Shown: positions 1 through 52,651 of the stretch, piece after piece
Numbering within the stretch: position 1 is the first letter of the stretch
How the letters are laid out: each line of letters begins with the position of its first letter
From: an uncultured Bacillales bacterium
GTDB lineage: Bacteria > Bacillota_I > Bacilli_A > RF39 > UBA660
DNA: 52,651 nt
Direction of reading: 5' to 3'
NCBI GenBank assembly: GCA_947168625.1
Contig: CAMVMQ010000002.1
Coordinates: forward strand, 1-52,651
Notes under the pieces: generated by a model
Seen by the model: only the letters and a program-made list of their open reading frames with translations
The model's database searches: none
What the model was told of the DNA's origin: nothing
Position numbers and translations under genes: made by a program

Positions 1-20
1 TTTCATATTATAATAGTCCT

Positions 21-1154
21 TTATTTTTTTATGATTGGTTTCTTTTGATATTCTCTTCTAGTAATATTATATCCAGTTAGGAGTGAGTATATTTTAGATA
101 TACGAAGTTCTATATCAAGAGTTAATGATAGATTCTTTTGATAATTAGTAATAATGGGTATGTCTATTTCTTTTTTTATTTTGCTTATATAATCCCTTCC
201 TTTGGAATTAAATCCTAATAATCTTATGTAATCTATGCTAATAAGAGATGCTTCCTCTTTAGTAAAATTTGTTAAAATATGCAAAAGCATTCGAGATATT
301 TTGTTATAAGTATATCTTTTTGTTTTAATTTTAGTAATTAATTCATCATAAGATGAAACTGTATTTATTTCTTTTATCAAACGATTTTCGATGCCTTCAT
401 CAACTGTTTGATACTTATTTAGATTTTTATCTTCTACTAATATTTTATATTTAAGGTAATTGAAACTATTATTTATACCCGTTTTTAATAATATTGATGA
501 TTGATATGGAATATATGGCGAAATATCTTCTTCTTTCTTTAACATTTTTCGAATATGTGATGCTGAAGTTACATTATCTTTAATATCTTCTCCATGATAT
601 GATGTCTTTCTTTGGATATTTAATAATTCGATTGGTAAGGAATCAGCAATTATTTTTTTTATGTAAGATAATGCTAAAAGATCATTTGGTGTACTTATTT
701 CATGGCCTGTGAGGTCAATTAATGCCTTATTTAATGCAGTTGCATAGTTTAATCCGGTCTTTAGATATTTTTGAACAAGATGATTGTACTTATCATTATT
801 TATTTGGATTTCTGCTGATTTTTTTATTTTATCTATTGATTCTGATTCAGTACCAAAAACTAATGTATCTATTTTTAATTTTTCTAGAATAGTTATGGCA
901 CCGTCAGCGAAAATATCTGCTCCTTGTGTTGAATAGACAAATGGAAGTTCTATAGCTATATCTAATCCATTATCTAGGGCTATTTTTACCTTATCCCATT
1001 TATTTAATATGGAAATATCCCCTCTTTGAGTAAAAGAAGATGATATTACTCCAATGATAATACTATCTGGGTATTTTTTCCTTATTTCGTTTATTTGATA
1101 TAAATGACCATTATGAAATGGGTTATATTCTGCTATTAATCCTATTACGTGCAT
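21..1154 (-). CDS. tmcAL: tRNA(Met) cytidine acetate ligase-like nucleotidyltransferase (UPF0348/YlbM family)
   Basis: ORF track 21..1214. The conserved N-terminus starts at the internal Met (MHVIGLIAEYNPFHNGH, an HxGH-type nucleotidyltransferase motif), so the start is moved to ATG 1154. Length of about 377 aa fits the family. Confidence 0.75.
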   Translation of the reverse strand: MHVIGLIAEYNPFHNGHLYQINEIRKKYPDSIIIGVISSSFTQRGDISILNKWDKVKIALDNGLDIAIELPFVYSTQGADIFADGAITILEKLKIDTLVFGTESESIDKIKKSAEIQINNDKYNHLVQKYLKTGLNYATALNKALIDLTGHEISTPNDLLALSYIKKIIADSLPIELLNIQRKTSYHGEDIKDNVTSASHIRKMLKKEEDISPYIPYQSSILLKTGINNSFNYLKYKILVEDKNLNKYQTVDEGIENRLIKEINTVSSYDELITKIKTKRYTYNKISRMLLHILTNFTKEEASLISIDYIRLLGFNSKGRDYISKIKKEIDIPIITNYQKNLSLTLDIELRISKIYSLLTGYNITRREYQKKPIIKK

Positions 1155-1250
1155 TATTATCACCGATAATATAATATCATATTTAGAGCTTTTTTGCATT
1201 GATTTTTTAAGCATTTTATATTATATTTAATATTGTATTAGGAAGTGTGT

Positions 1251-1862
1251 ATGGTAGTTAATAATAAATGGTATAAAGATTATATTGAAGGTGTTGATAT
1301 TAGTAGCACTAATTATTTAAATTTTACAAATGAAGAACTATTAAATTTTTATAGAACTAATTATTATGATATTTATGATGGAGGATTAGTTTCCTCTTAT
1401 GAAGATTCAATTGGATGGCTATCTCCGATTGGAATGTACTTTTTAAATTTTGAAAAAATGGTTGGAATGAAATATGTTTTAGGTATTGCTGATAATAGTA
1501 TTAATAAAAAAACTATTGTATCTGCTTTATGTTATATTGATGATTATATTCTATTTCCTGAACAAATTAAGTATTTGACATATTTATCTACGGTTGAGAC
1601 TAATTATTTTTTTAGAGGTATGGGTCTTCATAAGCAATTGATTGATAATTCATATCAATTTATACCTAAGGACCAAAATATTTTAGTCAGTGAACTATCT
1701 AAATTAGGAATAAAATATCATATCGATATTTTATTAGAAAAGATATATCGTAGTAATGGTTTTAAGATGGATATTAGGTCAGATACTGATTGTTTTAATG
1801 AAGAAAGTTATTTTAATTTTCTTAGAAAAAAGGGAATTGTAAGAGAAAGAACAAAGGATTGA
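1251..1862 (+). CDS. hypothetical protein, possibly GNAT-fold acyltransferase-like
   Basis: ORF 1245..1862. AGGAAG lies 5 nt before ATG 1251. The segment YLSTVETNYFFRGMGLHKQLI resembles GNAT motif A (R/Q-x-x-G-x-G/A). No other recognisable motif. Confidence 0.45.
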   Translation: MVVNNKWYKDYIEGVDISSTNYLNFTNEELLNFYRTNYYDIYDGGLVSSYEDSIGWLSPIGMYFLNFEKMVGMKYVLGIADNSINKKTIVSALCYIDDYILFPEQIKYLTYLSTVETNYFFRGMGLHKQLIDNSYQFIPKDQNILVSELSKLGIKYHIDILLEKIYRSNGFKMDIRSDTDCFNEESYFNFLRKKGIVRERTKD

Positions 1863-1919
1863 TTTGATATTTTATTTTAATGATGATATAATATAAATGT
1901 AGTTTGAGGTGAGTGAAGA

Positions 1920-3944
1920 TTGAAAAAAGGGTTGAATAAAATTAAAAAAAAATTTAAAAAAATTGAACTAAGAAAGATGAAGAAAGAGGTTAGTATATAT
2001 ATTAGAACAAATATTCTTACTATTACTTTCTTAATTGGAAATATAATTAACGGGATTGTGCTTAGATATTTTACTGTAAAAAACTATTTCAATATTAAAC
2101 CAATTCTTGGAGATTTAGTTATTCTATTATTAATCGTGGCTTTTTGTTATTTACTAAAGCCTAAGCATCAGTTTAAATATTATATTGTTTGGTCTTGTAT
2201 TCTTTCTTTTATATGTATTGCAAACTGTGTTTATTATTCTAATTATCTATCATTTATATCTATTTCTTTACTTAAAACTTCTTCTCAACTAAGTGGATAT
2301 ACGGACGCCGTTACTAATATTTTAGAAGTTAAGGATTTTATTTTTTTAATATCAATTATTGTTCTTATTATTGTTCATAAAAAATTAAAGAAAAAAAAAT
2401 ATTATGAAAAAGTTAAAGAAATTGAAGTTGGCAAAATTCGTATATTTATTACATCGTGTCTTATTTTGTTTTTTGGATTAATTTTTTTATCTACTCTTAC
2501 AGGTAAAGATATAAGCAGGCTTAACAAACAATGGGATAGAAGATTTACTGTTATGGAATTTGGTGTATTTACTTATCAAGTAAATGATTTGGTGGCTACA
2601 ATAAGAACTAATATTACTAGTTTATCTAATTCTGATGAGGCATATAATGAATTTTTAAACTATTTTGAGGATAGAAAAGAAGAAAATTTAAAAACTAATA
2701 AATATACAAATATTTTTCAAGGAAAGAATGTGCTTGTTATTCATGCTGAGAGTTTTCAAGGTTTTACAATGAATCTTAAATTTAATGACCTAGAGCTTAC
2801 TCCTAATATGAATAAACTTGCTAAAGAAGGTTTATATTTTTCAAACTTTTACACAGAAGAAAGTATTGGTAATAGTAGTGATTCAGAGTTTAGTATTTTA
2901 ACTTCCCTTTTACCTGCATCTTCTGGTACTGTTTTTGTTAATTATTTTGATAGAAGTTATGTTTCAATAACTGATTTACTTCGTCAAAATGGCTATTATA
3001 CATTCAGTATGCATGGTAATGTAGCAAGTGCTTGGAATAGAAGAAATGCTTATAATTATCTTGGATATGATAAATTTTATGCTTATAAAGATTCTTATGA
3101 TATTGATGAGGTATTAGGCCTTGGATTATCTGATAAATCTTTCTTTAGACAATCTTCTGATATTATAAAGGAAATCGCAGAAAATAATGGCCATTATTAT
3201 GGAACTTTAATTATGCTTACTAATCATACACCTTTTAATTCTTTAATAGATACTGAATACTACGATGACTATCTTGTTGATATTAAAGGGGAATCAGAAA
3301 ATATTCCTTATCTAGAAGGAACAAAAATTGGTAACTTTTTAAAGTGCGTAAATTATGCAGATAGCGCTATTGGAGAATTTATAAATGAATTAGATGAAAG
3401 AGGATTACTTGATAATACGGTTATTGTTATTTATGGTGATCATGATAGTAAGATTAAAAAAAGTGAATTTGAAAAACTTTATTATAATGAGTATATTAAC
3501 GATGTTTCTATTGATGAAAGTAAAAAAATATCTGTTGTTGATAATTTTACATATGAGATAAATAGAAAAGTACCATTTATTATATGGACTAAGGATATGG
3601 CTGGTACTGAATATAATGAAGAGATTACTAAGGTAATGGGTATTATTGATGTTATGCCTACTTTAGGTAATATGCTTGGTGTAAGAAATGATTTTGCACT
3701 TGGGCATGATATATTTAATATTGATGAAAATATTGTTGTTTTTCCTGATGGTAGTTTTATTACTGATAAAGTCTACTACGATGGTTCTTCAGAAGAATAT
3801 AGACAGCTTGAAATTAATTCTGGAGTTAGCTTAGAATATTTAAAAAATAATTCAGATTATGCTAATAAAATATTATCAATATCAAGTAATATAATCACTC
3901 ATGATTTTATAAAAAAATATTTTAAAGAAAAAAATTTAAATTAA
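1920..3944 (+). CDS. ltaS: LTA synthase family protein (polytopic N-terminus plus extracellular sulfatase-like domain)
   Basis: About five N-terminal hydrophobic helices are followed by an alkaline-phosphatase/sulfatase-type domain (VLVIHAESFQGF, MLTNHTPF, VIVIYGDHD). GAGGTGA lies 8 nt before TTG 1920. Confidence 0.8.
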   Translation: MKKGLNKIKKKFKKIELRKMKKEVSIYIRTNILTITFLIGNIINGIVLRYFTVKNYFNIKPILGDLVILLLIVAFCYLLKPKHQFKYYIVWSCILSFICIANCVYYSNYLSFISISLLKTSSQLSGYTDAVTNILEVKDFIFLISIIVLIIVHKKLKKKKYYEKVKEIEVGKIRIFITSCLILFFGLIFLSTLTGKDISRLNKQWDRRFTVMEFGVFTYQVNDLVATIRTNITSLSNSDEAYNEFLNYFEDRKEENLKTNKYTNIFQGKNVLVIHAESFQGFTMNLKFNDLELTPNMNKLAKEGLYFSNFYTEESIGNSSDSEFSILTSLLPASSGTVFVNYFDRSYVSITDLLRQNGYYTFSMHGNVASAWNRRNAYNYLGYDKFYAYKDSYDIDEVLGLGLSDKSFFRQSSDIIKEIAENNGHYYGTLIMLTNHTPFNSLIDTEYYDDYLVDIKGESENIPYLEGTKIGNFLKCVNYADSAIGEFINELDERGLLDNTVIVIYGDHDSKIKKSEFEKLYYNEYINDVSIDESKKISVVDNFTYEINRKVPFIIWTKDMAGTEYNEEITKVMGIIDVMPTLGNMLGVRNDFALGHDIFNIDENIVVFPDGSFITDKVYYDGSSEEYRQLEINSGVSLEYLKNNSDYANKILSISSNIITHDFIKKYFKEKNLN

Positions 3945-3970
3945 ATGCCACTTTTTGTGGTATTTTTTTT
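3945..3970 (+). terminator. rho-independent terminator after ltaS
   Basis: Hairpin ATGCCAC-TTTTT-GTGGTAT followed by a run of 7 T. Confidence 0.6.
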
Positions 3971-4012
3971 AATTATTTGCTATAATTTATTTAGAATAGG
4001 AGTAGGGTTATT

Positions 4013-5773
4013 ATGTTTAAGGAGATTATTACAATAAGCAAGACTTATGCTATATGTAAAATTGATAATGTTATTAATGATGACTTACTTAATTTGAATG
4101 TTGTTTTTGAAGAAAATAACAAGAAAATTCTAGGTGAGATTGAGGAAATTATTTCTGATGAAGTTAAAATTACTTTTTTGGGAGAATTTCTTGAAGGAAA
4201 ATATTATGATGGTATTATTAGAAAACCAAGTACTAATTCAAAAATTAGAATTATTAATAATGAAGAATTAGCAGAATTAACAAACTATAATGATCCTATG
4301 GCAATGATACTTGGACTTTCTCCTTTGTATAATAATAGTCCTATTAAAATTAATATTAATGATATGTGGAGTAATCATATTGCGATTTTCGGAAATACTG
4401 GTTCTGGTAAGACATATGGTGTAGCTAGATTAATTCAAAATTTATTTAATATGAAAAATTTTATTCCTTTTAATAGTGTATTTTTTATTTTTAATAATAC
4501 TAATGAGTATGATAATGCATTTAAAGATATCGGAAACTATAATTTTAATTTTCATTATAAAATGTATACTAGTAATCTGGATAATGAAGCAAATATTTTG
4601 AAATTACCTCTATGGCTTTTATCAGTTGATGATTATGCTAATATTCTTGATATTACTGAGTATTCTCAAATTATGATTATTGAAAAAATGCTTATTTATG
4701 TATCTTTATTTTCAAGAAATGATGAAGAATCTAATAAATATAAAAATCATCTTATTGCAAAGGCTATTATATCCGTTATGTATTCAAATCAGGTTTCTGC
4801 AAGAATTCGAGACCAAATTTTCTCAATACTTACTTCTTGTCATACGAAGGAATTAAACTTAGATGTTGAGGTTGAAGGTGTTGGATATACTAGGGAATTT
4901 AGAAAATGCTTTGATATTGATAGTCAAGGACAATTTGTAGAAAGAGTTCTAATTACTGATTACATAAAGAGGTTTGTGTTAGAAAATTCTAATTTGAATG
5001 AAGAATATGTACCTACTTATTTTACTATTGATGATTTAGAAGTAGCTCTTAATTTTACTTTAATTAGTGAAGGACTTCTTTTAAATGAAAAATCTTATAA
5101 TGAGGCTTTAGCCTTAAAGGTTAAACTTCATATGATTGCTAATTCTTCTCTCCGCTCTTATTTCGATGTTAATAATTATTTTACTATAAATGAATACGTT
5201 TCTAATTTAATACTTGTTGATAACAATAAAAGAGCGCAGATTATAAATTTTGTGCTTGAGGGTATTGATGATAGATTTAGCAAGGCCATAGTTAAAGTTT
5301 TCAGTAGACTTTTGTTTAATTTTATTAAAGACCTACCTAATAGAGGTTCTATGCCTATACATATAATGCTTGAAGAGGCACATAGATATGTTCAAAAGGA
5401 TAAAGATAATGATATTCTTGGTTATAATATATTTGAAAGAATAGCTAAGGAAGGAAGAAAATTTGGTGTAATAATGGATTTAATTACCCAGAGACCAACA
5501 GAACTATCAGAAAATGTATTATCTCAGTGTAGTAACTTTCTTATTTTTAAGATTAACCATCCTAGTGATTTAGAATACATTGAGAAGATGGTTCCTAATG
5601 TTAGTTCAGATGTTATTGAAAAACAGAAATCTCTTCAATCAGGTACTTGTGTAGCTTTTGGAAAAATGATGAAAATACCTATGATTGTAAAAATGCAAAT
5701 ACCAAACCCTACTCCTTCTTCATCAAATGCCCAAATATTTGAAAAGTGGATGGTTCAGTGGAAAAATAGTTAG
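4013..5773 (+). CDS. HerA-like (DUF87/COG0433) P-loop ATPase
   Basis: N-terminal barrel-like region, Walker A IFGNTGSGKTYG, Walker B HIMLEEAHRYV, and the HerA-type segment GRKFGVIMDLITQRPTELSENVLSQCSNFLIFKINHPSD. Confidence 0.8.
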   Translation: MFKEIITISKTYAICKIDNVINDDLLNLNVVFEENNKKILGEIEEIISDEVKITFLGEFLEGKYYDGIIRKPSTNSKIRIINNEELAELTNYNDPMAMILGLSPLYNNSPIKININDMWSNHIAIFGNTGSGKTYGVARLIQNLFNMKNFIPFNSVFFIFNNTNEYDNAFKDIGNYNFNFHYKMYTSNLDNEANILKLPLWLLSVDDYANILDITEYSQIMIIEKMLIYVSLFSRNDEESNKYKNHLIAKAIISVMYSNQVSARIRDQIFSILTSCHTKELNLDVEVEGVGYTREFRKCFDIDSQGQFVERVLITDYIKRFVLENSNLNEEYVPTYFTIDDLEVALNFTLISEGLLLNEKSYNEALALKVKLHMIANSSLRSYFDVNNYFTINEYVSNLILVDNNKRAQIINFVLEGIDDRFSKAIVKVFSRLLFNFIKDLPNRGSMPIHIMLEEAHRYVQKDKDNDILGYNIFERIAKEGRKFGVIMDLITQRPTELSENVLSQCSNFLIFKINHPSDLEYIEKMVPNVSSDVIEKQKSLQSGTCVAFGKMMKIPMIVKMQIPNPTPSSSNAQIFEKWMVQWKNS

Positions 5774-5774
5774 A

Positions 5775-5801
5775 AAAAAGCCTTATAAAAATGGCTTTTT
5801 T
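5775..5801 (+). terminator. rho-independent terminator after the HerA-like gene
   Basis: AAAAAGCC-loop-GGCTTTTT hairpin with a T tail directly after stop codon 5771..5773. Confidence 0.6.
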
Positions 5802-5806
5802 ATTAT

Positions 5807-5938
5807 TTATCAACTTTATCAACATGGCTGTGGAAAAAAATAATAAACAACTGTTGAAAGAAAAAAAAACTAATATGTTGATATGTCGGACAATTGCTTA
5901 TAATATAATGATTTAAATTGTTGATATATTGTTGATAA
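5807..5938. promoter_or_regulatory. oriC upstream half: DnaA-box cluster upstream of dnaA
   Basis: 9-mers close to TTATCCACA: TTATCAACT 5807, TTATCAACA 5816, TGTGGAAAA 5829, TGTTGATAT 5876, TGTTGATAT 5919, TGTTGATAA 5930. They lie in non-coding DNA immediately 5' of dnaA. Confidence 0.7.
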
Positions 5939-6038
5939 ATTGTTAAAATACTTGTTTATAAAAAAATAGTACTGGACAAATTAATTTTTTGCGATATAAT
6001 AAAGTTAAATGAAATCTTGAGGTAGGGAGGTTTTGCTC

Positions 6039-7400
6039 ATGAATACAGAAGTTCTTTGGAATAATTTTCTTGATAAAATAAAAGAACGCATATCCCCTTT
6101 ATCTTATGATACATGGTTTAAAGATACTAAGCTACATAGTATTGATAATGGATTAGCTACTATAATAGTTCCTATGGGACTTCATAAAAAGCATTTGGAA
6201 GAAAACTATTTAGACGACATTGAGGAAGTATTTAATGCAATTACGGGTACTAATTTTTCTTTCACTTTCAAATTAGAAAATGAACTGGATAATAAAGAAG
6301 CGTGTAATATTGATAATTTGTCAACAGAAACTGTTGGTGTACCTTTTCAAAGTAGTGTTTTAGCAAATCTGAATGATAAATATACTTTTGATAATTTTAT
6401 GGTTGGTGACTCTAATAGATTTGCCTTTACTGCTGCTAGAGCGGTAGCAGAAAAACCTGGTAAAGCATATAATCCACTATTTTTATATGGTAATAGTGGT
6501 CTTGGTAAAACACATTTAATGCATGCCATTGGAAATTATATAATAGAAAATTCCAATAAAAAAGTTTTATATGTATCCAGTGAACAATTTGTTAATGATT
6601 ATATTTATGCAGTTAGAAATAATGAGAAAAATAATTTTGAAAAAATTGATTTATTTAAGAGTAAATATCGTAATGTTGATGTTTTGATTATTGATGATAT
6701 TCAATTTTTAGGTTCTGCTACTAAAGGTCAAGAAGAATTTTTTCATACATTTAATGAATTACATGACTCTAATAAACAAATAATTATAGCTTCAGACAGA
6801 TCTGTTGATGATTTAAAGATGCTAGAAGATAGACTTAGAACCCGATTTAATTGGGGACTTACGGCCAATATAACTCCTCCAGATTTCGAGCTGAGGGTTA
6901 GTATTATTAAAAAGAAAATATCACATCAGGAATCTGCTAAAGATATTCCTATTGAAGTTATTGAATACATCGCTAATATTAATGATTCTGATGTAAGACA
7001 ACTTGAGGGAGCTATTACCAGGGTATTTGCTTATGCACTTATGATGAATAAGGGAATTGTTACTCTAGATATTGCTGTGGAAGCTTTAAAAGATCGAGTG
7101 AGTGAGAAGAGTGTCTTTAAGAATGATGTTCATCGAATACAAAGAATTGTTTGTGAATATTTTAAAATTGACATAGAAGAATTAAAGGGAAAAAAGAAAA
7201 GTAAAGATGTCAACTATCCTAGACAAATTGCTATATATTTGTGTAGAGAATTAACAAATGAATCTTTTCCTAAAATGGGGACCTATTTTGGTGGGAGAGA
7301 TCATTCTACAATTATTAGTGCTTACCAAAAAATTAAGAAAGATTTAAAGACTAATAATCAACTACAAACAGTTATCTCAGAATTAAAAAATAGAATATAG
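6039..7400 (+). CDS. dnaA: chromosomal replication initiator protein DnaA
   Basis: Walker A GNSGLGKTHL, IIDDIQFL box, C-terminal DNA-binding region (YPRQIAIYLCRELT, FGGRDHSTIISAYQKI). SD GGTAGGGAGG sits about 8 nt before ATG 6039. The ORF track TTG 6033 is less likely. Confidence 0.97.
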   Translation: MNTEVLWNNFLDKIKERISPLSYDTWFKDTKLHSIDNGLATIIVPMGLHKKHLEENYLDDIEEVFNAITGTNFSFTFKLENELDNKEACNIDNLSTETVGVPFQSSVLANLNDKYTFDNFMVGDSNRFAFTAARAVAEKPGKAYNPLFLYGNSGLGKTHLMHAIGNYIIENSNKKVLYVSSEQFVNDYIYAVRNNEKNNFEKIDLFKSKYRNVDVLIIDDIQFLGSATKGQEEFFHTFNELHDSNKQIIIASDRSVDDLKMLEDRLRTRFNWGLTANITPPDFELRVSIIKKKISHQESAKDIPIEVIEYIANINDSDVRQLEGAITRVFAYALMMNKGIVTLDIAVEALKDRVSEKSVFKNDVHRIQRIVCEYFKIDIEELKGKKKSKDVNYPRQIAIYLCRELTNESFPKMGTYFGGRDHSTIISAYQKIKKDLKTNNQLQTVISELKNRI

Positions 7401-7513
7401 TGGATAAAAATGTAAATATCCACAGGTGTTGTTGATAAAAAAATGGTGTAAAATAAGACTTTACTTAAGATTTACACACTATCAACAGTATAATAATAAT
7501 AATTAATAAAAAA
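7399..7513. promoter_or_regulatory. oriC downstream half: DnaA boxes plus AT-rich putative unwinding region
   Basis: AGTGGATAA 7399, ATATCCACA 7416, TGTTGATAA 7430, CTATCAACA 7479. These are followed by GTATAATAATAATAATTAATAAAAAA, which contains a (TAA)4 run. Position between dnaA and dnaN matches the Bacillus incC. Confidence 0.65.
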
Positions 7514-7528
7514 GGAAGGATGATAAAA

Positions 7529-8644
7529 ATGAAATTTATTGTAAAGAAAGAAATATTATTAGAAAGTTTAACTAATACATCAAAAGCAATTTCTACGAGG
7601 AATTTAATACCAATTCTAACTGGTATTAAATTTGATTTAAAAAAAGATGGACTATATTTATATGCTAGTGATACTGATGTATCAATAAGAACATATATAC
7701 CTACGGAAAAGCTTACTAGTTTTGATGAAGAGGGTAGTGTTGTAATTGGTGGTAAGTATATTGTTGAAATAATCAGAAAATTACCGGATGTTGACATTAC
7801 GATAGAAGTAATAGATGGGTATAAAATGATAGTTAGTACAAGTAATACAGAATTTGTTTTAAATGGTATTGACCCTAATGAATTTCCTAATTTGGATTTA
7901 GATGAAACTAAAGAACCTATTCTTATAAATGTTGGCTTGTTCAAGGAAATAATTAATCAGACTGTTTTTGCAATTTCGCAAAATGAAACTAGACCATTAC
8001 TTACTGGTGTTAGCTTTAATTTTAATGATAATAAGCTTGAAGTAATAGCTACAGATTCTTATAGGCTTGCTCAAAAAGTTGTAGATATTGATCATAATAT
8101 TGATAATGAAGTAAATTTAGTTATCCCAGGTAAGAATTTAATAGAACTAATTAAAATGCTTGATGATGAAAATGAAAATGTTGAATTACATTTATTTAAT
8201 AATAAAGTATTATTTAAATATAAAAGTTTGGTCTTTTTAACAAGACTATTAAGTGGTACTTATCCGACAAGTTCAAATGTTATACCTAGTGAATTTGATA
8301 TAGAATTTGAGTGTTCTTTTATGGATTTATATAGTATGATTGATAGGGCTTCTCTTTTGACTTCTGATAGAGAAAAAAATACTATTAATCTATCACTTGC
8401 AAAAAAGGAACTTATTATATCTTCTAATTCTCCTGAAATCGGTAAAGTTGAGGAGAAAATGAGTATAGATTATGATAAAGAAATAAATATTTCATTTAGT
8501 TCAAAATTTATGTTAGAGGCTATTAAAAGCTTTAATAAGGATAAAATAATGCTTTGTATGAATAATGATATTTCTCCTATTATTATTCGAAATAAAGAAG
8601 ATAATACGCTTACTCAATTAGTACTTCCAATAAAAACTAATTAA
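7529..8644 (+). CDS. dnaN: DNA polymerase III beta sliding clamp
   Basis: Position after dnaA, 371 aa, N-terminus MKFIVKKEILLESL, three-domain length, C-terminal LVLPIK. AAGGAAGG SD favours ATG 7529 over ATG 7520. Confidence 0.95.
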   Translation: MKFIVKKEILLESLTNTSKAISTRNLIPILTGIKFDLKKDGLYLYASDTDVSIRTYIPTEKLTSFDEEGSVVIGGKYIVEIIRKLPDVDITIEVIDGYKMIVSTSNTEFVLNGIDPNEFPNLDLDETKEPILINVGLFKEIINQTVFAISQNETRPLLTGVSFNFNDNKLEVIATDSYRLAQKVVDIDHNIDNEVNLVIPGKNLIELIKMLDDENENVELHLFNNKVLFKYKSLVFLTRLLSGTYPTSSNVIPSEFDIEFECSFMDLYSMIDRASLLTSDREKNTINLSLAKKELIISSNSPEIGKVEEKMSIDYDKEINISFSSKFMLEAIKSFNKDKIMLCMNNDISPIIIRNKEDNTLTQLVLPIKTN

Positions 8645-8651
8645 TTAAAAG

Positions 8652-8671
8652 ACTGCAAAATGCAGTTTTTT
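8652..8671 (+). terminator. rho-independent terminator after dnaN
   Basis: ACTGCA-AAA-TGCAGT hairpin plus T run. Confidence 0.6.
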
Positions 8672-8678
8672 CTTTTAT

Positions 8679-8705
8679 TTCGACAAAATTCGACATTTTT
8701 TGACA
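8679..8705 (+). promoter_or_regulatory. three direct TT(C)GACA repeats in 10-bp register upstream of the ComK-like gene
   Basis: TTCGACA 8679, TTCGACA 8689, TTGACA 8700. GACA recurs at exactly 10-bp spacing. The last copy could double as a -35 element. Confidence 0.35.
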
Positions 8706-8747
8706 TTATTTTGTGGTTTAATAGCTGTCAAGAAAGGGGGGAGGTAA

Positions 8748-9209
8748 ATGCAAGATTATATTTTGAATACAGATGTGTTATGTTTTACTCAGGATGTTGA
8801 TAATGATAAAAATATTTTGGTTATTGAAAAGAAAAATAAAAATGTTATTAAAATGGATTGCTTTAAATTTTTAAAAAGAAGTTGTAGTTACTATGGTCAT
8901 TCATATAAAATGCAGAGACAATTTGTTATCGACATTTTCAATTATTATATAAAAACACCTATTATAGTGTCTGAGTATGATATGATTATATTCTTTCCTA
9001 CAGCTAGTCCTAAATCTAAGGAATGTATATGGATTTCTTATAATAATGTCGAGAGATATGTAAAAGAAGATAATTATACTAAAATTTATTTTAAAGGTGG
9101 AAAAATTCTAAATATTAGTACTTCATATAGTACTATCGATCATCAGATTACAAAATGTATTAGGATTGAGAAATTTTTAAATTCAATTAGAGTAAAAAAT
9201 TATAGCTAA
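8748..9209 (+). CDS. ComK-family (competence transcription factor-like) protein, C-terminally short
   Basis: It aligns by eye to the B. subtilis ComK core: RSCSYYGHSY vs RSCRFFGSSY, KTPIIVS vs KPPIMVD, IIFFPTASPKSKECIWIS vs IFLFPTLSSTRPQCGWIS, and a SY..Q motif. Strong SD GGGGGGAGG upstream. Confidence 0.65.
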   Translation: MQDYILNTDVLCFTQDVDNDKNILVIEKKNKNVIKMDCFKFLKRSCSYYGHSYKMQRQFVIDIFNYYIKTPIIVSEYDMIIFFPTASPKSKECIWISYNNVERYVKEDNYTKIYFKGGKILNISTSYSTIDHQITKCIRIEKFLNSIRVKNYS

Positions 9210-9222
9210 TTACTTATTTTAT

Positions 9223-9267
9223 AAGGAAAAAAGATTAAAAAAGTGAGTCTTTTTCCTTTTCTTTTTT
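9223..9267 (+). terminator. rho-independent terminator after the ComK-like gene
   Basis: AAGGAAAAAAGA...TCTTTTTCCTT hairpin followed by T-rich tail. Confidence 0.55.
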
Positions 9268-9349
9268 ATGAATATATGATATAATTTATATGTATAGGAG
9301 TACATAAACTATAAAAAGGTGATGATATGGGCAAGAAAATGATGTTTAA

Positions 9350-10453
9350 ATGCAAATCAGAAATATTAAATTAAAAAATTATCGAAATTATGATAATATT
9401 GAAGTCGATTTTGGCAACAAATTAAATATTATTATAGGCAATAATGCTCAAGGAAAAACTAATTTATTAGAGTCAATTTATGTACTTGCTGTTACAAAGT
9501 CTTTTTTGTCTGTAAAAGAAAAAGATTTAGTTAATTTTAATGAAAAATTTGCTAGAATTAGTGGAATTATTGCTAATAATACTAGGAGCGATTGTAAGCT
9601 TGATATTATTTTTAGTGATAAGGGGAAAATGGTTAAGGTTAATGATAAAGAAGTAAAAAAATTAAGCAAATATATCTCTATTGTTAATGTTATTATATTT
9701 AGCGCAGAAAATATATGGATATTTAAAGATAGTCCTTCGACTAGAAGGAGATATTTTAATATGCAAATTAGTCAGATAAGTAATGTTTATTTAAAATATT
9801 TAAGTGATTATAATGATTTACTTAGACAGAGAAATGAATTTTTGAAATTAATTAATGTGAATAAGCAGAGTGATAATTATTATTTGGATATTTTGGATGA
9901 AAAATATTCTTCTTTTTCTGTTGAGGTTTTTAAATATCGAAAAAAGTATATTAACGATATTAATGAATATTTAGATGAAATGTATAAAAAGATAACTGGT
10001 GACTCTGGTTTAAAGCTTATTTATCACACAGATGTTATTTCAGATAAGGATATTTTTTTAGAAAAGATTAAAAAAAATTATAGTAAGGAAATATTACATA
10101 AAATGACTTTAGAAGGACCAAACAGAGATGATTTCTATTTTATACTTAATGGAAAAAACCTATCATTGTTTGGAAGTCAAGGTCAGATTAGAAGTGCTGT
10201 TTTAGCTCTTAAATTATCTGAAGTAAAATTATTTAATAAGATTACTGGGGATACCCCAATTCTTCTTTTAGATGATATTTTTAGTGAGTTAGATATTGAT
10301 AAGAAAAATAATCTTCTTAGCTCAATTAGAGATGATGTTCAAACAATAGTTACGACTACTGACATAGATAATATTGCAGAAAATATTCGAAAAAATGCTA
10401 ATATATATAAAATTGATAATGGAAGAATTGTTTTACAAAATTTAAATAATTAA
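9350..10453 (+). CDS. recF: DNA replication and repair protein RecF
   Basis: MQIRNIKLKNYRNY N-terminus, Walker A GNNAQGKTNLLE, Walker B LLLDDIFSELD. An in-frame TAA at 9347 prevents upstream extension. Confidence 0.93.
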   Translation: MQIRNIKLKNYRNYDNIEVDFGNKLNIIIGNNAQGKTNLLESIYVLAVTKSFLSVKEKDLVNFNEKFARISGIIANNTRSDCKLDIIFSDKGKMVKVNDKEVKKLSKYISIVNVIIFSAENIWIFKDSPSTRRRYFNMQISQISNVYLKYLSDYNDLLRQRNEFLKLINVNKQSDNYYLDILDEKYSSFSVEVFKYRKKYINDINEYLDEMYKKITGDSGLKLIYHTDVISDKDIFLEKIKKNYSKEILHKMTLEGPNRDDFYFILNGKNLSLFGSQGQIRSAVLALKLSEVKLFNKITGDTPILLLDDIFSELDIDKKNNLLSSIRDDVQTIVTTTDIDNIAENIRKNANIYKIDNGRIVLQNLNN

Positions 10454-10467
10454 GGATGGTGATTTAG

Positions 10468-12393
10468 ATGAATAATAATAATCAAGAACATTATGATGCA
10501 TCAGATATTCAGGTTTTAGAAGGACTTGAAGCTGTAAGAAAAAGACCAGGTATGTATATTGGTACTACTGATATTAAAGGATTACATCATTTGGTATGGG
10601 AGATAGTTGATAATGCTATTGATGAATCTTTAGCTGGATTTTGTAATAATATTGAGGTTATTATAAACAAGGATAATTCAATTACAGTAAAGGATGATGG
10701 TAGGGGAATTCCGACTGAAATACATCCTAAGACAGGTTTATCAACGGTCGAAACTGTTTATACTGTACTTCATGCTGGTGGTAAATTCGGTGGTGGTGGA
10801 TATAAGGTATCTGGTGGTCTTCATGGTGTTGGTGCATCTGTAGTTAATGCCTTAAGTAGTTGGGTTGAGGTTAAAGTTTACAAAAATGGTGTTGTCAATT
10901 ATATAAGATTTGAAAATGGTGGCCATACTGTTGAGCCACTTCATGTAATTGATAAATGTGATATAAATCGTACTGGAACGGTTGTTACGTTTAAACCAGA
11001 CCCTGAAATATTTGATACGGATATATATGATTATAATACTTTAAAGGTTAGAATAAGAGAACTCGCTTTTCTAAATAGGGGTTTATCAATAACAATTAGA
11101 GATGATCGTGACGAAGAAGATACAACGGGTGAAACTTTCTTATATGAGGGTGGAATAAGCGAATATGTGAGATTTATTAATAAAGAAAAAACTCCAATTC
11201 ATGAAGATATAATTCACTTTGAAGGTGAAGAAGATGGTGTTTATCTTGAGGTTGCTATGCAATATAATACGAGCTATAATGATAATATATATTCATTTGT
11301 TAATAATATTAATACGCATGATGGTGGAACTCATGAAGAAGGGGTTAGAAGAGCTTTAACTAGAACTATTAATAATTATGCAAAGAAGTTTAATATGTTA
11401 AAAGATAAGGATGATTCTTTAACTGGTGATGATGTTAAGGAAGGTCTTACAATGATCATTTCTTGTAAACATCCAAACCCTCAATTTGAAGGGCAAACTA
11501 AGGGTAGACTTGGTAATTCAGAAGTTAGAAAACTTGCAGATAGTATTTTTTCTCAGGGATTTGAACGTTTTTTGATGGAGAATCCGGAAGAAGCTAAACT
11601 TATAATTGGTAAAGCGATGCTTGCTTGCAGGGCAAGAAATGCTGCGAGAAAGGCAAGGGAAATAACCAGAAAAAGTGAGATGGCCACTAGTAATTTCTTT
11701 GGTAAATTATCTGATTGTAAAAGTAAAGATCCTAAAGTATCTGAGATATTTATTGTAGAGGGAGATAGTGCTGGTGGCTCTGCTAAAAAAGGTAGAGATT
11801 CTATGACTCAAGCTATACTTCCATTAAGAGGAAAAATACTTAATGTAGAAAAAGCAAGACTTGATAGAGCTCTTTCAAATGAGGAAATTAGGACTATTAT
11901 TACTGCATTTGGAACAGGTATTGGCGAGGAATTTGATTTATCTAAATTAAGATATGATAAAATTATAATTATGACTGATGCAGATGTTGATGGATCACAT
12001 ATTAGGGTATTATTGTTAACTTTATTCTATCGTTTCTTTAAACCAATAGTAGAAGCTGGTCATGTCTATGCAGCTCAACCACCATTATTCTGTATAAAAC
12101 ATGGTAAGACTATTAAGTATGTTTTAAATGAACAGGCAAGAGATGAATATTTATCTACTCTTAATGCCAATGTTAAATATGATATCTTTCGTATGAAAGG
12201 TTTAGGAGAAATGGATGCTGAGGAACTTAACGAGACAACTATGGATATTAATAAGAGAGTTTTAAGAAAAATAACTGTTGATGATTGTGTAGCTGCCGAT
12301 GCTATTTTTGAAAAGCTTATGGGGGATGAAGTAGAACCTAGAAGAAAGTTTATTGAAGAAAATGCTGTTTATGCGCAGAATCTAGATGTATAG
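10468..12393 (+). CDS. gyrB: DNA gyrase subunit B
   Basis: GHKL motifs ([31 protein letters not shown]), [45 protein letters not shown]. Confidence 0.98.
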
Positions 12394-12406
12394 GAGGTAC
12401 TAAATT

Positions 12407-14932
12407 ATGGAAGAAAATAATGGAAATAAAGATTATGATGAAAATTTAGAAAAAGTTGAAGTTTCAAGTGATTTTAATGGATATTTTCATGAAAGAGATA
12501 GTTTGTCTGAAAATAATATTGTTGATGAAGTTAAAACCTCCTTTTTGGAATATTCAGTTAGTGTTATTAAATCAAGGGCTTTACCTGACCTTCGTGACGG
12601 TTTAAAACCGGTTCATCGTAGAATATTATGGTCAATGTATGAAAGTGGTTATACTCCTGACAAACCACATAGAAAATCTGCTAAAACTGTTGGTGAGGTT
12701 ATGGGTAATTATCATCCACATGGTGATAGTTCAATATATGAAGCTATGGTTAGAATGGCTCAGGATTTTAGTCAGAGATATATGCTAATTGATGGACATG
12801 GTAATTTTGGCAATATTGAGGGTGATGGAGCTGCCGCTATGCGTTATACTGAGTCTAGATTATCTAAACTTTCTCTTGAGCTTCTTCGTGATATTAATAA
12901 AGAAACTGTTGATATGGAAGATAATTTTGATGCTACGAGAAAGGAACCTTCAGTATTACCGAGTAGATTTCCTAATATATTAGTTAATGGTACAATGGGA
13001 ATTGCTGTAGGTATGGCTACTAATATACCTCCTCATAATTTAGGTGAAGTAATAGATGGATGTGTTGCCTATATTGATAATCCAGATATTGATACGTTAG
13101 GTCTTATGAAATATATTAAAGGTCCTGATTTTCCTACTGGTGGCGTTATTTTAGGTAATTCTGGTATTAGGAAAGCCTATGATACTGGTCGTGGTACAAT
13201 TACAATAAGAAGTAGGGCGCAAATTGAAGAAGAGGGAAATCATAATAATATTGTAATAACTGAGGTACCATATGGTGTTAATACTATGGAACTTAAAAAT
13301 AAGGTTGCGGAACTTGTTCATAATAAAATTATTGATGGTATTTCTGATTATCATACAGATTTAAAAAATGGTGTAAAGATTACTATTTCATTAAAGAGAG
13401 ATGCTAATGCTCAAGTTGTTTTAAATAACTTATTTAAGCATACAAATTTTCAAATATCTTACGGTATTATATTCTTAATGTTAGACGGTCTTACTCCTAA
13501 GACTTTAGGTCTTAAAGATATTATTGCAAAGTATATTGATCATCAAAAAGAAGTTATAATACGTAGAACTAGATTTGATCTTGCTAAGGCTGAAAAAAGA
13601 GTTCATATATTAGAAGGATATAAGATTGCACTTGATAATATTGACGAAGTAATTAAAATTATAAAGAATGCTGAAAGTGATGTTGAAGCTAGAACTAAAT
13701 TAATGTCAAGATTTTCTTTGACGGAAATTCAATCTGATGCTATTTTGGAATTAAAATTACGTCGTTTAACTGGATTAGAGAGAGATAAGATTGAATCTGA
13801 ACTTTCTGAACTTCTTAAAACTATTGAAGAATTAAAGGCTATCCTTGGTGATACGCAGAAGGTTCTTAATATTATCAAAAATGAGATGCTAGAAATCAAA
13901 GATAAATATGCTGACGAAAGAAGAACTTCTATTGATATGACCGCTATTGATTATATTGATGATGAATCTCTTATTCCTGTTGAAAATAGTGTTATTACTC
14001 TAACAAACAGAGGTTATATAAAGAGAATGTCTTCAGATGTTTATAGAGCTCAAAATCGTGGAGGTATGGGAATTAAGGGAATGTCTACTAATGAAGAAGA
14101 TTTTGTTGAGCATTTAATTAATTCTACAACTCATGACTACATTTTGATGTTTACTAATAAAGGTAAAGTCTACCGTATTAAAGGGTATGAAATACCTGAG
14201 TTTAACAGACAGTCAAAAGGTCTACCAATTATTAATTTATTATCCTTAGAAAAAGATGAAAAAGTCACTTCATTATTGAAAATATCAGGTAATGAAGAAA
14301 GTAAATATCTTGTTTTTGCAACTAAAAATGGTCTTATTAAAAGAACTGATATTTCGGAATTTGATAGTATAAGAAATAATGGAAAAAAATTCATTACACT
14401 AAAAGACAATGATGAACTTGTATCTGTTAAAAAGACGACTGGAAATAATGAGATAATGCTTGCAGGTTCAAATGGTAAAATGGTACGTTTTTATGAGAAA
14501 ACAATTAGAGTAATGGGAAGAGGAGCTTCTGGTGTTAAAGGTATCAACCTTGATGGTGGTTTTTTAATTGGTATGGAAACTGTTAATAATGATGAAAATA
14601 TTCTTGTTGTTACTGAAAAAGGATATGGTAAAAAAACTCCTGTTAATGAATATCGTTTAACCAATAGAGGCGGTAAAGGTGTTATGACATTAAATGTAAC
14701 TGATAAGAATGGCAAGCTTGTTGCATTTAAATCGGTAAATGATTTAGAGGATTTAATGATCGTAACTGATTCAGGTATTATTATCCGTATGGGTATTGAT
14801 AAGATTTCTACTATGAGTAGGGTTACACAGGGTGTTAGACTTATAAATTTAAAGGATGATAGCTTAGTAAGTTCAGTTGCAATTGTTGATAAGCAAATCG
14901 ATGAAGATAAGTCTGATAATGAGGAGAGTTAA
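12407..14932 (+). CDS. gyrA: DNA gyrase subunit A
   Basis: [32 protein letters not shown], catalytic-Tyr region [12 protein letters not shown]-terminal beta-pinwheel repeats. Confidence 0.98.
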
Positions 14933-14944
14933 TAACTCTCCTTT
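14923..14944 (+). terminator. possible gyrA terminator hairpin
   Basis: GGAGAGTT-AAT-AACTCTCC overlaps the stop codon. Only a short T tail follows, so this is weak. Confidence 0.35.
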
Positions 14945-14950
14945 GCTAAT

Positions 14951-14966
14951 TATTTCCCGGGAAATA
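14951..14966. promoter_or_regulatory. Noc-binding-site (NBS)-type palindrome TATTTCCCGGGAAATA
   Basis: Exact match to the published B. subtilis NBS palindrome (core ATTTCCCGGGAAAT). CCCGGG is very rare in this AT-rich DNA. Confidence 0.7.
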
Positions 14967-15131
14967 TTTTTGTTACACAAACATTTGTTTGTGTAATTCT
15001 TTCTTTGCAATTAATTGCTTTATTTTGTATTTTATTGTATATTTTTATTGATACAACATTACTTTATGGAATCAAGTCAGGGATGGAAATCAGCAGCTTT
15101 AACATATAAGTTTTGTGTGTATCTTTTTTTA

Positions 15132-15147
15132 TGTTCCACGTGGAACA
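15132..15147. promoter_or_regulatory. parS-type site 1 (TGTTCCACGTGGAACA)
   Basis: Perfect 16-bp palindrome (18 bp with flanking A/T). 15/16 match to parS consensus TGTTNCACGTGAAACA. Confidence 0.8.
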
Positions 15148-15234
15148 TCGTTTGATTTCAATATGGTTATTATTTATTAAAATATTTTGTTGTTGATAGA
15201 GTTAGTTTCAATTTATAATTTTTTATTTAATTAA

Positions 15235-15250
15235 TGTTCCACGTGGAACA
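15235..15250. promoter_or_regulatory. parS-type site 2 (TGTTCCACGTGGAACA)
   Basis: Identical 18-mer ATGTTCCACGTGGAACAT. Confidence 0.8.
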
Positions 15251-15389
15251 TATACCGTAATTTAATTTATTCAATGTTTTTTTCTTGTTGATAGGTTATA
15301 AATTTACAATTTTATTATTAAAACAAATTAGATGTAAATCATACTATATATAAAGTAAATATTGGAATTAGGTTTTTATCTATTACTCA

Positions 15390-15405
15390 TGTTTCACGTG
15401 GAACA
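15390..15405. promoter_or_regulatory. parS-type site 3 (TGTTTCACGTGGAACA)
   Basis: One half-site is TGTTTCAC, as in the canonical parS. It is embedded in the 34-bp near-palindrome TATTACTCATGTTTCACGTGGAACATGAGTAATA (15381..15414). Confidence 0.8.
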
Positions 15406-15490
15406 TGAGTAATACTTTTATTTATCATTATTTTAATTAGTTAAATTTTTAATTTGTTGATAACTTTATATTTATATATTTATTTTATTA

Positions 15491-15506
15491 TGTTCCACGT
15501 GGAACG
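15491..15506. promoter_or_regulatory. parS-type site 4 (TGTTCCACGTGGAACG)
   Basis: One outer mismatch. It is embedded in the 28-bp near-palindrome TTATTATGTTCCACGTGGAACGTAATAA. Confidence 0.7.
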
Positions 15507-15633
15507 TAATAAAAAATTATGTATTTAATTGTATTTTAATAGTTGTGTTGTAATGTTGAATAATTAATTATTAGTATAGTGAAGCTTTTTTAAATTATAT
15601 TGATAGATTTTTTTTATTATGTTACTATTTTCA

Positions 15634-15649
15634 TGTTCCACGTGGAACA
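15634..15649. promoter_or_regulatory. parS-type site 5 (TGTTCCACGTGGAACA)
   Basis: Centre of the perfect 34-bp palindrome CTATTTTCATGTTCCACGTGGAACATGAAAATAG (15625..15658), ending at the tadA SD. Position verified against the ORF-track frame. Confidence 0.8.
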
Positions 15650-15669
15650 TGAAAATAGGTGGTTATTTT

Positions 15670-16092
15670 ATGAATGAATTTTTTTTAAATGAGGCTTTTA
15701 AAGAAGCTAAAAAATCTTTTGATTTAGATGAAATTCCTGTTGGATGTGTTATTGTTTATAAAAATCATATTATTTCTAGAGCACATAATTGCAAAGAATT
15801 AAAAAACAATGCTATCATGCATGCTGAAATTTTAGCTGTTGATAGAGCATGTAAGAAACTTAAATCATGGAGATTGGATGATTGTATACTTTATACTACT
15901 CTAGAGCCTTGTTTAATGTGCACTGGTGCAATTTTGGAATGTCGTATTAAAAATGTATATTATGGTACTAGTAGTAAAAGCAAACAAATGTTTGATATTA
16001 AAGCTCTCGATAATATTAATTTTTATAATATGAAAAATGTTGATTGTTCTAATATTTTATCTGATTTTTTTCGAATTAAACGCCTAAAATAA
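15670..16092 (+). CDS. tadA: tRNA-specific adenosine deaminase
   Basis: CMP/dCMP deaminase zinc motifs HAEILAV and PCLMCTGA. AGGTGG SD precedes ATG 15670. The ORF-track start 15619 would read through parS site 5. Confidence 0.9.
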   Translation: MNEFFLNEAFKEAKKSFDLDEIPVGCVIVYKNHIISRAHNCKELKNNAIMHAEILAVDRACKKLKSWRLDDCILYTTLEPCLMCTGAILECRIKNVYYGTSSKSKQMFDIKALDNINFYNMKNVDCSNILSDFFRIKRLK

Positions 16093-16155
16093 TGTTTTAT
16101 TTAAAATTTTAATTTTATTTTTTGAATTTCTAGTATAAATTATTTATTTCATTAA

Positions 16156-16184
16156 TTTACATCTTTAAACATACATGATATAAT
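16156..16184 (+). promoter_or_regulatory. sigma-A-like promoter for dnaX
   Basis: TTTACA, 17 nt spacer, TATAAT (with TG at -15/-14: TGATATAAT). Confidence 0.5.
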
Positions 16185-16217
16185 AAAGTATGTAGTAAAA
16201 AAAGGTGGGTGTTATTA

Positions 16218-17882
16218 ATGGGTTATTTAGCGTTGTATCGTAAATATCGTCCAATATGTTTTGATGATGTTTATGGTCAAGAAGATATTGTAACTGTTAT
16301 AAAAAATGCTATTATTAATAATAAGATATCTCACGCTTATTTGTTTTCTGGTCCTAGGGGAACTGGTAAGACTACTATTGCAAAGATTATTGCGCGTCTT
16401 GTTAATTGTGAACACCTTGAAAATGGTAATCCATGTGGAAAGTGTTTTAGTTGCTTAAATTTTCTTAATAGTAGCGACATTGTTGAAATTGATGCAGCTT
16501 CTAACAATGGTGTTGATGAAATTAGAGAAATAAGAGATAAGATTAATCTTGTTCCTACTACTTCTAAGTATAAAGTATACATTATTGATGAGGTACATAT
16601 GCTTACTACACAGGCTTTTAATGCTTTGCTTAAAACATTAGAGGAGCCTCCATCTCATGTTATTTTTATCTTAGCTACCACTGAACCTCATAAAATTCCT
16701 TTGACTATTGCTTCAAGATGTCAGAAATTTAGATTTACTCGGATTGATGATTGCAAAATTGTTGATAGACTTAAGAAAATTTCGGTATCTGAAAATATTA
16801 AGTGCGAGGATGATGCTTTTTTTGAAATTGCAAGACTTTCTGATGGATGTATGAGAGATGCAATTAATTTGCTTGATCAGCTTGCTGCTTATGCTAATGG
16901 TAATATTACTTTAGATGATATATATAAGGTAAATGGTTCTGTTTCTTATTTAGATATTAATGATTTGATTAAGGCTATTTCTGTTAATGACAAAATTAAA
17001 ATTATTGATTTTGTTGATAAATTTATTAGTGATGGTAAAGAAATTAGTAAGTTTATTGAAGAATTTATTATTTATATAAAGGATATTATTTTATTTAAAA
17101 ATGCTAATTATTTATCAAGTGTTTCCTTGAAAAATGATTGTATACGAGAAATATCTGATGTTTTATCTATTGATTATTTTTATGATTTGATTGTTGTGCT
17201 TAATGATACACTACATTCAATTAAAACATCTTCTCATGGCTCTATTTTATTTATGATATCTATCTTAAAATATTCTAGTAAGATTTTTAATAATGATATT
17301 AGCAGAGAAAGTCCTGAAGTAAATAATGCAATTATTTCCCGGGAAATAATTTATAATTCTATTAATGAAAATAAAATTAAAAATACTGGTTATCTTGTGG
17401 ATGATAATAATGATTTTTCTTCAGTAATTATTGATGTTAAGGGAAGAATAAATAATACTTTAGCTACGGCAAAAAAGAATATATTAAGCAATGTTAAGGA
17501 AAAATGGAAAACTTTAGAAAATTATTTATGTGATGACTCTTTTTCAATGGTTGCTGGGTTACTTAAGGATTGTACTGTTGTTGCGGCATCTGAGGATTAT
17601 ATTATTATTTCTAATAATCTTACTTCAGTTGTTGATAGAATTAATAATAATATAGAAAATGTTGAAACATTATTAGAAAAAGTTATTGGTTATAAAATTC
17701 TTGTTGTTTCGGTCAGCAGTGACAATTGGAATTTTATTAAGAAAAAGTATGTTGATGATATTAAAAAAGGTATTAAGTATAGTATTATTGAATTAGATGA
17801 GAATAAAAATGTTAACAATAATAGTTCACCTGTTGATGAGTTAAAAAAACTCGTTGGTGATAGTGTTATTGAATTTAAGTAA
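16218..17882 (+). CDS. dnaX: DNA polymerase III subunit gamma/tau
   Basis: YRKYRP, Walker A GPRGTGKTT, zinc module CGKCFSC, IIDEVHMLT, SRCQKF. AAAGGTGGG SD precedes ATG 16218. Confidence 0.95.
   Translation: MGYLALYRKYRPICFDDVYGQEDIVTVIKNAIINNKISHAYLFSGPRGTGKTTIAKIIARLVNCEHLENGNPCGKCFSCLNFLNSSDIVEIDAASNNGVDEIREIRDKINLVPTTSKYKVYIIDEVHMLTTQAFNALLKTLEEPPSHVIFILATTEPHKIPLTIASRCQKFRFTRIDDCKIVDRLKKISVSENIKCEDDAFFEIARLSDGCMRDAINLLDQLAAYANGNITLDDIYKVNGSVSYLDINDLIKAISVNDKIKIIDFVDKFISDGKEISKFIEEFIIYIKDIILFKNANYLSSVSLKNDCIREISDVLSIDYFYDLIVVLNDTLHSIKTSSHGSILFMISILKYSSKIFNNDISRESPEVNNAIISREIIYNSINENKIKNTGYLVDDNNDFSSVIIDVKGRINNTLATAKKNILSNVKEKWKTLENYLCDDSFSMVAGLLKDCTVVAASEDYIIISNNLTSVVDRINNNIENVETLLEKVIGYKILVVSVSSDNWNFIKKKYVDDIKKGIKYSIIELDENKNVNNNSSPVDELKKLVGDSVIEFK
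17333..17348. promoter_or_regulatory. second NBS-type palindrome TATTTCCCGGGAAATA, inside dnaX
   Basis: A 19-nt identity (AATTATTTCCCGGGAAATA) with the copy at 14949..14966. It lies in the poorly conserved linker of DnaX (codons ..NAIISREIIYN..). Confidence 0.7.
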
Positions 17883-17896
17883 GGAGAATGATAAAA

Positions 17897-18193
17897 ATGA
17901 ATATGCAAAATTTAATGATGCAAGCTAGAAAAATGCAGAAGGACATTGAAAAGTCTCAAAAAGAGTTAGAAGGTAAGGAATATGTTGGTAAATCACAAAT
18001 TGTTACTGCTTCGATGAGTGGTAGTAATAAACTTGTTTCAATTAAAATCGATATAGATAGTATTTCCGATGATGATAGGGAGTTGCTTGAAGATATGATT
18101 TTAGTTGCAGTTAATGAGGCTATTGATAAAATGGAAAAAGATAAGGAAGAGAAGTTTGGCAAGTATGGCCAAATGTTTAATGGTTTAATGTAG
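17897..18193 (+). CDS. ybaB: YbaB/EbfC family nucleoid-associated protein
   Basis: About 98 aa, MNMQNLMMQARKMQ N-terminus, conserved position between dnaX and recR. Confidence 0.88.
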   Translation: MNMQNLMMQARKMQKDIEKSQKELEGKEYVGKSQIVTASMSGSNKLVSIKIDIDSISDDDRELLEDMILVAVNEAIDKMEKDKEEKFGKYGQMFNGLM

Positions 18194-18194
18194 T

Positions 18195-18788
18195 ATGTAT
18201 CCTAACTGTATTAATGAGATTATTGAGTCTTTTAAAAGTTTACCTGGCATTGGTGAGAAGACTGCTGAGAGACTTACTTTTTCACTTATTTCTTTTGATA
18301 AGGATAAATTATCATCTTTTGCTGATGCTATTATTTCTGCTAGAGATAAAATAAAAAAATGTTCTGTATGTGGAAATATTACTGATGATGATATATGTAA
18401 TATTTGTAAGGATAAAGAAAGAAATAGTAAAATTGTTTTTGTTGTTGAAAAGTCAAAGGATATTTCTTTATTTGAAAAAATTAATGTTTTTAAAGGTAAA
18501 TATCACGTTTTGGGTGGGCTTATTTCACCTTTAGATGGTATTGGACCAGAAGATGTTAATATTGACAATTTAATTAAGAGAGTTGAAACTGATGGTATAG
18601 AAGAAATAATTTTGTCTCTTAAACCTTCGATTGAGGGTGAAACGACAATGCAATATATCAAAAAGATTCTTGAAGGAAAGAATGTTAAAATTACAAAACT
18701 TTCTACTGGTATTCCTATAGGAACAGATATAGAATATATTGATTCAATGACTTTAGAATTTGCACTAGAAGGAAGAAAAGATATATAA
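18195..18788 (+). CDS. recR: recombination protein RecR
   Basis: HhH region LPGIGEKTAERL, C4 zinc finger CSVCGNITDDDICNIC, Toprim domain. Confidence 0.95.
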   Translation: MYPNCINEIIESFKSLPGIGEKTAERLTFSLISFDKDKLSSFADAIISARDKIKKCSVCGNITDDDICNICKDKERNSKIVFVVEKSKDISLFEKINVFKGKYHVLGGLISPLDGIGPEDVNIDNLIKRVETDGIEEIILSLKPSIEGETTMQYIKKILEGKNVKITKLSTGIPIGTDIEYIDSMTLEFALEGRKDI

Positions 18789-18816
18789 TTTTTCGGCTAA
18801 TCATATATTTTATTGG

Positions 18817-19023
18817 GTGAAATTTGTGTTTAGAAAATTTTTAAATTTAGTATTTTTTACTGTTAAGAGATTCATCTTTAGTTTTTTTGTTATTTATACT
18901 TTTAATATTTTTTCTATTTCGATGAATTTTATTATTCCAATGAATTTATTTAATATTTTTCTTGTTATGTTTCTTGGCTTTCCTTTTGTTATGGGTTTTG
19001 CTATTTTCTCTCTTATATTTTAA
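18817..19023 (+). CDS. small membrane protein, BofA-like (pro-sigma-K processing inhibitor family)
   Basis: Two hydrophobic helices. IPMNLFNIFLVMFLGFPFVMGFAIFSLI resembles B. subtilis BofA VPINLVTTAISGILGIPGIAALVVI. Bacillus has bofA at the same position after recR. GTG start without a clear SD. Confidence 0.5.
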   Translation: MKFVFRKFLNLVFFTVKRFIFSFFVIYTFNIFSISMNFIIPMNLFNIFLVMFLGFPFVMGFAIFSLIF

Positions 19024-19035
19024 AGAGGTGATTTT

Positions 19036-19971
19036 ATGTTAGATAAATATAAGACTTCACAAAGTCTTATTTATCATATTTTAAATAATGCTATTTGTAA
19101 TAATAAATTATCTCATGCCTATTTGTTTGATTCTAATAATAATTCTGATGTTTTCGATATTGCTATTTCATTTACTAAAATGATTGTTTGTGCTGGTTTA
19201 CCTTTTGAAAGTCAAAAAAATATTTGTAATCGAATTGATGAGGAAAATTATCTTGATGTTAAAATTGTTGATACAGATGGTATTTGGCTTAAGAAGGATG
19301 AAATTCTTAATATTCAAAATGAGTTTAGTAAAAAGGCGATTGAAGGTAATAAGAAGATATATATAATAAAAAATGCTGAAAAAATGAATAGTCAAACTGC
19401 TAATTCGATTTTAAAGTTTTTAGAAGAGCCTGTTGATGATATTGTAGCTATTTTAATTACTAATGATCTTGATTTGATTCTTCCTACTATTGTTTCTAGA
19501 TGTCAATTACTTAAACTTGTTAGAAAGAAATACAGTATTGATTCGCTATCTAATTATTATAATTTGTTTTTTGATTCTTATTATGGTAAAATATCATCAG
19601 ATGAAGCAGTAAAAAATATTGAAAATGTTATGAATTTTGCTCTTTTTATTGAAAAGAATGGTTTAAGTAGTATTGTTTATTCCAAAAATATATGGCATTC
19701 GCTATTTAAAGATCGTGATGCTAATATTATGGCTTTAGAATTGCTTATTAATGTTTATTTAGATTCTTTAAGATATAAATCTAATTTGAATGTTATTTTT
19801 TTTGGTGATAAAATTGATAATATTAAATTTATAAGTGATTCTAATTCGATGGATAAGCTTATAAATAAGCTTGATATTATTATTGATAGTAGGGAAAGTA
19901 TTAAAAAGAATTTGAATATTTTTTTGCTTATTGATAAAATGATTATAGATATGTGTGGTGATAATTTATGA
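19036..19971 (+). CDS. holB: DNA polymerase III subunit delta prime
   Basis: LSHAYLF, degenerate P-loop region, IVSRCQLLKL motif. Synteny holB-ricT. Confidence 0.85.
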   Translation: MLDKYKTSQSLIYHILNNAICNNKLSHAYLFDSNNNSDVFDIAISFTKMIVCAGLPFESQKNICNRIDEENYLDVKIVDTDGIWLKKDEILNIQNEFSKKAIEGNKKIYIIKNAEKMNSQTANSILKFLEEPVDDIVAILITNDLDLILPTIVSRCQLLKLVRKKYSIDSLSNYYNLFFDSYYGKISSDEAVKNIENVMNFALFIEKNGLSSIVYSKNIWHSLFKDRDANIMALELLINVYLDSLRYKSNLNVIFFGDKIDNIKFISDSNSMDKLINKLDIIIDSRESIKKNLNIFLLIDKMIIDMCGDNL

Positions 19972-20744
19972 GTATTGTTGGTGTTAAGATAGGTGATACT
20001 GGAAAATTATGTTATTTTAATTCTAATGGTCTTTCTTTGAAGAAAGATTTTAATGTTATTGTAAGAAACGATAAAGGTCTTCAATTTGCTAAGATTGTTG
20101 AAATTTTGGATGATGAAAGTTCTTCTAATGTTGATGATATTGTTAGAATTGCTTCAAAAAAAGATTATATGAAGTATTTAAGTAATATTAAAGATGCTGA
20201 AAAGGCAAAAAATAAATGTGTTGAGTTTGTTAAGAGAGATGGTCTTAATATGACTATTATTGATGCCTTGTTTAATTTTGATAAATCGCAATTACTTATT
20301 AGGTTTCTTTCTGATGAAAGAGTTGATTTTAGAAATCTTGCAAAAGAATTGGGGTCAAGATTTAAAACGAGAATTGAATTTAGACAGATTGGTATAAGAG
20401 ATAAGGCAAAAGAAGTTGGTGGACTTGGACCATGTGGACGTTTTCTTTGTTGTAATACTTTTTTAACAGGATTTGATACTATTTCAATTAATATGGCTAA
20501 GAATCAGGGACTTGCTTTAAATCCTGCAAAAATTAATGGTGTTTGTGGTAGACTCTTATGTTGTCTTAATTATGAGAATAATGAGTATGTTGAAGCGCGA
20601 AAGGATATTCCTGAAATTGGTAAGAAAGTTATTATTGATGGTATTGAAGGAAAGGTTATTGCTTCAGATCCTTTAAATCGAAAATACAAGGTTTTGATTG
20701 ATAGTGAAGTTTTAGAAGTTGATAAAAATGATAGTAAAAAATAG
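19968..20744 (+). CDS. ricT: PSP1-domain protein RicT (YaaT)
   Basis: Cys-rich PSP1 motifs GLGPCGRFLCCNTFL and GVCGRLLCCLNYE. 4-nt overlap with holB. Confidence 0.88.
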   Translation: MSIVGVKIGDTGKLCYFNSNGLSLKKDFNVIVRNDKGLQFAKIVEILDDESSSNVDDIVRIASKKDYMKYLSNIKDAEKAKNKCVEFVKRDGLNMTIIDALFNFDKSQLLIRFLSDERVDFRNLAKELGSRFKTRIEFRQIGIRDKAKEVGGLGPCGRFLCCNTFLTGFDTISINMAKNQGLALNPAKINGVCGRLLCCLNYENNEYVEARKDIPEIGKKVIIDGIEGKVIASDPLNRKYKVLIDSEVLEVDKNDSKK

Positions 20745-21450
20745 GCTACTTAATTACAGTGGTTATTATATTTATCAAGATACAGATTTTTTTAAAATGT
20801 CTCTTGATAGTGTTTTGTTGGCTAACTTTGTTACAATTAATTTAAGGGATAAAAATATTATTGATTTAGCTACTGGTAATGCTCCTATTCCTATGTTTTT
20901 ATCTTTTCGTACTAAGGCACATATTTATGGTGTTGAACTTCAAAAAGAAATATTTGATTTGGGAATTACATCTGTTAATGAAAATAATATGAATGAACAG
21001 ATAAATCTTATTAATGATGATGTAAATAATCTTTATAGTAGATTTAAATCTGATTTTTTTGATGTTATTACATGTAATCCACCTTATTTTAGAACAAATA
21101 GTGATTCTTTTGTTAATAATAGTTTAATTAAAGCTAAAGCGCGACATGAAAAAACTTTAAGTTTTGAGGATGTTTGTAAAATTTCAAGGTATTTACTTCG
21201 TATGAATGGTAGACTTGCTATAATTCATAGAACAGAACGATTAATGGAGATAGTGGATACAATGAAAATGTATGATATTGAACCTAAAAAAATTAGATTT
21301 GTTTATCCTAATCATAAAAAAGATAGTGATTTAGTTTTAATTGAAGGAGTTAAGGGAGGTAGAACTGGACTTAAACTTCTTAGTCCACTTTTTGTTTATG
21401 ATAAAAAGGATATTTATTCCGATGAAGTTAGGTCTATGTTTGGAGAGTGA
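20728..21450 (+). CDS. SAM-dependent N6-adenine methyltransferase, YabB/YfiC (tRNA m6A37) family
   Basis: IIDLATGNA SAM-binding loop and CNPPYF catalytic motif. The start is ambiguous: TTG 20719 or ATG 20728, both overlapping the ricT end. Confidence 0.75.
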   Translation: MIVKNRLLNYSGYYIYQDTDFFKMSLDSVLLANFVTINLRDKNIIDLATGNAPIPMFLSFRTKAHIYGVELQKEIFDLGITSVNENNMNEQINLINDDVNNLYSRFKSDFFDVITCNPPYFRTNSDSFVNNSLIKAKARHEKTLSFEDVCKISRYLLRMNGRLAIIHRTERLMEIVDTMKMYDIEPKKIRFVYPNHKKDSDLVLIEGVKGGRTGLKLLSPLFVYDKKDIYSDEVRSMFGE

Positions 21451-21454
21451 TTTT

Positions 21455-22291
21455 ATGGTTCAAAATAGTTATGATGATAGTGCTACTTTATATTTAGTTT
21501 CTACACCGATTGGTAATTTGGATGACATTACCTATAGGTCTGTTAAGGTGCTTGAAGAGGTTAGCGTTATATTTTCAGAAGATACGAGGGTAACTCTTAA
21601 TTTAATTAATTATTTGGGTATTAAGAAGAAACTTACTCCTCTTCATGAGCATAATGAGGATACTGCTAAAGAAAAAGTGTTAGAGTATCTAAAAAGAGGA
21701 GAAAGTGTTGCTCTTGTTACTGATAGGGGAACCCCAATTATTAGTGATCCTGGATATAAGACAGCACAATATATTATAAGTGCGGGATATAATGTTGTTG
21801 CTCTTCCTGGTGCTACGGCTTTTGTTCCTGCTCTTATTAGTTCGGGGATTGCTCCGCAGCCTTTTTTGTTTTATGGTTTTTTAAATAGTAATGATAATAA
21901 AAGAAAAAAAGAGTTGGAAGATCTTTCTGATATTAAATGTACAATGATTTTTTATGAGGCTCCTCATAGAATTATGAAGACTTTGGAGTTGATGTTAGAG
22001 GTATTTGGAGATAGAAATATTAGTATATCGAGAGAAATTACTAAGAAATTTGAAAGTATTTATCGTGGAAGAATAAGCGAAATAAAAAACTTAATTCCTG
22101 AAAAGGGTGAATTTGTTATTGTAGTTGAAGGCTATTCTGGTAAGAATGTTGATAATTCTTTAAGTATTGTTGATGCTGTTAATTTATATATTAAAGCTGG
22201 TGTTTCTGTAATGGATGCTATTAAAAGAGTAGCTAAAGAAAGAGATATTCCTAAGGGAGAAGTATATAGTTTATATCATAAGGGAGTGTGA
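21455..22291 (+). CDS. rsmI: 16S rRNA (cytidine1402-2'-O)-methyltransferase
   Basis: LYLVSTPIGNLDDIT, tetrapyrrole-methylase fold, FYEAPHR. ATG 21455 follows the yabB-like stop. The ORF-track extension from 21341 overlaps the previous gene. Confidence 0.9.
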   Translation: MVQNSYDDSATLYLVSTPIGNLDDITYRSVKVLEEVSVIFSEDTRVTLNLINYLGIKKKLTPLHEHNEDTAKEKVLEYLKRGESVALVTDRGTPIISDPGYKTAQYIISAGYNVVALPGATAFVPALISSGIAPQPFLFYGFLNSNDNKRKKELEDLSDIKCTMIFYEAPHRIMKTLELMLEVFGDRNISISREITKKFESIYRGRISEIKNLIPEKGEFVIVVEGYSGKNVDNSLSIVDAVNLYIKAGVSVMDAIKRVAKERDIPKGEVYSLYHKGV

Positions 22292-22294
22292 GTT

Positions 22295-22867
22295 ATGAAG
22301 TTAGTAGTGGGTCTTGGTAATCCAGGTAAAGAGTATGTTAATACGAGACACAATATTGGTTTTGGACTACTGGATTATATTAGTAAAAAAGATGGTTATT
22401 CTTTTAAGTTTGATAAAAAATTTAATTGCGAGATATTTAGTATTAATATTGATTGCGAAAAGGTACTACTTATTAAACCTCTTTCTTTTATGAATTTATC
22501 TGGGACGGTTGTTAGTAAGATTGTTTCTTTTTATGATATAGATATTGGTGATATTCTTGTTATTCAAGATGATTTGGATATGGAGTTTGGTAAGATTAGA
22601 ATAGTTTATGATAGTTCTAGTGGTGGTCATAATGGTATTAAGAATATTAGTGAGTGTCTGGGTAGTCAGAAATATACGAGATTAAAGATTGGTATTTCGA
22701 ATAATAAAGAAATGGATACTAAGGATTATGTTCTTGGTAAGTTTAGTAAAGATGATATTAATACTTTAGAGCATATTTATGATAAACTTGATAATATTAT
22801 AAATGATTTTATAGATATGGATTTAGATAAATTGAAACAGAAATATAATAGTATGAATAATAATTAG
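22295..22867 (+). CDS. pth: peptidyl-tRNA hydrolase
   Basis: LVVGLGNPGKEY, TRHNIGF, GGHNGIKNI motifs. Confidence 0.95.
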   Translation: MKLVVGLGNPGKEYVNTRHNIGFGLLDYISKKDGYSFKFDKKFNCEIFSINIDCEKVLLIKPLSFMNLSGTVVSKIVSFYDIDIGDILVIQDDLDMEFGKIRIVYDSSSGGHNGIKNISECLGSQKYTRLKIGISNNKEMDTKDYVLGKFSKDDINTLEHIYDKLDNIINDFIDMDLDKLKQKYNSMNNN

Positions 22868-22913
22868 ATACAAGTATTTGTATCTTTTTGGTGCGTGGAA
22901 AGGAGGAAATATT

Positions 22914-25900
22914 ATGGCTTTTTTTGATGGTTTATTTGATATAAATAGTAAGAATGATTATAGTGTTACTGGTTTGAATAAAGAACTTAATAGTATTTAT
23001 ATTTATGATTATTTTTGTAAATATAAGAGAAATATACTTGTATTTTGTAATTCTTTATATGAAGCTAATGATATTTATAATAGAATTTCTTGTTATACTG
23101 ATAGGGTTTTATTTTTTCCGATGGATGATTTTATTGCTAGTGAAGCTACTTCAATTAGTCCTGAATTTATGATTGAAAGACTTAGTACTTTAAATAAATT
23201 ATGTGATGATGATAAATATATTGTTGTTACGAATATGACTGGTATGCTTAGGTATTTACCTAGTAAAGAATTATATAAGTCTAAGTTTATTAAATTATCT
23301 AAGAGTGATAGTATTGATAGGGATAAATTTATTAACGATTTATATGAACTTGGATATGAAAACGTTCCTTTAGTTAGTAAAAGTGGAGAGATGGCTATTA
23401 GGGGTTATGTTATTGATATTTTTCCTATTGGTGAAGAGTCTCCGGTTAGAATTGAGTTTTGGGGGGATGATATTGATAGTATTAAATATTTTGATTTAGA
23501 TACTCAGTTATCTAATGAAGAACTTAATAGTATTGATATTTATCCTTTTACAGAGTTTTTAATAGATAAAAAAATTGATGATAATGTAAATAGAAAGCAG
23601 AAATATTTACTTAATTATTCTAGTGATGTAGATGGTTTATGGGGATACTTAGATGATGCTATAGTGGTTTATTATGATTATAATCAGATTGTTACTAGTT
23701 ATTCACTTCTTAGAGAGACGATACTTGGGTATGATGAGGAAGTTAATGATAGTATTAAGACTAATTATATGTATGATATAAATGATATTAAGGTTAATGA
23801 TGTTATTTATATGATGGATATTGATAATTTAGTGGATAAAAAAATTAAGAGTTACAGTTATTTATCTTTTAATATTGATAATTATGCTGGTAATTTTGAG
23901 AGGATTAAGAGTGATTTAGATAAGTATTTACTTAAGGGTAAGACAATTATTTTGTGTATTGATAAGAAACAAGTAGTTAAAAGAATTGTTAGTTATTTGG
24001 ATATTAATGATGATGTTATATTAACTAATGAGAATGAGATTATTAAGGGTAAGATTAATATTATTAATAAGTATATTACGAATGGTTTTATGTATGAAGA
24101 CTATGTAGTAATATCTGTTAATGATTTATTTGGTAAGATAGAGGAAAAGAAAAAGAGTAAGAATAAGTTTAGAGTAGGAACGAAGATTAGTAATATTGAT
24201 AATTTGGTTAAGGGTGACTATATTGTTCATATTGATCATGGTATTGGTATTTATGGGGAACTTTGTTCTCTTACTAAGAATGGGTTAAAGAAAGATTATA
24301 TTAAGCTTATTTATGCTGATGGAGATGTTTTATATTTACCAGTAGAGAAGATTGATAAGATTAGTAAGTTTAGTGCTTCTGATGGGGCTTTAGTTAGACT
24401 TGATAGTTTATCATCTGATAACTGGGAAAAGAAGAAGGCAAGGGTTAGAAAGAAGTTAGAAAGTATTGCTGGCGACTTAATGAAGTTATCAGTAGAGAGA
24501 GAAATGGCTAAAGGATATGCTTTTTCAGCTGATGATGAGAATCAGATTATGTTTGAGAGTAAATTTCAGTATGAACCTACTTCTGATCAGATAAGAGCAA
24601 CGGAAATTATTAAGAAGGCTATGGAAAGTGATAAGCCAATGGATATGCTTTTATGTGGTGATGTTGGTTATGGTAAGACAGAAGTTGCTTTTAGGGCTAT
24701 ATTTAAGGCTATTAATGATGGTAAACAGGTAGCTTATTTATGTCCGACGACTATTTTATCTAATCAGCAATATAATTCGGCATTAGAAAGATTTAGTGAT
24801 GTTCCGGTTAATATTGCTTTACTTAATAGATTTACTAGTGTTAAGAAACAGAATGAAATTTATAGTAAATTAAAAGAAGGTAAGATTGATATTTTATTTG
24901 GTACACATAAGCTTTTGAATGATAAAGTGGATTTTAAGGATTTAGGATTATTAATTATTGATGAGGAGCAGAGATTTGGTGTTGTACATAAAGAGAAGAT
25001 AAAGAGATATAAGAATAATATTGATGTATTAACTCTTAGTGCTACGCCTATTCCTAGAACTCTTCAGATGTCGATGTCTGGGGTTAGGGGTCTTGCTCTT
25101 ATTGAGACTCCTCCGGAGAAGAGAAGACCTATCCAAACTTATGTAATACCTGAGAATAAGAATATTATTAAGGATGCTATATATAAAGAGTTATCTAGAG
25201 ATGGTCAAGTATTTATGCTTTGTAATAATATTGATAAACTTGATAGTAGAATATCCTTTATTAATGATATTGTTCCTGAAGCTAAAGTAAGGTATGCTCA
25301 TGGTAGAATGAGTAAAGAAGATATTGAAGATGTTATGAATGATTTTATTAATCATGAATTTGATATTTTACTATGTACGACGATTATTGAGACGGGTATT
25401 GATATACCTAATGTTAATACTTTAATTATTCTTGATGCTGATAGATTTGGTTTATCGCAACTTTATCAGATTAGAGGTAGAATTGGTAGAAGTGATAGGA
25501 TAGGTTATGCTTATTTAATGTATGATAATAGAAAAGAACTTAATGATTTAGCTGTTAAGAGACTTAATACGATAAAAGAATTTACGGAACTTGGTAGTGG
25601 TTTTAAGATTGCTATGAGAGATTTATCAATAAGAGGTGCTGGGGATATTCTTGGTAGTGAACAGTCTGGTTTTATTGATAGTATTGGTATTGATTTGTAT
25701 TTAAAGATGCTTAAAGAAGAAGTTGATAAATTAAAGGGTATTAAGGTAGAAGAAGAAGATACTAATATTAAGCCTTTAATCGAAGTTGAAACACATATTA
25801 CTAATGAGTATGCTCCGGATGATGAGATTAAGATTGAGATTCATAAGATGATTAATGATATTAATAGTGAAGAGGATATTATTAATCTTAAGAATGTACT

Positions 25901-26225
25901 TGAAGATAGATTTGGTAGAGTTACTGATGAGATGGTTATTTATATGCATGAGGAGTGGTTTGAAAAACAGGCTAAGATTCTTGGTGTTAAGGAATCTAAA
26001 CAGTCTAAGAACTTTATAGAAGTAGTTCTTCCGATACTTACTTCATCTAAAATTGATGGAGAAAAGTTATTCTTTGATGCTTATGATATTAATAAGAACT
26101 TTAAGTTTTCTTATAAAGATAAAAAGATTCATATTATTTTAGATATTACTAAAAATGAGAAACATTTTATTTATTATTTAAATGAATTATTTGATAAGAT
26201 TATTAAAGAAATAGAAAAGAATTAG
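22914..26225 (+). CDS. mfd: transcription-repair coupling factor
   Basis: UvrB-homology N-terminus, CarD-like segment (GDYIVHIDHGIG), SF2 helicase motifs GDVGYGKTEVA and IIDEEQRFG, TRG region. AGGAGG SD precedes ATG 22914. Confidence 0.96.
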   Translation: MAFFDGLFDINSKNDYSVTGLNKELNSIYIYDYFCKYKRNILVFCNSLYEANDIYNRISCYTDRVLFFPMDDFIASEATSISPEFMIERLSTLNKLCDDDKYIVVTNMTGMLRYLPSKELYKSKFIKLSKSDSIDRDKFINDLYELGYENVPLVSKSGEMAIRGYVIDIFPIGEESPVRIEFWGDDIDSIKYFDLDTQLSNEELNSIDIYPFTEFLIDKKIDDNVNRKQKYLLNYSSDVDGLWGYLDDAIVVYYDYNQIVTSYSLLRETILGYDEEVNDSIKTNYMYDINDIKVNDVIYMMDIDNLVDKKIKSYSYLSFNIDNYAGNFERIKSDLDKYLLKGKTIILCIDKKQVVKRIVSYLDINDDVILTNENEIIKGKINIINKYITNGFMYEDYVVISVNDLFGKIEEKKKSKNKFRVGTKISNIDNLVKGDYIVHIDHGIGIYGELCSLTKNGLKKDYIKLIYADGDVLYLPVEKIDKISKFSASDGALVRLDSLSSDNWEKKKARVRKKLESIAGDLMKLSVEREMAKGYAFSADDENQIMFESKFQYEPTSDQIRATEIIKKAMESDKPMDMLLCGDVGYGKTEVAFRAIFKAINDGKQVAYLCPTTILSNQQYNSALERFSDVPVNIALLNRFTSVKKQNEIYSKLKEGKIDILFGTHKLLNDKVDFKDLGLLIIDEEQRFGVVHKEKIKRYKNNIDVLTLSATPIPRTLQMSMSGVRGLALIETPPEKRRPIQTYVIPENKNIIKDAIYKELSRDGQVFMLCNNIDKLDSRISFINDIVPEAKVRYAHGRMSKEDIEDVMNDFINHEFDILLCTTIIETGIDIPNVNTLIILDADRFGLSQLYQIRGRIGRSDRIGYAYLMYDNRKELNDLAVKRLNTIKEFTELGSGFKIAMRDLSIRGAGDILGSEQSGFIDSIGIDLYLKMLKEEVDKLKGIKVEEEDTNIKPLIEVETHITNEYAPDDEIKIEIHKMINDINSEEDIINLKNVLEDRFGRVTDEMVIYMHEEWFEKQAKILGVKESKQSKNFIEVVLPILTSSKIDGEKLFFDAYDINKNFKFSYKDKKIHIILDITKNEKHFIYYLNELFDKIIKEIEKN

Positions 26226-26252
26226 AGATAATATTTATCTTTAATTTTTTTT
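26149..26252 (+). repeat. direct repeat copy 1: authentic mfd 3' end plus terminator
   Basis: About 104 nt, repeated at 26971..27075 with about 3 mismatches. Confidence 0.9.
26226..26252 (+). terminator. weak AT-rich terminator after mfd
   Basis: AGATAA-TAT-TTATCT hairpin followed by TTAATTTTTTTT. Confidence 0.4.
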
Positions 26253-26309
26253 GGTAACCGCTAGCGCTACCCGAAACAATAAATTGTTTCTCCATAGTCT
26301 TGTAGTTGG
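26253..26309 (-). repeat. structured intergenic element, copy A1
   Basis: GGTAACCGCTAGCGCTACCCG, hairpin GAAACAA/TTGTTTC, then CTCCATAGTCTTGTAG. It is the inverted homologue of 28540..28606. Strand assignment is arbitrary. Confidence 0.7.
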
Positions 26310-26419
26310 AATAAACATTTAGTTAGATGTAATGCTATATATAAAGATTAAATTGTAATAAAATGCTTTTAATTATTTTTGTGATATGATAAAATTAAGG
26401 TAGGAAGGAGTTTAGAAAA

Positions 26420-26941
26420 ATGGAAAATATTGAAAAGGAGAATAAAAGACTTAAAGTATTACTTGTTATTTTAGTAGTTATTTTATTGGGATTAGGTTGT
26501 TATCACTATTATGTTACATTTGTTAATGTTGACAAGTGTGACAGTAAAGTGAATGAAAAACAAGATGACAATTTGTCTTATGAAGAGGTATCAGGATATT
26601 ATACAGCTGAAATACAAGAGAATAGTACTAACAAAACTTCTTATTCATTATATTTATATGATAATGGGACATTTTCATTTACCTGGTCCTACATGGCACC
26701 TGTTGGCTTTATTGGTAATTATACTATAAAAGGAAATCAAATTATTTTAAATCCTTTATATGATACTAATAGTGGTGCAAGTAAGTCAAAAACAAAAAAT
26801 GTAACTACAATATTGACTGTTAATCAAGATAAAACTATTGATACGGATGGTTATAATTTTAGAGGAATAACATTAAAAAAATCTAGTGATGGATTAACAG
26901 AAAATCAATTTGATCATTATTTTAATTATGATGAAGAATAA
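26420..26941 (+). CDS. membrane-anchored hypothetical protein (cassette A)
   Basis: SD GGAAGGAG. Short Lys/Glu-rich N-terminus, then one hydrophobic helix (VLLVILVVILLGLGCY) and a 130-aa extracytoplasmic Ser/Thr/Asn-rich domain. Confidence 0.7.
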   Translation: MENIEKENKRLKVLLVILVVILLGLGCYHYYVTFVNVDKCDSKVNEKQDDNLSYEEVSGYYTAEIQENSTNKTSYSLYLYDNGTFSFTWSYMAPVGFIGNYTIKGNQIILNPLYDTNSGASKSKTKNVTTILTVNQDKTIDTDGYNFRGITLKKSSDGLTENQFDHYFNYDEE

Positions 26942-26970
26942 TAAGTTTATAATAAAATGAATATTTTTAA

Positions 26971-27075
26971 CTAAAAATGAGAAACATTTTATTTGTTATT
27001 TAAATGAATCGTTTGATAAGATTATTAAAGAAATAGAAAAGAATTAGAGATAATATTTATCTTTAATTTTTTTTT
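26971..27075 (+). repeat. direct repeat copy 2: duplicated, non-functional mfd 3' end fragment plus terminator
   Basis: Matches the last ~24 codons of mfd (KNEKHFI.YLNE..DKIIKEIEKN*) and its terminator. No upstream mfd reading frame. Confidence 0.9.
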
Positions 27076-27077
27076 AG

Positions 27078-27135
27078 TTTACCGCTATCGCTAACTCATT
27101 AGCTAAAGCTAATTCGCGGAAAGTCTTCTATTAGA
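27078..27135 (-). repeat. structured intergenic element, copy A2 (diverged)
   Basis: TTTACCGCTATCGCTAA, hairpin ATTAGC/GCTAAT, then GAAAGTCTTCTATTAG. Same position relative to the mfd-end repeat as copy A1. Confidence 0.6.
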
Positions 27136-27234
27136 TGATTTCATTATAAATAGTTGATGCTGAATATATTGAATGATAATGATTGAAAATAATTAAGTAT
27201 TATGCTATATTTATTGTAGAAAGGAGTTTAGAAA

Positions 27235-27837
27235 ATGGAAAAAGAAAAAAGTTATAAAGGATTAATAGTTGTATTATTTGTATTAGTAGTTGTTTTAGGA
27301 GCTTTGTGTCTGTTGTTTGCTACAGGGACTATTAGTTTGAAAGGTGATGAACCACAAGTACCAGTAGAAAATAATGCTAATAACAATGAAACATCTAATG
27401 TTTCTCAAACTGAAGAAGATAGTTTACCAGAATGGGCTGAATATTTGTTAACTCATAATATTAGCCAAATCGCAGTTTATAACCGTAACGTTCCAAAAAC
27501 TTTTGAACCTGGAGATAGTTGTCCTGATCCTGAATACTTAACAAATGGTCAATTTAAATCTGTTTTGAAAGAAATGGTAAAATTTAAATTATCAAAATAT
27601 GTAGATGCTTCTGGTTTTGGTGGCGTTTGTATGAAAAGAATAATTGTAACGTATGATGGCACTAAAAAATTTGAATTGTTATTAAATAAATATATTATAA
27701 CTGACGATAGTAAAATTGAGTCATTACTTGAAAAAGAAAATTATACTGAAAACAGTTCAATGAAAGGAAAAGAAACTAATAAAGATATGTTTGCATATGA
27801 ATGGGATGAATCATATTTAGATAATTTATTAGGATAA
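27235..27837 (+). CDS. membrane-anchored hypothetical protein (cassette B)
   Basis: Same SD/leader (AAAGGAGTTTAGAAAATGGAAAA) and same type of N-terminal anchor (LIVVLFVLVVVLGALCLLF) as cassette A. The ectodomain is unrelated. Confidence 0.7.
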   Translation: MEKEKSYKGLIVVLFVLVVVLGALCLLFATGTISLKGDEPQVPVENNANNNETSNVSQTEEDSLPEWAEYLLTHNISQIAVYNRNVPKTFEPGDSCPDPEYLTNGQFKSVLKEMVKFKLSKYVDASGFGGVCMKRIIVTYDGTKKFELLLNKYIITDDSKIESLLEKENYTENSSMKGKETNKDMFAYEWDESYLDNLLG

Positions 27838-27971
27838 TTAATTAAAATTAATATCGTTAATTGTGATATTGATTTTTTAGTTTGAGTAGTATCTTTAATT
27901 TTTTTATATTATTTGTATAAATATTTAGTTATATGGAAGAATATAAAAGAGAAAGTTAAAGGTGATATTAA

Positions 27972-28502
27972 TTGAAGACTACTGGTGTTATTAGAAGAAT
28001 TGATGAGCTAGGTAGAATTGTTATTCCTAAAGAGATTAGAAAGAATCTTAGAATTAAGAATGGTGAAAGTTTAGAAGTATTTGTAGAAGGAGATTCTATT
28101 GTATTAAAAAAATATTCTCAGTTAGAGAATATAGAGAGTGTATCTGTTGATTATGTAGAAGCTTTTAATCAGATTATTAAACATAATATTATTGTTACGG
28201 ATAGAGATAAAGTTATTGCAGTAGCAGGTCCTTTAAAGAAGAAATATTTAGGTAAAGAAATTAATGAATTTACTGAGAGAAGTATTGATAGGAGAGACTC
28301 TTTTTCGGAAAAGCAAAAGAAGATGTTTAGTGTGATTAAGGATGAAGAAGATAATGGTTATTATACTTTTACATCGATTGTGGATAATGGGGATGCTATT
28401 GGTAGTGTTATTATTATTAGTACGGATACTCCTATTACAGATGTTGAAGATAAGATGGGAATTATTTTATCTAAATTACTTAGTAAACAATTCATAGATT
28501 AA
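27972..28502 (+). CDS. spoVT: stage V sporulation protein T (AbrB/SpoVT N-domain plus C-terminal sensor-like domain)
   Basis: TGVIRRIDELGRIVIPKEIRKNLRI swapped-hairpin motif. 176 aa, as for SpoVT. Neighbour of mfd as in Bacillus. AAAGGTGA SD precedes TTG 27972. Confidence 0.85.
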   Translation: MKTTGVIRRIDELGRIVIPKEIRKNLRIKNGESLEVFVEGDSIVLKKYSQLENIESVSVDYVEAFNQIIKHNIIVTDRDKVIAVAGPLKKKYLGKEINEFTERSIDRRDSFSEKQKKMFSVIKDEEDNGYYTFTSIVDNGDAIGSVIIISTDTPITDVEDKMGIILSKLLSKQFID

Positions 28503-28519
28503 AGTCTATGATTTTTTTT

Positions 28520-28550
28520 CTATCAACAATACCTGTTGATAGAAGATTTT
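28520..28550 (+). terminator. spoVT terminator hairpin made of two inverted DnaA-box-like 9-mers
   Basis: CTATCAACA-ATACC-TGTTGATAG followed by AAGATTTTT. Confidence 0.5.
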
Positions 28551-28606
28551 TCTAATACTGGGTTATGGAGAAGTAACTTGTTACTTCGGGTAGCGAAGCG
28601 GTTAAA
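28540..28606 (+). repeat. structured intergenic element, copy B1
   Basis: TAGAAGA...TATGGAG, hairpin GAAGTAA/TTACTTC, then GGGTAGCGAAGCGGTTAAA. Inverted relative to copies A1 and A2. Confidence 0.7.
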
Positions 28607-28617
28607 TAAAAAAAGTA

Positions 28618-28646
28618 TTGTAAAATATATAATTATATGGTAAAAT
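28618..28646 (+). promoter_or_regulatory. sigma-A-like promoter of the T-box leader
   Basis: TTGTAA, 17 nt spacer, TAAAAT. Confidence 0.5.
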
Positions 28647-28652
28647 CTTGTT

Positions 28653-28858
28653 GTAAAGCGATGAAGGAAAGAGTAATTACTTAGTATTTTATAGAGAGTC
28701 TATGATGGTGGAAAATAGATAGTGAAAGGTATTATAAATGGTTCTGGAGCTGTTATATCTAATAGGTGTAAACGGTAGCGCGTTATAGCTTAATGAGTTA
28801 AAGAAGTAAGGTGGTACCACGGATATATTTCGTCCTTTGTGTTACTATCTTTTTTTTT
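28653..28858 (+). promoter_or_regulatory. T-box riboswitch leader, probable Met specifier
   Basis: Stem I elements (AGCGATGA, AGAGAG, GGTGGAAA distal loop, CTGGAGC), candidate specifier AUG at 28738..28740, and T-box sequence AAGTAAGGTGGTACCACGG at 28804..28822. Terminator GTACCACGGA/TTTGTGTTAC plus T9 at 28814..28858. Confidence 0.8.
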
Positions 28859-28871
28859 GGAGATGATTGTT

Positions 28872-29354
28872 ATGAGAAGATTTGAAAAGGTTAAAGAAGA
28901 AGTATTTATTAGAGATATTCCTGATGGTAATTATGATGATATAATACTTCCTAAAAGGAGTACTAAATATTCTGCAGGATATGATTTTTATAGTATTCTT
29001 GATTTTACTTTGAATCCAGGAGAAAGAAAGATTATTCCTACTGGTATTAAGTGTATGATGGAAGATAATGAATACTTAGCTATTTATATAAGGAGTAGTC
29101 TTGGTTTTAAATATAACATTCGGATGTGTAATCAGGTAGGTATTATTGATAAAGATTATTATGGAAATAAAGAGAATGATGGTCATATTATGGTAGCTCT
29201 TAAAAATGAAGGAGATAAGGTATTAAAAATGAAGAAAGGTGATAGGTTTGTTCAAGGTATATTTACTCCTTACTTTATTACTGATGATGATATGGCTATA
29301 GGGGATAGAATAGGTGGTATTGGTAGTACGAATGGAGATGAAAAAGATGAATAA
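28872..29354 (+). CDS. dut: dUTP diphosphatase (trimeric dUTPase family)
   Basis: Motifs AGYDFYS, GIIDKDYYG and RIGGIGSTNG. GGAGA SD sits 8 nt before ATG 28872. The ORF-track start 28839 lies inside the T-box terminator. Confidence 0.85.
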   Translation: MRRFEKVKEEVFIRDIPDGNYDDIILPKRSTKYSAGYDFYSILDFTLNPGERKIIPTGIKCMMEDNEYLAIYIRSSLGFKYNIRMCNQVGIIDKDYYGNKENDGHIMVALKNEGDKVLKMKKGDRFVQGIFTPYFITDDDMAIGDRIGGIGSTNGDEKDE

Positions 29355-30897
29355 AAAGTTTTATATTAGTACGGCAATTGCATATACTAGTGCTAAACCG
29401 CATATTGGTAATACTTATGAGATAGTATTAACTGATGCTATTGCTAGGTATAAGAGATTAAGTGGGTATGATGTTTATTTTCAGACTGGTACTGATGAAC
29501 ATGGTGAAAAGATAGAGATTAAGGCTAAAGAAAAAGGAGTTAGTCCACAGGAATATGTTGATGAAGTTGCTGGAGAAATTAAAAATATTTGGGATATTAT
29601 GAATACTAGTTATGATAGATTTATTAGAACTACGGATAAGAATCATGAAAGAGTAGTACAAGATATTTTTAAGAAGTTATATGAACAAGGAGATATTTAT
29701 AAAGGAGAATATAAAGGTTTATATTGTACTCCATGTGAATCTTTTTGGACGGAGAGTCAACTTATAGATGGTAAATGTCCTGATTGTGGTAGAAAAGTAC
29801 ATGAGTCTAGTGAAGAAGCATATTTCTTAAGAACTAGTAAGTATTCTAAGTGGTTAGAAGATTATATTGAAAGTCATCCTGGATTTATTGAACCGGAATC
29901 TAGAAAGAATGAAATTATGAATAATTTTATTAAACCTGGACTACAAGATTTATGTGTATCTAGAACTTCTTTTAAATGGGGTATTCCTGTATCTTTTGAT
30001 ACTAATCATGTAGTCTATGTATGGATTGATGCACTATCTAATTATATTACTTTCTTAGGATATAATGTACGCGGTGAACTAGGTGAAGAATTTAAGAAAT
30101 ATTGGCCATGTGATGTACATATTATTGGTAAAGATATTCTTAGATTTCATACGATATATTGGCCTATTATTCTTCATTTATTAGGACTTGATCTTCCTCA
30201 TAAGATATTTGGTCATCCTTGGCTTTTATTTAGTAATGATAAGATGAGTAAGAGTAAGGGTAATATTACTTATGCTGATGATTTAGTTAATGAATTTGGA
30301 GTAGATGCTGTTAGATTTTATATGTTACATGAAATTCCTTTTGCTTCAGATGGTAATTATACGAGAGAATTATTAATTGATTCTATTAATAGTAATCTTG
30401 CTAATGTGCTTGGTAATTTAGTTAATAGAACGATTGGTATGGCTAATAAGTATTTTGATGGTATTATTACTAATACTAATACTAATACTAATACTAATAC
30501 TTGTGAAGATATTGATACTGAGTTTAAAAATTATGTTATAGGTAAGAAAAATATTATAGATGACAAAATGGATAATCTTAGAGTAGCTGATGCTTTAGAG
30601 GAAGTTATTGATTTATTTAGAAGATGTAATAAATATATTGATGAAACTACTCCTTGGGTACTTGCTAAAGATGAGAGTAAGAAGGATAGACTTAATACTG
30701 TTATCTATAATTTAGTTGAGGGTATTAGAATAGGAGCAGTACTACTTCAAGCCTTTATGCCTGAGACTAGTGAAAAGATCTTTTATCAGATTAATACTGA
30801 TTTTAAAGGTTTTGATAGTATAGAAGAGTTTGGTGGATATAAATCAGGTACTAAGGTTAATAATCCTGAAGTATTATTTCAAAGAATAGAGAACTAG
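29347..30897 (+). CDS. metG: methionine--tRNA ligase (short form without C-terminal tRNA-binding domain)
   Basis: HIGN signature (KPHIGNTYE), KMSKS (DKMSKSKGN), zinc knuckles CTPCE and CPDCG. ATG 29347 overlaps the dut stop (ATGAATAA). Confidence 0.95.
   Translation: MNKKFYISTAIAYTSAKPHIGNTYEIVLTDAIARYKRLSGYDVYFQTGTDEHGEKIEIKAKEKGVSPQEYVDEVAGEIKNIWDIMNTSYDRFIRTTDKNHERVVQDIFKKLYEQGDIYKGEYKGLYCTPCESFWTESQLIDGKCPDCGRKVHESSEEAYFLRTSKYSKWLEDYIESHPGFIEPESRKNEIMNNFIKPGLQDLCVSRTSFKWGIPVSFDTNHVVYVWIDALSNYITFLGYNVRGELGEEFKKYWPCDVHIIGKDILRFHTIYWPIILHLLGLDLPHKIFGHPWLLFSNDKMSKSKGNITYADDLVNEFGVDAVRFYMLHEIPFASDGNYTRELLIDSINSNLANVLGNLVNRTIGMANKYFDGIITNTNTNTNTNTCEDIDTEFKNYVIGKKNIIDDKMDNLRVADALEEVIDLFRRCNKYIDETTPWVLAKDESKKDRLNTVIYNLVEGIRIGAVLLQAFMPETSEKIFYQINTDFKGFDSIEEFGGYKSGTKVNNPEVLFQRIEN
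30469..30501 (+). repeat. in-frame hexanucleotide microsatellite (ACTAAT)5 inside metG
   Basis: Encodes TNTNTNTNTNT. Perfect tandem copies. Confidence 0.9.
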
Positions 30898-31018
30898 TTT
30901 CTCTTTTTTTTATGTAAATGAATGTGTAAAATTAAAAAAATGATATTTACAGGGTAAAAAATATATGGTATATTTTGGGAGTAGTGCCCTAAAAAGAAGA
31001 AAAGGAGATAGAAGGGTT

Positions 31019-31180
31019 ATGCTTAAAGCTAGGGATATTCATATGGAAATACTTTCTAGTATATTTATATTGTTATTAGTAGTTTTAGCAGTATTTAATA
31101 AGAATAGAATTGATTATATATATTTAGGGTTTATTTTTATTCTTATTTTTAAAAATTTTATTGAAAGATTTAGAAAATAA
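31019..31180 (+). CDS. small hypothetical membrane protein
   Basis: One or two hydrophobic segments (ILSSIFILLLVVLAVF, YLGFIFILIF). Start uncertain (ORF track 30965; ATG 31019 follows AAGGAGA). Confidence 0.4.
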   Translation: MLKARDIHMEILSSIFILLLVVLAVFNKNRIDYIYLGFIFILIFKNFIERFRK

Positions 31181-31224
31181 TTGTACTATGGTTATAGTAT
31201 GATTTTTTTGTTGGAGGAGATAAT

Positions 31225-31986
31225 ATGTATATAGACACACACTGTCATTTATACAAAGAATATTATAATAATATAGATGATGTTATTAATGAGTGTAAGG
31301 AAGTAGGAGTTACAAAATTTATTGTTAATGGATGTGATATGAGAAGTAATATAGAGACTATTGAACTTGCTAATATGTATGATGATATTTATGCTGCGAT
31401 TGGTTTTCATCCGACGGAACTTGCTGATTTTAAAGATGAGTATTTTTCTTGGTTAGAAGATCATATTAATGATAAGAAGGTTGTAGCTATTGGTGAGATT
31501 GGTCTTGATTATCACTATAATGATACAGACAAAGAAAAAGAAATTTATGTTTTTAGAAGACAACTAGATATTGCTAAAAAATATAATAAACCTATTATAG
31601 TTCACAGTAGGGATTCTATTCAAGATACATTAGATATTTTGAAAGAATATAAGTTGAAAGGAAGTATTCATGCTTTTAATGGTTCGTTAGAAATGGCTAG
31701 AGAATTTATTAAATTAGGGTATATGATTGGTATAGGGGGAGTTGTTACCTTTAAAAATGCTAAAAATATTAAAGATGTAGTAAATGATACTGATTTATCA
31801 TATATATTATTAGAGACAGATAGTCCATATCTTACTCCTGAACCATATAGAGGTACTATAAATAGTCCTAAATATATACCTTTAATTGCTAAGTGTATTG
31901 GTGATATTAAAGGGAAATCTACTACCGATATTTTAAGGGTTACAGCTGATAATGCTAGTAGGCTATTTGACTTTTTAAATAAATGA
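31225..31986 (+). CDS. tatD: TatD family metal-dependent hydrolase (YabD)
   Basis: DTHCHL, GEIGLDYH, IVHSRD and ETDSPYL motifs. Follows metG as in Bacillus. Confidence 0.92.
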   Translation: MYIDTHCHLYKEYYNNIDDVINECKEVGVTKFIVNGCDMRSNIETIELANMYDDIYAAIGFHPTELADFKDEYFSWLEDHINDKKVVAIGEIGLDYHYNDTDKEKEIYVFRRQLDIAKKYNKPIIVHSRDSIQDTLDILKEYKLKGSIHAFNGSLEMAREFIKLGYMIGIGGVVTFKNAKNIKDVVNDTDLSYILLETDSPYLTPEPYRGTINSPKYIPLIAKCIGDIKGKSTTDILRVTADNASRLFDFLNK

Positions 31987-32033
31987 TGATACAATTAATA
32001 TGCTTATAAAATATTAATGAGGTGATTATTTGT

Positions 32034-32801
32034 ATGAAAGATAAGCTCGTTAGGATTATTACTGTTTCTTCATTAATTATGGTTGTTGGTTTATTTTCTG
32101 CATTTACGTTATATAGCAATAATGATAGTAATCAAATTGTATTTGTAGCAGAAAATAATAATTTTAAGAAGATGGATAATAATACTCTTCTTAGATTTGA
32201 TGATTCTTTTAAGTTAAAAGAAAGTATTGAAAATAGTGATAGTAAAACTATTGAAAATTTAGTAGATATTAAAGAAGAAGTTAAAGTTGAAGAAAAAATT
32301 TCTGATACACCAGTAGAAGTGAAAACTAAAAAAGTAATTTCAAAAACTAGTGATGATCAAAATGGGAATGTTAATATTACTTCAGATAGTGATAACACTG
32401 ATCAGAGTAATAATAATAATAATTCTATTTCTTTAAAAGAAGAGAGAGCAGTTATTCAGACGGTAACTGGTACTCTAACAGGATATGGTGCAGATTGTTA
32501 TGGATGTTCTGGGATTACTAGTAGTGGTTTTAATTTAAAAAAATCGATTTATTATAATGATAGTGAATTTGGTTCGGTAAGAGTATTAGCTGCTGATCCT
32601 TCATTTCCTTTTTATTCGATTATTCGAATTAGTAATGTTCCTGGTATGGATAGTTTTCTAGGTATTGTTCTTGACAGAGGTGGTAATGTTGGATATGGTA
32701 GAGGAACTTTATTTGATTTAGCTTTTAGTAGTGAAAGAGATCCTAATTTAATTCCTTTAACTACAAATGTAACTTTTGAACTTTTAAGAAGTGGTAGATA
32801 A
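32034..32801 (+). CDS. 3D-domain (RlpA-like double-psi beta-barrel) cell-wall protein, YabE-like
   Basis: N-terminal anchor, low-complexity linker, then C-terminal GTLTGYGADCYGCSGITSSG...VLAADPSFPFYSIIRI...VLDRGG. Synteny after tatD. Confidence 0.65.
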   Translation: MKDKLVRIITVSSLIMVVGLFSAFTLYSNNDSNQIVFVAENNNFKKMDNNTLLRFDDSFKLKESIENSDSKTIENLVDIKEEVKVEEKISDTPVEVKTKKVISKTSDDQNGNVNITSDSDNTDQSNNNNNSISLKEERAVIQTVTGTLTGYGADCYGCSGITSSGFNLKKSIYYNDSEFGSVRVLAADPSFPFYSIIRISNVPGMDSFLGIVLDRGGNVGYGRGTLFDLAFSSERDPNLIPLTTNVTFELLRSGR

Positions 32802-32864
32802 CTTCTTTTTTTTTGACAACTTTTTCTTTATGTATATCATATACTTGAATGGGAGATACTAAAT

Positions 32865-33785
32865 ATGAGAAAACTAGTTATTTATACTTTAATAATTGTT
32901 GTTATTCCTTTTTTCGTTGTAATATTTTTTGATATTAATAAAAGAGAAGTAGTCAAGCTTAACTATGTATCTAATAAGATTATTAGAGTTAAGAGAGAAG
33001 ATAGTGGTGAAATTATTTATTTGCCATTAGAAGAGTATTTGGTTGGTGTTTTGGCTGGAGAAATGCCTATATATTTTGAAAAAGAGGCTTTTAAAGCACA
33101 GGCTGTAGCTGCTCGTAGTTATGCAATGAAGAAAATGGAATATAATAAGGATTTAGATTATGATGTTGTTGATACTGTAATTAATCAAGTTTATTTAGAT
33201 AATAATTATCTTAAACAAGCATGGGATGATAAATATACTATTAATATTAATAAATTGAGAGAAGTTGTTAACGAAACCCAAAATGAATGTTTAACTTATA
33301 ATAATGAAATTATTGATGCTTTATTTTTTTCTACAAGTAATGGATATACGGAATCTTCTTCACTAGTTTTTAATAATGATATTCCATATTTGGTAAGCGT
33401 TAAGTCTTCTTGGGATGAAAAAACTTCAAGTGCTTTTAGAAGTAGGCTTTCTTTTGACATAAAAGATTTTTATAGCATGATAGGTCTTAAATATAGTGAT
33501 AAGTTGGTTATAAAAAATATTAAAAGAAGTAGCACTAATAGGGTAATTAGTTTATCCATTAATGATAAGGAGTTTAGTGGAAGAACTTTATATGAAAAAC
33601 TTGGTCTTAAATCTACTGATTTTACGATATCACAGGACAATGATATGGTTATCTTTGATATGATTGGTTATGGACATGGAGTTGGTATGAGTCAGTATGG
33701 AGCAGAAGGTATGGCACTTGATGGTTATAGTTATATTGATATTCTAAAGTATTATTATACTGGCACTGAATTAAAAAAAATTTAA
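32865..33785 (+). CDS. spoIID: stage II sporulation protein D (SpoIID/LytB domain)
   Basis: KAQAVAARSYA, ALFFSTSNGYTE and GHGVGMSQYGA motifs, with an N-terminal anchor. Confidence 0.85.
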   Translation: MRKLVIYTLIIVVIPFFVVIFFDINKREVVKLNYVSNKIIRVKREDSGEIIYLPLEEYLVGVLAGEMPIYFEKEAFKAQAVAARSYAMKKMEYNKDLDYDVVDTVINQVYLDNNYLKQAWDDKYTININKLREVVNETQNECLTYNNEIIDALFFSTSNGYTESSSLVFNNDIPYLVSVKSSWDEKTSSAFRSRLSFDIKDFYSMIGLKYSDKLVIKNIKRSSTNRVISLSINDKEFSGRTLYEKLGLKSTDFTISQDNDMVIFDMIGYGHGVGMSQYGAEGMALDGYSYIDILKYYYTGTELKKI

Positions 33786-33840
33786 ATATATGTATATTAT
33801 TTCAGTTTTAGGAGAAAATTATAACTGAGGTGATAAATAT

Positions 33841-34482
33841 ATGTTTAATAGAAGAATAAAGAAAATGATGATACCAGTATTATATGGTATATGTGTTTTG
33901 GGATTTGCTTTAACTATGTATTTTGCAGGTAAAATATCTTATCGTTATTTATTTAATAAGAATAAGGATTTGGAGTATGTTGATGGAGAAATAACTGATT
34001 CTATTGATAGAAACGTTCCTGTTGTTAGTACTAGTTCTGCTATTGGAAGACCTTATTTGGATAATAATGTTTCTCTTGGCAAATCTTTTTATGATTATAA
34101 AGGTGATGAAGAAACTCAAGAAAAATCGATTATTTTATATGAGAATACATACATGCAAAATTCTGGGGATGATTATGTTTCTGAAAATGTTTTTGATATC
34201 ATTAGTATTTTAGATGGTACTGTTACAATGGTAAAAGACGATAATATTCTTGGTAAAACAGTTGAAATCAAACATAGTAATGATCTTATTAGTGTTTATC
34301 AGAGCCTTTCTGAGGTTAGTGTTAATGAGGGAGATGAAGTAATACTAGGACAGATTATTGGCAAAAGTGGATATTCTGATATAAATAAAGATTTAGGAAA
34401 TCATTTACATTTTGAGCTTTATTATAAAGGTGCTATTGTTAACCCTGAAGAGTATTATAATAAAGATATTAATGAATTATAG
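33841..34482 (+). CDS. M23 (LytM) family peptidase, SpoIIQ-like membrane-anchored
   Basis: N-terminal TM helix. M23 motifs HSNDLISVYQSL and GNHLHFELYYKG (HxH intact). Position next to spoIID. Confidence 0.75.
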   Translation: MFNRRIKKMMIPVLYGICVLGFALTMYFAGKISYRYLFNKNKDLEYVDGEITDSIDRNVPVVSTSSAIGRPYLDNNVSLGKSFYDYKGDEETQEKSIILYENTYMQNSGDDYVSENVFDIISILDGTVTMVKDDNILGKTVEIKHSNDLISVYQSLSEVSVNEGDEVILGQIIGKSGYSDINKDLGNHLHFELYYKGAIVNPEEYYNKDINEL

Positions 34483-34599
34483 GCTGTAAAATGCCTTTTT
34501 TTAATAGTATGAGATATTTGTTGATATTTAGGTGTAAAATATTTAAAAATAACTATAAAAAATATGTAAAATATGGTAAAATGTTTATGAGGAAGGTGA

Positions 34600-35598
34600 T
34601 TGCCAGTGTTTAACAAGGATATTGGAATTGATTTGGGAACTGCAAATGTACTTATATATATTAAGGGACAGGGTATTGTACTTAATGAGCCATCGGTGGT
34701 AGCTATTGATGCTGATACTAAAAGGCCTTTAGCTGTAGGAACTGAGGCTCACGAAATGCTTGGAAGAACACCTGGTAAAGTTAAGGCTATTAAACCTATG
34801 AAAGATGGTGTAATAGCAGATTTTGAAACAACAGAGATTATGCTTAATTATTTTATTAAGAAAGTTAATGGTAAAAGTTTTTTCTCTAGACCTAGAATTT
34901 TGATTTGTTGTCCTAGTAATATTACTCAAGTTGAAAAAAATGCTATTAAAGAGGCAGCTGAAAGAACTGGAGCTAAGAAAGTATATTTAGAAGAAGAGCC
35001 CAAAGTTGCTTCGATTGGAGCTGGTATGGATATTTCTAAACCTAGTGGTAATATGGTTATTGATATTGGTGGTGGAACTACTGATATTGCTATTTTATCT
35101 TTAGGTGGTATTGTTAACAGTTCTTCAATTAGAATTGCTGGTAATGCTTTTGATAGTGATATTGTTAAATATATTAAGGATAAATATAAGTTACTTGTTG
35201 GAGAGAGAACTGCTGAGGATATTAAGATATCTATTGGTACTGTTTTTCCTGGTTCAAGAAATGAGAAGATGGAAGTTAGAGGAAGAGACTTGGTTACTGG
35301 ACTTCCACATACAATTACGCTTATTAGTGATGAAGTTGAAGAGGCATTAAGAGAGAGCGTTTATACAATAATTCATGCTGTTAAAGGAATATTAGAACAA
35401 ACTCCTCCTGAATTATCCGCTGATATTATTGATAAAGGCATTGTTCTTACTGGTGGTGGAGCTATGGTTGATGGTTTTTCTCAAATACTTAGTCAAGAAC
35501 TTAAGGTACCTGTTTTTATTGCGGAATCTCCACTTACTTGCGTGGCTGAAGGTACAGGAATTCTTTTAGATAATTTATATATGTTAGAAAGGCAATAA
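34600..35598 (+). CDS. mreB: rod-shape determining actin homologue MreB/Mbl
   Basis: DIGIDLGTANVLIY, DIGGGTTDIAILSLGG, LTGGGA. Start is TTG 34600 or, more likely given GGAAGGTGA, GTG 34606. Confidence 0.93.
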   Translation: MPVFNKDIGIDLGTANVLIYIKGQGIVLNEPSVVAIDADTKRPLAVGTEAHEMLGRTPGKVKAIKPMKDGVIADFETTEIMLNYFIKKVNGKSFFSRPRILICCPSNITQVEKNAIKEAAERTGAKKVYLEEEPKVASIGAGMDISKPSGNMVIDIGGGTTDIAILSLGGIVNSSSIRIAGNAFDSDIVKYIKDKYKLLVGERTAEDIKISIGTVFPGSRNEKMEVRGRDLVTGLPHTITLISDEVEEALRESVYTIIHAVKGILEQTPPELSADIIDKGIVLTGGGAMVDGFSQILSQELKVPVFIAESPLTCVAEGTGILLDNLYMLERQ

Positions 35599-35615
35599 TT
35601 GATATTGCTTTTTTT
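35592..35615 (+). terminator. terminator after mreB/mbl
   Basis: GCAATA-ATTGA-TATTGC hairpin plus T7. Confidence 0.55.
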
Positions 35616-35620
35616 GTTTA

Positions 35621-35647
35621 TAAAAAAAAAGATTTTATGCAAATCTT
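35621..35647 (-). terminator. terminator of the minus-strand 500-aa gene
   Basis: On the minus strand, AAGATTT-GCATA-AAATCTT is followed by T9. It overlaps the stop codon. Confidence 0.55.
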
Positions 35648-37137
35648 CTTCCTCCTTTGTGGGCATTTTCAGTTAGTTCTTCAAAAAAATCTTTTTCAAA
35701 TACCTCATCACTTATAAGTAAGTCTTGATTCCTTTTACACATGTTAGGATATGTGTCTTTTGGATTATCTTCTTTTTTTATGAATGCTCCTATTATGGCA
35801 TATTCATTGTCTTTTATGTTTTTATATATTATTCTTATTTGATCATCTCTTATTTCAGAATAACCACGTACTTTGTTTGATTCGGTCAATTCTTTTGACT
35901 GTGATGGCATTAGTTTTCCTTTTTTAAATAATACTAAAAGTTCTCTTAATCCGTTATATGCATCTTTTGGAAATGATTGAGATTTTACATCATCTGATAA
36001 GTATGGCCTACCCGATGGCTTTACACAGTAAAATAATTTATTAACATCTTGATCATCTTGTATTCTTTTATATTCTTCATAATATTTTGCTAATTCTGTA
36101 TCCATAACTTTTCTGATGGTAAGATAATTTTTAATTGTTTCTTTATACATTTCTACTAATGTAATACGGTCTTCTTTATTGCTGTAATTATTATAATTCT
36201 GTAGTTCTTCTTGTTCATCAAGTAAATCGTTTTGGTATATTTTTAGAAGAGTAATATAGAAATATTTTATTTCACTAATTGTGTAATTATTGTCAAATGA
36301 TAGATCTCCGTTATATTTTGGAAGCATATCAATTGTTATCTCATCTATTCCTTGCTCTCTAATTATTTGTATTAGTTCTTTTAATTCTTTTTTTCTTTCA
36401 TTATCAATCCAGGATATATCATTGAATTTTTCGTATCCCATTTCAACAATATTTATTATGCGATCTTTTTTATTTGAATCAATTTTTGAATTATTATAAT
36501 ATACAGTGTTGTTATGATTATGTAGGTGTTCAAATAAAATAATTTTTTCTTTATCAGAAAGATGTTTTCTATCAAATAGTTTTTCAAGCAGTGAAAAATG
36601 ATAGGCAGTTACTAGTGTTTCTTCTCTCTTTTTAAACTTACAATTTCCTTTGTATTTTTTCCATATATAATAGTTATGCTTTAAATTGTCTGCTATTTCC
36701 TTATATACGTTAATTTCTTTTTCTGTCACTTCTGGCATTAATGAAAGCAATTTTGCATTTTCTTTTATTAGTTCATTCTCAAATAGTTTTTTTATTTTTT
36801 CTATATATTTTTTTTGTTTTTCATATTCTTTTTCGTCATATTTTTTTGGATTTATATTATAATTTTGGCAAATCGTATTTGCTTTTAATACTTTGTCAGA
36901 TATTGTTTGTGCTGCTTTTTCATTTGAACCTAAAAACATTTTAATTACCATATCAACTAATATAAAGTTGTCATCAATCCTTGTGTAATCGTTTGTTTCC
37001 AATAATGAAATAGTGTCTTTAATTAAATTAATATCTGATTTTTTTAGTTTTTGTTCTTGCTGTTTACTGTAGTAATTTTCAATCTCTATTTCAAGTAGAT
37101 TAATAATTGCCTCTAAATTTAATTCTTTTAGTTCCAT
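35635..37137 (-). CDS. hypothetical 500-aa protein: long Lys/Glu-rich helical N-region plus RelE/ParE(Gp49/HigB)-like C-terminal module
   Basis: The C-terminal ~110 aa show a toxin-fold pattern (FYCVKPSGRPYLSDDV..., KELTESNKVRGYSEIRDDQIRIIYKNIKDNEYAIIGAFIKKED) resembling the L.G..ELR.GDYRIIY....I.I..F.KK signature. AGGAAG sits 6 nt before ATG 37137. No domain recognised in residues 1-370. Confidence 0.6.
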   Translation of the reverse strand: MELKELNLEAIINLLEIEIENYYSKQQEQKLKKSDINLIKDTISLLETNDYTRIDDNFILVDMVIKMFLGSNEKAAQTISDKVLKANTICQNYNINPKKYDEKEYEKQKKYIEKIKKLFENELIKENAKLLSLMPEVTEKEINVYKEIADNLKHNYYIWKKYKGNCKFKKREETLVTAYHFSLLEKLFDRKHLSDKEKIILFEHLHNHNNTVYYNNSKIDSNKKDRIINIVEMGYEKFNDISWIDNERKKELKELIQIIREQGIDEITIDMLPKYNGDLSFDNNYTISEIKYFYITLLKIYQNDLLDEQEELQNYNNYSNKEDRITLVEMYKETIKNYLTIRKVMDTELAKYYEEYKRIQDDQDVNKLFYCVKPSGRPYLSDDVKSQSFPKDAYNGLRELLVLFKKGKLMPSQSKELTESNKVRGYSEIRDDQIRIIYKNIKDNEYAIIGAFIKKEDNPKDTYPNMCKRNQDLLISDEVFEKDFFEELTENAHKGGRRFA

Positions 37138-37157
37138 TAACATCTTCCTTTCTATTT

Positions 37158-37171
37158 ATATTGTACAATAT
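37158..37171. promoter_or_regulatory. 14-bp perfect palindrome ATATTGTACAATAT in the 5' region of the 500-aa gene
   Basis: Lies about 20 nt upstream of the start codon, overlapping -10-like TACAAT/TATAAAT on the minus strand. Possible operator. Confidence 0.3.
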
Positions 37172-37276
37172 TTTTATTTGATGCGCAATGATGTTTTTTT
37201 TGTTGTGTAAAGTTAGCGTTAAATTATATACTTTTTGTTTTTAGTATGATAAAATGATTTTGGAAGGATGATTGTT

Positions 37277-37711
37277 ATGAAAATTGGTATTGCAAGTGAT
37301 CATAGAGGATATAAAACGAAAGAGATGTTGAAGGAAAGCCTTATTGGTTATGATATTATTGATTATGGTACTAATAATGAAGAACCTGCCGATTTCCCTG
37401 TATATGCTAAAAAGTTAGGGGAAGCTATATTAAATAATGATATTGATTATGGTATTGCTATTTGTGGTACGGGTATTGGTATGAGTATTGCTTTAAATAA
37501 GATAAAGGGAATCTATTGTGCTAAAGTATCTAATGCAAGTGAAGCTAGACTTGCTAGGTCGCATAATAATGCTAATACTATTGCATTTAGTGAGGAATTG
37601 GATGATGATTTAAAGTTGGAAATTGTTAATAGTTTTTTAACTACTCCTTTTTCTAATGTTAGTAAGTATGTAAAGAGAAATGATATGATTAGGAAAATGG
37701 AAAATGATTAA
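37277..37711 (+). CDS. rpiB: ribose-5-phosphate isomerase B
   Basis: MKIGIASDHRGY and CGTGIGMSIALNK motifs, about 144 aa. Confidence 0.92.
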   Translation: MKIGIASDHRGYKTKEMLKESLIGYDIIDYGTNNEEPADFPVYAKKLGEAILNNDIDYGIAICGTGIGMSIALNKIKGIYCAKVSNASEARLARSHNNANTIAFSEELDDDLKLEIVNSFLTTPFSNVSKYVKRNDMIRKMEND

Positions 37712-37892
37712 ACTTTTTTTATACATTATTGTTATTCCTTTAGTTATATTTGCTATGGATAGTATTAATATCAATGGAATATTTAAGAAGAATAAAATTT
37801 ATCAGGCAAGACTTTTATATATATTATTTGTTTTTAGTATTTCTTATTTGATATGCAATTTTATTTATGATTTAATATATATGGTTAGATAA
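37704..37892 (+). CDS. DUF1146 (YwzB-like) small membrane protein
   Basis: Two TM helices. The pattern FAMDSININGIFKKNKIYQARLLYIL...NFIYD resembles B. subtilis YwzB (recalled from memory). Confidence 0.5.
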   Translation: MIKLFLYIIVIPLVIFAMDSININGIFKKNKIYQARLLYILFVFSISYLICNFIYDLIYMVR

Positions 37893-37969
37893 AAGAGTAA
37901 TTTTATGTGTTACTCTTTTTTTGTTTGTCTTTTTATGTGTAATATGGTAAAATACTTGCGAGGGAAGAA

Positions 37970-38953
37970 ATGTTTAAAATTGGTAATATTGAAATAGAGA
38001 ATAATGTTGTTTTGGCTCCGATGGCCGGTGTTTGTAATAGCGCTTTTAGGAGAATTATTAAGGAAATGGGATGTTCCTTGGTTTATGCTGAAATGGTAAG
38101 TGATAAAGGGCTTATTTATGACAGTAAAAAGACTAAGAACATGTTATATTTTGAAGAGTGTGAAAGGCCTATTGCGCAACAGATATTTGGGAGTGATAAG
38201 GAAACTTTCGTTAAGGCTGCTAAAATGGTTGAAGAAATAATGCATCCGGATATTATTGATATTAATATGGGATGTCCTGTTCCTAAGGTTGCCATAAAAG
38301 CACAGGCTGGAGCTGCTCTCCTTAAGAATCCTGATAAGATTTATGATATTGTTTCTTCGGTAGTTAAGGCTGTTAGTGTTCCCGTTACTGTTAAAATTAG
38401 AAGTGGCTGGGATAATAATAGTGTTAATGCGGTTGAGGTAGCAAAGGTATGTGAGAAAGCGGGGGCTAGTGCTATTTGTGTGCATGGAAGAACAAGAAGT
38501 CAGGGATATAGTGGATTTGTTGATTTAAATATTATTAAAAAGGTTAAAGAAAATGTTAACATTCCTGTTATTGGTAATGGTGACGTTACTGATATTCAAA
38601 GTGCTGAAAAGATGCTTTCCTATACTGGATGTGATGCTATTATGATTGGAAGAGGTGTTCTTGGTAATCCCTGGCTTATGAGGGAAATAATTACTTATCT
38701 AAATACAGGCGCTTTAATTTCTAAACCTAGTTATAGTGAGAGAATAGAAATGTGTTTTCATCATATGGATTATTTACTTAAAATTAAGAATGAGAGAGTA
38801 GCTGTATTAGAGATGAGAAGTCATATTTCTTGGTATTTGAAGGGCCTTCCTGGAGCACAAAGAATAAAAAATGAAATATTTAAAGTAAGAGAAGTTGAAG
38901 ATATTAAAAAAATTCTTTTTAACTATTTAAAAGAATTAGAAAATAAGGTATAA
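37970..38953 (+). CDS. dusB: tRNA-dihydrouridine synthase
   Basis: LAPMAGVCNSAFR, DINMGCPV, VHGRTRSQ. Precedes lysS as in Bacillus. Confidence 0.92.
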   Translation: MFKIGNIEIENNVVLAPMAGVCNSAFRRIIKEMGCSLVYAEMVSDKGLIYDSKKTKNMLYFEECERPIAQQIFGSDKETFVKAAKMVEEIMHPDIIDINMGCPVPKVAIKAQAGAALLKNPDKIYDIVSSVVKAVSVPVTVKIRSGWDNNSVNAVEVAKVCEKAGASAICVHGRTRSQGYSGFVDLNIIKKVKENVNIPVIGNGDVTDIQSAEKMLSYTGCDAIMIGRGVLGNPWLMREIITYLNTGALISKPSYSERIEMCFHHMDYLLKIKNERVAVLEMRSHISWYLKGLPGAQRIKNEIFKVREVEDIKKILFNYLKELENKV

Positions 38954-38974
38954 TATTAAGTGTTTGGTGATAAT

Positions 38975-39559
38975 ATGAAAAAAATATTTATTAAAAGAAT
39001 TGGTGCATATTTATTTGATTTTATTATTGTTGCTATTATTATTTCAATTATTACGATGAAGTTTACTAATAGTAATAAGGTTATAGATGAATTGAATAAT
39101 TTGATTGTTGGTGTTAATAATGAGAATATTACTATGAAAGAATTTTCTGATAAAATGACTATTCTTAATTATGATTATCAAAAAAGTACGGTTCCTTTGA
39201 AAATTGTTAATGTACTTGTTAACTTTGGCTATTTTGTTATTTTTGCTACTTTAAACAAAGGACAAACACTTGGCAAGAAAGTGTTTAAAATTAGAGTAGT
39301 TAATAAAGATGGAAAAAGTCCTAGTATATGGAATGTATTAATAAGAAGTTTGTTTTTGTATGGTATATTACTTGGTATAATAAATATTGTTAGTGTTAAT
39401 ATTTGTAATGCTAAAACTTTTAGTCATGTAAATACAATTTTTGATTATGTTAGTTATATTTTTATTATTATTTGTTTCTTTATGGTATCTATGAGAAAAG
39501 ATAGTAAAGGACTTCATGATTTGATGGCTGGTACTAATGTGATAGGAGAGGAGAAATAG
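38975..39559 (+). CDS. RDD family membrane protein
   Basis: KRIGAYLFDFIIV, GQTLGKKVFKIRVVNKDG and LHDLMAGTNV pattern, with 3-4 TM segments. Confidence 0.75.
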   Translation: MKKIFIKRIGAYLFDFIIVAIIISIITMKFTNSNKVIDELNNLIVGVNNENITMKEFSDKMTILNYDYQKSTVPLKIVNVLVNFGYFVIFATLNKGQTLGKKVFKIRVVNKDGKSPSIWNVLIRSLFLYGILLGIINIVSVNICNAKTFSHVNTIFDYVSYIFIIICFFMVSMRKDSKGLHDLMAGTNVIGEEK

Positions 39560-39561
39560 GC

Positions 39562-41028
39562 ATGGAAAGAACAGAACAAGAAATAGTTAGAATTGAAAAA
39601 ATTGATAAGATTAAGGATTATTGTAATCCTTATCCTGAAAAGTATGTTAAGACGCATTCTTTAAAGGAAGCAAGGTTACTTGAAGATGGCATTGATAATG
39701 TTAGATTAGCGGGTAGAATTGTCTTTATGAGGAAGATGGGTAAACTTAGCTTTCTTCGTATTAGGGATATTGAAGGTGATATGCAACTCGAAATTAAGAT
39801 TGATGAGGTTGGAGAAGAATCTTATTCTTTCTTTAAATCTTTAATTGATTTGGGTGATTTTATTGGAGCTGAAGGTGAAATTTTCACTACCCAGACTGGT
39901 GAAAAGACTTTAAGAGTACATACTTTTGAGTTCCTTGGTAAGGCTTTAAGACCTTTACCTGAAAAATTTCATGGATTAATGGATATAGAAACTAAGTATC
40001 GTGAAAGATATGTTGATTTAATTACAAATGAGGAATCAAGAAAGGTATTTTTAGGTAGAAGTAAATTATATGCTTATATACATAAGTTTTTAGGAGAGAA
40101 TGGATTTTTAGAAGTAGAAACTCCTATTCTTCAAAATGCTGTATGTGGCGCTTCTGCTAGACCTTTTTATACTCACCATAATGCTCTTGATATTGAGTGT
40201 AATTTAAGAATTGCACCTGAAACTTATTTGAAACAATGTGTAGCTGGTGGCTTTGATAGAGTATACGAAGTTGCTAAGTGTTTTAGGAATGAAGGGATGG
40301 ATCCTCAGCACTTACAAGAATTTACACAGGTAGAATGGTATGCTTCTTACTGGAATTTTGAAGATAATATTAACTTTTATCAGAAGTTTATTAGAGGTCT
40401 TTTGATGGAACTTGTTGGTACTACTAAGATCGAGTATCAGGGTACAGAAATTGATTTTGGTAAAGAAAATTGGAATAAGATTAATTATGTTGAAAGAATG
40501 AGAGAAGTGTTTGGTTTTGATTTTCTTGATTTTGAAGAACCTCAAATTCTTAAAGACAAGATAGTTGAAAAAGGTTTATTTACTTATACTGATTTGGAAG
40601 AATATCATTCTTTATCTCAAATTATTGATTTTTGTTATAAAAAATGTGTTAGGGCAAATATTATTGAGCCTACTATTATTTATAATTATCCTGCTGTTTT
40701 AATGCCACTTGCTAGAAGAAATGATAATGATTCTCGTATTATTGATGTTTTTCAAGTTGTTGTTTTTGGTACCGAATTATGTAAAGCATATTCAGAGCTT
40801 GTTAATCCATTTCAACAGAGAAAGACTTTTGAGCAACAATTAGAAGCTAAAGCTCAAGGTGATGAAGAAACAATGGATATTGATGAAAGCTTTTTATCCG
40901 CTATGGAACAAGGAATGCCACCAATATCTGGACTTGGCTTTGGAATAGATAGACTTCTTATGATTATTTATAATCAACCTTCTATTAGAGATGTTGTGTT
41001 ATTTCCTCAGATGAAAGATAAGAAGTAA
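39562..41028 (+). CDS. lysS: lysine--tRNA ligase (class II)
   Basis: OB-fold N-domain (RLAGRIVFMRKMGKLSFLRIRD), motif 2 FRNEG, motif 3 GLGFGIDRLLM. Confidence 0.96.
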   Translation: MERTEQEIVRIEKIDKIKDYCNPYPEKYVKTHSLKEARLLEDGIDNVRLAGRIVFMRKMGKLSFLRIRDIEGDMQLEIKIDEVGEESYSFFKSLIDLGDFIGAEGEIFTTQTGEKTLRVHTFEFLGKALRPLPEKFHGLMDIETKYRERYVDLITNEESRKVFLGRSKLYAYIHKFLGENGFLEVETPILQNAVCGASARPFYTHHNALDIECNLRIAPETYLKQCVAGGFDRVYEVAKCFRNEGMDPQHLQEFTQVEWYASYWNFEDNINFYQKFIRGLLMELVGTTKIEYQGTEIDFGKENWNKINYVERMREVFGFDFLDFEEPQILKDKIVEKGLFTYTDLEEYHSLSQIIDFCYKKCVRANIIEPTIIYNYPAVLMPLARRNDNDSRIIDVFQVVVFGTELCKAYSELVNPFQQRKTFEQQLEAKAQGDEETMDIDESFLSAMEQGMPPISGLGFGIDRLLMIIYNQPSIRDVVLFPQMKDKK

Positions 41029-41111
41029 ATCCTTAAAAAACAAGAAAACTCTTGTTTTTTTTGTTTACATAATTCATATTTGTGTTATAATTAATGTTAG
41101 AGGAGGTTATT

Positions 41112-42560
41112 ATGAAAAAACATAGTTTATTTAAGGTAATATTAATTGTTTTAGGGGTACTTGTTTGTTTAAGTGGATTGTTTGCAATATTAGGGCTTGT
41201 AGGTGTTAAGGTTTTTGAAAACTTTAAGATGATACCTTTAGGTGATACATTTTTAAACTTTGTACAGTCATTCTATTATTTCTTTGATACGTTTGTATTT
41301 TTAATGGTACTTGGAGCATTTTATGCAGTTCTTAATAAAATACCTGCTTATAAGAAGTTAATAGATAATATTGCGCAAAAAGTTAAAGTACATAGTAAAT
41401 TGTTTGTATTTATTACTACTGTTTTATTTGCTATACTTACTTCTGTTACTGGACTAATCAATGTACTTATGGTTTTTGTTCCATTTGTTATTGCAATTAT
41501 TTTACTTCTTGGCTATGATAAGCTTGTTGCTATCAGTTCAACTATTGTTGCTATGTTAGTAGGTTTTATGGGTGGCATATTTGTTACTTTTAGGGATGCT
41601 AATAGTTACTATGGTTATGCATCAACAACATTTTCTAAATTCGTTGGTGTAAAGATGTATGCTAATTTGGTACCACAATTAATTATTTTAGTTTTAGGTA
41701 CTACACTTTTAATTTTATTTATTAATAAATATATGAAAAGTGTTCAAGACAAAAAAGTTAAATACGAATTAAATGATAGTGATGAAGTTATTGTTTCTGA
41801 AGTAAAAGGAGACTATAAGACAATTAAGACATGGCCACTTATTATTATTCTTGCATTTATCTTTGTTATTTTAGTACTTGGATATATGCCTTGGAATGAT
41901 TTATTTGGTATTAAATGTTTTGATAAATTTGATGAATGGTTAAAAGGCCTTTCTATAGGTGATTTTGCAGTTATTCCAAGTGTTTTATCAGGATATTTAT
42001 ATTCATTTGGTTCGTGGGCAAGTTTGGGCTCTTATATGTGCATCATTATTACTTTAATCATCTTTACGATTATAATTGAGATTATTTATCGTGTTAAATT
42101 TGATGAATTGTTTGATGATTTTATGTCTGGTGCTAAAAAGATGATGCCTATGGTATTCTTAGTTGCTATATCATATGCAATACTTGTTTGTGCTTATAAC
42201 TTTGAGTTTATGTCTAATTTAATTACTTTAATTGGTGATAAGATTGGTATGAACTTAGTTACTAGTTCGTTACTTAGTGTGCTTGGTACATTATTCCATA
42301 ACGATTTATATTATACTGTTTCTGGAGTATTTGCTAATATTAATAGTTTTGCTGATGATTCACTATTATCTACATATGCTTTGACTTATCAAAGTATATA
42401 TGGACTTGTTAGTGTTATCGCACCAACTAGTTTACTAGTTATCTTTGCACTTAAGTATTTTGATGTTCCATATACTTCATGGGTTAAGTATATATGGAGA
42501 TTTGTATTAATGTTATTCTTACTTGTAATTTTAGTATTACTTGTTCTTTCATTAATATAA
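41112..42560 (+). CDS. polytopic membrane transporter, YfcC/DcuC-like (ion transporter superfamily)
   Basis: At least 10 hydrophobic helices. The N-terminal pattern (FLNFVQSFYYFFDTFVFLMVLGAFYAVLNKIPAYKKLI) resembles YfcC-type carriers. AGGAGG SD precedes ATG 41112. Confidence 0.5.
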   Translation: MKKHSLFKVILIVLGVLVCLSGLFAILGLVGVKVFENFKMIPLGDTFLNFVQSFYYFFDTFVFLMVLGAFYAVLNKIPAYKKLIDNIAQKVKVHSKLFVFITTVLFAILTSVTGLINVLMVFVPFVIAIILLLGYDKLVAISSTIVAMLVGFMGGIFVTFRDANSYYGYASTTFSKFVGVKMYANLVPQLIILVLGTTLLILFINKYMKSVQDKKVKYELNDSDEVIVSEVKGDYKTIKTWPLIIILAFIFVILVLGYMPWNDLFGIKCFDKFDEWLKGLSIGDFAVIPSVLSGYLYSFGSWASLGSYMCIIITLIIFTIIIEIIYRVKFDELFDDFMSGAKKMMPMVFLVAISYAILVCAYNFEFMSNLITLIGDKIGMNLVTSSLLSVLGTLFHNDLYYTVSGVFANINSFADDSLLSTYALTYQSIYGLVSVIAPTSLLVIFALKYFDVPYTSWVKYIWRFVLMLFLLVILVLLVLSLI

Positions 42561-42626
42561 TATATTAAAAATTAGATGTCTCTTAGGAGATATCTTTTTG
42601 TTTAAAAATAATAAGGAGGTTTTATT

Positions 42627-42854
42627 ATGAGTGGAATTAGTAAAGAGTATTTAGAAAAATTGAATTTAGAAGAATTAAAAGTATTGTATACTAAATATTT
42701 TAATATGGGGAAAAATATTATTAAATTTGATGTTAATCAAGGGCTTGCTGTTCTTGATATGGCAGATAGTATTGAGTATGAAATTAATCGTAGGAATGAA
42801 AATAATACAATAAAAGTTGATTCTGATATGACTAGATTAAAAAAAATAAATTAA
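42627..42854 (+). CDS. small hypothetical soluble protein (75 aa)
   Basis: Strong SD AAGGAGG, and a terminator hairpin GAACTT-TAAT-GAAGTTC plus T5 directly after the stop. Confidence 0.55.
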   Translation: MSGISKEYLEKLNLEELKVLYTKYFNMGKNIIKFDVNQGLAVLDMADSIEYEINRRNENNTIKVDSDMTRLKKIN

Positions 42855-42904
42855 GAACTTTAATGAAGTTCTTTTTCTATATATTTAAAATTAATATTAT
42901 AATT

Positions 42905-42998
42905 ACTGGTTATTTTAAGTAGAAGACTATGGAGGATTAACTTGTTAATCCGGGTTTAACTATAAATTAAAGATTTTTTAGGAAAAAGTCTTTTTTTT
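42905..42998 (+). ncRNA. putative ~90-nt small RNA containing element B2
   Basis: TATAAT at 42897..42902, then the element, then an 11-bp hairpin AAAGATTTTTT-AGG-AAAAAGTCTTT plus T5 (42969..42998). It sits between two terminated genes. The -35 is weak. Confidence 0.3.
42919..42960 (+). repeat. structured intergenic element, copy B2 (lacks the AGCG..GCGG segment)
   Basis: GTAGAAGACTATGGAG, hairpin GGATTAA/TTAATCC, then GGGTTTAAC. Confidence 0.65.
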
Positions 42999-43062
42999 CG
43001 TGTTTAATTTTAGTTAATATATGTCATTATATACATAGAATAGATTTGAAAGGGGATAGAAC

Positions 43063-45372
43063 ATGATTGGTAATTTTAATATAGAGGCACAGAAAATATT
43101 AAAAAATGCAAGGGATGAGATGATTAAACTTGGGCATCCTTATATTGGAACGGAGCATTTATTACTTGCTATTTTGAAGAGTGATACTGATCTTGCTAAT
43201 AAACTTAATGAATATGGTCTAACATATGATAATTTTAAAGATGAATTATGTAAGGTAGTTGGCAAGACAAATAAAAAGAGTGAGTATTTTTTATACACTC
43301 CTTTACTTAGAAAGATAATTGAGAATGCTATTATTGATAGTAAAGAAAATAATAACGGTGAGGTAACTGAAGAACATTTATTTTATGCTATGCTTGATGA
43401 GGGGGAAGGGATAGCTATAAGATTATTAATTGGTATGAACATTGATATTGAAAGTATGTACGATAACTTTTCTTCTAGTTTAATAAAGAAATCTAATCAT
43501 AGTAATAAAAGAAAATTACTTATTACTGAACTTGGATTTGATATGACTAGTAAAGTCAATGATGGTACTTTTGATCCAGTTATAGGGCGAGATAAAGAAG
43601 TTAAGAGAGTTATGGAGATACTGTGTCGTAGGACTAAAAATAATCCTATTTTAATAGGAGAAGCTGGTGTTGGAAAGACCGCTATTGTGGAAGAGTTAGC
43701 TAGAAGAATTGTTCTTGAGGATGTACCTAATAATTTAATTGGTAAGAGAATAATAGCTCTTGATATGGCGACGATGGTAGCGGGTACTAAATATCGTGGT
43801 GAATTTGAAGAGAGAATGAAAAAGATTGTTAAAGAAGTTGAAGATAATGATAATATTATTTTATTTATTGATGAAATACATACTTTAGTTGGTGCTGGTG
43901 GCGCTGAAGGAGCAATTGATGCTTCAAATATTCTTAAACCTGCTTTAGCTAGAGGAAATATTCATTGTATTGGTGCTACTACTACCAATGAGTATAAGAA
44001 TTTTATTGAACATGATTCGGCTTTGGAGAGAAGATTTCAGAAAGTAATTATAAATGAACCGTCTAGAGAGGAAACTTTAAATATTATTTCTAAATTAAAA
44101 CCAATATATGAAAAATATCATAATGTTATTGTATCTGATGAAGTAATAAAAAACATTGTTGATTTATCTGAAAAGTATATTTTTGATAGAAATAGACCCG
44201 ATAAGGAAATTGACATTTTGGATGAAGTCTGTTCAATGGTCAGTATGAGAATTAGTAAAGATAAAGAAAAAGAAAATAATTTAAGAAAGACACTTTTACT
44301 ATTAGAAAAAGAAAAGAATAGTTATATTATTGATAAACATATTGATAAGGCTTATGACATTAGAAAAAAAGAAACAAAACTTATGTCTTCTTTAAATGAA
44401 TTGGAGCTTAAATCTAATGATAATAAAGGTGTAATTACAGTTAAAGATGTTGCTTATGTTATTAATAGTAGAAGTAATGTACCGGTATATGAAGTTATGG
44501 ATAATCCTTCTCAAAGTATAAATAAACTTAAATCTGATATTAAGAAGCTGATTATAGGGCAGGATAATGCTGTAGACAGTTTATTAGACATGACTAAGAG
44601 AATTAAGTTTGGATGTAATAACAGGGTATATTCGTCTATATTTATTGGACCATCGGGCGTTGGTAAAAGTGCTTTAGCTAAGATATTTGGTTGTTTTCTT
44701 GTTGGGGAAGATAGGTTTATTAGACTTGATTTAAGTGAATATAGTGATAGTTCTTCTGTTAATAAAATTCTTGGTTCTTCTCCTGGGTATGTTGGCTATG
44801 ATGATAATAATAATATTCTTGAAGAGGTAAGAAATAATCCTAATTGTGTTATTCTTTTGGATGAAATTGACAAGGCTCATCCATTAGTGCTTAATTTGCT
44901 TTATCAAATTCTTGATGAGGGTAAAATTAAAAATTCTAAGGGGACTGTTGTTAGATTTGATAATGCAATTATTATTATGACAACAAATGGTAATTATGAA
45001 ACTAATAGTATTGGTTTTAGTAAAAGTAGCGATGGTAGGATAAGTGAAGTAAAAAATATTTTGGGGAATGCTCTAGTTAATAGAATTGATGATATTATTT
45101 TTTTTAATAGACTAAAAGAAGATGATGTTAGGGAAATTATTAATAATAGACTTAATAACCTAAAAAATAGTTATAGTAATATTAATATTTCCTTTACAGA
45201 TAATTTAGTTAATAATATTATTTTAGAATGTAAGTTTGAGCAGTTTGGTGCTAGACGAGTAGAAAAAATTATACAAAGTAAAGTTATTCCAAAAATTATT
45301 GATGCCTTAATTGAAAAAAAGAAAAATGTTTTAATAGATACTATTATTAATAAAGAAAATATCACTATTTAA
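43063..45372 (+). CDS. clpC: ClpC-like Clp/Hsp100 AAA+ ATPase
   Basis: Two Clp_N repeats (GHPYIGTEHLLLAIL; EVTEEHLFYAML). Walker A GEAGVGKTAIVE with LFIDEIH, second Walker A GPSGVGKSALAK with ILLDEIDKAH, and an IGF loop. Confidence 0.9.
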   Translation: MIGNFNIEAQKILKNARDEMIKLGHPYIGTEHLLLAILKSDTDLANKLNEYGLTYDNFKDELCKVVGKTNKKSEYFLYTPLLRKIIENAIIDSKENNNGEVTEEHLFYAMLDEGEGIAIRLLIGMNIDIESMYDNFSSSLIKKSNHSNKRKLLITELGFDMTSKVNDGTFDPVIGRDKEVKRVMEILCRRTKNNPILIGEAGVGKTAIVEELARRIVLEDVPNNLIGKRIIALDMATMVAGTKYRGEFEERMKKIVKEVEDNDNIILFIDEIHTLVGAGGAEGAIDASNILKPALARGNIHCIGATTTNEYKNFIEHDSALERRFQKVIINEPSREETLNIISKLKPIYEKYHNVIVSDEVIKNIVDLSEKYIFDRNRPDKEIDILDEVCSMVSMRISKDKEKENNLRKTLLLLEKEKNSYIIDKHIDKAYDIRKKETKLMSSLNELELKSNDNKGVITVKDVAYVINSRSNVPVYEVMDNPSQSINKLKSDIKKLIIGQDNAVDSLLDMTKRIKFGCNNRVYSSIFIGPSGVGKSALAKIFGCFLVGEDRFIRLDLSEYSDSSSVNKILGSSPGYVGYDDNNNILEEVRNNPNCVILLDEIDKAHPLVLNLLYQILDEGKIKNSKGTVVRFDNAIIIMTTNGNYETNSIGFSKSSDGRISEVKNILGNALVNRIDDIIFFNRLKEDDVREIINNRLNNLKNSYSNINISFTDNLVNNIILECKFEQFGARRVEKIIQSKVIPKIIDALIEKKKNVLIDTIINKENITI

Positions 45373-45380
45373 TAGTGATA

Positions 45381-46637
45381 TTATTCATTATAAGCTTCTT
45401 TTACATACATTGTACTATCTAGACTTGTTATTATATTTTTATAGTTATTATAGATACTTTTATAGTTTGGTAAATATTTTTTTATTAGTGAATTACTGAA
45501 TGGAATTACATGAAAGTCTCGCCATGTATTTTGGTTATAATAGTTATATAGTAGTTCGTTTTCTACATTTTTTATTTTAATACTTTTTTCTCCATCTTTA
45601 ATATCTTTTTCAATGGTTAAATTTGTCATTAATTCGATTGTGCATTTGTAATTTAGACATGTACTTTTATTTTGATATTGTGCGGAAATAAAATTTCCTA
45701 GAGAATAAATGACTAGGGTATCGTCTATCCATGTTACTGGTTGTATTACATGTGGGTGTGTTCCAATTATTAAATCAACTCCTAGTGAAGAAAGGTATGT
45801 AGCCATATCTTTTTCATATTCTGTTGGAATATGAGTATATTCTACTCCCCAGTGCATAGCTACGATTAGAAAGTCAACTTTACTACGAACTTTTTCAATA
45901 TCTTCTTTTACTATTTTTTTATATTCCTGATATTTTGTATCTTTTTTTGGATCATTTATTTTATCGGTATCTGTGGGCCATACATTTACGTAGTATTCTT
46001 TTTCTCTTGGCATTCCATTTGTTCCATATGTATAATTTAACATTGTATAAGTTATGTTATTAGCTTCTTTTATTTTAATTTTTTCTTTTTCTTCATTAGA
46101 ACAGTATGAACCTGATGTTAATACATTTTCTTTTGAATTCCAATATTTACAAGAGTTTTCTACGGCAATAGAGCCGCTATCCATTGTATGATTTGTTGCT
46201 AGGCTTACTAGATTGAACCCAGCATCGATCATGGCATCACCAGCTTCATATGGTGAATTGAATGTTGGATAGTCATTTAATCCTAGTTCTGTACCACCAA
46301 GGATGGTTTCTTGATTATAATAGGCTATATCATAGTTTTTAACTATTTCTTTGATGTTTTCAATCATTGGTTTAAAATCATACCCATTGTAACCTGCTAG
46401 TTTATTCGCATCTTTATAAACTGATGAATGAATAAGATTATCTCCTACGGCTATTAGGGTAGCTTCATAATGTTCATCATTATTCTTTTTTTCAATTATA
46501 CTATTCTCTTTTTTATTTATTGTCTTTTTTATATTCTTGTTATATATAAATACTCCTGATACTGCTAGTAATAATGTTATTATTATTAACGTCATTTTAA
46601 TTCTTTTTTTTATTCTTCTTTTTCTTCTTTTCTTCAT
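45381..46637 (-). CDS. CapA family (PGA_cap metallophosphatase-like) membrane-anchored protein
   Basis: N-terminal Arg/Lys-rich anchor. Motifs GDNLIH, ATNHTMD, MHWGVEY, GTHPHVIQP. Confidence 0.8.
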   Translation of the reverse strand: MKKRRKRRIKKRIKMTLIIITLLLAVSGVFIYNKNIKKTINKKENSIIEKKNNDEHYEATLIAVGDNLIHSSVYKDANKLAGYNGYDFKPMIENIKEIVKNYDIAYYNQETILGGTELGLNDYPTFNSPYEAGDAMIDAGFNLVSLATNHTMDSGSIAVENSCKYWNSKENVLTSGSYCSNEEKEKIKIKEANNITYTMLNYTYGTNGMPREKEYYVNVWPTDTDKINDPKKDTKYQEYKKIVKEDIEKVRSKVDFLIVAMHWGVEYTHIPTEYEKDMATYLSSLGVDLIIGTHPHVIQPVTWIDDTLVIYSLGNFISAQYQNKSTCLNYKCTIELMTNLTIEKDIKDGEKSIKIKNVENELLYNYYNQNTWRDFHVIPFSNSLIKKYLPNYKSIYNNYKNIITSLDSTMYVKEAYNE

Positions 46638-46712
46638 TTTACACTTCCTATAATTAAATTATAGCATAGCTATTAGATAATTGTCTATAATAAAGGAAGC
46701 ATTATTTGCTTC

Positions 46713-47744
46713 CTATGGTATTAATCCCCAACCTGTTACTACATATCTTCCCCCTTGTTTTTTGGCAGCTGGCGGTGGATTATTATATAATTTTTTATTT
46801 ATTACAAGAGATGTTGATTGCCCTCCATCAAGATTAGCGGCGTTGTAAGCTCCGTATCTTAGAAGAATATCAACCATATCTTGAAGACTTGCACCATTTA
46901 TGTAGTTTTCTCCATCTACTACAAGGAATATAATTATACCATCTTGTCTTTGTGCAATTGCTATTCTTGGTGCTTTTCCCCATGGATCTCCAACAATATT
47001 TAATGGTTTTCCATTAACTATAAGGAATGGCCCAAATACCATTGCGTCTATTATATCTTCCTTTAACGCTTCATTTGCGGTTGCATTATGCATTAATTTT
47101 AATTTTCCTTCACTCGTCATACCAATTATTTCATCTCTGTATGTATCTGCTTCTTCTTTGCCCCAAGTTATTTTTCCATCTTGTATGACTGTACCTATTG
47201 GAATATCAGAACCGTAGCCATCATCTTGGAAGCCACCACCGTTTATGCATACAATGCCACCATATCTTTCACACATTGTTAGAATTTTTTCTCCTTTTCC
47301 ACCTATATTAAATTTTTTGGTCGATATTAATCGCACTTTTTCTGGAGCATATATTGCCACTAGATATCCATTAGTACTACCTACTTCGATATTAATTACT
47401 TTATATAAATCATCAGGATTATTTCTAGTCAAAAGTTCTTTTTCATATTTATCTTTGTATTTTGTTTTTTCTTTAGTGTTTATATTTATATTATCAGTAT
47501 TTACATCTTCATCTAATTCTACAAAATAGTTTTTATTCATTATTTCTTCTATTACTTTATCGTTAAAAAACACATTGGCAAAATATTGGTGATGCATTGT
47601 TTTCATTGCGGTTGTTACGTATAGATTTCGAACATATGACCATGGCCCATACATTACAAAGAAACATATTAACGCAAGAAAATCTATTAATATAAATAAA
47701 ATTGTTGTTTTATATATTCTTTTCTTTTGTCTTCTTCTACTCAT
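46713..47744 (-). CDS. phosphodiester glycosidase family (DUF2233) membrane-anchored protein
   Basis: N-terminal anchor. CINGGGF and NLDGGQSTSL motifs. Its ATG overlaps the stop of the upstream gene by 8 nt. Confidence 0.75.
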   Translation of the reverse strand: MSRRRQKKRIYKTTILFILIDFLALICFFVMYGPWSYVRNLYVTTAMKTMHHQYFANVFFNDKVIEEIMNKNYFVELDEDVNTDNININTKEKTKYKDKYEKELLTRNNPDDLYKVINIEVGSTNGYLVAIYAPEKVRLISTKKFNIGGKGEKILTMCERYGGIVCINGGGFQDDGYGSDIPIGTVIQDGKITWGKEEADTYRDEIIGMTSEGKLKLMHNATANEALKEDIIDAMVFGPFLIVNGKPLNIVGDPWGKAPRIAIAQRQDGIIIFLVVDGENYINGASLQDMVDILLRYGAYNAANLDGGQSTSLVINKKLYNNPPPAAKKQGGRYVVTGWGLIP

Positions 47745-49080
47745 AATTTACCTCAAATGGACTTTCTTTTGTTCCTGAACCTGTATTTGTTATTAGTTCT
47801 TTTTTTATAGAAATTGTTGGTACTATTTTTAGATTAGATGTTGATACTTTGGTATATACTTTGAAGTCGTTTTGCATTGTATAAATCATATTACTATCTT
47901 TTGATATACCTGTAGATAAATAGTAATTAGTGTTGTTTGCATTAAGGATTATATCTCCAATGCTTAGAAGTGATACCTTCGTCTTAATTGTTTCTTCAAG
48001 TACTTTAGTATAATCATAATTGTTGGTATTGTTGTAAATTCCATTTGAATATGATACTTTATTAATTATATTTTTGTATTTTAAACTATTTAAATACGTA
48101 TGATTTAGGTAATAGGCTAATGATCCATAGAGTGTATCATTATGTTGATAGTTTTTATTTGAATATTTATATTTTATTTCTTCATTGTTAATTGTTAAAT
48201 AGTAATCTAGAGATAATTTTATGTTTTCATCTTCTACTTTATATATTCTCCATATGTCATTATCTATCTTTACATATGTTCCTACTAAAGATGATTCTTC
48301 TTCAAAGGTATAAGGATTTTCTTTTGTTCCGTCTCCACTTTTAATTTTAGTATTTTTCTTAATTGTAATTGTTGGCTTTATACCAATAATATCTGTTCCA
48401 TCTGACGTACTTATTTTTCCATCTTTATCTACGCACCAAATATCATTATTATTTGCTTTATTAATTAGATAATAATATTCACCATTATTTAAAAAACTGT
48501 TTGATGCACCAGTATTTACGTAATCATTTATTGATGGCAATGTTATAAGTGTGTCCTCTATTTTGTTTTTGCATGTTATATTTTTTACGTCATCAATAGT
48601 GTCATAACATGTGTTAGTATATGTAAGATATTTATCTGAATTATTTAGTAATTCTTCTAGTATTCCAGTGTTTTTTTCTTTTGCTTTATTAAGCCATTTA
48701 TAAATGTTTTCATTTTTAAAATCTGTAGTATTATTTGCAAGAGAAGTAATGCTATTATCTAGTGATATGACTGTTGTGCCATCAGATGATACTTTGATAA
48801 TTCTCCATAATAAGTTGGAATATGATATGTAATTATTTATTTCATTTCCATAGAAATAATAGTCACCATTTATATTTTTAAAGTTATCATTTCCTTCATT
48901 ATTATTTTTAATTGTATCTTTAATGTATAATACTTCAGCTACTGTATTATTTTCTTTGTATAGTTTTATAAATCTTATTCCATAAAATAAAATGCATGAT
49001 AAGATAAATATTAAGCTTATTAGATTAAATATTTTTTGAATACTTACTTTTTTCTTTTTTTTATTTTCTTTTTTTTTCAC
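47737..49080 (-). CDS. membrane-anchored hypothetical protein with an internally duplicated ~190-aa domain
   Basis: GTG start, Lys-rich anchor. Two homologous halves each contain WRI.KV and end in I.P.I.IKK....G.GTKE.P(Y/F) (KIKSGDGTKENPYTFE and ITNTGSGTKESPFEV). Confidence 0.65.
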   Translation of the reverse strand: MKKKENKKKKKVSIQKIFNLISLIFILSCILFYGIRFIKLYKENNTVAEVLYIKDTIKNNNEGNDNFKNINGDYYFYGNEINNYISYSNLLWRIIKVSSDGTTVISLDNSITSLANNTTDFKNENIYKWLNKAKEKNTGILEELLNNSDKYLTYTNTCYDTIDDVKNITCKNKIEDTLITLPSINDYVNTGASNSFLNNGEYYYLINKANNNDIWCVDKDGKISTSDGTDIIGIKPTITIKKNTKIKSGDGTKENPYTFEEESSLVGTYVKIDNDIWRIYKVEDENIKLSLDYYLTINNEEIKYKYSNKNYQHNDTLYGSLAYYLNHTYLNSLKYKNIINKVSYSNGIYNNTNNYDYTKVLEETIKTKVSLLSIGDIILNANNTNYYLSTGISKDSNMIYTMQNDFKVYTKVSTSNLKIVPTISIKKELITNTGSGTKESPFEVNYE

Positions 49081-49195
49081 TTCATCATCCCTTCTTCTAC
49101 TGTGTTAATTATATCAAATAAAGGCTATTTTGACAACATTGTAAGAAATAATTTACTAAAATGTTTTTTTTTGTTATAATGATAATGTGATTGTT

Positions 49196-49390
49196 ATGGA
49201 ATATAAATTAAATGATAGAGTTATAATGAAAAAGGTTCACCCTTGTGGTAATTATGAATTTGAGATTATAAGATTAGGTGCTGATATTAAAATTAGATGC
49301 ACGAAATGTAATAGAGTAATAATGTTATCGAGGGTTGAATTTAATAAGAGAATTAAGAAGGTGATTTTTTGTGAAAAAGAAGAAAATTAG
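49196..49390 (+). CDS. DUF951 family small protein (YyzM-like)
   Basis: MEYKLNDRVIMKKVHPCG...RCTKCNR pattern with a CxxC pair. Confidence 0.7.
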   Translation: MEYKLNDRVIMKKVHPCGNYEFEIIRLGADIKIRCTKCNRVIMLSRVEFNKRIKKVIFCEKEEN

Positions 49391-50906
49391 GCTTCATCCT
49401 GCACTTGTTTTTTTAATACTTACTATTGTAATTATGATTATTAGTGTTATTGGTAGTTTACTTAATTTAGAGGCAAGTTACTTTGTTGTAAATGAATCTA
49501 CTGGTGATTTAACTAGTAGAGTTGTTACTATTAATAATTTATTTAATAGAACAGGACTTCAGTATTTGATTAGTAATATGCTTAATAATTTCTTGAATTT
49601 TGCTCCTTTAGGAAATTTGATTATTGGTTTAATTGGAGTCGGTGTTGGTTACAAATCTGGTTTTTTAAATACTTTGTTTAAAGTAATTGGAGAAAAGATT
49701 CCTAGAAAGGGATTAACTTTTATTGTTGTTTTACTTGGAATTGTTTTTTCAACAGTTTACGAGGTTGGATATGTTATTTTAATTCCAATAGCTGCAATTC
49801 TATTTATGAACTTAGGCAGGCATCCTTCTGCGGGTATTTGTGCATCATTTGCTGGTATTACTTTTGGGTATGGAGCTAATGCTGTTGTAAACCGTCTAGA
49901 TAGTATTCTTGTTAGTTATTCTAATAAAGCTGCTCTGATACTTGATTCTTCTTACAATGTAAATATATATGGTAATGTTATTTTTACTATTATTAGTACA
50001 ATAATTTTAGCTTATGTGGGAATGATTACTACAGAAAGGTTTATTATACCTAAACTTGGTAAATACTATTTTGATGCTGAAGAACCTTCACAAAATACTG
50101 AAGTAACTAAAAGGGAGAAAAAAGGTCTTGTTATTTCTTTGGTGGCTTCCTTTGTCGTTTTAGTTATACTTATATATTGTTTGGTTAGAGGACTTCCATT
50201 TTCAGGTTTATTACTTGATCTAAAGCAATCTAGATATGTTGATATGTTATTTGGTGATGAATCATATTTTTATAAAGGTGCTGTTACAATATTCTCTTTT
50301 TTACTTATCTTTTCTTCTGTTATATATGGTATTAGAACGAAAACTATAAAAAATAATAGGGACATAGTAGATAGCATGAGTTATTATTTGAGGGATGTTG
50401 CTTCAATTCTTGTTTTGATATTTTTTGCTGCACAATTCTGTTTGATTTTTAAACAGACTAATATGGGCTTATTTGTTGTTGCTTCTCTTTCGGAACTATT
50501 AAATAGTATGGAACTTTCGGGTCTTTCTCTTGTAGTTATTACTTTTTTGATTGTTGCTGTTTCGTCGTTTTTTGTTCCCATGGCTTCGACTAAATGGGCA
50601 ATGCTTTCTCCTACTATTGTACCTATGTTTATGCAGGCTAGTATGACTCCTGAGTTTGCTGAAGCAGTTTTTAGAGCTGCTGATAGTAGTACAAAGGGAT
50701 TAACTCCTTTATTTAGTTATTTTGTTATTTTAATTGGTTTTTTACATATATATAATAAAAGAAAAAATGATGTTATTACGATAACTGATGCTATGAGTTT
50801 AATGGCTCCTTATACAATTGCTTTTATGATTGTTTGGTTTATTTTAATTTTGGCTTTTTATATTATGGGTATTCCAATTGGAATAGATACTAGGGTTATG
50901 TTATAG
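49371..50906 (+). CDS. abgT: AbgT family transporter (p-aminobenzoyl-glutamate transporter-like)
   Basis: About 12 TM helices. N-terminal pattern FNRTGLQYLISNMLNNFLNFAPLGNLIIGLIGVGVGYKSGF is typical of AbgT. GAAGGTGA SD precedes GTG 49371. Confidence 0.72.
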   Translation: MKKKKIRLHPALVFLILTIVIMIISVIGSLLNLEASYFVVNESTGDLTSRVVTINNLFNRTGLQYLISNMLNNFLNFAPLGNLIIGLIGVGVGYKSGFLNTLFKVIGEKIPRKGLTFIVVLLGIVFSTVYEVGYVILIPIAAILFMNLGRHPSAGICASFAGITFGYGANAVVNRLDSILVSYSNKAALILDSSYNVNIYGNVIFTIISTIILAYVGMITTERFIIPKLGKYYFDAEEPSQNTEVTKREKKGLVISLVASFVVLVILIYCLVRGLPFSGLLLDLKQSRYVDMLFGDESYFYKGAVTIFSFLLIFSSVIYGIRTKTIKNNRDIVDSMSYYLRDVASILVLIFFAAQFCLIFKQTNMGLFVVASLSELLNSMELSGLSLVVITFLIVAVSSFFVPMASTKWAMLSPTIVPMFMQASMTPEFAEAVFRAADSSTKGLTPLFSYFVILIGFLHIYNKRKNDVITITDAMSLMAPYTIAFMIVWFILILAFYIMGIPIGIDTRVML

Positions 50907-51022
50907 AAGATACTTTATGTATTTTCTTTTTTTGTCTATTTTTAAGTTTTAAATATATAATTATTATGTTTTAAAAATAGAATAATAATGTTATAATAGT
51001 TTGGTAGAAAGAAGTGATGTTG

Positions 51023-52120
51023 ATGAGTTTAACTGCAGGTATTGTTGGTCTTCCTAATGTTGGAAAATCTACTTTATTCAATGCTATAACTAAAAAAAAT
51101 ATATTAGCTGCTAATTATCCTTTTGCGACTATTGATCCTAATGTCGGAGTTGTTACTGTTCCAGATAAAAGAGTTGAAGTGTTAGAAAATATGTATACTC
51201 CTAATAGAACTATTCCTACAACATATGAGTTTACTGATATTGCTGGTCTTGTAAAGGGTGCTAGTAATGGTGAAGGTCTGGGCAATAAGTTTTTATCGCA
51301 TATTAGGGAAGTTGATGCTATTGTAGAAGTGGTTAGATGTTTTGAGGATGAGAATATTATTCATGTAGATGGATGTATTAATCCAATAAGGGATATTGAG
51401 GTTATTGATGTTGAACTTGCTTTATCGGATTTAGAAATTATTGATTCTAGAATTAATAAAATTGGCAAGAAGGCATTGACTACTAAAAATAAGGATGATG
51501 TTAAAGAAATAGAATTACTTACTAAAATTAAAAAGTCTCTAGAAGAAAATATTCCGGTAAGAAAATTAGGACTAGATGATGAAGAAAAAAAGATTATTAG
51601 TTCATTTAATTTAATTACTTTAAAACCTATTATATATGCTTTAAATGTAGGAGAAGATGAAATTACTAATGGTAATGAATATACTAAGAAAGTTATAGAA
51701 TATGCAGAAAAAGAAGGATCTGAAACAGTTATTATTTGTGCTAAGTTAGAAAGCGAATTATCAGAACTTAACGATGATGAAAAGAATGAATTCTTAAAAG
51801 AACTTGGTATTAATGAAAGTGGTTTAGATGCTCTTATTCATAAAACATATAAGTTATTAGGACTTGCTACATTCTTTACAGTAGGAAGTGATGAAGTTAG
51901 AGCATGGACTTTTAGAAAAGGAATGAAAGCTCCTGAATGCGCTGGTATTATTCATAGTGATTTTGAAAGAGGTTTTATTAAAGCCGAAGTTATGTCTTAT
52001 GATGACTTAATTACTGCTGGCAGTGAACTTAAGGTTAGAGAAAATGGTAGAGCTAGAATAGAAGGTAAAGAGTATATTATGCAAGATGGGGATATTTGCC
52101 ATTTTAGATTTAATGTATAG
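51023..52120 (+). CDS. ychF: redox-regulated ribosome-binding ATPase YchF
   Basis: MSLTAGIVGLPNVGKSTLFNA, DIAGLVKGAS, and a C-terminal TGS-like domain ending HFRFNV. Confidence 0.95.
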   Translation: MSLTAGIVGLPNVGKSTLFNAITKKNILAANYPFATIDPNVGVVTVPDKRVEVLENMYTPNRTIPTTYEFTDIAGLVKGASNGEGLGNKFLSHIREVDAIVEVVRCFEDENIIHVDGCINPIRDIEVIDVELALSDLEIIDSRINKIGKKALTTKNKDDVKEIELLTKIKKSLEENIPVRKLGLDDEEKKIISSFNLITLKPIIYALNVGEDEITNGNEYTKKVIEYAEKEGSETVIICAKLESELSELNDDEKNEFLKELGINESGLDALIHKTYKLLGLATFFTVGSDEVRAWTFRKGMKAPECAGIIHSDFERGFIKAEVMSYDDLITAGSELKVRENGRARIEGKEYIMQDGDICHFRFNV

Positions 52121-52129
52121 GAGAAGAAT

Positions 52130-52597
52130 GTGGATATATTTGAATTTAAGAAATTATTAAGTGAATGTTGGAATATAGAAACATGTTCTCCAGGATTGAA
52201 AGATAAATGGAGTGAGGATAATCCATCAATAGGGCAGTGTGCTATTACTGCTTTAATTGTAAATGATTATTTTGATGGAAAAATAATGAGATGTATGTCT
52301 TCTAGTGGTAGTCATTATTATAATATAATTGATGATAAAATAATTGATCTAACTAAAGAACAATTTTTAGGAGAAATTCCTTTATATGAAGAAGGACAAG
52401 AAAGAACAAGAGAATATCTGTTGAGTAACGAAGATACAAAAAAGAGATATTTAATGTTAAAAGAAAGCTTGCTTAATATAATTGGATACAAAAAAAATAA
52501 TTATAAAATATGTTTTAATGATGGAATAGAAAATACATTTATGTCAGAGGAAGTTGCCGAAGATTTTAGAAAACTTTTAAGAAGTTGTAGTAGATAA
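52130..52597 (+). CDS. hypothetical protein (possibly YunG-like)
   Basis: GTG start after GGAGAAG. The pattern W..ETCSP....W..DNPSIGQCAITALIV.D...G......HYYN is recalled from small conserved Bacillota proteins. No function is inferable. Confidence 0.5.
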   Translation: MDIFEFKKLLSECWNIETCSPGLKDKWSEDNPSIGQCAITALIVNDYFDGKIMRCMSSSGSHYYNIIDDKIIDLTKEQFLGEIPLYEEGQERTREYLLSNEDTKKRYLMLKESLLNIIGYKKNNYKICFNDGIENTFMSEEVAEDFRKLLRSCSR

Positions 52598-52651
52598 TTT
52601 TTTGTTGATGAAAAAGGAATGGTTTTACAAAAAAAGAAGAAATAGTAAAAA

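Follow-up and report, generated by a model that had tools for sequence, protein, structure and literature searches.

The 52,651-bp stretch of DNA analysed here (the window) carries, between gyrA and tadA and beside the dnaA-dnaN-recF-gyrB-gyrA cluster, an array of five palindromes which we consider highly likely to be chromosomal parS sites, together forming the origin-proximal centromere of a small-genome lineage of uncultured gut Bacilli. A motif scan of the window located five copies of the palindrome TGTTCCACGTGGAACA at 15132-15649, three exact and two with one change, whereas only 0.01 copies are expected by chance and none of 100 shuffles reached five. No further match is present elsewhere in the window, even when up to three mismatches are allowed. 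The array had been proposed in an earlier sequence-only reading of this DNA, which described three exact copies, one half-site variant and one copy with an outer A-to-G change; the scan bears this out, the copies being TGTTCCACGTGGAACA (three times), TGTTTCACGTGGAACA and TGTTCCACGTGGAACG. The resemblance to the Bacillota parS consensus claimed in that reading also holds, as the motif is the canonical parS palindrome. Compared with the 16-bp TGTTNCACGTGNAACA, four of the sites show no mismatch and one shows a single mismatch, against a chance expectation of 0.01-0.06. Coordinates of the sites and of the neighbouring features are presented in Table 1.

Table 1. Features of the gyrA-tadA spacer and its surroundings, in window coordinates.
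Feature	Position	Strand	Remarks
gyrA	12407-14932		Upstream border of the spacer
NBS 1	14951..14966	.	Exact 16-bp consensus TATTTCCCGGGAAATA, 0 mismatches; 19 nt after gyrA stop codon
Terminator-like hairpin	14972..14997	+	11-bp stem, then T-rich tail TCTTTCTTTG; RNA fold
Small SRP RNA gene (ffs)	15045..15131	+	Rfam RF00169, 49.4 bits (gathering score 40), E 8e-8
parS site 1	15132..15147	.	Exact TGTTCCACGTGGAACA; positionally orthologous to first L004 site
TGTTGATA motif	15191..15198	+	DnaA-box variant (TTATCAACA on other strand) or -35-like element
parS site 2	15235..15250	.	Exact TGTTCCACGTGGAACA
parS site 3	15390..15405	.	TGTTTCACGTGGAACA; within 34-bp near-perfect palindrome 15381-15414
parS site 4	15491..15506	.	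TGTTCCACGTGGAACG; within 32-bp palindrome 15483-15514
Putative tadA promoter	15600..15628	+	TTGATA, 17 nt, TG-extended TACTAT; consensus match only
parS site 5	15634..15649	.	Exact TGTTCCACGTGGAACA; within perfect 34-bp palindrome 15625-15658
tadA (tRNA adenosine deaminase)	15670..16092	+	First downstream gene; then dnaX-ebfC-recR
NBS 2	17333..17348	.	Exact TATTTCCCGGGAAATA; inside dnaX

The five sites are irregularly spaced (103, 155, 101 and 143 bp) and the DNA between them is unrelated from one interval to the next. The outer A-to-G change of site 4 varies between strains; L001, another assembly of this species, has the perfect site at this position. No credible ORF could be found in the spacer and a coding or small-ORF explanation was rejected. 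The earlier description of the gap as non-coding missed the small SRP RNA gene at 15045-15131, as well as the Noc-binding site (NBS) next to gyrA and the one in dnaX, the overlap of site 5 with the putative promoter and 5' end of tadA, and the extension of the palindromes around sites 3, 4 and 5. The closing helix and T-run of the folded SRP RNA stop one base short of parS site 1, and SRP motifs are found in the gyrA-tadA spacer of at least 24 relatives; no other RNA family scored above threshold in the Rfam scan of the window. The terminator-like hairpin that precedes the SRP RNA gene is probably the gyrA terminator. At the downstream border, tadA most likely starts at 15670 and not at the first in-frame ATG at 15619; an AGGTGG ribosome-binding site precedes 15670 and the 140-aa product from 15670 is on record. 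The -35 and -10 elements of the putative tadA promoter are conserved in L004, and a TGnTAATAT element precedes the last parS by 5-6 nt in L002-L005. Site 5 coincides with the predicted tadA transcription start, and its palindrome reaches as far as the ribosome-binding site of tadA. In 23 loci a parS site is placed 24-56 nt ahead of the tadA ATG, the distance being 24-36 nt in 22 of these.

For comparison, 80 related loci were used, each comprising 18 kb around gyrA; the complete gyrA-tadA spacer was available in 68 of them. Two or more parS sites are present in the spacer in 58 of the 68 relatives, which span GyrA identities of 72-89%, with a median of five and a maximum of 11. In these 68 loci, 309 parS sites fall in 61.8 kb of spacer as compared to 15 in 1.1 Mb of DNA outside it, and only one copy in the 18-kb loci lies away from the gyrA-dnaX region. 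Only degenerate sites occupy the spacer position in L040, L067, L042 and L061. The site logo, made from about 350 sites in 80 genomes, defines the conserved unit as the 18-bp aTGTT(T/C)CACGTG(A/G)AACAt, its 18 core positions carrying approximately 1.1-2.0 bits and the flanks approximately 0.3 bits. This core is nearly invariant across the clade while the DNA between the sites is unalignable. Each of the five sites of the window has a single orthologue among those of L004 (88% GyrA identity), where the inter-site DNA has likewise diverged, with indels. From these comparisons, strong purifying selection acts on the array, which keeps the same syntenic position throughout the clade, as would be expected of ParB loading sites, and the gyrA-tadA sites are very probably genuine parS sites. 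The occurrence of two to 11 sites in the same gap of nearly all related uncultured gut Bacilli argues for a real, conserved centromere cluster. Clade-wide conservation at a fixed position also rules out a dispersed repeat and a recent functionless amplification; the latter had been kept as an alternative in the sequence-only reading and does not agree with a conserved array in 58 of 68 relatives whose inter-site DNA has diverged.

The number and arrangement of the sites vary widely around this conserved unit, ranging at one syntenic locus from 0 to 11 sites with spacings of 33 to 572 bp. Periodic arrays were identified in L023 (106 bp, five copies), L036 (~39 bp, eight copies), L035 (117 bp), L033 (~70 bp) and L007 (60 bp), and in L064 units of two sites are duplicated. 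These periodic tandem units indicate that amplification does occur, and, as read from such arrays, parS copy number in the clade turns over by tandem duplication.

The parS sites are accompanied by binding sites for Noc (NBS). The related proteins ParB and Noc both depend on CTP, nucleate on 16-bp sites and spread from them onto neighbouring DNA, and must not cross-react (PMC7383237). Their sites are distinct, with two differing positions per half-site, and the site preferences of both proteins are conserved across species (PMC7383237). Only two exact NBS exist in the window, beginning at 14951 and 17333, and their 16-bp sequence is that of the B. subtilis and S. aureus sites. In at least 15 related loci an NBS lies ~1.07-1.19 kb into dnaX, at a depth comparable to the window copy, and the relatives also have NBS scattered within genes. 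Elsewhere, NBS occur dispersed over the chromosome (PMC7383237, PMC4331003), whereas those of the relatives are concentrated 24-fold in the gap that holds the parS sites (1.12 per kb in the gyrA-tadA spacers versus 0.047 per kb). There they are interleaved with parS and, in some lineages, with DnaA boxes as well. The NBS adjacent to the array in the window, along with the NBS arrays of the relatives, suggests that Noc would load beside ParB in the same gap.

DnaA boxes add a third element in part of the clade. The feature of a DnaA-box cluster was found in the relatives L016, L018, L078 and L064, the sequence T[TA][AT]TCCACA lies 0-8 nt upstream of parS in 13 related loci (41 instances), and a fixed NBS-AATT-box-parS module recurs in nine related loci (17 units), one form being ATTTCCCGGGAAAT-AATT-TATCCACA-TGTTTCACGTGAAACA. 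NBS arrays or fixed modules of NBS, DnaA box and parS of the kind present in these relatives were not found described in our literature search. It is tempting to view the gap as a composite hub, with loading sites for ParB and Noc, and in part of the clade also for DnaA (TTATCCACA), interleaved with one another or fused into modules. As a whole, this wider reading is possible but tentative, and we would not favour it over doubt.

The extended palindromes at three of the sites deserve a separate consideration, as ParB binding does not account for them. Stems of 15, 14 and 15 bp are predicted by RNA folding at sites 3, 4 and 5 (-18.6, -15.1 and -21.2 kcal/mol), with z values of -5.5 to -7 (-6.95 for site 3). 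Sites 1, 3, 4 and 5 resemble terminators on the + strand, where the region has five such matches against 0.1 expected, and the tadA mRNA is predicted to begin at site 5. Moreover, the flanks co-vary between sites and remain complementary, with observed values of 0.57-0.44 at positions +2 to +5 compared to 0.34-0.38 with shuffled partners (n=349). The palindromes could therefore act mainly as nucleic-acid hairpins, either as transcription terminators or insulators in the ffs-tadA interval or as a stabilising 5' stem-loop of the tadA-dnaX mRNA, their likeness to parS being secondary. However, a hairpin needs complementarity and not a fixed sequence, yet the core is nearly invariant and equal to the ParB consensus, a constancy for which a terminator has no need. 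The palindrome extends by less than 5 bp at sites 1 and 2 and in ~75% of the sites of the clade, the tails that follow the terminator-like sites are only moderately T-rich, tails rich in T being expected on this strand from its composition, and up to 11 terminators in a single untranscribed gap would make no sense. Quasi-palindromes can undergo template-switch 'correction', and such correction could give extended arms in the absence of selection. Hairpin formation as the main role is thus considered unlikely, and a parS array remains the preferred explanation.

It could also be argued that the spacer serves primarily in replication control, either as part of the origin itself or as a cluster of DnaA boxes, with the parS sites as passengers. 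DnaA-box-like clusters flank dnaA at 5817-5937 and 7399-7487, and the array lies 7.7 kb downstream of them; a putative oriC about 8 kb from the array is placed solely by these clusters. No strand or skew switch was seen at dnaA, the genes upstream of it, including polC and polA, being co-oriented with dnaA, and GC skew is uninformative as an origin marker because it follows the coding strand. Arguments for replication control are the three copies of TGTTGATA in the intervals between parS sites (the further two begin at 15286 and 15455), this motif being clustered around dnaA as well, along with the boxes beside parS in 13 relatives, the modules in nine, and a precedent from Caulobacter for DnaA binding at a centromere (discussed in PMC6399470). 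However, TGTTGATA is enriched on the + strand across the whole window (26 of 29 copies) and contains the -35-like TTGATA, and its copy at 15455 is missing from the same-species contig L001; it was consequently rejected as a firm DnaA box. The window spacer is devoid of consensus TTATCCACA, showing one copy with a single mismatch (TTATCAACA at 15455), and it was not accepted as a DnaA-box cluster since several consensus boxes would be expected there. Boxes with up to one mismatch are only ~1.8-fold denser in the arrays than outside, the genes on either side are co-oriented and no skew change is seen across the spacer. A primary role in replication control is accordingly quite unlikely. The remaining explanations, namely a recent neutral local amplification, a dispersed or mobile repeat, or operators of an unrelated local tadA-dnaX repressor, could draw on the perfectly periodic units of some relatives and on the overlap of the last site with the tadA promoter and 5' end, but are together highly unlikely given the same position of orthologous sites in 58 of 68 genomes, the diverged inter-site DNA and the near absence of copies outside the gyrA-dnaX region; the unrelated flanks of the copies exclude a mobile element, and the motif exactly matches the near-universal ParB site, not a lineage-specific operator.

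Genes for the proteins expected to act at a parS array were searched for in and around the window. In the window itself, none of ParB, ParA, Noc and SMC was recovered when the larger non-overlapping ORFs were scanned against NCBIfam and Pfam. Nor did any of the four turn up within 8 kb on either side of gyrA in the 80 relatives, where a phmmer search of all ORFs with B. subtilis Spo0J gave no hit, as it did among the window ORFs; the search was sensitive, as the same query matched 120 ParB-family ORFs elsewhere with values down to ~1e-75. Walking upstream through homologues of the nucleotidyltransferase at the left end revealed no gene with a ParBc domain as far as polC, ~22 kb before dnaA, and walking downstream through YchF homologues in relatives revealed none up to 10 kb beyond ychF. 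In total, no ParB or Noc gene came to light in the sequence covered from about -22 to +56 kb around dnaA, the NBS-type specificity residues of Noc being Q/K/K/R (PMC7383237). ParB loci were recovered in a metagenome scan for GERRxRA in low-GC codons, among which no gene shared >50% identity with the clade loci. The best tetranucleotide-signature match, L123, was rejected as the ParB locus of the clade as it belongs to Clostridioides difficile.

According to established ParB biology, a dimer that has bound its site closes to a CTP-bound clamp and then slides along the adjoining DNA. By analogy, ParB dimers would bind each 16/18-bp site of the array, become CTP-bound clamps and slide onto the flanks, and five loading sites in 520 bp would act as one high-flux loading point. 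Such a point would give rise to a single partition complex, which would mark the origin region and recruit SMC from one position. The gyrA and SRP RNA terminators would shield the gap from incoming transcription, and Noc would load next to ParB within it. ParB occupancy may dampen the tadA-dnaX operon because the last site lies on its promoter and 5' end. Binding of ParB and Noc, spreading, SMC loading and any effect on tadA are inferred, whereas the data themselves establish the identity of the sites, their departure from chance, the clade-wide conservation of the sites and of their position, and the turnover in copy number. Work in B. subtilis suggests that clustered strong parS sites help to avoid SMC collisions (PMC8357415).

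The array can be compared with three kinds of known systems. The parS sites of B. subtilis Spo0J/ParB and of S. pneumoniae share with it the 16-bp palindrome, the linkage to dnaA-gyrA and the presence of several sites per chromosome, and the expected role, ParB-CTP clamp loading and SMC recruitment, would be the same. In B. subtilis the strong parS sites are mostly inside genes. They extend over ~60 kb (PMC8357415), whereas here a single intergenic gap, whose syntenic position is fixed, holds five within 520 bp, with no parAB genes found near the window array. The second kind is the tight cluster, already known from other phyla and from gut bacteria. Clusters of this kind are usually beside or within parAB and neighbouring genes. 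Multiple canonical parS sites are concentrated near the origin, as they would be in the window, in Myxococcus xanthus (22 parS), Streptomyces, Corynebacterium glutamicum, Caulobacter crescentus and P. aeruginosa (parS1-4) (PMC7333895, PMC7022226, PMC3899335, PMC10197239), and gut isolates of the OMM12 set contain several parS per 5-kb bin (PMC10197239). The ParB of P. aeruginosa also binds a GTTCCAC half-site form (PMC7022226). The view that a tight array departs from the characterised cases, which considered only B. subtilis and S. pneumoniae, was therefore overstated. Nevertheless, the clusters elsewhere span kilobases to tens of kilobases, while here there is approximately one site per 100-150 bp in the non-coding gap after gyrA, and the clade further differs in rapid copy-number turnover by tandem duplication and in having Noc sites adjacent or interleaved.

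The third kind is sopC of the F plasmid, which consists of tandem repeats, each with an inverted repeat. The likeness lies in an array of short palindromic sites for a partition protein, which is strictly periodic in L036 and L023. A sopC-like, plasmid-type tandem-repeat centromere was nevertheless rejected for the window, which has irregular spacing (101-155 bp) with no constant period, chromosomal ParB-type sites and no parAB partition operon adjacent.

The array is very probably a known kind of centromere cluster in an unusually compact form. Why several parS sites are kept, and why they are clustered, are acknowledged open questions (PMC7333895), and the clade offers a natural series in which site number and spacing can be related to ParB loading and chromosome folding. 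The side-by-side arrays of parS and NBS would provide a direct test bed for how ParB and Noc share DNA. In practice, the array sharply marks the centromere region at the sequence level in metagenome-assembled genomes of the lineage, which is abundant in the gut. Should the composite hub prove to be true, a single locus would combine a centromere, a nucleation point for membrane tethering and nucleoid occlusion and a DnaA-binding site; tandem duplication would let its array expand and contract, as in a plasmid centromere, and self-templated hairpin correction would keep its palindromes perfect.

A motif search of the window confirmed the five palindrome copies between 15131 and 15650 described by the sequence-only reading, and with up to three mismatches allowed it returned no further match in the 52,651 bp; the chance expectation in the shuffled window is 0.01. 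Four of these five parS sites (the 16-bp ParB-binding palindrome; sites 1 to 5, 5' to 3') fit the symmetric consensus TGTTNCACGTGNAACA perfectly and one carries a single mismatch. Successive sites are spaced by 103, 155, 101 and 143 bp, and the DNA between them is AT-rich and mutually unrelated.

Features of the gyrA-tadA region, with one composite module of a related locus
Feature	Position	Remark
Exact Noc-binding site (NBS), TATTTCCCGGGAAATA	14951-14966	spacer
Terminator-like hairpin	14972-14997	spacer, after NBS
Small SRP RNA gene	15045-15131	Rfam RF00169, 49.4 bits
parS site 1	starts 15132	exact palindrome
parS site 2	starts 15235	exact palindrome
parS site 3	starts 15390	TGTTTCAC half-site
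parS site 4	starts 15491	outer A to G
parS site 5	starts 15634	exact palindrome
Extended palindromes, sites 3, 4, 5	15381-15414, 15483-15514, 15625-15658	
Promoter-like element	15600-15628	tadA; TTGATA, 17 nt, TG-extended TACTAT
Second exact NBS	17333-17348	within dnaX
NBS-DnaA box-parS module	3376-3417, 3893-3934, 4428-4470	related locus L016

The spacer is preceded by genes for a HerA-like ATPase, dnaA (6033-7400), dnaN, a ComK-family gene, recF, gyrB and gyrA (12407-14932), and is followed by tadA, dnaX, ebfC, recR, holB and ricT, on to mfd. The most likely tadA start is 15670, preceded by AGGTGG, and a recorded 140-aa product begins there. The description of the spacer as non-coding stands in so far as no credible ORF was found in it, but it also contains an SRP RNA gene, together with an NBS and a terminator-like hairpin. 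The SRP RNA gene finishes, with its closing helix and T-run, a single base ahead of site 1. The ComK-family gene (8748-9209; Pfam PF06338, E 5.5e-26) lies between dnaN and recF and is kept in L001, a second assembly of the window's species, and in the relative L084. In B. subtilis this position is occupied by a small S4-domain gene (yaaA). Further along, spoVT, spoIID and a spoIIQ-like gene (27972-28502, 32865-33785 and 33841-34482) are carried by a lineage which some database records label 'Tenericutes'. The L001 spacer differs from that of the window only in a single patch and in having site 4 perfect; the patch (15418-15465, between sites 3 and 4) holds about 15 differences within 50 bp and could be due to local recombination or an assembly difference.

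A GyrA-based scan with one genome per species yielded 80 related loci, all from uncultured gut Bacilli MAGs (labelled variously as Bacilli, 'Tenericutes', Clostridium sp. CAG:1193, Candidatus Scybalousia or Erysipelotrichaceae), with GyrA 71-89% identical to that of the window. In nearly all of them parS is present directly downstream of gyrA and nowhere else in ~18 kb. Densities were counted in the 68 loci whose gyrA-tadA spacer is complete (median length 830 bp, range 204-2868). Comparison of this spacer across relatives bears out the array: at least two parS are present in 58 of the 68 (median five, maximum eleven), with 309 sites in 61.8 kb of spacer versus 15 in 1.1 Mb outside, several of the latter located in the next gap, tadA-dnaX. 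Alignment of 349 distinct sites gave an 18-bp core, aTGTT(T/C)CACGTG(A/G)AACAt, with ~1.1-2.0 bits at each position and a sharp fall to ~0.3 bits outside. The five window sites align one-to-one with the five of the relative L004 (88% GyrA identity), although the intervening DNA has diverged and contains many indels.

The pattern across the clade shows that purifying selection acts on a protein-binding site whose locus is fixed. A chance origin and a mobile repeat are excluded, as is the recent neutral amplification that had earlier been offered as an alternative, since the array is kept at its place in relatives. Copy number changes by tandem duplication, with constant parS periods of 106 bp in L023, ~39 bp in L036, 117 bp in L035, ~70 bp in L033 and 60 bp in L007, and duplicated two-site blocks in L064. 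Three loci lack any parS (L041, L043 and L063) and four have only degenerate sites just downstream of gyrA (L040, L067, L042 and L061), such as TGTTTCGCGTGAAACA in both L042 and L061 and TGTTTCACATGAAACT in L067. Degenerate sites at the same position may reflect loss or change of ParB specificity.

Sites 3, 4 and 5 are extended into longer palindromes with arms of 17, 16 and 17 nt. Extensions of at least 5 bp past the 16-mer are seen at ~25% of clade sites versus ~0.5% of control positions, and flank complementarity at +2 to +5 is 0.57-0.44 versus 0.34-0.38 with shuffled partners. Since the flank sequences differ between sites, the pairing beyond the core is covariation and not an extended recognition sequence. 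Neutral template-switch correction of quasi-palindromes and selection for hairpins in RNA or DNA are both candidate explanations.

The gap is also rich in Noc-type sites. The density of exact ATTTCCCGGGAAAT is 1.12 per kb in the 68 spacers versus 0.047 per kb outside (24-fold), and 34 of the 68 contain at least one. L005 (10487-11416) has six NBS followed by eight parS, and the two are interleaved in the L008, L035, L038, L054 and L071 spacers. For a G+C-rich 14-mer in ~27% G+C DNA, chance would give far lower densities than either of these, which implies that the clade probably encodes a Noc-type protein.

DnaA-box-like sequences adjoin parS in some lineages. T[TA][AT]TCCACA is found 0-8 nt upstream of parS in 41 instances in 13 loci, and a fixed module, ATTTCCCGGGAAAT-AATT-(T)TATCCACA-TGTTTCACGTGAAACA (NBS, DnaA box and parS), in 17 units in nine loci with unrelated flanks, including L009, L011, L012, L015, L018, L021 and L026. 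TxTCCACAG lies 6-7 nt ahead of parS in L064, L068, L073 and L078. The only DnaA-box-like content of the window spacer is the variant TGTTGATA, in three copies. This word occurs 29 times in the window, six-fold over-represented and 26 of 29 on the + strand, and is clustered near dnaA, within the parS spacer and in further intergenic gaps (28521/28534, 34519). We do not accept it as an established DnaA box, given its general + strand enrichment, its -35-like hexamer and its loss at one position within the species; the candidates are a variant DnaA box, a -35 element and a word with strand bias. A composite hub of ParB, Noc and DnaA loading sites at this gap is a tentative reading, which we consider rather unlikely.

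Judging by the DnaA-box-like clusters that flank dnaA, the array would lie about 8 kb from oriC, as had been proposed, but neither strand nor skew switches there. For >20 kb upstream of dnaA, genes point the same way as dnaA itself (window 1-6000 and L084 1-21134: polC, polA, fpg, Rce1-like, LtaS-like and HerA-like), with the exception of one nucleotidyltransferase, and the usual rpmH-rnpA-yidC-jag-mnmE-mnmG-rsmG-noc-soj-spo0J block is absent from these stretches. GC skew merely tracks the coding strand and so gives no firm position for the origin; in gut bacteria, origin and dnaA need not coincide (PMC10197239).

No ParB, Noc, ParA or SMC gene was found in the window, in the 80 related loci, in ~16 kb further upstream in a relative (Rce1-like, fpg, polA, ADP-ribosylglycohydrolase, polC) or in 10 kb beyond ychF. 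When metagenomes were scanned for ParB genes with low-GC coding, 120 ParB-family loci emerged, none of which could be tied to this lineage; the best candidate proved to be Clostridioides difficile. We infer cognate ParB and Noc proteins for the clade because their sites are conserved. Seven of the metagenome loci, from low-GC organisms (L098, L116, L138, L140, L165, L202 and L205), typically have 2-3 parS within ~50-360 bp adjoining parAB; small clusters are therefore common, and it is size and location that are distinctive here.

Judging by the promoter-like element, tadA transcription would start on site 5. A parS begins 24-56 nt ahead of the tadA ATG in 23 loci (24-36 nt in 22 of them) and stops just short of the Shine-Dalgarno sequence, and the window's nearest relatives have an extended -10 element 5-6 nt upstream of it. 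In L025, L029, L046, L048, L061, L062 and L070, no element other than parS lies between the SRP RNA terminator and tadA. Abutment on the Shine-Dalgarno sequence hints at a coupling, and ParB occupancy could therefore also modulate tadA-dnaX expression.

The contrast drawn earlier with B. subtilis and S. pneumoniae was overstated. Multiple origin-proximal parS are the rule, and clusters are known in Myxococcus (22 sites; PMC3899335), in Streptomyces, Corynebacterium, Caulobacter and P. aeruginosa (PMC7022226, PMC7333895, PMC5815017, PMC4368675) and, at several parS per 5-kb bin, in cultured gut bacteria (PMC10197239); the array is therefore an element of known kind. What is new is its extreme compaction (about one parS per 100-150 bp in a single intergenic gap), its fixed syntenic position away from any parAB genes throughout an uncultured clade, its rapid, plasmid-like copy-number turnover, and the co-location of NBS with parS, plus DnaA boxes in some lineages. 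No description of parS co-located with NBS and DnaA boxes was found in the literature searched.

The array is a genuine, conserved parS centromere array, and its five members are very probably ParB-binding sites. The conserved core equals the near-universal ParB site, and the site preferences of ParB and Noc are shared between species (PMC7383237); the array is therefore most simply read as a chromosomal centromere of several predicted ParB loading sites. The putative gyrA and SRP RNA terminators would shield it from upstream transcription. From established ParB biology, each parS would load CTP-bound ParB clamps that slide outward, and with five sites in 520 bp the array would amount to one strong loading point. 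It would nucleate one partition complex and give SMC a single point of entry, in line with the argument that SMC collisions are limited when strong parS sites are clustered (PMC8357415).

Follow-up and report, generated by a model that had tools for sequence, protein, structure and literature searches.

The window analysed here (the whole stretch of DNA, 52,651 nt) belongs to the 888-kb genome of an uncultured gut bacterium, available as a fragmented short-read metagenome-assembled genome (MAG; 85 contigs, 86% complete). In the window, mfd (transcription-repair coupling factor) and spoVT were separated by an insert of 1637 nt (26253–27889), as measured against the empty site of close relatives (Table 1). 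Two small membrane-protein genes were the only open reading frames (ORFs) in the insert. The C-terminal 415 aa of Mfd were 97–98.5% identical to those of the closest genomes and SpoVT was 98–99% identical. A third, 16-nt piece of the terminator, absent from the preliminary description, closed the insert. From 27890 on, the sequence agreed with the empty site of relatives, including the stretch upstream of spoVT (27906–27971). The mfd-spoVT gap was at most about 115 nt in 22 of the 27 species of the genus (which includes Clostridium sp. CAG:302), and the site was empty in the two closest genomes, where TATCTTTAATTTTTTT was followed directly by ATATTATTTG. The small gap and the empty sites support the view that DNA has been added to an ancestrally tight gene pair, as the preliminary description had suggested with an estimate of about 1.7 kb.

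Table 1. Features of the mfd-spoVT region, with positions in the window
Feature	Position	Strand	Details and basis
mfd, complete, functional-looking	22878..26225	+	Pfam UvrB_inter, CarD_TRCF_RID, DEAD, Helicase_C, TRCF
Repeat copy 1, functional gene end	26148..26252	+	Last 75 nt of mfd, AU-rich terminator hairpin (26215–26251) and T-run
Hairpin repeat 'LE', type A	26253..26325	+	Directly after T-run; model R1 71 bits, nhmmer E 2e-15
Cassette 1 putative expression signals	26382..26410	+	Extended -10-like TGATATGAT (26382–26390), SD AAGGAG (26405–26410); read from sequence
Cassette 1 gene, 173 aa	26420..26941	+	ORF list
Repeat copy 2, orphan	26970..27074	+	Non-coding mfd tail and intact terminator hairpin (27038–27072)
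Hairpin repeat 'LE', type B	27075..27160	+	Model R1 62.5 bits, nhmmer E 4e-16
Cassette 2 putative promoter and SD	27183..27226	+	TTGAAA-17-TATATT with TG (27183–27211), SD AAGGAG (27221–27226); consensus scan
Cassette 2 gene, 200 aa	27235..27837	+	ORF list
Cassette 2 putative own terminator	27844..27880	+	Hairpin and T-run; fold
Third, partial mfd terminator copy, right boundary of insert	27890..27905	+	16 nt, TATCTTTAATTTTTTT; sequence comparison
spoVT, conserved right flank	27972..28502	+	Pfam SpoVT_C E 3.8e-25, AbrB/MazE domain
Inverted hairpin repeat copy just downstream of spoVT	28536..28614	-	Repeat-model search

The insert consisted of two units, here called cassettes, each with the order hairpin repeat, promoter, SD, gene, and terminator. 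The use of these promoters and terminators is presumed from their sequences. The cassette 2 promoter was the top promoter-like match of the region (10/12). The cassette 1 promoter was absent from the consensus scan list and its assignment is putative; the cassette 1 expression signals were kept in the metagenome strain L111. The promoter/SD stretches of the two cassettes (82 nt) were 71% identical, the start regions (AAGGAGTTTAGAAAA(A)TGGAAAA) were nearly the same, and the first ~30 codons were 73% identical (blastn E 7e-9). Beyond the anchor, the proteins had no similarity (BLASTP E 2.3). The shared SD and start, the anchored N-termini, and the unrelated ectodomains of the 173- and 200-aa products had all been pointed out from the sequence before, and these comparisons agree.

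In the cassette 1 protein, a Lys/Glu-rich N-terminus and a transmembrane (TM) helix (residues ~2–35) were predicted to be followed by a disordered linker and, as ectodomain, a lipocalin-like beta-barrel of 8 strands. The closest structural matches of this barrel were the VtrC/ToxS barrels, which bind bile salts. The predicted cassette 2 protein has an N-terminus that is short and charged, a TM helix (8–30), a disordered linker (30–60), and an ectodomain of alpha/beta fold containing two conserved Cys; the two ectodomain folds thus differed. A single long TM helix was modelled for both proteins by AF2. The sequences LLGLGC and LGALC did not fit the lipobox pattern [LVI][ASTVI][GAS]C at -3 to +1, and homologues had A, V, or S in place of the Cys of this region. 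The models suggest that both are type II (N-in, C-out) single-pass membrane proteins. Their most likely role would be that of variable surface-exposed binding or shielding proteins. Neither protein, nor any of four alternative ectodomains, had a match in Pfam, NCBIfam, or PADLOC, and IMG/VR contained no relatives of the two proteins.

The duplication of the mfd 3' end with about three mismatches, noticed in the preliminary description, was confirmed as a 105-nt direct repeat of 97% identity (3 mismatches). No second such pair was present in the 888-kb genome (blastn, E 1.8e-48 for this pair). Copy 1 agreed with the mfd alleles of relatives at all three variable positions. Changes private to copy 2 were present at 26995 (Tyr to Cys) and 27010–27011 (Leu to Ser), both in residues invariant across 8 functional mfd alleles, and the last 63 nt were identical in the two copies. 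The second tail lay in no ORF of at least 40 aa and is a dead, non-coding orphan. Its hairpin was the sole terminator available to cassette 1 and probably serves as such.

The idea that every cassette brings a replacement mfd end did not hold, as the 75-nt coding tail was found at one junction only, in one genome. Other cassettes were bordered by the terminator alone (31-nt or 16-nt copies) or by no copy. The flanking direct repeats (105, 31, or 16 nt, where present) all had their common end at the T-run. The terminator sequence was not found away from the mfd locus in four genomes, so the copies appear to have been made locally, and the terminator copy was rejected as a portable cassette end. 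It was also rejected, by eye, as a dif/Xer site (one arm alike, spacer of 3 nt, not 6).

A homologous structured element after each tail had also been described. The two elements were indeed present (~63% identical to each other), but they belong to a dispersed repeat family and are not a cassette-specific leader. The repeat (~80 nt) had 8, 32, 21, and 29 copies in four close genomes; from 26 other species it was essentially absent. Copies were located just after terminator T-runs, sometimes with an A-run on the other side. The type A hairpin (GAAACAAT/ATTGTTTC) covaried across copies, and the type B hairpin (TTAGC/GCTAA) had a compensatory change relative to TTAAC/GTTAA in relatives. Solo copies were seen as gene-free indels of ~80–130 nt at orthologous sites, about 20–30 per genome, and the inverted copy downstream of spoVT was also found in genomes with an empty mfd-spoVT site. 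Every cassette seen at this site (7/7) started with the repeat, directly after the T-run. The promoter was rejected as part of the repeat, as likeness to other copies ended after ~90 nt.

In Rfam searches of 25500–28600 with E up to 10, only chance matches were obtained, and the structured element thus corresponds to no known RNA family. A pattern match in IMG/VR was inside a phage gene and was judged to be chance. The IS605-type tnpA/tnpB of the close relative G010, the only HUH transposase found, was rejected as the mobiliser of the repeat (unrelated ends; no repeat copy found there by nhmmer). The repeat resembles MITE and REP repeats (PMC10969869, PMC3184786) in that the cassette-heading element is small (~80–150 nt), non-coding, hairpin-rich, and intergenic, and in its lineage-restricted distribution as tens of dispersed copies, present or absent at orthologous sites. 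It differs from them in its strict position just after intrinsic-terminator T-runs and in having no matching transposase or Rfam family. In 24 aligned copies, no terminal inverted repeat was evident, and clear target duplication was not seen.

Among the closest relatives, the mfd-spoVT site held 0, 1, 2, or 3 cassettes of differing gene content: one in the metagenome strains L111 and L114, two here, and three different ones in G010. A single metagenome scan gave four contigs. L111 matched cassette 1 at 90.5% identity over 26142–26532 and was then unrelated, the homology stopping right after the anchor. L114 matched cassette 2 at 92.5% over 26970–27170 and then diverged. One anchor was carried by at least 5 unrelated ectodomains, and one barrel was found on 3 anchor types. 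G018, a species free of the hairpin repeat, carried three such genes in tandem, with unrelated ectodomains and a 201-nt 5' module of 81–96% identity among them. L111 shows that, as proposed earlier, ectodomains are replaced while the leader and anchor are kept. The search for further copies of the module, suggested at the same time, gave no strong copy elsewhere in four close genomes. The genes are members of an unannotated family, spread across the genus, whose conserved 5' module (leader, charged N-terminus, TM anchor) is recombined with unrelated extracytoplasmic domains; swapping of ectodomains between strains can be seen directly in the alignments.

The anatomy of the insert, the empty and alternative states of the site, the points where module homology breaks off, and the decay seen in the orphan were observed. 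With slightly better than even confidence, we explain them by a strain-variable accessory-gene slot in the mfd-spoVT spacer of this lineage, where cassettes are stacked and short homologies drive duplication, loss, exchange, and ectodomain swaps. The 1637 bp would have been gained as two stand-alone, moron-like transcription units. A segment consisting of the mfd end, terminator, repeat, and cassette 1 would have been joined upstream of a site already occupied by the mfd end, terminator, repeat, and cassette 2. One side of the join would have used homology; on the other (~26965–26975), the ends would have been joined illegitimately, through short homology, or by a template switch. The joining would have created the orphan tail, whose intact hairpin would now terminate cassette 1. 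The terminator copies, repeat elements, and shared anchor modules may then have acted as short homologies, by which cassettes were duplicated, lost, and exchanged and ectodomains were swapped between strains. The most likely origin of the second mfd tail is the stacking of two cassette alleles, one upstream of the other, through short-homology or illegitimate recombination. As the tail copies were 97% identical versus ~70% for the leader and anchor, the cassettes appear to be old paralogues and the tail duplication recent.

This route resembles homology-facilitated illegitimate recombination (HFIR) and short-homology template switching in having a homologous anchor on one side, a homology-poor junction on the other, and a duplicated anchor stretch. 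The homologous flank (mfd) is plausible here. The route itself is inferred, and competence is uncertain: ComEC was present in three of the four close genomes and DprA was not found in any of these four incomplete genomes, which would count against stacking if the DNA came in by transformation. The microhomology at 26965–26975 was weak (only ATATT / AAAATGA-type matches), which also counts against stacking. Three further points weigh on the same side. The 16-nt core common to all flanking repeats also fits a conservative site-specific crossover, the heading of all seven cassettes by the hairpin repeat hints at an active integration role, and the order of the two cassettes comes from a short-read MAG.

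Serial site-specific integration was considered unlikely. Here, circular cassettes would use a terminator-like core (TATCTTTAATTTTTTT) and a hairpin repeat arm as the attachment site, and a trans-acting recombinase, perhaps of the Xer type, would integrate them at the mfd terminator. The cassette 1 site would by chance have taken in 75 nt of mfd, as do islands that rebuild the 3' end of the gene they enter. The same 16-nt core and right edge in every direct repeat and the uniform opening of the seven cassettes are consistent with this, and the hairpin covariation is as expected of a structure-recognised DNA site. In addition, the G010 cassettes carried unrelated genes but ended in the same 31-nt variant (ATTA[AT]GGATAAT...), unlike the chromosomal ATTAGAGATAAT. 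Against this, a recombinase gene was absent in and beside every cassette; for the insert and its flanks, this was checked in the ORF list and agrees with the earlier remark that no recombinase is nearby. An integron integrase was not found in the four close genomes (TIGR02249 scored no higher than 81 bits, where the cut-off is 265, and the matches were Xer-like genes). The tyrosine and serine recombinase sets were unchanged in a relative without the repeat, and the IS605-type transposase had unrelated ends. The restriction of the terminator core to the mfd locus, the gene-free solo copies of the repeat, and the L111 cassette, which lacked a terminator copy on its right, also argue against it.

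A broader form of this idea is more doubtful still. The intrinsic terminator and the following hairpin repeat might together be the attachment site of a cassette system, so far undescribed, in gut Bacilli with reduced genomes. Single promoter-bearing genes would be taken up and stacked right behind terminators by a trans-acting structure-recognising enzyme or a terminator-triggered template switch, giving integron-like arrays without an integron integrase. A dedicated integration mechanism, if there is one, would represent a cassette system new to Bacillota.

In-situ tandem duplication of one unit by unequal crossing-over, with later replacement of the ectodomain and gene conversion of the tail, is very unlikely. 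The near-equal period (822 and 816 nt spacing) and the shared order of tail, repeat, promoter, SD, and anchor in both units would fit it, and a real tandem pair exists in G010 (proteins 42%, 5' regions 96% identical). However, the tail was 97% identical, whereas the repeat, leader, and anchor in the same unit were only 63–73% identical, which does not suit a simple unequal crossover with later divergence. The two repeats were of different subtypes (A and B), each was nearer to another strain (L111 and L114; 90–92%) than to its neighbour, and single-cassette strains of either type are known. The data thus point to cassette heads that are not sister to each other.

It is highly improbable that two one-cassette strains were joined in assembly via the shared 68–105-nt mfd-tail/terminator repeat, making the order artefactual (the mfd-tail duplication would even then be real in one strain): the fragmented MAG, the identical final 63 nt of the tail copies, the break of related-strain contigs exactly at the terminator-repeat junction (L112), and the many homologues on 1–3 kb contigs would allow it, but the orphan tail has three private substitutions, a multi-cassette array was assembled independently in G010 (34-kb contig), and the junction from the cassette 1 3' flank to the orphan tail (26942–26975) has no counterpart in the unduplicated allele and must therefore exist in reads.

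The site offers a natural series of 0, 1, 2, and 3 cassettes at one nucleotide-defined position in an uncultured gut lineage with a ~1-Mb genome, about whose genome plasticity almost nothing has been known so far. The predicted surface proteins are built combinatorially, with few leader/anchor modules serving many ectodomains unrelated to one another. Gain and loss of such genes take place at intrinsic terminators and the lineage-specific hairpin repeat, and an orphaned gene end can probably come to serve as a terminator. Both protein families and the repeat vary between strains and are thus useful strain-tracking markers; they may also have a part in interactions with phages or the host.

The insert was compared with known systems. 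As in islands at gene 3' ends (tRNA/tmRNA and protein genes), one of its boundaries repeated the last 75 nt of the target and the terminator, with mfd kept intact by the upstream copy and the downstream copy a decaying orphan. This was found at one junction only. Unlike such islands, the inserts were single genes of 0.7–1.2 kb, other cassettes at the site duplicated 16–31 nt of the terminator or nothing, and there was no integrase beside an att site in the insert or in the G010, L111, and L114 cassettes. Integron cassettes (attC/IntI) are alike in being tandem single-gene units of strain-variable content at one fixed site, and the units here were bounded by a structured hairpin of variable sequence and conserved pairing. 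In contrast to integron cassettes, those described here had promoter-like sites of their own and a hairpin repeat 5' of each gene, which also occurred dispersed and solo. The bounding terminator repeat was unique to the locus, and IntI was lacking. To our knowledge, integrons are not known from this bacterial group. Phage morons are likewise autonomous promoter-gene-terminator units between conserved, otherwise adjacent genes and vary among close relatives; the context here is chromosomal, and IMG/VR relatives were not found.

In the Mycoplasma vsp and vlp lipoproteins, a conserved 5' region and signal peptide precede divergent mature parts. The hosts are reduced-genome Bacilli in both cases. 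The N-terminus here differs in being a predicted uncleaved signal anchor with no lipobox or lipoprotein signal peptide, and the variation was between strains, not within a clone, with no evident phase variation or inversion. The same arrangement of clustered genes was found here, with a near-identical upstream region and N-terminal membrane-targeting module on unrelated exposed parts.

The last 75 nt of mfd, a long AU-rich terminator hairpin, and its T-run were repeated once between mfd and spoVT with three mismatches, and no further copies occurred elsewhere in the 888-kb genome (a MAG with 27% G+C in 85 contigs, from the same genus as Clostridium sp. CAG:302, whose contig FR887366.1 equals G016:C18). 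Past each tail copy, the two units (cassettes 1 and 2) were collinear through a structured element, a promoter-like stretch (TTGAAA-17-TATATT in cassette 2, the best match of the region), a near-identical SD and start string (AAGGAGTTTAGAAAA(A)TGGAAAA), and roughly 30 codons that specify a charged N-terminus followed by a single TM helix. The structured element, leader, and anchor were just 63–73% identical between the units, and the ectodomains past the anchor were unrelated in sequence and predicted fold. The preliminary description, which had reported an mfd 3' end duplicated with about three mismatches and followed each time by a shared head and an unrelated ectodomain, was borne out and is slightly extended by a third terminator piece that closes the insert.

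Coordinates of the mfd-spoVT insert and of the dispersed repeat copies (positions in the window unless a contig of its own genome, G000, is named)
Feature	Position	Strand	Remark
mfd	22878-26225		clearly identified
mfd tail with terminator, copy 1	26148-26252		
Insert, relative to empty site of relatives	26253-27889		1637 nt
Repeat copy	26253-26325		
Cassette 1 gene	26420-26941		173 aa
mfd tail with terminator, copy 2	26970-27074		
Terminator hairpin of copy 2	27038-27072		intact
Repeat copy	27075-27160		
Cassette 2 gene	27235-27837		200 aa
Third terminator piece	27890-27905		16 nt
spoVT	27972-28502		clearly identified
Repeat copy	28536-28614	-	inverted, just after spoVT; also in genomes with an empty site
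Repeat copy	42884-42971	-	
Repeat copy	G000 C22:12182-12260	-	
Repeat copy	G000 C22:11743-11820	+	
Repeat copy	G000 C24:10345-10438		
Repeat copy	G000 C9:139-223		

The mfd-spoVT gap was at most about 115 nt in 22 of the 27 species of the genus having both genes on one contig. The site was empty in the two closest genomes (G021 and G041; mfd C-terminus 97–98% identical), where ...GAATTAGAGATAATATTTATCTTTAATTTTTTT ran directly into ATATTATTTGTATAAATA.... In a third close genome (G010), three different cassettes were inserted at that nucleotide, two encoding paralogous cytoplasmic proteins (180 and 170 aa, 42% identical) and one (L061, G010:C42, 3894–4868) a 324-aa radical-SAM protein. The latter had a distant RlmN/Cfr-type rRNA methyltransferase likeness (RlmN E 3.6e-18, far below every family cut-off). 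Two metagenome strains, found by a pattern scan, carried one cassette each: the cassette-1 head on another ectodomain (L111) and a cassette-2-type repeat on a G010-type gene (L114). Occupancy was 0, 1, 1, 2, and 3 in near-identical backgrounds; compared across relatives, as had been suggested earlier, the interval thus varies in both the number (0–3) and the content of its cassettes. Three more distant species (G001, G002, and G022) had unrelated 0.35–1.1 kb inserts without cassette features, so insertions into this spacer have recurred within the genus. The G001 insert (L066, G001:C3, 4296–4946) was located between the mfd stop codon and terminator and encoded a 216-aa secreted Cys-rich protein with a C-terminal TM segment and three repeats of the motif YGCTD..A.NY.....DDGSC.

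The structured element of each cassette belonged to a dispersed repeat family. By a model built from six copies, the four close genomes held 8, 32, 21, and 29 copies, against essentially none in the remaining 26 species of the genus; the counts are lower bounds, because contig breaks tend to fall where terminator and repeat meet or within repeats (the end of the stretch L112, AUXO015100128.1, and G000 contigs C9, C22, and C49). An independent nhmmer scan also gave 8 copies in the window's genome, four of them inside the window. The repeat was about 80–150 nt long, with two to four covarying hairpins. In 24 aligned copies, it began immediately behind the T-run of the intrinsic terminator belonging to the local gene, these terminators all being different, and continued as AACCGCT(A/T)(T)CGCTA, a hairpin, a second covarying hairpin, and TCCAkTATATAG; some copies had two extra hairpins. 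Covarying arms of the first hairpin included AAATTAAC/GTTAATTT, GGATTAAC/GTTAATCC, GAAACAAT/ATTGTTTC, and GAAGTAAC/GTTACTTC. At orthologous sites, the repeat was present or absent as a gene-free indel of about 80–130 nt. No Rfam family matched it, and no transposase tied to it was found. IS605-type tnpA and tnpB genes, present in G010 only (L146, G010:C28:33800–36400), were rejected as its mobiliser, the element ends being unrelated.

Cassette modules were mixed in both directions. L111 was 90.5% identical to the window over 26142–26532, from within mfd through the repeat, promoter, and SD to codon 38, past which it was unrelated and had its own terminator. In protein searches, anchor 1 (MENIEKENKRLK...CYHYYVT) was found with at least five unrelated ectodomains and anchor 2 (...LFATGTISLK) with at least four, while the barrel ectodomain occurred with three anchor types and the alpha/beta ectodomain with two. 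G018, a species without the repeat, had three such genes in tandem, reaching the contig end (L018/L148, G018:C13:24774–27913), with a 201-nt leader and anchor 5' module of 81–96% identity and unrelated ectodomains of 232, 187, and 239 aa. The shared-leader/anchor, unrelated-ectodomain design is therefore a genus-wide gene family property, independent of mfd.

Tail copy 1 agreed with the mfd alleles of relatives at all three variable positions. Copy 2 had Tyr to Cys (26995) and Leu to Ser (27010–27011) changes, both hitting residues that do not vary among eight functional alleles, and no ORF covered it; read from its sequence, it is a decaying orphan. Because the 28 nt between the cassette 1 stop codon and the orphan have no hairpin and the orphan hairpin is intact, the latter would be the only terminator of cassette 1. 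The flanking repeats at the site all ended at the T-run and differed in backward reach: 105 nt for cassette 1 and 16 nt for cassette 2 in the window, 31 nt with two changes in G010 and L114, and essentially 0 in L111. The mfd terminator sequence was absent outside this locus in all four close genomes, so the copies arise here and are no general cassette end carried around.

On the best-supported reading, cassettes would enter the slot and be rearranged in it by ordinary recombination between short homologies present locally, namely the copies of the terminator, the repeats, and the anchor modules. The orphan would stem from one asymmetric event that stacked one occupied allele upon another, using homology at one end and, at the other, an illegitimate, short-homology, or template-switch junction. 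A chimeric assembly may account for the cassette order, but it cannot explain the existence of the orphan junction. Placement of cassettes by a conservative site-specific system would agree with the one 16-nt core common to all flanking repeats and with the repeat starting each of the seven cassettes observed behind mfd. It is nevertheless unlikely: a recombinase gene lies beside no cassette, IntI is absent, the recombinase repertoire does not follow the distribution of the repeat, the core is found at this locus only, the repeat is mostly solo, and one cassette lacks a terminator copy. Simple unequal crossing-over of one unit, also proposed in the preliminary description, does not fit, since the two units are no fresh tandem duplication: identity is 97% between the tail copies but about 70% across the adjacent repeat, leader, and anchor, which are of different subtypes. 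As each subtype also has a 90–92% relative in another strain, the cassettes are old paralogues recently brought together. ComEC was found in three of the four close genomes (G000, G010, G021, and G041; 73–92% complete) and DprA (PF02481) in none of these four.

The ectodomain of the 173-aa protein was predicted to be an 8-stranded barrel, for which the top Foldseek neighbours were ToxS/VtrC periplasmic barrels, YedD, and small putative lipoproteins (probability 0.98–1.0, E about 0.02), with weak leads to lipocalins and NlpE from an Atlas search; the resemblance of the modelled barrel to bile-salt-binding VtrC/ToxS is taken as a lead only. For the 200-aa protein, an alpha/beta domain with two conserved Cys was predicted, and its neighbours were all weak (Z 5.6 to the putative lipoprotein 4r7r). 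The topology of both proteins was predicted from positive-inside N-termini, a single predicted helix, and a disordered linker. Both varied between strains, and no defence-system or phage matches were found for either. Our guess is that they are variable surface-exposed binding or shielding proteins.

Repeat-bordered variable loci were also observed elsewhere. The 3' side of a glyA-like gene had a cassette between two repeats in inverted orientation (G000 C22:11740–12260; L084, G041:C9, 1290–2800), with a 65-aa ORF in G000, whereas the G041 version encoded a 380-aa TPR/Sel1-like repeat protein and had one more repeat and one more gene after it. At G000 C1:39365–40080, compared with its counterparts in G021 (L097) and G041 (L094), a variable region was edged by a terminator and a repeat, decayed in G000, and the three genomes had different minus-strand genes, one encoding another anchor-plus-ectodomain protein.

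Follow-up and report, generated by a model that had tools for sequence, protein, structure and literature searches.

The window, a 52,651-nucleotide stretch of DNA from an uncultured Bacillales bacterium, contains four copies of a real, previously undescribed intergenic repeat family of ~80–110 bp. The element appears to be restricted to one clade of uncultured rumen/gut low-GC bacteria. The four copies (C1–C4) and the features around them are given below; bit scores are those of R1, a covariance model built from the element and then searched against the window and related metagenome contigs (labelled L001 and so on).

26148..26252, plus strand: mfd tail (approximately the last 78 nt), terminator hairpin and T-run; first copy of a 105-nt direct repeat
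26247..26327, minus strand: C1, type 1; R1 model match, 82.3 bits; orthologues at the same site in L001, L002, L131 and L155
26273–26290: C1 hairpin, GAAACAA-TTTA-TTGTTTC; 3′ box GGGTAGCGCTAGCGGTTACC
26420..26941, plus strand: cassette ORF A; 173 aa, N-terminal membrane anchor, no Pfam family
26970..27074, plus strand: second copy of the mfd tail and terminator, 97% identical to 26148–26252; after ORF A and directly before C2
27071..27153, minus strand: C2, type 2, a diverged subtype; R1 model match, 33.9 bits; hairpin ATTAGC(T)/(A)GCTAAT
27235..27837, plus strand: cassette ORF B; 200 aa, membrane anchor, no Pfam family
27972..28502, plus strand: spoVT; AbrB-type N-terminal domain and SpoVT_C (PF04014, PF15714)
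28516..28546, plus strand: spoVT terminator hairpin; 13 pairs, then a T-run (terminator scan)
28533..28612, plus strand: C3; R1 model match, 93 bits
28570–28587: C3 hairpin, GAAGTAA-CTTG-TTACTTC; 3′ box GGGTAGCGAAGCGGTTAAA
28652..28840, plus strand: dut-metG T-box leader, directly 3′ of C3; Rfam RF00230 with 92.4 bits (gathering score 93), E = 3e-20
42897..42973, plus strand: C4, upstream of clpC; R1 model match, 66.5 bits
42934–42951: C4 hairpin, GGATTAA-CTTG-TTAATCC; 3′ box truncated, without AGCGAAGCGG

All four copies claimed in the preliminary description are present, essentially where it had placed them, and all were recovered by the R1 model; each is intergenic and near a terminator, as it had also stated. 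C1 lies directly 3′ of the mfd terminator T-run, and C3 has the spoVT terminator on one side and, on the other, the promoter of the dut-metG T-box leader. The motif TATGGAG-N16-CGGGT has exactly three matches in the window, including 26269–26296 (C1) and 28564–28591 (C3), and none in 100 dinucleotide-preserving shuffles. The stems quoted for the copies (GAAACAA/TTGTTTC, GAAGTAA/TTACTTC, GGATTAA/TTAATCC and ATTAGC/GCTAAT) were correct. The formula said to be shared by all four needs correction: C1 has TACAAGAC rather than TAGAAGAC, C2 carries TTTCCGCG and GAGTTAGCG where TATGGAG and CGGGTAGCG are expected, TAGAAGA in C3 belongs to the spoVT terminator stem, of which it forms the 3′ arm 17 nt ahead of TATGGAG, and the segment missing from the 3′ box of C4 is present in its orthologues in L132 and L146. 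The conserved part is also longer than was claimed, about 80 nt and in some copies up to about 110 nt.

Further copies, for which a scan had been recommended, do exist. The R1 model gave 34 matches in at least 13 intergenic regions, with ~30 copies beyond the window's four on related metagenome contigs, again in at least 13 different intergenic regions, the related low-GC sequence covered being about 0.4 Mb and mostly selected for carrying a copy or flanking spoVT. The 19-mer 3′ box had 14 real matches in metagenome contigs. Near-identical relatives of the type-2 copy C2 occur at L001 9234–9316 and at L139 6363–6445 and 7100–7182, the latter two with a compensated stem (ATTAAC/GTTAAT), while orthologues of C3 in seven contigs (L001, L002, L131, L139, L142, L153 and L155) have the stem GGATTAA/TTAATCC. 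No R1 match was found in the 20-kb syntenic mfd-spoVT-metG loci of relatives whose SpoVT is 82–88% identical. Among known families, neither Rfam nor plasmids nor phages gave a match, and an exact-string search of the literature found none.

Across the family, the 5′ part is weakly conserved, many copies having a TATAAT-like box and TTCT..TAGAAGA(C). It is followed by GGAG (CCGCG in the type-2 subfamily), a hairpin of 7–8 bp with a loop of 2–4 nt, and then GGGTAGCG-A/CT/AT-AGCGGTTAA(A), after which the sequence is usually A-rich. One copy has an additional AAGCG pentamer. Orientation varies between copies and has no consistent relation to the starts of neighbouring genes; tail-to-tail pairs and arrays occur, including four copies within 2.2 kb in L137 and three plus one in L139. 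At approximately half of the loci, the 3′ tip of the element meets an A7–8 run or a converging terminator's T-run.

The hairpin is the sole structure in the RNAalifold consensus, with compensatory changes in five of its eight pairs. In the alignment, 97.8% of hairpin cells are paired and 36 cells are changed on both sides against 9.9 expected, a value reached by none of 500 shuffles, and the signal collapses in slid controls. At least nine distinct, perfectly paired stems are found in the family. The proposal of a covarying hairpin is thus borne out by the pairing statistics and compensatory changes. Part of this covariation, however, reflects gene-conversion swapping of existing variants rather than independent compensatory mutations, because near-strain orthologues differ by whole stem variants which other loci have as well. 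Single copies fold with weak z-scores (−0.7 to −2.0).

The likeness of the 3′ box to tRNA-Tyr, suggested in the preliminary description, was confirmed against called genes. Once its 17-nt hairpin is taken out, the element agrees with the 5′ end of three tRNA-Tyr(GTA) genes at 21/23, 20/23 and 19/23 positions; these references are ARAGORN calls on Staphylococcus, Listeria and Enterococcus sequences and begin with GGAGGGGTAGCGAAGTGGCTAAA or a close variant. Nine other tRNAs in the fetched loci reach at most 15/23 matches to the hairpin-deleted element. GGAG is indeed separated from GGGTAGCG by the hairpin. No full tRNA exists here, as had been stated: ARAGORN finds none in the window, and in 16 related loci it calls none at a copy. 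A tRNA gene or pseudogene defined by its cloverleaf was therefore rejected, given that ARAGORN was negative, that the Rfam tRNA model did not match a 96-nt stretch even at E ≤ 10, and that the anticodon and T arms are missing; the sequence downstream of ...GGTTAAA is A-rich, hence the D-stem 3′ strand is absent too. An Rfam search over the copies, another recommended check, returned no known RNA family at gathering scores and at E ≤ 10 only chance-level matches (P31 17 bits, FsrA 14 bits, snR39 12 bits). Many copies have a TATAAT box 23 nt upstream of GGAG; the clade's stand-alone tRNA genes have TATAAT 13–15 nt ahead of the mature end. Most likely, we infer, the family arose from the start of a tRNA-Tyr gene, its promoter-proximal positions 1–23, as compared with tRNA-Tyr genes of other Firmicutes rather than this lineage's own, and a 17-nt palindrome would have been inserted between bases 4 and 5 of that segment.

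Between mfd and spoVT, copies lie where strain-variable orphan genes adjoin; depending on the strain, this interval holds 0, 1, 2 or 3 unrelated, mostly orphan genes. ORF A is the sole cassette in L002–L010, where it has 175 aa, and ORF B was not found in the mfd-spoVT interval of the first 10 related loci fetched. The spoVT gene itself is native and not cargo, because it adjoins mfd in the element-free relatives L147–L151, and the adjacency of the two genes, present in relatives without an element at the locus, is ancestral. The second mfd-tail copy joins the sequence 3′ of ORF A at a shared ACTAAAAA motif, as a comparison with L002 shows. C1 and C2 are part of a local array, and the 105-nt mfd-tail copy was brought in by recombination. 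This arrangement recalls the minimal mobile elements and NIME/dRS3 repeats of Neisseria, in which a fixed interval holds differing whole-gene cassettes by strain, the junctions carry short repeats and homologous recombination accounts for the exchange; the present case differs in phylum and in its unrelated repeat sequence.

Our tentative preference, at somewhat below an even chance, is for a REP- or MITE-like DNA repeat, specific to the lineage and originating from the 5′ end of a tRNA-Tyr gene. In the ancestor of one uncultured rumen/gut low-GC Bacilli clade, such a repeat would have dispersed to many intergenic positions, inserting in either orientation with a preference for terminator T-runs; it is this dispersal which suggests mobility. 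The varied orientation, the arrays, the decay of some copies and the stem variants common to several loci also look more like repeat DNA than like a regulatory site in a fixed place. Ectopic recombination or gene conversion may then homogenise and shuffle the copies, the hairpin being the one feature under structural selection and presumably the target of a propagating or binding machinery that acts on a transcript or on single-stranded DNA. With the shared terminator, the copies could provide portable homology at strain-variable orphan-gene junctions, chiefly between mfd and spoVT. Among the roles listed in the preliminary description, a REP-like element and a tRNA-derived relic fit best, a small RNA would be without a conserved −35 or terminator, and an att-like site keeps some probability.

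REP/BIME sequences are repetitive extragenic palindromes mobilised by RAYT transposases. Like them, the element is a short intergenic repeat, often right after genes and beside terminators, found in either orientation and at times in alternating pairs, with an imperfect palindrome whose pairing is held by compensatory changes and with conserved bases by the hairpin (here GTAG within CGGGTAGCG). Unlike them, it measures 80–110 bp with a palindrome of only about 20 bp, has a long non-palindromic tRNA-like box, carries its GTAG 3′ of the hairpin (3 nt away on the forward strand) where REPs have it in 5′ position, and has an estimated copy number of probably tens rather than hundreds; no RAYT gene (Y1 transposase) is present among the annotated neighbours in the fetched loci. 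The bacterial MITEs compared (Correia in Neisseria, RUP and BOX in Streptococcus, bcr1 in the Bacillus cereus group) are likewise lineage-specific, non-coding, intergenic and about 100 bp long, partly kept at orthologous sites, and can hold promoter-like boxes and hairpins. The present element differs from them in that no parent IS was identified and that neither terminal inverted repeats nor target-site duplications nor any transposase, RAYT or integrase adjacent to a copy were detected in the window and fetched loci; hallmarks of known transposition mechanisms were likewise not seen, which counts against the preferred reading. Its tips, about TTATCCAG (5′) and GCGGTTAAAT (3′), form no convincing inverted repeat, and its flanks are without direct repeats, the empty sites in L147–L152 being too diverged to fix the element boundaries. 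A match to a known IS end had been named as a refuting outcome and was not found, nor did the scan for further copies, the covariation or the Rfam search refute the description. An IS200/IS605 end was rejected, since there is one hairpin only, the bases next to the tips are T-rich with no fixed tetranucleotide, and the clade's single TnpB element (L143 9222–10337) has unrelated ends.

A family of small RNA genes is possible but doubtful. Transcription from the TATAAT-like box would run from GGAG to GGTTAA and give a 70–100 nt RNA with one hairpin between single-stranded, G-rich boxes, acting in trans by pairing or by titrating a tRNA-binding protein (the boxes resemble a tRNA 5′ half) or as antisense to the 3′ ends of converging genes. 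A covarying helix with conserved, unpaired flanks is the usual pattern of functional RNAs, there is one G-T pair on the forward strand, copy position is independent of neighbouring genes as in paralogous sRNA genes, and the clpC copy is kept between species. The TATAAT-like box stands at a fixed distance in the E2, L130, L137 and C4 copies, C4 in the window is followed by a good hairpin and U8, and the C1, C2, L137 and L141 copies run into bidirectional terminators. However, as far as the sequence alone can tell, that box is conserved only in a subset and neither a −35 nor a terminator is conserved: tRNA promoters of the clade are TTGAnT-17-TATAAT, which the element does not have, C3 has a terminator stem at the expected −10 position, the hairpin that follows C4 is gone in L132 and L146, and the T-box promoter directly follows C3. 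Promoter scans gave no enrichment over shuffles, several copies are decaying, and the weak single-copy folding also counts against a small RNA. Still less probable is that small integrative elements, which target the tRNA-Tyr 5′ end and carry a copy of that segment, left the copies behind as scars (attL/attR or secondary sites) when the accessory genes next to them were integrated in the past; to this we give little weight. The identity of 21/23 to tRNA-Tyr positions 1–23 and the position of several copies beside accessory genes or orphans (DUF3800, AAA_14/DUF4143, genes lacking a Pfam family) speak for it, as does the fact that element integration is known to leave partial copies of tRNA genes (PMC9897764). 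Yet no tRNA-Tyr gene or integrase is near any copy, copies lie beside clpC, lon, rpsF, ileS and glyA without an adjoining island, and one progenitor rather than repeated tRNA integrations is indicated because all copies share the same hairpin insertion and truncation point. Furthermore, tRNA-targeting integrative elements normally duplicate the 3′ part of the tRNA gene, and the element holds the 5′ part. Like tRNA scars and the tRNA-derived SINEs of eukaryotes, it retains part of a tRNA, here the acceptor 5′ strand, D-stem 5′ strand and D-loop ("box A"), often with an A-rich stretch after it. It differs from both in being a hairpin-interrupted 5′ rather than 3′ fragment, multi-copy at non-tRNA loci, with no integrase or reverse transcriptase nearby, and its conservation beyond any plausible transcription start argues against RNA-mediated copying.

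Two further readings take the mfd-spoVT interval as their starting point. The element could be a cassette recombination site analogous to attC, the folded hairpin and conserved boxes being recognised by a recombinase encoded elsewhere which inserts, excises or reshuffles single-gene cassettes at this hot spot and at other loci; we consider this unlikely. The genes of the interval each have one element before and the same terminator after, the gene for a 170-aa protein takes different array positions in L001 and L139, L137 genes have elements on both sides, and the two element types of L001 have an identical 3′ box and diverge exactly on the hairpin side. As in attC, the structure is better conserved than the stem sequence, each single-gene cassette has one site within strain-variable arrays of mostly orphan genes, and solitary sites occur elsewhere (cf. 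integrase-less attC clusters). Unlike attC, the site is antisense and 5′ of each gene, every cassette has a promoter and a terminator of its own, there is no IntI, and R″/R′ core sites are not found at both ends: the 3′-tip GTTAAAT of C3 fits GTTRRRY, with no inverse core at the other end, and other copies differ. No integrase or recombinase is encoded in the window or any fetched locus, the last cassette stops at the terminator T-run without an element remnant, and many copies are solitary beside core genes. The joining of the 105-nt mfd tail at microhomology, and array junctions generally, indicate homologous or illegitimate rather than site-specific recombination, while neighbouring cassettes which are partly paralogues (173/200 aa; 180/170 aa) suggest tandem duplication. 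Moreover, the 170-aa family appears bound to one locus, because its three readable contexts (L001, L139, L153) are all between mfd and spoVT and a fourth member (L155) is directly upstream of spoVT. An integron-like cassette system in low-GC Firmicutes, with a folded, structure-recognised site from a tRNA-Tyr 5′ end, is rated decidedly unlikely; to our knowledge, no integrons have been found in low-GC Firmicutes to date. The preliminary description had also suggested that the inverted copies at 26253 and 28606 bracket an invertible or mobile segment, that is, two cassettes plus spoVT between inverted repeats in the manner of a composite transposon. C1 (−) and C3 (+) are indeed inverted and 2.3 kb apart, and the same (−,+) geometry surrounds genes in L137. 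This reading, to which we give almost no credence, is nonetheless largely refuted by 19 related contigs (including L001–L010, L131, L139, L153 and L155) in which the order mfd, cassettes, spoVT, plus-strand copy is constant and the orientation of each is the same, none being inverted; the mfd-spoVT adjacency is older than the element at the locus, no direct repeats flank the C1/C3 pair, and the window contains no invertase or recombinase gene.

What the data support at present is that the repeat family is real and new. If it is truly a selfish or recombinogenic repeat, it would be a new and oddly built member of the few structured interspersed repeats of Firmicutes, a bacterial repeat whose conserved core is the head of a tRNA gene split by a hairpin. 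It would also mark a strain-variable gene hot spot next to the replication origin in an uncultured rumen/gut lineage that is abundant, which would help strain typing and account for breaks in assemblies. Were the copies transcribed, or the targets of a recombinase, they would represent a new family of tRNA-mimic sRNAs or a new cassette system.

The family is probably old and partly constrained, judging by sequence comparison between loci. Orthologues of the clpC copy in L132 and L146, where ClpC is about 79–80% identical to that of the window, have the full 3′ box, and the copy is retained at this locus while the upstream flank is unalignable. A near-consensus clpC copy kept over about 20% nucleotide divergence points to a possible host function at some loci at least, and so weighs against the preferred reading, as may the perfect 19-mer at more than 10 loci, a set itself selected by that 19-mer. 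C3 differs from the L131 and L142 copies by 7.5–9%; spoVT of the window differs from that of L131 or L001 at 26 of 531 sites, all of them synonymous since the proteins are identical. Decay by G-to-A changes or deletions is seen in some copies, for example C3 of L002 and L153 and C4 of the window.

The window contains exactly three matches to TATGGAG-N16-CGGGT, against none in 100 dinucleotide-preserving shuffles, and in all three a 7-bp stem with a 4-nt loop is formed by the N16 together with the G and C on either side. The fourth copy reported in the preliminary description (27078–27135, minus strand) is a diverged subtype, TTTCCGCG-ATTAGC..GCTAAT-GAGTTAGCGATAGCGG, hence the observation of four copies was correct, with small corrections needed to their shared formula. 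The copies of this intergenic repeat (GGAG, or CCGCG in type 2, then a hairpin and a tRNA-Tyr-like 3′ box) are as follows.

26247–26327, minus strand: copy C1, pattern match 26269–26296, stem GAAACAA/TTGTTTC
27071–27153, minus strand: copy C2, the diverged subtype (type 2)
28533–28612, plus strand: copy C3, pattern match 28564–28591, stem GAAGTAA/TTACTTC
42897–42973, plus strand: copy C4, pattern match 42928–42955, stem GGATTAA/TTAATCC

The window (25–30% GC) is a Firmicute, origin-proximal region, in which genes that we take, from ORF sizes and order, to be dnaN, gyrB and gyrA are followed by SRP RNA, dnaX, recR, mfd, spoVT, a T-box with dut-metG, lysS and clpC.

An exact-protein look-up with the window SpoVT returned ten rumen-metagenome loci with identical SpoVT, the same gene order and ~5–7% nucleotide difference from the window; the 75-aa gene before C4 found no match in the same kind of look-up, leaving C4 without a counterpart from its own species to compare. 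Scanning metagenomes with the 19-mer CGGGTAGCGAAGCGGTTAA gave 17 stretches, 14 of them at 24–29% GC, and all 14 low-GC stretches carry GGAG and a perfect or near-perfect hairpin directly 5′ of the 19-mer. Twenty-one copies were alignable across ~80 columns, and the covariance model derived from them recovered them all plus weaker ones, including four within 2.2 kb of L137 and three additional copies in L139 (both related metagenome contigs), as well as type-2 copies. A genome-contig scan with TATGGAG-N{14,18}-CGGGTAGCG gave at least 119 stretches, nearly all chance matches in unrelated high-GC genomes, with one real copy (L098) among the matches listed. The element was not matched in a viral-contig scan or by blastn against plasmids and phages, and Rfam held no family for it at gathering scores or at E ≤ 10. 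The exact string of the 3′ box had one literature match, primer-like and unrelated, and a keyword search found no description of such an element. One 1046-nt contig (L133, copy at 974–1046) stops exactly on the final base of the 3′ box (...GCGGTTAA), which could be an assembly break from a multi-copy repeat.

RNAalifold predicted a single helix only in the 21-copy alignment, with compensatory changes in five of eight pairs, and an all-against-all column scan for extra helices or pseudoknots yielded no second run of nested covarying pairs. In the 30-row model alignment 97.8% of helix cells are paired, two-sided changes occupy 36 cells compared with 9.9 in shuffles (none of 500 reached 36), and sliding the partner by 1–3 columns destroys the pairing signal. 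At least nine distinct perfectly paired stems are present. Between orthologous copies in strains ~5–7% apart overall, whole stem variants differ: the C3 stem is GAAGTAA/TTACTTC in the window but GGATTAA/TTAATCC elsewhere, and type-2 copies carry either ATTAGC/GCTAAT or ATTAAC/GTTAAT, depending on the strain. These variants of the C3 and type-2 orthologues recur at other loci, so part of the covariation reflects existing variants swapped by gene conversion between copies. Since four or five stem positions separate the variants from one another, all with compensated changes, pairing of the hairpin is selected, in single-stranded DNA or RNA. A short ORF with its start in the loop of the hairpin (TTG/ATG, then LIRVAKRL...) was rejected, as several copies have no start codon, the 3′ box has a 1-nt indel that shifts the frame and no stop is conserved.

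The likeness to tRNA-Tyr, noted in the preliminary description, was borne out by comparison with called genes. ARAGORN called tRNA-Tyr(GTA) genes on three Staphylococcus, Listeria and Enterococcus stretches, starting with GGAGGGGTAGCGAAGTGGCTAAA or a close variant; a Bacillus tRNA-Tyr sequence, used as query against a phage collection, had matched records annotated as tRNA-Tyr. Without its 17-nt hairpin GATTAACTTGTTAATCC, the element reads GGAG|GGGTAGCGAAGCGGTTAAA and matches the three genes at 21, 20 and 19 of 23 bases, compared with at most 15 of 23 for nine other tRNAs from the fetched loci. The likeness stops in the D-loop, where A-rich sequence follows; the D-stem 3′ strand, anticodon arm and T arm are absent from the element, ARAGORN called no tRNA at its copies, and the Rfam tRNA model did not match even at E ≤ 10. 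Many copies have a TATAAT-like box 23 nt 5′ of GGAG; stand-alone tRNA genes of the clade have TATAAT 13–15 nt before the mature 5′ end and a clear -35, which the element does not have. The element probably descends from a tRNA-Tyr gene's promoter-proximal head, the compared genes being those of other Firmicutes.

Copies occupy at least 13 intergenic regions: after mfd and ileS; before the metG T-box, clpC, lon and rpsF; in L137, in three regions that separate a hydrogenase gene from glyA; and adjoining AAA_14/DUF4143, DUF3800, NUDIX and methyltransferase genes. Their orientation has no fixed relation to the starts of neighbouring genes. An A7–8 run stands at the 3′ tip of the element in about half the loci, and several of these runs are complementary to the terminator T-run of a converging gene. 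Contigs with ClpC only 79–80% identical keep the copy upstream of clpC, its core still close to consensus, although the flank upstream of the copy is unalignable there. Decay is seen elsewhere: C3 of L002–L010 has CCAGTAAGCAAAGCAG where CGGGTAGCGAAGCGG is expected, most of the C3 3′ box is gone in L153, window C4 is without AGCGAAGCGG, and one copy has gained an AAGCG pentamer. In distant relatives with SpoVT 82–88% identical, the 20-kb syntenic loci gave no model match; the Mfd tail is ~47% identical in the four of these where ungapped end-anchored comparison worked. From the retention at clpC, the decay elsewhere and the lack of matches in distant relatives, the family is restricted to one clade, is as old as a genus or older, and is under partial constraint only. 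The 3′ boxes of types 1 and 2 differ by 1 nt (GCG-A-AGCGG versus GCG-CT/AT-AGCGG), and a C3-type copy in L155 (2199–2283, GCGAAGCGAAGCGG) has one additional AAGCG pentamer, so the box acts like short (T/A)AGCG units in tandem, liable to slippage.

In distant relatives spoVT directly follows mfd, or in one case a single unrelated gene intervenes without an element. The element-bearing clade has one, two or three genes here, mostly without Pfam families.

Genes between mfd and spoVT in the window and related contigs
L002–L010: 175 aa
L131: 193 aa
L153: 178 aa
Window, 26330–27960: 173 and 200 aa, membrane-anchored
L001, 6990–10000: 513/134 and 170 aa, the 513-aa gene LRR-like and disrupted
L139, 6345–9030: 180, 170 and 324 aa, the last radical-SAM-like

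Each unit is built as antisense element, promoter, ORF and shared terminator, the final one stopping at a T-run that abuts the spoVT promoter. Some of the neighbouring genes are paralogues. In the 170-aa family, the members with readable context (L001, L139, L153) all lie between mfd and spoVT, and a fourth in L155 is directly 5′ of spoVT, as a 163-aa gene on a contig that ends before the gene on its other side is identifiable; the 170–180 aa family has only nine relatives in a 5.8-billion-protein database. A 105-nt direct repeat, 97% identical (26148–26252 and 26970–27074), comprises the last ~78 nt of mfd and the terminator, and its second copy precedes the window's second unit, joined to the 3′ flank of the 173-aa ORF at ACTAAAAA microhomology. 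This duplication is the footprint of homologous or illegitimate, not site-specific, recombination between alleles, and is evidence that unequal or allelic recombination builds the cassette array. The interval is a strain-variable hot spot of 0–3 mostly orphan genes; in behaviour it resembles a 'minimal mobile element' site at which repeat and terminator supply the homology at junctions. An earlier suggestion that C1 and C3 bracket an invertible segment is not supported, no contig carrying that segment inverted. A 502-aa ORF without a Pfam family between mreB and rpiB (35635–37143, minus strand), with no element copy found beside it, is missing from L001 and broken into two parts in L008, hence another strain-variable insertion.

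By their defining tests the element belongs to none of the named families considered (tRNA, REP, MITE, attC, IS605 ends, Rfam families), so we group it under small structured intergenic repeats. The reading that we favour, tentatively, is a new lineage-specific structured interspersed DNA repeat, REP/MITE-like in working and probably from a tRNA-Tyr gene head. A role as a recombination site for cassettes, to which the units between mfd and spoVT would point, seems improbable given the type of recombination seen there, and in the window and fetched loci no copy has a transposase, integrase or reverse-transcriptase gene beside it. A small-RNA family, consistent with the selected hairpin, is less likely than the repeat: sigma-70 promoter and terminator scans of the copies gave no enrichment over shuffles. 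Stems hold one G-T and no A-C pair, making these counts uninformative as a guide to the functional strand; the single G-T pair and the lack of a conserved promoter or terminator fit pairing in DNA and in RNA alike. Several further motifs were dropped, each missing in some copies: sigma-B, sigma-54, a DnaA box (TTATCCAG, 5′ tip), a rolling-circle nick site (CTTG in the loop) and the d(GCGAAGC) mini-hairpin.

Kinship of the repeat with the clade's one TnpB element, an IS605-family element in L143, was rejected because its ends are unrelated. That TnpB gene (9222–10337, minus strand; OrfB_IS605 and Cas12f1-like TNB domain) lies between tRNA-Cys and tRNA-Gln (region 8960–10610), and a 14-nt piece of the T arm of tRNA-Cys (CAAATCCGACTGGG) is repeated, inverted, just past its 3′ end, where it could be a guide or target flank. 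The T-box leader 5′ of dut-metG (28652–28840) scores 92.4 bits, just below the Rfam gathering score of 93, and so was missed at the default threshold. Just 3′ of the SRP RNA (15045–15131), the palindrome ATGTTCCACGTGGAACAT recurs four to five times in a non-coding stretch at 15111–15650; it resembles the Firmicute parS consensus, TGTTNCACGTGAAACA, and its copies would form a putative origin-proximal parS cluster.

Follow-up and report, generated by a model that had tools for sequence, protein, structure and literature searches.

RelE/HigB toxins are normally restrained by a separate antitoxin. The Gp49-like HigB proteins (PF05973), represented by those of S. pneumoniae (6AF3/6AF4), M. tuberculosis (Rv1955 of the TAC system), and V. 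cholerae (HigB2), are single domains of ~90 to 125 amino acids encoded beside the gene for HigA, an HTH protein, and a type II higBA module is recognized by its adjacent, co-transcribed antitoxin gene, its DNA-binding antitoxin, and its operator palindrome. In fused toxin-antitoxin proteins, one gene encodes a toxin domain together with a second, covalently linked domain, which possibly neutralizes or regulates it. CapRel SJ46 is reportedly a fused toxSAS toxin of this type with a C-terminal antitoxin/sensor, although its toxin fold differs from the RelE fold considered here. The gp49-HTH fusions begin with the toxin, and their partner domain is a recognizable HTH antitoxin (Gerdes 2025, PMC11980606). 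Finally, NsnC (Menshen) and PtuZ (ptuXYZ) carry a C-terminal BECR effector domain, Gp49-like or YoeB-like, behind a Rossmann-like inactive PIN domain, and are always encoded in three-gene operons with a ParB-DUF262 protein and an ABC/PtuA-like ATPase.

The protein described here has a Gp49/HigB-type domain as the C-terminal quarter of a 500-amino acid chain. Its gene is the lone reverse-strand gene at 35635..37137 (minus strand) of the window, by which we mean the whole 52,651-nt stretch of DNA that was analyzed, and both the list of ORFs and the sequence itself reveal an intact reading frame of 500 codons followed by a TAA stop. The mechanically called ORF (35635..37143, 502 amino acids) begins two codons before the likely start codon, the second ATG at 37137, which has the sequence AAGGAAG located 6 nt upstream. 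We prefer the 500-amino acid start because the called product also has 500 residues and because orthologues begin at the equivalent Met. As originally predicted, this is the single minus-strand gene in a long co-directional block, with no other credible one between dnaN (7520) and clpC (45372); the block that runs from dnaA to clpC includes dnaA, recF, gyrB, gyrA, mfd, metG, tatD, spoIID, an M23 peptidase gene, mreB, rpiB, dus, lysS, and clpC. The flanking gaps, 36 nt to mreB and 124 to 130 nt to rpiB, are too small for a separate antitoxin gene, in agreement with the earlier claim that neither side carries one. There is also no same-strand gene downstream, and the adjacent, co-transcribed antitoxin gene of a type II higBA module is missing.

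Residues ~361 to 500 (35638..36057, minus strand) are predicted to be a RelE-fold (BECR) domain of the Gp49/HigB type, on the basis of a Pfam match in an orthologue, Foldseek, and hhalign. In the AF2 model, strand 367–372 and helices 379–386 and 391–405 are followed by strands 414–416, 426–431, 434–442, and 445–453 and by a long C-terminal helix at 477–491, a feature shared with Gp49-like HigB proteins. This arrangement (residues 367–491, pLDDT 85–98) reproduces the RelE/ParE topology of a short strand and helix, a second helix, a four-stranded antiparallel sheet, and a C-terminal extension, such that the order of strands and helices from which a RelE/ParE/Gp49(HigB) C-terminus had been proposed is recovered in the model. 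The sole meaningful Foldseek matches, obtained with both shallow and confident models, were HigB, RelE, and ParE structures. The TM scores of 0.61 to 0.73 (to HigB, RelE1, HP0894, and RelE) include 0.61 to 0.66 for S. pneumoniae HigB (6af3/6af4) and 0.73 for M. tuberculosis RelE1 (9g12_B), and the proposed similarity to the RelE fold is thereby confirmed at the level of predicted structure.

Profile searches likewise find the anticipated Gp49 similarity, in an orthologue rather than in the window protein. Orthologue P0002 scores 27.7 bits against the Pfam Gp49 gathering cut-off of 23.9, P0003 and P0004 score 18.3 and 14.8 bits, and direct scans of the window protein itself gave values below every Pfam threshold and no NCBIfam or PHROGs match. 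Gp49 was matched by 10 of 34 isolated C-terminal domains (E≤0.01) and by nine of 100 full-length members (E≤0.001), and these domains are, judging from sequence, a divergent subfamily that the Pfam Gp49 model only just reaches. Searches of PDB sequences with a C-domain profile, a single C-domain, and a full-length profile returned only chance matches. The hhalign comparison with M. tuberculosis HigB (HigB(TAC)) yielded E=0.0027, using what we take to be the sequence of that protein, the numbering of which agrees with every residue cited in PMC9098466.

Two motifs in this domain correspond to the catalytic constellation of HigB-type toxins (residue roles from PMC7984235 and PMC9098466). The first, E428-I-R430-D-D432-Q433-I-R435 (35833..35856, minus strand), spans strands beta2 and beta3 and supplies the equivalents of HigB E66, R68, and R73/R77; the second, F452-I-K454-K455 (35773..35784, minus strand), lies in strand beta4 and supplies those of F90/F93 and K92/K95. 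By hhalign, K415, E428, R430, R435, F452, and K454 are paired with K58, E66, R68, R77, F93, and K95 of HigB(TAC), and the spacing E-x-R-x4-R-x16-F-x-K is the same as that of E66/R68/R73/F90/K92 in S. pneumoniae HigB, residues at which mutation lowers RNase activity or toxicity. Among 121 family members, the HigB catalytic positions are retained in 86 to 99%, the exception being the Phe (64%). In the first motif, E is present in 108, K/R in 119, D in 114, Q in 113, and R in 119 members, and in the second, F is present in 77, K454 in 120, and K455 in 114. Strong purifying selection acts on the catalytic site. Behind the long helix 477–491 is a basic tail, (R/H)-K-G-x-R, which is H493-K-G-G-R497 in the window protein (35647..35661, minus strand) and is followed there by R-F-A. 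R497 is present in 119 of the 121 members, and 113 have R or H at position 493; the tail forms the extreme C terminus in most members and stops a few residues short of the end in the clade that includes the window. By analogy, it may correspond to helix alpha3 of HigB(TAC), which contacts tRNA (PMC9098466).

The same C-terminal subtype (hhalign E=1e-13) is present in a 332-amino acid protein of an uncultured Bacilli MAG (CALVJR010000037, locus L005), with the motif E-V-K-D-x-K-V-R-V ... A-F-M-K-K, but the N-terminal ~170 residues of this protein are unrelated to the N-terminal domain of ours. A 628-amino acid helical ORF that follows and overlaps the L005 gene was considered as a relative of our N-terminal domain and was found to be unrelated to the family. 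PADLOC gave a single weak match for the window protein, to NsnC, over profile positions 243–285 of 294, which fall in the BECR effector domain. We do not assign the protein to Menshen, because the effector domain is all that the two have in common and the operon partners are absent, mreB and rpiB being the adjoining genes; moreover, the N-terminal domain here is all-helical rather than Rossmann-like.

This N-terminal domain (residues 1–360; 36058..37137, minus strand) is acidic and family-specific. The AF2 model, built from 121 sequences (pLDDT 93.1, pTM 0.83), contains only helices in this region, as had been predicted, and the domain matches nothing in Pfam, NCBIfam, PHROGs, or PDB sequences, nor does its fold have a match in PDB or BFVD. 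Profile scans detected no HTH, RHH, or other DNA-binding domain in the protein. In the model, the N-terminal domain packs against the RelE-fold domain to form one compact body, and it corresponds to no antitoxin family. The architecture had been put forward as previously undescribed, and the PMC11980606 catalogue of multidomain RelE/ParE proteins does not include it; relative to the gp49-HTH fusions, the partner is N-terminal rather than C-terminal, is 360 residues long and all-alpha, and is without resemblance to an HTH antitoxin. The median pI across the 121 members is 5.1 for the N-terminal domain (117 below pI 7) and 8.8 for the mildly basic C-terminal domain. Cytoplasmic proteins are mostly acidic, and the acidity of the N-terminal domain is therefore weak evidence. 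Its conserved positions are mainly hydrophobic, with the addition of E203, N209 (90%), G234, E236, Y292, Y318, Y338, and R342. Conservation is highest in the C-terminal domain, and the N terminus is the variable part. Close orthologues are 37 to 44% identical in the N-terminal domain and 42 to 48% identical in the C-terminal domain, and because the former diverges only slightly faster, a putative sensor shows no strong sign of an arms race.

An exhaustive profile search revealed a family of ~400 clusters (50% identity), with relatives mostly about 420 to 505 amino acids in length and typically ~480. All relatives that were looked up are unnamed and known only from metagenomes; none were found in phages or plasmids, and two subgroups gave no matches in IMG/VR. 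The genes occupy neighborhoods such as mreB/rpiB, recA/ligA, rlmH/udg, fmt, der, and recX/spoIIIAH, and their position varies between lineages. Across seven different genomic contexts, no conserved neighbor or small antitoxin gene and no adjacent mobility or defense genes were observed. All contexts are housekeeping or sporulation loci, and the island-like setting that had been anticipated is not what we find. Housekeeping genes crowd closely around the gene in several lineages, and in some it is apparently co-transcribed with its neighbors (the gap to rlmH is 12 nt). Some database entries seemed to consist of the C-terminal domain only, but we reject these as free-standing toxins, since they proved to be truncated calls, a decay product (L099), or genes split by a frameshift (L097) or a scaffold gap (L098). 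The family is large, unnamed, and non-essential in uncultured gut Bacilli, and it lacks a partner antitoxin gene.

At the mreB-rpiB site, five genomes carry the intact gene, and the site is empty with the same synteny in at least 17 related contigs (including loci L017–L024, L026–L031, L051, and L081), where rpiB begins 65 to 130 nt after the mreB stop codon. A lineage-specific segment of ~1.6 kb comprising the gene and its promoter (35616..37200) is absent from related genomes, and conserved sequence starts again at TTGTGTAAAG (37203..37212). One close relative (L099) retains a promoter-less, frameshifted remnant. These empty sites and the remnant bear out the patchy distribution that had been foreseen. 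Trees based on nine and on six flanking proteins, with Dus and LysS left out, separate gene-bearing from empty loci (bootstrap 183/200); a tree including LysS grouped the window with empty-site genomes, an artefact of mosaic or paralogous Dus and LysS. Conservation in strict synteny, as expected of a housekeeping gene, had been named as an observation that would speak against the original prediction. Within one clade, synteny of the gene is indeed strict and its inheritance vertical, but the sister clade is without it. Orthologues are only 38 to 43% identical, compared with 44 to 98% for the flanking proteins, making this the fastest-evolving protein of the neighborhood. The gene is accessory and dispensable rather than universal. 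A transposon-like insertion was rejected, as there are no convincing terminal repeats and no notable flanking inverted repeats. In the window alone, the 3′ end of mreB (35592–35616) is possibly duplicated at the rpiB-side boundary (37183–37203), which may be due to chance.

We tentatively favor the interpretation that the protein is a single-chain, self-regulated, HigB-type translation-arrest toxin, and we place the probability of this reading at roughly 45%. It would be an antitoxin-less, single-chain member of the RelE/ParE superfamily, with RNase activity and ribosome dependence proposed by analogy. Like characterized HigB toxins, the HigB/Gp49-type domain would enter the ribosomal A site and cleave mRNA, thereby arresting translation. 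The acidic, all-helical domain would stand in for the separate antitoxin, silencing the nuclease or keeping it away from the ribosome until phage infection, stress, or another trigger releases it; such autoinhibition and any role in defense or stress are likewise proposals. The module would be a chromosomal accessory gene under a promoter of its own, and a single gain or loss at the mreB-rpiB site would have been followed by vertical inheritance with fast divergence. The fold, the conserved active site, the missing partner gene, the compact modeled protein, the dispensable and fast-evolving gene and, more weakly, the differing charges of the two domains speak for this reading. The sub-threshold Pfam scores of the window protein, the lack of PDB sequence matches, the housekeeping and sporulation neighborhoods, the failure to find relatives on phages, plasmids, or IMG/VR contigs, and the similar divergence of the two domains speak against it. 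Its stable vertical retention within the clade fits a cellular function as well as defense.

Such a cellular function is the essence of a rather unlikely alternative, in which the protein is a domesticated, non-toxic, ribosome-associated endonuclease that contributes to translation quality control or mRNA decay in particular lineages without being essential. It would cleave A-site mRNA on stalled ribosomes or in specific transcripts, and the N-terminal domain would dock or target the nuclease, much as Pelota or release factors use their additional domains. Housekeeping and sporulation neighborhoods throughout, apparent co-transcription in some lineages, vertical retention without a link to mobile elements, strong purifying selection on the catalytic site, and a protein modeled as a single rigid body are all in keeping with this idea. 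They must be weighed against the sister clade that lacks the gene, the decay in L099, the rapid evolution of the protein, and its differing position between lineages; in addition, we know of no characterized RelE-family member that is a housekeeping factor. A more specific proposal, which we consider unlikely, is that the entire family consists not of toxins but of domesticated A-site endonucleases with a large ribosome-docking domain, which would rescue ribosomes or survey mRNA as lineage-specific factors of gut Bacilli with small genomes. If true, it would provide a toxin-fold bacterial counterpart of the eukaryotic nucleases that act on stalled ribosomes.

The sequences upstream of the gene bear on whether the protein might instead be a conventional toxin whose antitoxin escaped recognition; this could be a small RNA (antisense or leader), a tiny ORF, or a protein from another locus. 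Probable expression signals occupy 37144..37188 (minus strand) and consist of a -35-like TTGCGC (37183..37188), a 17-nt spacer, a putative -10 element TACAAT (37160..37165), and the ribosome-binding site AAGGAAG (37144..37150). In five orthologous loci, a -10-like element of the TGnTAnAAT type recurs at the equivalent place, ~10 nt ahead of the ribosome-binding site. The best match of a promoter scan was a different site, 37252..37223. The promoter regions of orthologues measure 105 to 220 nt, which together with the intact catalytic residues is compatible with a hidden antitoxin. Yet these regions are poorly conserved beyond the -10 box and the ribosome-binding site, the locus has no tandem-repeat RNA array and no Rfam match, the seven contexts share no conserved small ORF, and several lineages have the gene tightly packed between housekeeping genes. 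We judge a hidden antitoxin to be quite unlikely. A type III-like RNA antitoxin in particular was rejected, because the only tandem repeats found lie within the coding sequence.

A perfect 14-bp palindrome, ATATTGTACAATAT, is indeed present at 37158..37171, as stated in the original prediction, but its proposed role as an autoregulatory operator does not survive. The window (27% G+C) contains 13 perfect 14-bp palindromes, compared with 10.1 ± 3.1 expected from Markov-1 simulations; this one is not conserved in the five orthologous upstream regions, and it overlaps the probable -10 box. Neither the operator palindrome nor the DNA-binding antitoxin of a type II higBA module is found here. The convergent terminators proposed for the other end of the gene were also not recovered, as the terminator scan found none. 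By eye, there is a single AT-rich hairpin (GCAATA-ATTGA-TATTGC followed by T7; 35592..35615) that overlaps the mreB stop codon and was missed by the scan, which demands three G-C pairs. On weak evidence, this hairpin may be a terminator common to the two convergent genes, mreB and that of the 500-amino acid protein.

It is very unlikely that the RelE-fold domain is catalytically inactive and functions as an RNA-, ribosome-, or protein-binding module of a structural or regulatory protein. The modest retention of the Phe equivalent to HigB F90/F93 would agree with such a role, and equivalents of HigB(TAC) N73, Q98, and K99 are not evident; furthermore, non-toxic Gp49-like proteins exist, namely M. 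tuberculosis HigB2 and HigB3 (PMC9098466). By contrast, K/R430, R435, and K454 are conserved at 98 to 99%, and D383, D432, Q433, K455, R469, and R497 are conserved as well among the 121 members, which points to maintenance of an active-site pattern beyond the fold alone. Least probable is a secreted LXG/T7SS-type polymorphic toxin, with a helical N-terminal delivery domain and a C-terminal RNase: a long helical N terminus followed by a BECR RNase does resemble the polymorphic toxins of Firmicutes, but we detected no LXG domain or other trafficking module, the sequence shows no evident signal peptide, neither an immunity gene downstream nor secretion genes nearby are present, and the conserved toxin domain and variable N terminus are the reverse of the pattern in polymorphic toxins.

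The proteins described here appear to be a RelE/HigB family that keeps the HigB active site in the absence of an antitoxin gene and that carries an undescribed domain of 360 residues. If this domain acts as an internal inhibitor or sensor, the family would represent a new single-gene route to conditional translation arrest on the commonest toxin fold, and the domain would be a new regulatory or sensor module worthy of structural work. Should the protein instead prove harmless and ribosome-associated, it would exemplify the rarely seen recruitment of a toxin fold to cellular duties. Either way, it provides a new domain family for Pfam/InterPro and an annotation for a recurrent "hypothetical protein" of uncultured gut Bacilli.

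The window (27% G+C) begins near the replication origin, and its plus strand carries dnaA (6033–7400, near the origin), dnaN, recF, gyrB, gyrA, the SRP RNA, mfd, metG, tatD, spoIID, an M23 peptidase gene, mreB/mbl, rpiB, dus, an RDD protein gene, lysS, a DcuC carrier gene, and clpC. Within this dnaA-to-clpC block, the ORF list includes only one credible minus-strand gene, the ORF at 35635..37143, which bears out the core of the original prediction, a lone minus-strand fusion protein among co-directional genes. The first ATG of this ORF directly abuts the ribosome-binding site AAGGAAG, and a second ATG, at 37137, follows AAGGAAG after 6 nt and coincides with the start in all orthologues. Because this second ATG fits the orthologue starts, we assign the product 500 amino acids (35635..37137, minus strand). 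Only 36 nt separate it from mreB and 124–130 nt from rpiB, too little for a second gene, and therefore the predicted lack of an antitoxin gene on either side is firmly established. Note that the tatD–spoIID interval encodes a 259-aa protein (32022–32801) with no Pfam match, which is the second most divergent in the syntenic block (42–55% identity to relatives).

Because the window protein matches no Pfam, NCBIfam, or PHROGs model, evidence for a RelE fold in its C-domain (residues ~361–500) was drawn from relatives and from structure. The orthologue P0002 passes the threshold of the Pfam Gp49 model (PF05973) over equivalent residues (27.7 versus 23.9 bits), two further orthologues match weakly, and 10 of 34 isolated C-domains match at E ≤ 0.01. 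Profile searches thus supported the proposed fold through relatives, but not through the window protein itself. A shallow AF2 model was already similar by Foldseek to Streptococcus pneumoniae HigB, HP0894, RelE, and ParE. The AF2 model built with 121 sequences (pLDDT 93.1, pTM 0.83) yielded Foldseek TM values of 0.61 to 0.66 with S. pneumoniae HigB (6af3/6af4) and 0.73 with Mycobacterium tuberculosis RelE1, and its meaningful matches were limited to HigB, RelE1, HP0894, and RelE. A weak PADLOC match to NsnC covers the C-terminal BECR effector domain of that protein (PMC12065111) and adds nothing beyond the RelE-fold evidence. By using hhalign, the C-domain profile was also matched to HigB(TAC), the HigB of the M. 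tuberculosis TAC system (Rv1955), with E = 0.0027, and the RelE/ParE-like C-terminus was accordingly called correctly.

In this alignment, K415, E428, R430, R435, F452, and K454 of the window protein correspond to K58, E66, R68, R77, F93, and K95, respectively, of HigB(TAC). The numbering of the HigB(TAC) sequence used agrees with all residues cited in PMC9098466, and mutation of these residues is reported to abolish toxicity in HigB(TAC). Likewise, E66, R68, R73, F90, and K92 of S. pneumoniae HigB have spacing identical to that of their equivalents in the window protein. Among 121 full-length relatives, K or R occupies positions 415 (104/121) and 430 (119/121), and the conserved residues further include E428 (108/121), R435 (119/121), F452 (77/121), K454 (120/121), D383 (120/121), D432 (114/121), Q433 (113/121), K455 (114/121), R469 (119/121), and R497 in the C-terminal tail (119/121). 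This is the pattern typical of a working active site. A RelE-fold domain of the HigB/Gp49 type with a conserved catalytic constellation is thus solidly established, and we infer that the C-domain would be an active, ribosome-dependent mRNase.

The N-domain (residues 1–360) is modeled confidently by AF2 as helices only, and nothing matched it among Pfam, PDB sequences, PDB folds, and viral predicted structures, in keeping with the helical, motif-free region originally described. Its conserved positions are chiefly hydrophobic, and the few polar ones are E203, N209 (90%), G234, E236, Y292, Y318, Y338, and R342. An acidic N-domain is found in 117 of the 121 members, with a median pI of 5.1, and the C-domain has a mildly basic median pI of 8.8. 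According to the high pTM, both domains would pack into a single body. Model confidence is low (pLDDT 53–64) only in an 18-residue Lys-rich insertion, IWKKYKGNCKFKKREETL (36616–36669, residues ~157–174), that is missing from orthologues.

A word-index search returned only three orthologues (38–45% identity), and an exhaustive profile search returned 396 clusters (defined at 50% identity) at E ≤ 1e-3 and 204 at E ≤ 1e-10, with members mostly of 420 to 505 aa aligned end to end. All ten representatives looked up were unnamed and from metagenomes, one being also in NCBI. A published survey of multidomain RelE/ParE proteins includes gp49–HTH fusions and PIN-like–YoeB proteins and omitted multidomain proteins without an identifiable antitoxin (PMC11980606). 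We found no description in the literature of a RelE-fold domain joined to such a ~360-aa helical domain. The fusion to a new 360-aa domain, in a large unnamed family, is a solid result, and the family is a new architecture inside the well-known RelE/ParE superfamily. In one uncultured Bacilli MAG, a related C-domain is joined to a different N-terminus (locus L005). There (L005:8717–11567), a gene for a 332-aa protein with the same C-terminal HigB-like subtype and an unrelated N-terminus is followed by an overlapping 628-aa helical ORF of no known family, with pyrH and addA adjoining, and this pair may represent a variation on the same architecture that uses two genes.

The proposed details of an autoregulated toxin–antitoxin locus were not right. 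A terminator scan of the locus found none, and instead of convergent terminators we spotted by eye one AT-rich hairpin (GCAATA/TATTGC, then T7) overlapping the mreB stop codon. The predicted palindrome, ATATTGTACAATAT, does exist, but perfect 14-bp palindromes are not significantly enriched in the window (13 observed versus 10.1 ± 3.1 simulated), and it was not found in five orthologous upstream regions, where a −10-like element recurs ~10 nt upstream of the ribosome-binding site. In our reading, the palindrome arises by accident from the −10 box, TACAAT, which follows TTGCGC after 17 nt, and is not an operator. Six of the 13 palindromes are concentrated in ~700 nt after gyrA (14952–15635), one of them beginning just inside the next ORF, and the SRP RNA (15045–15131; Rfam RF00169, 49.4 bits) lies in the same stretch.

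Close orthologues (L001–L004 and L007) all occupy the mreB–rpiB gap and are encoded on the opposite strand. Because L002 carries two additional M16-family peptidase genes between the family gene and rpiB (L002:1594–4069), this gap appears to be a recurrent insertion point. An 18-nt direct repeat (16/18 identical) flanks the gene, TGATATTATTGATAAAGG in mreB (35421–35438) and TGATATTATTGATTATGG in rpiB (37351–37368), probably by chance in AT-rich DNA. Distant members reside elsewhere, always amid housekeeping or sporulation genes: between a rluD-type gene and der (L006), after fmt (L008), between recA and ligA (L010), between rlmH and udg (L013), near a U32 peptidase gene (L016), and between a recX-side gene and spoIIIAH (L097/L098). 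No conserved neighbour was found across these contexts. The members upstream of spoIIIAH–gerE–gerM (L097:4959–6427 and L098:723–2053) are called as split genes, the first because of one frameshift within an A/T run and the second because of a scaffold gap, and these splits are either assembly errors or pseudogenes.

To avoid ascertainment bias, a metagenome scan was anchored on MreB, and none of the 80 loci returned holds a family member. In 17 of these (MreB 93–97% identical), rpiB starts 65 to 130 nt after the mreB stop codon and, where the contig is long enough, the spoIID–M23–mreB–rpiB–dus–RDD–lysS order is intact; their mreB–rpiB junction is an empty site. Gene-bearing and empty loci separate in a tree of six flanking proteins (bootstrap 183/200), with which a nine-protein tree agrees, consistent with a single gain or loss at this site and vertical inheritance thereafter. 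A first tree that included LysS was misleading, since Dus and LysS are either mosaic or paralogs. When 37970–41028 (dus, RDD, lysS) was compared with L001, L004, and L020–L024, the window Dus (77–82%) and LysS (78–81%) were nearer to empty-site genomes than to gene-bearing L001 (64% and 68%), and tatD, spoIID, and M23 showed the opposite relatedness. Either recombination downstream of rpiB or paralogy may underlie this mosaic. There is also a second lysS-like class, with 42% identity.

L099:1352–2353 (a Logan SRR25388754 contig corresponding to 35599–37267), the closest relative in the C-domain (63% identity), is a decayed copy at the same mreB/rpiB site. Approximately 670 nt comprising the promoter and codons 1 to 245 are deleted, and the remainder consists of a 96-aa ORF and a 156-aa ORF separated by a frameshift, the latter still coding for an entire C-terminal domain in which every catalytic residue is kept. 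Hence the gene is dispensable and is lost on occasion. Its product is also more divergent among orthologues (38–43% identity) than the flanking proteins (44–98%). The distribution is thus patchy, as predicted, but not island-like, given the housekeeping and sporulation contexts and the lack of family matches in phage and plasmid records and, for two subgroups searched, in IMG/VR. An accessory gene without a link to mobile elements is solidly indicated.

The main rival explanation is a benign, domesticated ribosome-associated endonuclease whose N-domain serves for docking. Uniformly housekeeping neighbourhoods and vertical retention favor it, whereas the gene's patchy occurrence, its decay in L099, and its fast divergence speak for conflict, and we consider it unlikely. 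An antitoxin that is an unrecognised RNA or acts in trans seems less probable still, an inactive binding module is more doubtful again, and a secreted polymorphic toxin deserves hardly any weight. Our tentative preference, at a probability of roughly 0.45, is for a single-chain HigB-type translation-arrest toxin. The C-domain would arrest translation, and the N-domain would stand in the place of the antitoxin as a cis-regulator and may also sense the trigger.
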